A stretch of 64,000 nucleotides of DNA from Saccostrea echinata (lineage: Eukaryota): assembly GCF_033153115.1 (NCBI RefSeq), contig NW_026889783.1, forward strand, positions 434,001-498,000, written 5' to 3'. Below, piece after piece: positions 1-64,000 of this stretch. The position numbers and the translations under genes were made by a program. Each line of letters begins with the position of its first letter. Position 1 is the first letter of the stretch. The notes under the pieces were generated by a model, which made no database searches, had not been told where the DNA came from, and was given only the letters and a program-made list of their open reading frames with translations.

Positions 1-169
1 TCAAACTTTTTTTTAGATAGCTTTTACATATACCTTAGACTCAGATTTACTCTCAGACTTGAAATCCACAATATTTAAAGTTTTACATAGTTTACAGTAT
101 TGTGAGGTCTACTTCTTGAATTATTCAGTAACATGATAAATACTGATTTACCAGCATTGTTTTTTTCAG

Positions 170-1107
170 TAATGTTATGGACAGATTCTACTCCCTCTCC
201 TACCTCTGGTACAGTGCCACGGCGATGATTGTGGTGATAGCAGTCGGAATGCTAGTCAGTGCAATCACAGGTAAAATATGAACAATGAACAATAGAAAAC
301 ATGTTGTACATTTAAACTGAAAAAAAAACTATAAGTAATTAGTACATTATAAAAGTTTTTAATGTTGGTACATTGCACATACTACATGTATTTATCCATC
401 TAGAATAAAGATTCTGCAGTGACCTTTAGTCTTTTTTGCTTGTTGATGACATGTCAGTGACTTTTACAGGATTAGAAAAGCCAAGTGAGATGGACCCTAA
501 GCTTTTCTGCCCAATATTTGATGTATTCTGTCCATTTTTACCAGAGAAAATCAGGAAACCCCTCAGATTTGGAGTACGATATGATGAGGTATATCTTTTA
601 GTTCTATGTGTACCCATGGCATATGTACTAAACCACACAAAAACCATACAACTGATATAGCAACCACATAAATCTCTTATTTGGAATTTACATCAGCAAT
701 GATTTCCATTACATTATATTTACAAAACATTTTCTTGGGTAATGGAAATCTGTGTGGTTGACAAAAAAAATGGTTCTTGTTTTAAATTTAATCAACTATA
801 TCTCAAGATTCCTAGGTTGGCCTTTTCATGGTGCTTACAATACTTTTAAGCTGTCGTGAATTCAAGAGAGAAAATTCAGGAAGTATTAAATTTATCCATA
901 CTTTAAACATGTTCAAATAAACCTTGTAAAATCACTTAAAACATATGTTGTTATACACCTGAATTGTTTCACTCCTAGATAAAACAGTGTGGAGACTTGG
1001 AATTAAAGTTTCAAGATGGTATAGAAGAAAAGGAGGAGGGATCTCCATTACAGCAAAAGGTTGTAGCAGAGGTCAATGGAGAAAATGCCAAGACAGCCAT
1101 GTTGTGA
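170..1107 (+). CDS. 3' end of an SLC5-family sodium-solute symporter (SLC5A8/SMCT- or SMVT-like); exons 170-270, 470-588, 979-1107
   Basis: AG/GT-bounded exons join in frame: NVMDRFYSLSYLWYSATAMIVVIAVGMLVSAITG-LEKPSEMDPKLFCPIFDVFCPFLP...-IKQCGD...KTAML*. FYSLSYLWYS plus a final TM helix and DPKL resembles the SLC5A5/6/8/12 C-terminus. AATAAA near 1289. The gene starts upstream of the window. Confidence 0.85.
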
Positions 1108-1995
1108 TGAAGGGCTGGAGGCGTGTCCTCATCTACTTGTAACGGCCATTGTGACCAAACTAGAACAAAACTAGCAAATGTATCGTAGATCTTGTGTTCA
1201 TCACTTATATTTTTTTTTTCATTTTTTATCCCAAACATCCACTGAATCACATTGTAGTTACAGGTTAACGTACAGTATGTGGTTTAAGAATAAATAACAA
1301 AAAAAAAAAAATTTTCTTCAAGAATTTAAATATCTTTGCTTAATTAGGAGCCTCTCTAACTAATGAAGTGATATTTGTTTAGTTGAACAAATTTATGTTT
1401 GACCATGCTAAAAAATTTGGTGAAAAAAGGGGAAAAAGTAACTTTACAGCTAAGAGTAATTTTTGAAAATTAAAGAAATACATGTATATGAAGTTTTGTT
1501 ACTGAAAAGTTTCTAGGAACATTTTGTAGAGTCTATTTTTACATTTTACATAATTAAAATTTTCTTATTAGATTTTGATTGAAAGAAATGATGAAAAAAT
1601 AGCAATACAACTCTTCTGTATGGGAGATAAGAAAATTTGTTTGTGGTATTATCTTTACTGTGCTCGTTTATCTGCAGGTTGTTTGATGCTTCATTGTACC
1701 ATACCATAGTCTTGTACAAATTATACAGAAAAAAAAATTTATATTAATACATACACAATGACATCATATTGTCAAGAAATACTCATGGATAATCTTTACT
1801 CAAGACATGTGCCAGTTCTATTCTCTACTCTCCCTAAATGTTTGATCTGTATAACAATGTTTTGTGAAATAAGATTTCAACATGAATTTAGTACATTTTG
1901 TCAGACAATCAGTGTCAATAAAACAAAAACTGTAGAGCAGTTCATAATGGTTTGGTTTGAATTTGTTTCGGATTTTATTAATGTTTGTGTAGAAC

Positions 1996-2035
1996 TTTTG
2001 GCTCACCTGGCCCTGAGAGCCAGGTGAGCTAATAC
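1996..2035 (+). mobile_element. 5' box of a Helentron-like non-autonomous element (HINE)
   Basis: TTTT-GGCTCACCTGG-ccctgagag-CCAGGTGAGC hairpin; the same GCTCACCTG/CAGGTGAGC motif recurs across the window. Confidence 0.6.
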
Positions 2036-2314
2036 CATCACTTAGCATCTGTTGTCAGTGTCATCTTTGTTGAAACAAGGCCACCATTTGTGTAGATAAA
2101 ACATAAGGATTCTAAGAAGTTTTTTGCTAATAATGCGAAAATAAATATCAAAAGCAGATAGGCAAAATCTGAGGGGTGAAAATAATCAGAATGGCAAGAT
2201 CTAGTTACTTAGCAAATTTCATAAAAGTCTGTGCAGCAATGTTGAAGCTGCGGCTCCTGTAATTTCAAATTCTTCTCATATCGGCAGGTTTTGACTACCA
2301 TCTTGAAAACTATC

Positions 2315-2765
2315 AACACAGGTCTATAAACTGTACGTAACCCACAGGTGTTCTATCCATTCAGTAACTCAAAAAGTTTTCCGTCCACACAGTAACCCAC
2401 AGGTCTTTTATCCATACAAACGCCCATATGTCTACTATCCCATTCAGTAACCCACAGGTCTTATATCCATATAGTTGCCCACAAGTCTAATATCCATAAG
2501 TTAACCCACAGGTCTGGAATCCACACAGTACTCTACAGGTGTTCGATCCATTTAGTTACCAAAAGGGCTTCTGCACACCCCCACCATAAAGTTACCTTCA
2601 TGCCTTTTAGTTACCCATACAACCTCTTTTTCATAGAGTAACCCAAGGGTCTACTATCCATACAGTAACCCAAAGGTCTTTTATCCATACAGTAACCCAA
2701 AGGTCTTCTATCCACGAGTTACTAACAAGACAACACTAAACTACCTTTCAGTAACACAGAAGGAC
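2315..2765. repeat. Degenerate ~27-bp minisatellite (CAGTAACCCACAGGTCTTCTATCCATA), ~15 copies
   Basis: Recurrent agtaaccca(c/a)aggtct..tatccat, e.g. 2663 and 2690 (27-bp spacing). Confidence 0.8.
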
Positions 2766-3735
2766 CTTTACAAACTGTCGCAATAACCCAAGTGAAAATA
2801 GATAGTAAATCCTTGGGTTGCCAATAATGACATAAGAAAGACTGGATATGAACTTCCTGATGTGTATGCATCGCTAGATGTAATTCACATTTATGAGCAA
2901 TATTTTCTTAGAAAGTGCCATTTTATAATTGACTGAAAAACAAAATAATGTTGATATAGTACTGTGGTAACTACAAACATATTATTCATATACATTTAGT
3001 GCCATTTTATAATTGGCTAAAAAACAAAATAATGTTCATATAGCACTGTGGTAACTACACAAATATCTTCCATATACACTTACATTTTGAAATGAAATAA
3101 TGTACACATACATGTATATCAGTTTTAATCAAAAAAAAAATTATATACTGTATATCTCTTACTGCAATTTTTAAGATTGTATTCAAAAATAAAAAAAAAA
3201 ATTGACAAAACCCAGTTCCCCAAAATATATCAATTAATACCATATATTGCTCTTGATAATAATGTGTACAAAGTATGAGATTCATAAAATAAAATTTTCA
3301 TATTTTCATTATCAGTATTGCAGTTTGCTACAAGATAAATTCCATTTTCTTATAAGTTGCATACATAAATGACATGAGTATTGAAATGCACATGATTGAA
3401 ACAAGCTCTTTCCTTTGTATCGTAAGCCAACTGTTTTATCATAGTAAACCAGAGGATATTTTTTTTCTTCTAATAATGACCATTTCAGCTTTCTTTTTTT
3501 AATGACATTTAAATTTTTCTAAGTTCAGGAATGTTTTACAATGAAGGACACAGGAGATTTGTTAGTTTTACCAGAAGAAAGTTTGTTGGACTTGACATGT
3601 TGTGTCCATTTATCTCTAGTTCTCGCCTCTTAGTCTATTCCTTTTCCTGTTTCTTTATCTGATATTAACTTTCTCAGTAACTACTGTAGTTTGTTTTCTG
3701 CTGCCAGACACAGACTACATGTACATCCTTTAATG

Positions 3736-6700
3736 TTAGAGCTCTATGTGCTGCTTTAATGCCTTGTTGATTCGGTACTTTAGGTCCGTGTGATATTTCT
3801 CAACCTGTATACAACAAAACCGAATCAGTCTTTATAACATTTTGAAACTTTCTTTCCCATTTCATTATTCATTCAACTGTTTAAATTAATTTGCTAAAAT
3901 GTTAATTTCATGTTTTATTCTCCATATTTCATTTATTCTGCCACAAAAATAAAAGTGCTCTAAAAACACAGCTGTATACTAAACATTCCAAAAACTGCAT
4001 TTTCAATCTTTTTTTTCCTATTAATCAAGGAGGTTCATTTCAAACAAAATGTATAAACCTTCCTTCCATAATCTCGAGCCATCTGTTCCAGCTTGGCATG
4101 CTTATCTGGAACTTCCCCATCTTTATAATTGAGTTTTAATGCTTCATCAGAAATTCTTAACTGATCCTGGTAGTATTCATGCTTTTGTAGCCTGTGTTCA
4201 AAATGCTGAAGTTCTGTCTAAAAATTAGGGCAAAGAATTCAAGATGACAAATCAAGGTAAAACATTCTAGTCACTCATATGCACATATTTTAACACATCT
4301 GAATTTATGTACCAGGGGTATTACAAATTAATTATCCACATTGTGTGGTTACCTGAATCAGCCAAATAAAAAGTTTTTCCAATATGGAATATGAATATAA
4401 TGAGTGTACCTTGATGGATTCTAGTTCAGTTGGTGACATTCTAGCTCTCTGGGCAAGTGCCCACAGCTCATACACTCGTGGATCCTGGAAAGATTTGTCT
4501 GGAACATTAACTCCTGCAGCCATCGACTCTAGTTTGTCATACTCCGTCTTCAAATCCTTGTACATTGTTTTCAACTCCAGCTTCTTGTTTTTCTTCACCC
4601 TGTTTTGTTCCACATCAATCAAATTATCCTCATAATCTAAACAATTGAAAAATATAAACATATACATGTATAAGAAACTAAGAATTAAGGCCACAGTCTT
4701 CCATAATAAGTTATATGACTGAAACTTGCACTTGCAAATAAAATACAGTCAAACCTGTTATCTTGAACTTGAAAGGGCTAGGAAAAAACCTACGGTATAT
4801 CCAAGATTTTGAGATATTGTAGGTAAAATGCACAACAAAATTTTACAGAAAATTTGGTTTGGACTTCCAAATCATTTTGACATATCCATGGTATTCTTGA
4901 TATCGATGTTCAAGATACCCAAGTTCAACTGTATTGAGTATTTGTAATTGCTTTGTGTTAATAATTAAGAAAGAAGTCCTGTAATTTGGAATGAAAGTTA
5001 ATATTATAATACATTTACCATCCCTGAGATTAAAGTTTTCCTGTAGAGAGTTGTATTCATCCACCTTCATCTGATGGTGTAAAAATTCCTCCTTCAATTT
5101 CTCCAATTCTGATTCTGAAATGGCATTTTTACATAATGTACACAAATATACATTATAAACTGACATAAAGAAAGATAAGCATGTAGTATGGACATACATG
5201 TTATTTCAATTGACAACAAAATGAGTACCGAAACATTCTGCTGGATTTAATTTATGAAGGTCATAAAACAAAGACATGTATGGTAAAAACTTGCAATATA
5301 CATGACACATTACAAAGTGTATTAATTATCTTGAAAATAGATGTATTTTTACCTGAGAATCCAGCAAATTCTGCTTTCTTCCATAGCTTCTGAAGCTTTT
5401 TGTCTCGAAGTTGATGATCAAATGTTTCTGGTATTTCATTACTTATATCTTGTGGCTTTGGCATAGATACTACATTTTTCATGTTGTATTTCTCCAAAAG
5501 ATCTGCAGAATTAAGATTTTTTTCTATACAATCCAAAATTGTTATCTTTACTGTCTACATTGACACCACTTTTAATAAAAATATTGTTTTCCTATTCTTT
5601 CCAAAAACTCATGCTTAATCGATATATGTAAATGTTCAGAATTCATATCTAATTACAAAATCTCACCCATTAACCTCTGTCTAACTTCTGCCTCTTTCAT
5701 GCCATCTTTATCCATATCCTCGGCTTTCAACTTTTTAAGTTCTATTTCTACTTTGTCTTGAATTTTCAAATCTGCATAAAGATCAGCTAACTTTGGTCCT
5801 GAATGGAGCTTAAAGAATCAGAAATAATAAGTCGATGAATACAATTACTTGAACATTAGTCTTCATTCTACCACAATATATACAACAAAGAGATCATATA
5901 AACTTTGACCTAAAAACAAGAGGAACAAATGCTAGTTCAACATGTTACTGGCATTTTGCACTGCTTTATTTACCAGGTATGTACATATTTTTTAAAAATT
6001 CATAATAAAGTACTCATATATGACCAATGTAACTCTCATTAAGACATGTCATTTGACCACTTTGTGTGAATGTAAAATTCTATATCAGACTCTATAATAT
6101 ATTTTGTTGGCAAGAGGCCCATGCGCCATGATGCTCACCTGAGTCACTTTGGTCTTATTGTTCTTCATCAGAAGATTTTTAAAGATTTTTCCCTCTTTGA
6201 TCCCTTAAATTTTGTGGCTTTAAGCTAATACCATGAGGGTTATGATTTAACCTAACTTGAATTCATACTTATATGGGGATGCCCATAATATCAATAAACA
6301 AGGGGTGTCCCAAAATTCCAAAGTCTGAGCTCATATGTTTTGCAAAAATTCATGTATCTTTAAATAATTTTCTAGGTGTACCATATACACTCCCCTATAA
6401 GTCCGTTTTTTGGGAGTTAAACTTTGGTCAAAAACTCTATGTCCGACTTATAGGCAAGTTATAAAAAGATTGGTATTTTAGAGGGTCAAGCCCTCTAATA
6501 GAAAGCTTAAAAAATACAACCGACTTTATAGGCGGACCGACTTATATGCGAGTATATACGGCTGTCCTACCAGCACAATCTCCGACATCAAAAACGAATC
6601 TTTAACATTACTAGTTTGGAAAATACACTATTTGTCATGAGACAGGATATTTTGATATTTTCATGAGTGCAAAGCACTCGTGAAAGTATTAAAAAAATCC

Positions 6701-9700
6701 TGTCCCACTGGTGAAAGAAATTCCATATTCATCTACTACACATTGAATATCCTCTATTTATATTTTCTTTGAACCCATAGATTTTATACTGTTTTTACAA
6801 CTATACAGTTTATTGCATTTTGCTTGTACAGTTGCAAAAGAGGCCATTTCTGCTTGTTTGACTATGATTTCTAACTCCCAAGTTTTTTTTTGTTTTTGCT
6901 CAGTATTCACTGTCAAGCGTTAGTTTGTCTATGCTGTCAATCAGTTTTTCTATTTTGTGTATATACATAAGATCTTTCTTTTCTGCTTCTTTCTTGTACT
7001 CTTCTACTATTTCTTTCACAATGCTTTTTATGAGAGATTTAATTTAGGTCATCTGCTTTTATTATTATGTTTTCTTGATGGTCGCTAATTTCTTGTAGAT
7101 CTTTTTTAATTATAGCCCATTTATCACCTTGGGCTTGCTCTGCTCTTTCTAGCACTTTTTTCCATTTTATCAGTTTTATCTTTGTTTTTTACCATTTGCC
7201 TTGTGTTTGCCATTTACACAATATAACAAGAAGCAGTTCACAATGTAGAATACTTATGAGATTTCAATATTTTAATCCACAAAAGCACTGTTTTCTGCCT
7301 TTACAATTTTCACTAATAACATTAAGCAACACTTTTAATTCCTGTCACATAGATTTTTCAAGAACAACTACAACTAATAAGACCTTAAATATGTCAAGTT
7401 CTCTCCTCATTATTACCTTGTGTCAACACAAGTGGAATGACTTCTCCTTTTTCATTAATTTTATTTAATACTTTTCACCTCTTTTTCATTACTCCTTTGA
7501 AAAGGGTATCACTCTTCATTTGAACGATGTGAATCCCCTCCACCCAAGAATACTTTGTGGCAAGTTTGGTTTAAACTGTCCCAGTCGTTATAGAGAAGAA
7601 ATTGAACATGTGAAATATTAACAGACGACATGCCACATGCTACTTATAACTACCTAGGTATTTAAACCTACTCCAGGTAGCTATTTTTACCTACTTTTTG
7701 CTTTATTTGCATTTTGTGGCCAAACCCACGAACAGCGCAATATGGTAACCACCAAATTTCTTAATACAGTCACACTGATGATGAATACGACAAAAAATTT
7801 GGAAAAAATGATTACTTTCTAACTTATCAATTTTGCATAAAAACAACATCCAGTTTCATTTTCTGGTAGCTAAGGATCATAAAGTCTAAAATTACAAACC
7901 TGTATCAATTTTTAAGCTAATCTTCATGCAATCTTAGACAAAAAAATTTTGGGGATGATTTTTCATGCCCTTCCTGTCCAATTTCCGCCCTCAAAAAAGT
8001 TTACAAAATAATAATAATCTTTATTTAGGAATAGGCATTATGCAATGTACATGAACATTGAGGTGTGAGTATTATATACATATAAAACTTAATTAGACAT
8101 GATTTAAGAGATGATTTTAAAACGAATTAACTAATAAATCTTATTTTGCATATAAATCAACTAAATATATTATATTATATATATGCCTAAACCCAAGGAT
8201 AGCCCATGAAAGCCAGTATGGCTTATTTCAAATGGGGTCCTTTTACATGTAACAAAATTACTGGCATATGACATATATAATATACTTAATATAAACAATA
8301 CATAATATACTTACTATAAACAAAATGGCTTAAAATTTCAATCATACTTAATATGCAAAAGCCTCTAAGAACAGTTTGGTTATAAATCTAATACATGTAG
8401 TATAAAAAGTCTTCTTTGGACATTTTCATAAGTTTTTCCATAAAATGCTTTTTGACCTCTTTTTTGAATTTTGATTTATTGGTTATTGTTTTAATCTGAT
8501 CAGGTAGAGAATTCAAATCTTTAATTCTATTGTAAAAAAAGTTTCACTTTCCATTTTTGAACCCTTGGCACAAAAAAATTAAATTTACTTGACCTTGTAC
8601 AATTTGTAGAAACATTTCGCTTAAAATTGCTGTACATATAATTTGGACCTTTATTATGATATATATTGTAGACATGGTTGAGGCTTAATTGACAAACTCT
8701 ATTTCTGATATTCAAAAAACCCAATTTTTCAAATTCATTAACACTGACTCTTGATCTAGGTGAAACATCAAGAATAAATCTAATAATCTTGTTCTGTGAA
8801 ACCTGAAGTCTTTTTTTTTAATTTTACAGATAGTCTTTCATACCAACAAGTGATAGCATAATCGATGTGACATTGAATTAAAGCAGTGCACAAAGATTTT
8901 CTTGATTGCATTGACAAACATGATTTTTGCCAATATAAAAATTTAAGTTGTTGGTTTGTTTTGCTAATAATACTTTCTACAATTTTCTCACCAGATAGTA
9001 TGTTGTCTTAAAAAAACCCTCCTAAATATTTAACACAATTTTTACATTCAATTTTGATTCCATCACATACTACTGAAAAGGTGTTCATATCATATGACTT
9101 AAATTTTCTTGGAGGTCCAAATAAAATACTTTCTGTCTTTCCTAAAAGTAGAGAAAGTTTATTATCAACTAACCAGTGCTTACATTCCTCTAAAATCTCA
9201 GATAGTTTTTTATACTAATGACTTCTGGATTGGTGTGTGAAAAAAGAATAGCTGTATCATCTGCATATATATATAAAAGAACTTTGCATTCAGAATCATT
9301 ACTGACACTGAGGTCATTTACATACAATAAAAATAAAAGAGGCCCAAGTATACTGCCTTGAGGTACCCCACACGAAATATAATTGACATCTGAAAAAGTG
9401 TTGTTAACATTTATCATTTGTTTTCTACTGGATAAGTAAGATTTAAACCATCCAACCGATTTTACACCAATGACTTGGATAATTGACAATGACAAATTAA
9501 CACACTGAATTTTTTCTGTGCAAGTGCACAAGTAGTCCGAAATATCTGACGTTTTCCAGGCTTTTTTCACGATTTTGATATTTTACGTGCCAGGAAAACA
9601 TCAGAACCGGCGCCATTAGGAAAACTGGGAATTCGCCGCCTCCAACCAGAGGCGGCATTCTCGGGTTGATTTTCAATCCTTGCAAAGCGAATGAAATGTC

Positions 9701-10524
9701 AAACTCACAATTTATCAATAGTACAATGCTTTTAGTACTCACCAACATCGTTTTTATGGTTTGTTTATAAATTATATAATCCGATGAAAACATTTTATCT
9801 GACTGTCGAGATTTGTTTTCATTTCGTGCATTTTAAAAATCTTTCTTCAAGTCCTGCATCGAAATGATGAGTGATGTTTTCTTTTCTTCGATATTGGTGA
9901 GTACTAGAAGCATTGTGCTATTGATAAATTGTAAAAACGGCATTTAATTCGGTTCCCAGGTATCAAAAATCAACTCCGATTGGAGACGGCGAAATTTCCA
10001 GTTTTCGTAATGGCGCCGGTTCTGACGTTTTCCTGGCACGTAAAATATCAAAATAGTAAAAAAGCCAGGAAAACGTCAGATATTTCGGACTAGTGCACAA
10101 GATGATAAACAATAAGTTTGACCTGTTTTAAAGATGCGCTGTAATTATTATCTAATTTTATTTTCAAAGACAGGTAAAAGTAGGTAGAAGTGAGCTTCTT
10201 CAAGTAGGTTTAAATACCTAGGTAGCTATTAATAGCTACGTAGGTAGAAATAGTCCTTTGGGCTGGACCTGATAAAAAGCCACTCTCTGACCCATCAAAA
10301 ATTGTAACAATACTAACCCTTAGAATCAACTTAACAATATATGAATGCAATTGAAAAAAAAAATTAATGGGAACTCAAACAAAACAAACCTTCTGTGCTT
10401 TTTCCCATATCTGATTCACTTTGAGTGTCCTAAAGGGTCGTTCTCCATCCAATGTTTTTACATATACGTATAGTAAAAACAATAAGAACAAACTTTCTGG
10501 CTTTATGTTTATCAGTTTTAACAT
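3736..10524 (-). CDS. LRPAP1: Alpha-2-macroglobulin receptor-associated protein (RAP), ~325 aa, 7 exons: 10524-10390, 5808-5667, 5502-5353, 5114-5019, 4636-4410, 4217-4059, 3804-3736
   Basis: Signal-peptide-like N-terminus, then RPFRTLKVNQIWEKAQK, LADLYADLKIQDK, DKDGMKEA, KLQKLWKKAEFAGFS, ELEKLKEEFLHHQMKVDEY, FQDPRVYELWALAQ; ends in HIEL* (KDEL-type retention signal). Exons sum to 978 nt with GT-AG junctions. Confidence 0.93.
4744..4934. mobile_element. Tc1/mariner(pogo)-type MITE with TA flanks
   Basis: TA|CAGTCAAACCTGTTATCTTGAAC ... GTTCAAGATACCCAAGTTCAACTG|TA; a related copy lies at 25238-25419. Confidence 0.65.
6379..6562. mobile_element. pogo/Tigger-like MITE
   Basis: Imperfect TIRs CCATATACACTCCCCTATAAGTC / GACTTATATGCGAGTATATACGG. 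Confidence 0.5.
8005..9490 (-). mobile_element. 5'-truncated, degenerate CR1/L2-clade non-LTR retrotransposon (RT C-terminal half plus 3' tail)
   Basis: WFKSYLSSRKQ...CGVPQGSILGPLLFLLYVNDL...YADDT in ORF 9190-9570; frameshifted downstream pieces (8527-8724); ends AATAAAG(ATT)n near 8008-8027. Confidence 0.88.
9533..10092. mobile_element. 560-bp non-autonomous DNA transposon with ~200-bp imperfect TIRs and a 9-bp TSD
   Basis: TAGTCCGAAATATCTGACGTTTTCC ... GGAAAACGTCAGATATTTCGGACTA flanked by GTGCACAAG at 9524-9532 and 10093-10101. Confidence 0.9.
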
Positions 10525-10928
10525 CTTTCTTGCTGAACTTTCCTGTTTATCATTTAAGACACGTGTACGTTACTGTATGTTGTGAGCATGACTCCAACAA
10601 ACAGAAAGTAGAAAAAGTAAGACGATATTGATCCCGAATTTAAAAATAAATTTTGTTACAACTTTTGTGTTGACGCTAATCTTTGGTAAAGCATTTTACT
10701 GTGAAAAGATCGAAAAGATAGTACATGTATTAGTTTTACAAATGAAATGTTTTATGAACAATTTTCCTTTTTTATTTTTATTATTATTTTTTCCCCAAAG
10801 AAATCGGGTTCGAAATGAGGAACAACAACGGGAATTCCCAACCAAAGCCAAAGCCGAAGGACAAGAACATAAAAAGATGTTAAGTTCACTTGTGGGATTT
10901 TAAAGACAAACCATTGATACGAAACATT
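10525..10928. promoter_or_regulatory. Probable bidirectional promoter / 5' UTRs shared by LRPAP1 and FADD; contains a kB site and an E-box
   Basis: Only 404 bp between the divergent ATGs; GGGAATTCCC at 10830-10839; CACGTG at 10560-10565. Confidence 0.65.
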
Positions 10929-13900
10929 ATGGCTGCTGATTTTGAATATAAACAAATGTTACTGAAGCTTGATAAATCATTGAAAACTGAGGAATTTGAG
11001 TCGCTCATGTTTCTGTGTAAAGATGATGTTAGGAAAAGAGAAAGAGAAAATGTTAAAAGACCTACAGATTTGTGGGAAATTCTGGAGACCCGAGAAAAAC
11101 TAGGTCCAACAAATTTAATGTTTCTTAAGGATCTCATTCGTCATTCCTGTAATGGTCGTGTTGATGTGATGAAGATAATTGAAAACTTTGAGAATGGAAT
11201 TCCAGATGATCAACAGTTTGTGCCACCTCGGCCAGTTTGTCAACCATCGCAACAACCAGTGATGGGGAATCGTACTCCTTATCAAATGAATCATTTAAGT
11301 AAGTTAAAAATGTAACATAAGATTAACCACTTGAACCACCAATGTCCATTTCTAGTATAGATGGTTAGAATAATCTACCTGTGTCTCGGAACAAGCCCTC
11401 ACCACAGTTAGAATATGTCCCATATACTTGCAATGTAGCAAATCAGAGTGGATCCACTCCGAAATGACTGAAGAATACAAAAGGAGTTGCACTGAAAATA
11501 ACTACCAAATTAATCATAACAAACCTTTTTGAGATTATATATGCCTTTTAACCTAAAAAATAATCAATATGAATATGAAAATTCAACTCATTTTCTCAAC
11601 GTTTTTTCCTCGCTTCAAATTTAACGCCATGTTGACATTCGGAACTCTCTGGATTGTTCATAGAAAACGCACAGAGTTCGAGTTATTGCCCGTGTTTATT
11701 TTGCAACATTGCTAATACACAGAACAAATTCTATCGTTAAACCGGGTCTGTAGGACAATATCATTTTAACAATAGAACGTTCTATCTATAGTATAGAATG
11801 AAATACATGCCAATATGTAGGTATTGTATATACCCACTTATAAATGTATAAGTCATATAATTTTTTCAACTACACACATAAGCATGATTAATTAAATCAA
11901 ATCAAGTTTTGATTTTTTTTTAATGACTGTCATTGCCATTGACCTAGACCTCAACTTTTCTCATTGTAATATGATGAGCTAAAAGTTGTTAAAGGTGACC
12001 CATCAAAAGTACAGTGTCGTGCCAAAATGTGCTTAATACGAAAACTTTCAAAATTGTAGAAGTCAGTGCTTTCCTGTATTTGTCATGTTGATTCACAAAA
12101 TTTAATCACATTAAAATTAGCTATATGATCATACAGATTTGAGCTGACTGTCTTGTTGAAATTGGATTCATATAACTTTTTTTTTTTTATTTTCACAGAT
12201 CCAAATACAAGTAATACAGTGAATGTAGACAGTAAGTCAACTACATGTATTTGCACTTATTTATAGCTCTACTGATCAGAGACCAGAAGAGCTTAAGACC
12301 ATAGAAGATTAACTGGCAAGGTTGGAAATATGCAGCTAACGTCATTTAAATCTATTGCAGTCAATTTAAAAAACTTTCATATATGTATTTATTTCCAAGA
12401 TCTGCCAACCCCCTCCCCCACACTGGAATTAAATGGTTGTCCCCTATTTATTTTCTTTAAAAAAAAAACAAACAATTGGACAGGTATAAAACTCTAATTA
12501 TATAAAATTCAAACTACCGGTATTCCAAAATTGCTGAGGTAGATTAAAAATGAATTTTGAACTAGAGTTTCAATCCAATGTTTTCTCATATGCCTGCGCA
12601 GAATTGTATCTGCCTATTTCATTGTCCTTCATCAAATGTTTTGACTGAAACAGAATTGAAATGACGTGAGCTGCATATTTCCAATCTTGCCAGTAAGGTG
12701 TCTGTCATCCGTCTGTCTAGTGTCTCTCTATGATCAATGTTTTCAAATACTCCTCCTCCCACAGATTTGGTCTGATTTCAATAAAACTTGGTACAAAAGA
12801 AGACTATACTAAGATACATAATTCTATTTTCAGTTTTTGGTGTTGCCATGGTTACTAAAAATAGAATTTTCTGTGAAAATCTTTCAAAACGTTACTCCTC
12901 CTATAGTTTTAGTTGATTTCAATAAGACTTGATAAACAAGTAGACTTTACATGTACTAAGATAAATAATTCTATGTATTGTTTTTTTTATTAATTTCAAC
13001 AAATGGTGTTGCCATGGTTACTAATAATAAAACCATCTGGATTGTCCAAATTTTAAAATGAGCAATTTATCTCAGATTTTGCAGTTTCATTTCAATTTCT
13101 TTTTTACATGTGATTGTCTAGTGTATCCTTCACAGCATAGCTGTGACTTATTTTTTGAAAATTACATCCATGGTTAAAGAAATATAACAAAAAATGTGTT
13201 TTATTTTCATAAATTATTTTTTTATTAACATAAAAATGTCCATGTAACTTTTTTTGACATGTTTTGCGAGATATTTTATACATTTATTAACCGAAAATTT
13301 TAAACTCTAAAACATCATATTTGCAAATATTTACATTTGCTATCTTTTTCTTCTTAACCAACTATGAAATTGATTTGAATGCCATTTTCATGTATACTCA
13401 CTCGTAGAAATATACACAGAGAAACACTTAAGTGACGTCACAATGAGGCTACAGAGACTTTAATAAAAGTATAACGATATAGGGCAGCAAGAAATTCAAA
13501 CACTGAGTATATTTTTGCTGCTTTTAAACATGTAAAATGTAAATCTAAGGAATGTTTTTAAGTTTAGTGTGAATTATTGGTATGTAAATCAAACAGATTT
13601 GCAACAAAGGCATATTTTTCATGAAGCACTAGCACACTTCATGAAATATGCCTATGTGACAAGTCTGTGTGATTTGCACATCATCAACTCACACAAAACT
13701 TTTCAAAATTCTGAAAAAATGCAAAAAATTCACAAATATAATTAAGAACCAAGATCAGTCTTTCAATGCTAAAACCTTATTTTAAAAGGGACGTGTTAAA
13801 GATCTATCAAATAAAATTTTGGTGTAGCATTCATCCTTAAAACATTACAGCTCTTATGTTTTTGGTATGAATTTAATAAAAATTGGTACAAAGGTTTAAG

Positions 13901-14382
13901 CAAGGATCATTATTCCTTTTTATTGATGTTGCCATTGCTGTTATAAGTTCAAGTCTACCAGTAGGTGCTGCTGTATAAGAACAAAGCAGTAGAGTTACAG
14001 TCTTGTCAGAGACTTCTGCTTTTTATTGCATTTCATCAATTTCATATAACTTTTGCCTTTGATGTTAACAAAAATTGTCAGATTATTATGCTAAAATAAG
14101 ACTTCTTTTATAGAATATATGAAAGAAATCAATTTCTTAACAAAGAATTTGGGTAAGGAATGGCGATTCTTCATGAGGACGCTGGGTGTTACGGATGGCG
14201 ACATGTTGTCAGTGGAACAGGATTATCCACGTAGTTTACGGGATCAGATATACCAGTGCTTGGTACAGTGGATAAGTGATAATGGTGGACAGTTTGATCG
14301 GGGAAAAGTAATAGGTGCGCTGCGAGACTCTGCCGTTGAAAGATATGACTTAGCTGGACGTATTGAAGATCATGACATTTAA
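10929..14382 (+). CDS. FADD: FAS-associated death domain protein (DED + death domain), ~223 aa; exons 10929-11298, 12199-12231, 14114-14382
   Basis: DED: YKQMLLKLDKSLKTEEFESLMFLCKD...DLWEILETREKLGPTNLMFLKDL...GRVDV. DD: LTKNLGKEWRFFMRTLGVTDGDMLSVEQDYPRSLRDQIYQCLVQW...ERYDLA. Phase-1 junctions, total 672 nt. AATAAA at 14839. Confidence 0.9.
12312..12694. mobile_element. MITE with ~50-bp TIRs in FADD intron 2
   Basis: ACTGGCAAGGTTGGAAATATGCAGCTAACGTCATTT / AAATGACGTGAGCTGCATATTTCCAATCTTGCCAGT. Confidence 0.75.
13561..13700. repeat. Imperfect ~140-bp foldback
   Basis: AGGCATATTTTTCATGAAG-cactagcaca-CTTCATGAAATATGCCT core, with degenerate outward pairing to AGTTTAGTGTGA / TCACACAAAACT. Confidence 0.65.
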
Positions 14383-14967
14383 TCAAAATGCTGAACCTTG
14401 AAAGCAGATGAATATTTATGTGATACATTGTAGTGTGATACTCTGTGCACAGTTATTTGTTTTTGATTATACTGCAAGTGTCACTTGTCTTTTAACATTT
14501 ATGAACCAAGTCTATAAATTTAAAACATTCATACTTCATTATCTTCCATTGAAAAGAGTATGTGGCCCTGAACTTCAGTCCCTTGTGTACAAAGATTTTC
14601 CTTAAAATTGACTTGGTAGTTCTTGAGAAGTAGTCAAAATTGTAAAACATTAAACAGCTGTACAGAATATAAACTTTGATAAGAAAAGCTCACTTGAGCT
14701 TTGAGCTCCATTGAGCTTACTAGAACCTCTATGTGCACATATTTGAGCATATTCAAGAAAAGTACAATATGTCATGTTCTTTTTGGTGGAGTCATAAATG
14801 CTATCCTTTATATGATCAGATGATATGTACATGTATATAATAAATTTAGATCACCTGAGTCAGACAGGTGACATTATTATCTGTTATCTCACTTTCTAAG
14901 AGCTGAACCTATTCCAAACATTTCTAGTTTATAGCATCTGTAGGTAGAGTAAACATTGTAATTGTCA

Positions 14968-15940
14968 CAGTTCCTGTCTGTCTGACTAAAGTCAGCCCTT
15001 TCTATTTCACTTCCTTGTAGTAGGTGTCTTTAGTCTGACTGCAGTTCCTATCTATCTGACTCAAGCCAGCCCTTTCTATTTCACTTCCTTGTAGGGGCTG
15101 GCTTTAGTCAGACTGCAGTTCCTATCTGTCTGACTAAAGTCAGCCCTTTCTATTTCACTTCCTTGTAGGGGCTGGCTTTAGTCTGACTGCAGTGTTTGTC
15201 CGTCTGACTAAAGTCAGCCCCTTCTATTTCACTTCCTTGTAGGGGCTGGCTTTAGTCTGACTGCAGTGTTTGTCTGTCTGACTAAAGTCAGCCCCTTCTA
15301 TTTCACTTCCTTGTAGGGGCTGGCTTTAGTCTGACTGCAGTTCTTGTCTGTCTGACTAAAGTCAGCCCCTTCTATTTCACTTCCTTGTAGGGGCTGGCTT
15401 TAGTCTGACTGCAGTGTTTGTCTGTCTGACTAAAGTCAGCCCCTTCTATTTCACTTCCTTGTAGGGGCTGGCTTTAGTCTGACTTCAGTTCTTGTCTGTC
15501 TGACTAAAAGCAGCCCCTTCTATTTCACTTCCTTGTAGGGGCTGGCTTTAGTCTGACTTCAGTTCTTGTCTGTCTGACTAAAAGCAGCCCTCTTCTATTT
15601 CACTCCCTTGTAGGGGCTGGCTTTAGTCTGACTGCAGTTCTTGTCTGTCTGACTAAAGTCAGCCCCTTCTATTTCACTTCCTTGTAAGGGCTGGCTTTAG
15701 TCTGACTGCAGTGTTTGTCTGACTAAAGTCAGCCCCTTCTATTTCACTTCCTTGTAGGGGCTGGCTTTAGTCTGACTGCAGTTCTTGTCTGTCTGACTAA
15801 AGTCAATCCCTTCTATTTCACTTCCTTGTAAGGACTGACTTTAGTCAAGCTACAGTTCCTATCTGTCTAACTAAAGTCAGCCCCTTCTATTTCACTTCCT
15901 TGTAAGGACTGGCTTTAGTCTGACTGCAGTTCCTGTCTGT
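14968..15940. repeat. Tandem array of 13 x 74-bp palindromic units
   Basis: Consensus CAGTTCTTGTCTGTCTGACTAAAGTCAGCCCCTTCTATTTCACTTCCTTGTAGGGGCTGGCTTTAGTCTGACTG; equivalent positions at 15271, 15345, 15419. Confidence 0.97.
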
Positions 15941-16730
15941 TTCTTTGGTGGTGGGAGCAAAACCATCACTTCCAAAATCCTCTACTACTGAACATATCGC
16001 ATTAGATTATATTCTCTGGATCATCAGATTGGCCCATAGGATGGGGGCTTTTTTTTTCTCTGGGACATTTGGCAAACAAGATCGAGTTTATGCTTGGGAT
16101 GTTTTTTTTTTTTAAATGACTAGTTCACGGCCAGGAACACGTTAAGTTCCTAGACAGTACCGTTGTCAGAAACCTTTAAAGTTAAGCACTGAAACTGGTT
16201 CGTTGTCATGAACGTACAGGTGAGGTTATGATAAAATCCGTCCGGTGTCATGACTTCAGAAGACAGGCTGTGAGAAGTTTTTCATTTTTCAAGTTAAATT
16301 ATCTATAACAATGTCTGAAATTGCAATGGGAAACAGGGCTGACACCCTATTTGGTGCTGTATGAATTTCAGCCGTTAAAAACAAGTAATAAAACTTAAAG
16401 AAGAGTTTGCGTTGGCGACATTATATAACTCTGTTGAAATCACTTGTGGATTTGATTCGTTTTCCTACTGAGATGTTATATTTTTCGTAAATAGAATATA
16501 ATATACACACCAATTGGTGCAGACAGTGTCAAGACATGTTGAAAGCCTTTACTGAAAAATTGAGAACAAATCAAAACTGAAAATTTTGATTTATTTCAAT
16601 TTTTGTCCGTTGTCATGACAAGATACGAAAATTCAGTCCTTTGTCATCGGTCCGTTGTTGCTACTGGTTTGTATACACTACGATCTCATGTTGGTTTAGG
16701 TATCGTTAATCATGCCATCAAAAAGAGGGT

Positions 16731-18718
16731 TGTGACGGTACATCTTGTCGTTTTGTACATATTGTCGTCGGCGAAAAAATGTACCTACCCTTACTGCACA
16801 TATCGTCGTCCATCGATACATATTGTCGCCGGCGACAATTTGTACCGAGACGAGCCTTTTTTTCCTCCTGCGTAATGGAAGACAAAATGTACAGTCAAGA
16901 ATCGGCACGTTTTGTCGTCGGCGACAATATGTACTGACCATTGGCACATTTTGTCGCCGATATATTGTGTTGAATATTTACTAAGGTCGTGGAGAGAGAG
17001 AGGGGGAGAGAGAGATTGACACACATACACAGAGAAAGAGAGAGATCTAGACAGACAGAAGGATAGACAAAGTGTTTGGAGGATAAATAAACAAACAAGT
17101 TGTATGTATGCATTACTCGCAATTTTGTAGGGAGAAATGGTGTTGCTCAGAAAATTGTGTCCAGCATTGGTTTACATGACTATGATATGTCAAAAATACC
17201 GTAATTCTTGAGATATCTGAAAAATCAGTCTATTCTTTTTTTCTCATTATATATACATGGATATGAGATTGAAAGTTATTTGTTCAGTAGAAATGTTATC
17301 TGGAATTCATTTTTTTCTTTGCTTAATTCTCATAAGAGTGCCGATATAATTGGTGTAGGGATTGACATATTTTAGCTCACCTGAACTGATAGCTCTAGTG
17401 TGCTTTTCTGATCATATTTCTTGTGTCGTCCGTCTGCCTGTCGGTAAACTTTTCACATTTTCAGCTTCTTTTCATGAACTACTGGCCAATTTCAATTTCA
17501 ACCAAACTTACCAGAAAGCAAACGTGGATAAAGGGAGTCAAGTCTGTTCAAATTAATGGCCATGCCCTCTTTCAAGAAAGTACATGTATAGTTAAGAATT
17601 AGTGAAAATTTAGTGACATCTTTAAATAATTTCTCAAGAACAATTGTGTGAGAAAAGTTGAAACTTATGTGAAAGCTTTATTATAATTAAAGTGTAGATT
17701 CATTTTTATTCAGATCATGTCTGGGAAAGGGTGGGGCTACAATGGGTGATCAAAGTTTTAAGAATAATTCATTCAAAATTTTCTTCTCAGGAACTTCTGG
17801 ATCAGAAGAGATTATACTTATGTGAAAGTACATATATGAAGTGTACTTTTCATTTTTTAGATTTTGGCACGAATTTTCAATGGCCCTGAGTTCCAAGAAT
17901 AGGTCTAAATTTTTGGCCCTTCTCCGGCAAGTGATGATGTTAAATTTCCTTATGAGTGAAAAATTCTCTAGAGGGATATTAAAACAACAAACAAACAAAC
18001 AAAAACAAAATCAATTTTGTTCAAATCATGACCTCCATAGGTAGGGTGGGTCCTTAATTGGTGATAAAAGTTTTCAGTTGGAATATACGGTATACAAAAA
18101 CTCTTTTAAAAACTTCTCAAGAACCAAAGGCGGATCTAGCACCGGTGCACCCCCCCCCCATCCCTATCTCCCACCCTGCCCCCTCCGTTTGATTTTTTTC
18201 ATTTTTCTTTGCTTTTGTAAATTCTGTTTTTTTAACCTGTATATACTCTCAATTTTGTCCACAGGTAAAATTTCATGACTAAATAATATACTTAACTTAT
18301 ACAGTAACATGCACTCAAACGATTTTTTTTGTCTTGTCAAAAAAAATCTGAACCCCCCCCCCTTTCCCCGTTCTGAAATTTTTAGATCAAATATTGAGAA
18401 CAGCAGTAGGCCCGTGATTAGCAATGTTTATATGGAAGCATCCTCAGGTAGTGTAGATTCAAGTTTCTTTTAATCATGACCCCCGGGCCTAGGTTGGGGC
18501 CACAAAGGGCGATCAAAGTTTTACACAGGAATATATAGGAAAATTCTTTAAACTTTCTCTTCTCAGCAACAGCAAAGCAATGATTAGCCATATCTGTATG
18601 GAAACATTGCCATGCATTGTCATGCGAGATATACTGATGGACGACAATATGTTCAGTGAGTGTATGTACACATTGTCGAAGGCGACATATGAACATGACG
18701 ACAAAATGTACCGCCACA
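16731..18718. mobile_element. Non-autonomous TIR element with TGT...ACA ends and subterminal TGTCGCCGGCGACA motifs
   Basis: TGTGACGGTACATCTTGTCGTTTTGTACATAT matches the reverse complement of ATATGAACATGACGACAAAATGTACCGCCACA; no TSD seen. Confidence 0.55.
17368..18590 (+). mobile_element. Helentron-like element with degenerate Cg170-like monomers, nested in the preceding element
   Basis: TTTTAGCTCACCTGAAC head, GTCCGTCTG microsatellite, repeated TCAAATCATGACCCC...GGGTGGGGCCACAA...AAAGTTTT monomers. Confidence 0.65.
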
Positions 18719-18792
18719 ATCACGCTGCATGAATAGCATACGAAATACGTCAATGTGATTTACACACAAATTACATTCACAAATCCACCAAA

Positions 18793-20215
18793 ACCAGAGG
18801 CCCATAGGCCACATCGCTCACCTGAGCACTTTGGTTCGGAAATCGGAGAAATCAGTTCGGTATTCAAAAGTTTAATTATTAAAGGGGGGGGGGGTATGAT
18901 TTGAAAAAAAACTTGAATCTACACCACCTAAAGATGCTTTTGAACTAATATGACTAATAATGGCTTTATTTTCTAAAGAAGAAATTTTTATTGATATATC
19001 TTTCATAACCCTTTGTTTAACTATGATCCCCTCTCTGTTGGGATCATGATTTGAACGAATTTAAATCTGCATTACCTGAGGATGCTTTTATTTTATTATG
19101 ACCAATTATGTTTTTGCTGTTCTTGAGAATAAGATTTTTTAATGATTTCCCCAAGTGAATAAACTTGAATCTTCACTACCTGAGGATGCTTCCATATACA
19201 CTAGATAAATTGCTAACGCGCCACTTATTACTCTTATTCGTGAATTGATCATTTTCCTGATTGGCACTAGTATGTAAAATATGCCATCTTTTCCAAAAAA
19301 TGTCTTGGTGTCATGTCAAGACCCTTAAAGGACCTTTTTGTCCGAAAACCAATGCCCCGACGTGCACTGCGCACCGTTTTTGCCAAGATATGAAGTTGGT
19401 GATTACCGATGGTGGTCTGTGACGTTGCGACGGGAGCAGTCTCCCACTTAAAAATCAAATGATATATCCTGATTGACTACCATATCGCTTAGTAGTCATC
19501 CAATGCCTTGGTGTCCTACCAAATCCACCCAACTTCCGGTTGCCCCAATATTGTGGAACAATCTTGAAGTTATTGTGTGGTGCTTACTTAATGCCGTCGA
19601 TATCTTATGATTGTTTATTCATTTTCAACAATTTTTCACCAGAGAAATGCATAATCTTTGAATTGTTCTAATTTTTCACAAATTTCTTCAAAGGAACCCC
19701 CTGCAGATAGCATACTGGCTGCCTTAGCAGGCTCTTCTAGGGTCAAACGCCGCATACGGTGTAACTTTTTTTCTGAGTTTTTAATTAGTACAAACAGAAA
19801 GAACACAACCACAAAGAAAAATTTGATAATTTATTCCACCAAAAATATGATTTTAATTTTTTCTATGAAGTGGTTACGCGTCAGTAAACATTGCTGTTAT
19901 TTATCAGTTAAAACATTTAAATGTCTCACTTCTTATTAAAGTAACTTAATTGTATATCCAAAACATCATAACCAAGTTTTGAAAAGAAAAATGTTAATTT
20001 ATTTAGGTGGTGCGTTAGTGTTTTTGTCTAGTGTAAATATAACCAATCATGGCTTTGCTGTTCTTGAGAAGAAGATTTTTAAAGATTTTCCCTATGTTAT
20101 CCTAAGTAAAATTTTGATAGCCCACTGTGGCCCCATCCTACCCCCGGGGGTCACGATTTGAACAAATTTGAATCTTCATTACCTGAGGATGCTTCCAAAT
20201 AAGTTTCATATTATC
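18793..20215 (-). mobile_element. Helentron-like element with Cg170-like monomers, interrupted by a Tc1 element
   Basis: AGAGGCCCATAGGCCACATCGCTCACCTGAG end box; monomers CATGATTTGAACAAA(C/T)TTGAATCT...ACCTGAGGATGCTT; further remnants at 21330-22410. Confidence 0.65.
19199..20033 (-). mobile_element. Internally deleted Tc1-like transposon with a transposase N-terminal remnant
   Basis: TA|CACTAGATAAATTGCTAACGCGCCAC ... GTGGTGCGTTAGTGTTTTTGTCTAGTG|TA; minus strand reads MRRLTLEEPAKAASMLSAGGSFEEI and TIGNHQLHILAKTVRSARRGIGFRTKRSFKGLDMTPRH, resembling the Tc1/Tc3 paired-like HTH region. Confidence 0.75.
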
Positions 20216-23200
20216 GGCCCTTGTCTTGCCCGATTTTTGTATATTTTTTTTCGTCGGCCGACCAATTTTATGCATGTCAGTCGGGTAAAGATTTTTTTTT
20301 TTGGCGTCTGTGGCCGATTCAATTGAAGCACTCATTGAATAGTCCGTCCACCAACCTTCGATCATAGGACGACCATCAGCATATAGTTTTTAAAGTCGGT
20401 CGTCAGTCGGTCGACATTTAGGAATTGAGTTTTCGTACAACTGGCGGCCGAAGATGAACATCAAACTGCGGCCTAGCGAACGATGATCGGGCGACGGTTG
20501 GCCAACTTATAAATATTTTTACTTTTAAAGGTATCGATGTTCCTTAGGAATTAATATCACTACTCTGCGTCGCCCGATACTTGTGTCGGCCGATCATGTT
20601 TTTTCAGCTGATGATACGAAAATAATTTGGTCGACCATCGGCTTAAATGTGACCTAAGCGTAACATTTTAATTTTGTTATTCTGATGATATACAAGGAAA
20701 TGCATATGTTTGCATACTAGCTAGGAAGCAGGTTCCTAAGAGAAAATGAATTGAAAATAAAAACATCGCTGAATAGTTAGCACATTAGTGTGAGCTGCTG
20801 TAAGATAACCCCGAGATTCAAATACATTTGTAATATGCTTTGTATTTTTTTAAATTAGGCATATATTTGATCATTTCTGTTGCATTTTATTGATTTACTT
20901 ACATGTTAAGAAAAATGACACCGGACCAGACAAACTTAAAATGTAATGACAACGGACTTTTTGGTTATAAATTGCGATTTTTTAAAACATGTTAGCTATA
21001 AAATCTGTTGGTTGCCTAATACATTGCAAATGAAGTTTCTCTTAATATTTTAGAATAAAAGAACCATTTCGATGAATTAAGTATAAGAAATATATAATTT
21101 TCTAGCTCACGATCTTCGCTTCACACATGGGCATGTGATCGCCAACCAAAACTCCTCAAAATGTATTGTGGATATCAAATACATAAATCTTTGTATGGAA
21201 TAATGAATGTTGTATCTGTTTCCCAAAATTCAAATTTATTCTTAGAATTTGTCAAAAACGTTAAAATTTAGTTATTATGTGTAAATTCTTGTATCTTTTG
21301 CATGACACCGGACGAATCAGTATTACTAATTATTTCCCTGCTGTTCTTGAGAAGTAATATTCCTTTATAATATTTGGACACCCTATTGTGGCTCCATCTT
21401 AAGAACATTGAAAATGATTTGATTAAAGAGGTATATGAGGTATATGCATATTTTTGCCCAAACAAGTCAATGAAATTTCTTGAAATGTGCTGAATTGTAT
21501 ATATTATTGTATGAAAAATCTAAATTAACAAAAAATATGTTTTCGAAGTAAGTTATTGACAAATTTTGGATTTTGTATTATTCTTCAGAAAGGGAAAAAA
21601 ATAGACAAAATTTGTTCAATTTTTACTATAAAATTTAATGCAGAGCGCAGACCTGCTCCAAATCAATATTCATATATATCATTGAAATTATCATTCTACA
21701 CATGATATTAAAACACTGAGTTGGAGCAGACCTGCACTTGGTGACTTTTACCCAAAATATTGATGTAATATACACCTCTATAAATCATGGAAAGTTAGAA
21801 TTTACGTCGTTTTCCTGACATCATATCTAGCATATGGTGTCATGGCTGATGAAAATATTGAATGCTATGAAGTCTGCAGATATCTCCCTGCTTTAGAACA
21901 TAACTATATGTTTCTCCGTCAAAGATTGATTTATTTTTGGGGGCAAACATTGGTCATTACTGAATCCTTTGAATCTACCCTATTATGTGGCTTTAATGGT
22001 CTTGACATTTTTTCCTATATACTAGTCTACAATATATATTCTCTGACCACAGTTGTTGCTCCTAGTACAAGAGGCCGTATGAACAAATTTGAATTTACAT
22101 TGCCTATAAATGCTGGAAAATCAATTTGAAATGTTGCCCTGTTGGTTTTCTTCATCGGATTTTGAATGATTCTTCCTACACATTCTTCTGTAAAACTTGA
22201 ACCCCCTGTTGCGATCCCAAGAGCATGATTTGAACAAACATAATTCTACACTACACAACTACTTATATATGAATACGACTCTTCTTGAGATTTTTTCCTA
22301 TGTATTCCTATGCAAAACTTTGGACTTCCTATTGTGGCCTCACACTACCATAAGAGGTCATGATTTGAACAACTACCTGTATAAACATAGCTGCATACTT
22401 TTCACCACAAACTAAGATCATATTCCTGATTTTAGATGATTTTGATAGGGTCAAAACACTTAGAGAGAAGGATGACATTATCTACAAGACTTTAGAGTGA
22501 CGTTACGGCTGCAAAATGTGTGCTTTTTCAGTCAAATTTACCCAATACATCATTAAGAAATAAGGTATAAAGTTGATCTAAACAGTTTAAGAAACTGGAA
22601 TATTCTCTTTTAAAACAAAATTAACATAATTAGAATCTGCTGGAAATCCAAGGGTTGTACAAACCAAAACAATCTTAAATCTGTTTATTTGTACCATGTG
22701 AATTCTGAATGACATGTGTCTAAACTGTAGAGTTTACAATTATAATGGAATATGAGGTTACAGCAATTCTCAGAAGAAAATATCATAAATTTTCTGATAA
22801 ACTATTAATCGTGAACTTTTTGAACTGTTTTCAGACTAATTTTAAAGAATTATAAGTACAAATATCAATGTTTTGTGTACTGGGGTCCGAAAAGGGAAAA
22901 TCAACCAAATCGAACGTTATCACGACAAAAATATTTTCAGGACAGTTCCATAAGAATTTGCACTTTAAATAGCAATAATATTTATATATCATAGATGTAT
23001 TATTATGTTGAGTAAACACTGCTCTTTCTTTCTTTGAAAGCGATGGAGAAATGATAACGTGCATCAACAAACCTTTCGAGAAAAACCTTCACAAGCCCTG
23101 CGCGAGTCTTGCTCATTCAATGGTTAAATTAATTCCCAACTAAAATTTGGTCAGGAAATTTGCATTTTGAAGCTCTATTTTCGTTTTTTTCTTTTGTTGA

Positions 23201-61387: not shown

Positions 61388-62965
61388 ATTTTTAGTCCAC
61401 TACCGGTGAAACTGGAGGGGACTATAGGTTTCCTCTGAGTCTGTCCATCCATCTGTCTGTCTGTCCATCTGTCTAGCTGTCCCTCTGTCTGTCTGTCAGT
61501 CTGTCCCACTTGGTTTTCCGCATTTTTTTTCTAAAGGCTTCAGTGATTCATTTTGAAAATGGTTATCATGGGTCCAAAGGACCCCTCTTAATGACAACAA
61601 TGAGTCCCGTGCCAAAATCAATGCGTCCAAATCCAAGGGTATTGTGTATTAGATGTTACAGAGGAAATTCTGGTGAAATGAAAAGGGTAGGCCTATTGCA
61701 CGAAAGTGCAAATGTTTTATTGTAGCTGTCACTAGCTGTGAGTGATTTATACTTTTACTATCAATTGTCCAAGTAAGAGTAAATGATTTTGTGTCATAAA
61801 AATAATACATTGTCCACTGTGCACTTTGGTTCTATTTTTAGATTGTACATATGATCTCACACATTGTATCAGTCATAAAATGCACAAAAGCAGAATGAAG
61901 TTAAAAAAGGTTAAGAAATGACAAATAGTCAGAAATAAAAATGATTAAATTTTATACTTCTTAGCTTGTAAGGAAAAAACGAAAAGAAAAAAAAAAACAA
62001 TGATACAGGTTACAGCTTAAATACAAAGGTATAGTGTTCACTTCAGAAATGTTCCACGGTATCTAGACATAATCAGTGATAATCAAATTATGATATCTAA
62101 CTCTCAAATATTTTCTGATAATTGCTTTTAACTGCAGCTGTGAAATCTGACCAGTTGTTGGCAACCTTATACCTGTTAAGATCATTCATGCATATCACTT
62201 AGCACGTGGATATGATGCAATTGGTCAAGTTTTGAATCAGATTATAACAATATAATTTAAAATATTACATGTCCTTCTATAAATTTACTGTGTCCATTGG
62301 GATGCACATTTATTGAAATAATGCGTCCTGGGCAAAATTTGTGCGTAATTTACAAGTGTGCATTTCGTTCCGCTCCAATGATTTTTGACAGAATTAAGAC
62401 CTTTTAAATTTTTCAGGGTTTTCCGCAATTTTTTTTCTAAATGCTTGAATATATTGAGCTGATTTTTGGCATGTGACTTTACCTTGATGAGTTATAGATC
62501 AAGTTCACATTTTGATCTGCTTCATTGATTTTTGATGGAATTGTGGCATTTTCAATTTTTAACGGGAACCAGATTACACTTGCCGGTAGGGGACTAGTAT
62601 AGATGGTTTTCCATCAAGGTGATTTAAGCAAGAGTTGTTTCCCATGGCCGCCATATTGTAGGTCAATATCCCCATATCCCTTCATTATTCAACCAAGTTC
62701 AGTTTGTTATACTGGGCACTGAGGTGAGGACAACACTGTTTTTCTTATGAATATATGTTTGTTAATGCTACTTTTAATTCATAATTTCAATATTGTAAAT
62801 ATTTTTTACCATATATTTTTGGCATGCATTTTTAAAATTGGTTGCTCAAAGAGGAAAATTCACTACTTTGACCTACAAGATGGTGGCCAAGGGGAATAAC
62901 TCTGAGGAAAAATATGTCATAGGAAAACCATCTATTGCTAATGCAATACTCTCAGAATGCTTGTT
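61388..62965 (+). mobile_element. Helentron-like element (second subtype) with nested insertions
   Basis: TTTTAGTCCACTACCGGTGAAACTGGAGGGGACTA head, (GTCT/GTCC)n microsatellite 61440-61505, inverted sub-TIR CCGGTAGGGGACTA at 62583-62596, terminal hairpin GTATTGC...GCAATAC split by an insertion. Confidence 0.7.
62601..62933. mobile_element. MITE with AG...CT ends and an apparent 2-bp AT TSD
   Basis: AT|AGATGGTTTTCC ... GGAAAACCATCT|AT; inner inverted arms GGCCGCCATATTGTAGGTCAA / TTGACCTACAAGATGGTGGCC. Confidence 0.75.
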
Positions 62966-63093
62966 TATTTACTGAACTTTTATTTACTGAACTAGTAAAT
63001 AGATTGCAGAGGTATGCTTCTGTTTCAGTTCTTACTTTACTGGACAAACTGGTCAAACCAACAAGGATTTCTTTGTATAAATATATTGAAAGT

Positions 63094-63096
<3 letters not shown>

Positions 63097-63135
<39 letters not shown>
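63097..63135. repeat. (TA)n microsatellite
   Basis: Pure AT dinucleotide run. Confidence 0.95.
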
Positions 63136-63139
<4 letters not shown>

Positions 63140-63479
63140 ATATTATACAATTATATATATTATGAAAGTACAATTATTACATTACAAGTACAAGTGCTAC
63201 TTTTATCTTCCTTTGTTTTAAGTACAAACCAGTAGAACTACAGTCTCATCAGAGACTTCTGGTTTGCTAATAAGCATGTGATTCTTTCCATTGATAAGGT
63301 TATTTTAAACTGTAGGCTAAATTAATTCATGGCATTTTCTTTTCTTTGACATTTTGTTGACTCATTTAAGATGATAACATTTTTATATACTTCTAAGTTC
63401 TTTCCAGTTCATATTTCAATTTTTTATGATCTAGTCCTTCCGCTAGCACTTCATATTATAACAATTTTCCACTGATGTA

Positions 63480-63481
<2 letters not shown>

Positions 63482-63519
<38 letters not shown>
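63482..63519. repeat. (TA)n microsatellite
   Basis: Pure AT dinucleotide run. Confidence 0.95.
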
Positions 63520-63525
<6 letters not shown>

Positions 63526-63593
63526 ATCAGAAGTACAGGAGGTGAAAGTCTGTTGAAAAACTATGTGCAGTAAGATGCATTAAATTGCTAGTA

Positions 63594-64000
63594 TACGAGG
63601 GTTGTTAGAAAAGTTCGTGGACAAGTTCTATAGTAAGCGCGCTATTTATATGAAACCAGTAAAGCTCTGCAGATAAAAAGTATACATATTTCCAATAAAT
63701 ATGCAAAAATTTGGTGTTTTCTGAGGATCTTTAAAAATTATACAGGTATGTTATTTAAATAAAGCATGCTTCTTGGAGCTTATTACTTTTTCGCACATTT
63801 ACATCACATAGAAATTTTTGTGAAATTGAAAATTGCAATGTTGTAGTGCATGAAGATTTATGAAATTCCACATGTTGCTACAATATTCATGAAACATTTG
63901 AATTAAATTGGAGGGGATTTGACTGTTTTATTGCTAATTATAGATGTTCAATGCGTAAAAACAAAGTCAAGAATAGCAACTTCATTTAACGTCTTGGAGC
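63594..64000. mobile_element. Possible left end of a mariner-type element (partner end outside the window)
   Basis: TA|CGAGGGTTGTTAGAAAAGTTCGTGGAC resembles mariner TIR starts. Confidence 0.4.

What the first reader, a model, noticed from the sequence alone, without database searches (positions are those of the whole stretch)
14968..15940. Array of 13 pre-miRNA-sized hairpins just past the FADD poly(A) signal (best candidate for a novel system)
Seen: every 74-bp unit holds GTCTGACTAAAGTCAGCCCCT, an almost invariant 18-nt loop TCTATTTCACTTCCTTGT, then AGGGGCTGGCTTTAGTCTGAC. This is a ~21-bp stem with one U-U mismatch and one U-G wobble, and the wobble works only in the + (FADD-sense) RNA. A ~14-nt linker follows and is the most variable part. 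Some variants improve pairing: the copy near 15042 has GCCAGCCC/GGGCTGGC and TTAGTCAGAC, and the copy near 15779 has CTGACTTTAGTC. Others weaken it. The array starts ~125 bp after the FADD AATAAA (14839) and sits inside a decayed Helentron-like shell (head TTTAGATCACCTGAGTCAGACAGGTGAC at ~14844). Known: oyster Helentrons carry central tandem repeats, and hairpin arrays can give rise to miRNA/endo-siRNA clusters. Inference: read-through from an immune/apoptosis gene would make a poly-hairpin RNA that could yield small RNAs, engage dsRNA sensors or aid termination. It may equally be a neutral young VNTR driven by hairpin slippage.
Basis: partly seen in the sequence, partly recalled or inferred. 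Interest (0 to 1): 0.75.

Follow-up and report, generated by a model that had tools for sequence, protein, structure and literature searches.

The report
Tandemly amplified mini-transposon beside FADD
The hairpin array is a small palindromic transposon (MITE), copied head to tail 13-15 times with its 10-bp insertion footprint between copies; it lies just past the end of the FADD messenger RNA and looks like an ordinary variable repeat.

Summary
TRF finds a 74-bp repeat at 14968-15940, 13.2 copies, and each unit folds as a ~21-bp hairpin.

The hairpin is the terminal inverted repeat pair of a low-copy MITE family. Dispersed single copies of 72-104 bp are near-perfect palindromes. They carry 9-10-bp target-site duplications (TSDs) at 23 of 24 distinct sites.

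The array unit is a 64-bp internally deleted MITE plus exactly 10 bp, and the same 10-mer brackets the array. The "loop" is inner left-TIR sequence whose right-hand partner was deleted. The "linker" is the TSD.

- **Flanks:** both are single-copy, so there is no Helentron shell.
- **Copy number:** a 99%-identical second copy of the locus has 15.2 units, so this is a VNTR.
- **Transcription:** spliced FADD contigs in 4 of 4 runs end at 14876/14884, 84-92 bp before the array. No depth lies on the array (contigs only).
- **Stem selection:** none detected. 84.4% of cells pair against 84.7% in shuffles.

Verdict: a whole-element-plus-TSD tandem array, a known kind (PMC5932611), probably neutral. 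A small-RNA role is untested and unlikely.

The parts
14968..15940 (.). Tandem array: 13 units of [10-bp spacer + 64-bp deleted MITE], then a closing 10-bp spacer and 4 ambiguous bases
   Evidence: TRF; unit table; alignment A1
14968..14977 (.). Left copy of the 10-bp target-site duplication (CAGTTCCTGT)
   Evidence: Sequence. It has the same length as the family's TSD.
15927..15936 (.). Right copy of the same 10-mer, closing the array
   Evidence: Sequence
15264..15337 (+). Typical unit. Spacer 15264-15273; left TIR arm 15274-15296; 18-nt 'loop' (inner left TIR without a partner) 15297-15314; right TIR arm 15315-15337
   Evidence: comparison with dispersed copies
15042..15115 (+). Edge unit 2. 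It keeps the family-consensus bases at two stem positions (C at unit position 25, A at 69).
10884..11298 (+). FADD exon with the death effector domain. The 5' limit is where contig X1 starts; the X2 contig starts at 10843.
   Evidence: Pfam DED 9.2e-19; spliced contigs
12199..12231 (+). 33-nt FADD micro-exon
   Evidence: GT..AG joints 11298>12199 and 12231>14114
14114..14876 (+). Last FADD exon. Death domain, stop codon at 14380-14382, 3' UTR, AATAAA at 14839-14844. The contig end at 14876 is the likely poly(A) site.
   Evidence: Pfam Death 3.6e-11; contigs of X1, X2 and X3 end at 14876 and X4 at 14884
14877..14967 (.). Single-copy DNA between the mRNA end and the array
   Evidence: only this locus, its C53 counterpart and one weak 58-nt match; table 8 lists no contig piece past 14884 in this stretch.
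15941..16125 (.). Single-copy DNA to the right of the array
   Evidence: only C34 and C53 match this part of the query.
16126..16500 (.). Start of an unrelated high-copy repeat. It is not part of the array.
   Evidence: 332 candidates, 40 scored. 38 of those are other loci at 93-96% identity starting at query 171-207.

Best explanation
A short, internally deleted copy of a palindromic MITE inserted about 90 bp downstream of the FADD poly(A) site and made a 10-bp target-site duplication. The element plus one TSD copy was then duplicated. This happened either by unequal exchange or slippage between the two TSD copies, or by a second insertion at the same site. The dimer grew by unequal exchange to 13-15 units.

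Each part of the unit then has a plain origin. The stem is the MITE's terminal inverted repeats. The loop is inner left-TIR sequence that lost its partner in a deletion between two GTAGGG microhomologies. The linker is the TSD.

The array is a copy-number-variable minisatellite lying outside the mature FADD mRNA. It most likely has no function.

Shown: the MITE family and its TSDs; unit = element + 10 bp; the bracketing 10-mer; the copy-number difference between two copies of the locus; the mRNA end. Inferred: how the first duplication arose, and neutrality.
For: **A MITE family exists.** A 33-nt TIR pattern with up to 3 mismatches matches 54 times forward and 47 times reverse in the genome. 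The reversed control matches 0 and 0 times.

**It makes TSDs.** In 34 paired loci, which represent 24 distinct sites, elements are 72-104 bp near-perfect palindromes, with one of 228 bp. 18 sites have a 10-bp TSD (at least 8 of 10 bases match), 5 have a perfect 9-bp TSD, and 1 has none.

**The unit matches the family.** The array unit is a 64-bp element plus exactly 10 bp. CAGTTCCTGT stands at both ends of the array, and the inner spacers differ from it by 1-3 bases.

**The deleted form is a mobile variant.** The same asymmetric deleted form, 64-70 bp, occurs at two other loci with their own TSDs: L018 (9 of 10) and L057 (10 of 10).

**The tandem arrangement is local.** Head-to-tail junctions of the family occur only at this locus and its counterpart on C53: 14 of 14 pattern matches. 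Only these two places match the whole dimer query.

**Flanks are single-copy**.

**Copy number varies.** The C53 copy of the locus is 99.5% and 98.6% identical in its flanks and has 15.2 units. The difference includes a 3-unit block that is repeated in C53 (units 8-10 resemble 11-13).

**The stem is decaying, not maintained.** The array stem carries 3 mismatch or wobble positions. A canonical copy forms a perfect 34-bp stem (DNA -40.6 kcal/mol, against -18.6 for an array unit).

**No covariation**.

**The mRNA ends before the array.** Contigs end at 14876 (3 runs) or 14884 (1 run). Depth is 0 in all 5 array bins of all 4 runs.

**The kind is known.** Arrays of whole elements with TSD-length junctions are described in PMC5932611 (passages).
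Against: - No empty site was found, so the insertion is inferred from structure alone.
- The 10-mer begins with CAGT, which is also how the canonical TIR begins. A second parse is therefore possible: a 74-bp element with no spacer.
- The loop is less variable than the arms (p = 0.0027), which simple neutral decay does not predict. A G>A-rich spectrum (11 of 30 changes) and a loop with only one G explain part of it.
- The RNA evidence comes from assembled contigs in runs whose RNA label is a guess. It cannot exclude rare read-through or small RNAs.
- No autonomous partner was identified.
Confidence: 0.85

Rival explanations
1. The array is a small-RNA source. Read-through from FADD, or an own promoter, makes a poly-hairpin RNA that is diced into miRNA- or siRNA-like RNAs, or is sensed as dsRNA.
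For: Units fold into ~21-bp stems of pre-miRNA size. Palindromic MITEs are a documented source of miRNA genes (PMC1784062; search listing and start of abstract only). The wobble favours the FADD-sense strand in typical units.
Against: In 4 of 4 runs the spliced FADD contigs end at 14876 or 14884. No depth is seen on the array bins, and table 8 lists no contig piece between 14885 and 16125. Stem-preserving change shows no excess: 458 of 500 shuffles pair at least as well. Compared with the MITE consensus the stem has lost pairs. The folding register is degenerate. The best Rfam match in the array scores 26.5 bits against a gathering score of 55.
Confidence: 0.05
2. The array is the central tandem repeat of a decayed Helentron/HINE.
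For: HINEs carry short central tandem repeats and GTCY-type microsatellites (PMC7492417, passages). Each unit holds GTCTGTCTGAC.
Against: The 168 bp to the left and about 190 bp to the right are single-copy, so there are no conserved left or right modules. The array occurs at one locus only. Single copies of the unit have 9-10-bp TSDs and terminal inverted repeats, whereas HINEs have no TSD. The proposed 'head' lies inside the FADD mRNA contigs.
Confidence: 0.02
3. The unit is a 74-bp element with no spacer, concatenated by rolling-circle replication of an excised circle or by another TSD-independent route.
For: The spacer begins with CAGT, like the canonical TIR. The unit could therefore be read as a TIR with a 10-nt insert.
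Against: No dispersed copy carries the 10-nt insert. All 34 paired loci start with the plain terminus, within the 3 mismatches allowed in 18 nt. Under this parse the array has no TSD, and it ends with a partial unit that happens to be exactly the 'insert'. The spacer length equals the family's modal TSD length. The first and last spacers are identical to each other, while the inner ones have drifted.
Confidence: 0.05
4. The array acts at the DNA level on FADD, for example as a termination or pause element, an insulator or a protein-binding array. Selection would then act on the conserved 'loop'.
For: It sits 84-92 bp past the mRNA end. The loop is significantly less variable than the arms.
Against: Nothing tested here shows an effect. 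Two copies of the locus differ by two units and by rearranged blocks. The loop sequence is simply inner TIR sequence, also conserved among dispersed copies. Base composition explains part of the asymmetry.
Confidence: 0.03

Closest known systems
Tandem arrays of whole transposons with a TSD at each junction (P-element, hobo and R1 in Drosophila; McGurk & Barbash 2018, PMC5932611; passages read)
   Same: The monomer is a complete element plus a junction of exactly the family's TSD length. The junction sequence matches the flanking target. Growth and copy-number variation fit unequal exchange.
   Different: Here the element is a 64-bp deleted MITE rather than a kilobase transposon. The array has 13-15 units in single-copy DNA next to a gene. 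All units share private changes, so a single founder was amplified in place. Double insertion and TSD-mediated exchange cannot be told apart.
Tandem-repeat-carrying MITEs and HINEs of bivalves (Cg_HINE, PMC7492417, passages; DTC84 of Donax, PMC3879986, search listing and start of abstract only)
   Same: A short satellite-like array tied to a non-autonomous DNA transposon.
   Different: In those elements the repeats lie inside the element, between conserved flanking modules, and travel with it to many loci. HINEs have no TSD. Here the whole element is the repeat unit, the flanks are unique and the array is at one locus. I did not test whether this genome is a bivalve.
MITE-derived miRNA genes (hsa-mir-548 from Made1; PMC1784062; search listing and start of abstract only)
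   Same: A palindromic MITE about 80 bp long whose transcript would be a hairpin of pre-miRNA size.
   Different: No transcription or small RNA was seen here. No Rfam family matches. The stem is decaying rather than maintained.

Membership tests
MITE (non-autonomous TIR DNA transposon) | Terminal inverted repeats | tested here: met
   Dispersed copies are near-perfect palindromes. L023 forms a 34-bp perfect stem.
MITE (non-autonomous TIR DNA transposon) | Target-site duplications of constant length at independent sites | tested here: met
   Of 24 distinct sites, 18 have a 10-bp TSD, 5 a 9-bp TSD and 1 none. L018 and L057 also have TSDs.
MITE (non-autonomous TIR DNA transposon) | Small, non-coding, in multiple dispersed copies | tested here: met
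   Elements are 72-104 bp. There are 101 TIR matches against 0 control matches.
MITE (non-autonomous TIR DNA transposon) | Autonomous partner with the same TIRs and a transposase | tested here: inconclusive
   A 228-bp form has TIRs of roughly 90 nt. One candidate stretch of about 11.6 kb on C30 has a left end that lacks the terminal 19 nt. Its ORFs match DUF6589 (1.7e-11) and Helicase_C (5e-14), and no named transposase domain was found.
Whole-element tandem array with TSD junctions | Junction length equals the family's TSD length | tested here: met
   A 10-nt spacer lies between the right and left termini in the units. The modal TSD is 10 bp.
Whole-element tandem array with TSD junctions | Junction sequence equals the TSD that flanks the array | tested here: met
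   The 10-mers at 14968-14977 and 15927-15936 are identical. Inner spacers differ from them by 1-3 bases.
Whole-element tandem array with TSD junctions | Copy-number variation by unequal exchange | tested here: met
   13.2 against 15.2 units in two 99%-identical copies of the locus, with a repeated 3-unit block in C53. Whether the two are alleles or a recent duplication is not settled.
Helentron / HINE | Conserved left and right modules (subTIRs, 3' palindrome) flanking the repeats at many loci | tested here: not met
   Both flanks are single-copy. The array is at one locus. Features are taken from PMC7492417 passages. Its Supplementary Table S2 could not be seen.
Helentron / HINE | No TSD; insertion at TT | tested here: not met
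   Copies of the unit have 9-10-bp TSDs.
miRNA cluster | Transcribed hairpin precursor | tested here: inconclusive
   Depth is 0 on the array in 4 of 4 runs, and FADD contigs end before it. These are contigs of runs whose RNA label is a guess, so absence is not proven.
miRNA cluster | Discrete ~22-nt products with 2-nt 3' overhangs | not testable with these tools
   No small-RNA run was offered.
miRNA cluster | Stem maintained by selection, or a match to a known family | tested here: not met
   Covariation score 0.046 against 0.048 in shuffles; 1 double-sided change against a mean of 1.5. No Rfam match reaches its gathering score.

The most novel reading that the evidence does not exclude
The amplified MITE array, set 84-92 bp past the FADD cleavage site, is transcribed only when termination fails, for example under stress or infection. 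It then yields a burst of hairpin-derived small RNAs or dsRNA. These could act on the ~50 dispersed family copies, or feed back on an apoptosis and immune adaptor gene. The unusually conserved 'loop' would be the selected part.
Probability: 0.05. Interest if true: 0.55.

Novelty: new member of a known kind. Interest (0 to 1): 0.2.

Why it matters
This is a clean small example of how a minisatellite is born from a transposon. The monomer boundaries, the insertion footprint, the founder's private mutations and a two-unit copy-number difference between two copies of the locus can all still be read.

It also serves as a caution. MITE arrays imitate clusters of pre-miRNA hairpins. Variants that seem to 'improve the stem' can simply be ancestral transposon bases kept in the edge units.

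For FADD itself nothing suggests an effect. The array lies outside the mature mRNA.

Tried and rejected
**Rfam.** I scanned 13500-17500 at E up to 1. It gave 15 weak matches, none at gathering score. The best in the array was mir-282 at 26.5 bits against 55.

**Helentron shell.** Rejected on single-copy flanks and on the TSDs of dispersed copies.

**Covariation.** No signal. Power is low, because the units are young and homogenised.

**Autonomous partner.**
- I examined 16 lone-TIR loci of 10 kb; five further lone-TIR hits were not fetched. Four had a recognisable partner TIR within 100 bp. Of the other 12, seven were small copies with damaged ends, four were truncated, and one (L071) led to a long stretch on C30.
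- The left end of the C30 stretch is truncated. Its five ORFs of at least 110 aa gave only DUF6589 and Helicase_C.
- The DUF6589 ORF has 82 matches in the genome, the nearest at 54% identity.
- One paper search for DUF6589 gave one unrelated paper.
- The superfamily therefore stays open. My impression that a 9-10-bp TSD with long TIRs looks Mutator-like is recalled, not tested.

**Earlier notes of this scan.** Three look-ups gave nothing that bears on this array.

**Empty site.** None is present in this assembly.

**Not done.** I did not identify the organism, search the FADD protein for homologues, obtain small-RNA data or compare across species. Supplements of the papers were not seen; HINE Table S2 might refine the HINE feature list.

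Full report
**1. The observation.**
The window holds one tandem array at 14968-15940: period 74, 13.2 copies, 92% matches. I cut it into 13 units. Eleven are 74 nt, one is 75 and one is 70.

Each unit has two complementary arms of about 21-23 nt around an 18-nt segment, followed by a short spacer. Single units fold strongly on both strands:

| Unit | + strand (kcal/mol) | - strand (kcal/mol) |
|---|---|---|
| Typical | -35.1 | -29.6 |
| Unit 2 | -32.1 | -30.9 |
| Unit 12 | -20.1 | -25.9 |

In all six folds, 0 of 200 shuffles did as well.

**2. The hairpin is a transposon's inverted repeat.**
A dimer of the unit, searched against the window's own genome (923 Mb), matches in full only at this locus (C34) and at one place on contig C53. 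All other matches are single stretches of about 33-88 nt on many contigs, and many match in both orientations.

Read out, these are near-perfect palindromes of 72-104 bp that start CAGTCTGACTAAAG and end with its reverse complement. A 33-nt terminal pattern with up to 3 mismatches occurs 54 times forward and 47 times reverse. The reversed control occurs 0 and 0 times. Eleven of the 100 listed rows are array units.

I examined 34 paired loci. They reduce to 24 distinct insertion sites, because some are the same site seen twice or copies inside larger duplications. The flanks directly abutting the termini repeat as follows:
- 18 sites: 10 bp. By row, this is 20 rows at 10/10, 6 at 9/10 and 2 at 8/10.
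- 5 sites: 9 bp, perfect.
- 1 site (L029): none.

Comparisons one base out of register gave 0-5 matches in the same table. This is a low-copy MITE family with a 9-10-bp target-site duplication. One 228-bp copy (L046) shows that the inverted repeats of the parent reach roughly 90 nt.

**3. Anatomy of the array unit.**
Set against the family, the unit is a 64-bp element (CTGTCTGACT...AGTCTGACTG) plus exactly 10 nt.
- The left arm and the 'loop' together are the left inverted repeat.
- The right arm is only the outer 23 nt of the right repeat.
- The inner part of the right repeat is missing. The break lies between two GTAGGG motifs, which points to a microhomology deletion.

So the 18-nt 'loop' is inner TIR sequence that lost its partner.

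The same asymmetric form occurs at two other loci with their own duplications: L018 (64 bp, 9 of 10) and L057 (70 bp, 10 of 10). It is thus a variant that moved, or a deletion that recurs.

The 10-nt 'linker' has the modal TSD length. The array begins with CAGTTCCTGT (14968-14977) and ends with the same 10-mer (15927-15936). The inner spacers are 1-3 changes away from it. The layout is TSD-(MITE-TSD)x13.

Head-to-tail junctions of this family, with 0-30 nt between the termini, occur 14 times in the genome. All 14 lie in the C34 and C53 arrays.

**4. Surroundings.**
The 168 bp to the left of the array match only this locus, the C53 locus and one weak 58-nt stretch. To the right, about 190 bp are equally unique. 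An unrelated high-copy repeat starts near 16126: 332 candidates, 40 scored, of which 38 are other loci at 93-96% identity.

So there is no repeated shell around the array. It contains a small 7-bp stem-loop and lies inside the FADD mRNA contigs.

HINEs, as described for the Pacific oyster, have conserved left and right modules, no TSD, and arrays carried to many loci (PMC7492417, passages). None of these holds here.

**5. The gene.**
The ORF at 10890-11315 carries a death effector domain (9.2e-19). The ORF at 14119-14382 carries a death domain (3.6e-11). The exons were searched separately, and I built no joined model.

Contigs from four public runs (three samples, two studies) were laid on 10800-16799. 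The runs' RNA label is a guess. The contigs are spliced with GT..AG joints at 11298>12199 and 12231>14114. That shows they hold cDNA, and it reveals a 33-nt micro-exon.

In X1, X2 and X3 the last-exon contig ends at 14876. In X4 it ends at 14884. That is 32-40 nt past the AATAAA and 84-92 bp before the array. All five depth bins from 15000 to 15999 are 0 in all four runs. Table 8 lists no piece between 14885 and 16125, although 886 pieces are not shown.

The tool warns that contigs drop rare variants and that a hole proves nothing. The fair statement is this: the mature mRNA does not include the array, and read-through was not seen but is not excluded.

**6. A second copy of the locus.**
C53:2652000-2671999 matches the window at 99.5% over 9,260 bp and at 98.6% over 9,690 bp. 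A 319-bp stretch (13725-14043) is present only in the window.

The C53 array has 15.2 units. The unit order is the same at both edges. In the middle, C53 has a three-unit block twice (units 8-10 resemble 11-13), and other units are gained or lost. This is the pattern of unequal exchange. Whether C53 is the other haplotype or a very recent duplication was not settled.

**7. Is the stem under selection?**
On the 28 aligned units (19 distinct rows), using the 23-pair stem:

| Measure | Observed | Shuffled 3' partners |
|---|---|---|
| Cells forming standard pairs | 84.4% | 84.7% (458 of 500 shuffles at least as high) |
| Pairs changed on both sides | 1 | mean 1.5 |
| Covariation score | 0.046 | 0.048 (323 of 500 at least as high) |

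Compared with the family consensus, the array stem has lost pairs at three positions: unit positions 12, 25 and 69. A canonical copy folds at -40.6 kcal/mol as DNA, and an array unit at -18.6.

The register is also degenerate. Right arm, spacer and next left arm fold at -21.0. Three units together fold into a nested structure in which unit 1 pairs with unit 3.

**8. What stays unexplained.**
The loop is variable in 1 of 18 columns and the arms in 21 of 46 (Fisher p = 0.0027). Of 30 distinct changes, 11 are G>A. The loop has a single G, and 15 of 25 G/C arm columns vary against 6 of 21 A/T columns. Composition therefore explains part of the difference, but not all of it. Error-prone processing of the arms, or complex single events in the edge units, are possible. 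Neither was tested.

**9. Mechanism and place among known things.**
Arrays whose monomer is a whole element with a TSD-length junction are described for P-element, hobo and R1. There they are read as a dimer made by double insertion and then expanded by unequal exchange (PMC5932611, passages). Reviews list TSD-mediated exchange and repair as further routes (PMC9659126 and PMC12628747, passages).

Here all units share private changes: CTG instead of CAG at the terminus, and the same deletion. One founder was therefore amplified in place. I cannot tell double insertion from exchange between the two TSD copies. Rolling-circle copying of an excised element is unlikely, because the spacer is target DNA.

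**10. Verdict.**
The sequence features are real. The thing is a MITE-plus-TSD minisatellite, variable in copy number, lying just outside the FADD transcript. I rate it a new member of a known kind and of low interest. The small-RNA reading keeps about a 5% chance, and direct data would be needed to test it.

Noticed in passing
window 13725-14043: A 319-bp stretch in FADD intron 2 is present in the window but absent from the otherwise 99%-identical C53 copy. It is probably a polymorphic insertion.
   Followed up: no
window 13543-13694: A palindromic element lies in the intron. Weak miRNA-like Rfam matches fall well below gathering score (MIR6135 at 38.4 bits against 99). RNA contigs show an 'opposite strands' joint at 13543/13694. 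It is probably another MITE.
   Followed up: no
window 16126-16500 and beyond: A high-copy repeat begins here. The genome holds 332 candidate copies; 40 were scored, and 38 of those are other loci at 93-96% identity. Low-depth contigs with many differences lie on it.
   Followed up: partly
window 16749-16959: Three to four copies of a ~37-nt motif with an internal palindrome (TGTCGCCGGCGACA-like), in both direct and inverted arrangement (families D3/D4, pairs I1/I2).
   Followed up: no
window 9190-9570 (-): A reverse-transcriptase fragment (Pfam RVT_1, 4.9e-12) lies upstream of FADD.
   Followed up: no
window 12199-12231 and 14114/14117: FADD has a 33-nt micro-exon. Run X3 places the last acceptor at 14117 with three other letters in between, where the other three runs use 14114.
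   Followed up: no
window 14600-14799: This 3'-UTR bin has far higher summed contig depth than its neighbours, up to 4022 in X2. Loose ends sit at 14671 and 14708. This suggests a repeat-derived segment inside the FADD 3' UTR.
   Followed up: no
G000:C30, about 12767040-12778686 (L073+L074): A stretch of about 11.6 kb is bounded by the extended TIRs of the same MITE family, but its left end lacks the terminal 19 nt. Its ORFs match DUF6589 and Helicase_C. The DUF6589 ORF belongs to a family with 82 matches in the genome, the nearest at 54% identity. It may be the decayed parent element.
   Followed up: partly
L043, L045, L047, L051, L052 (five loci on C54, C2, C9, C25, C29): Five MITE copies share the same 10-bp TSD (ACTGTGGTGT or its complement). 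The MITE was therefore copied as a passenger inside a larger repeat.
   Followed up: no
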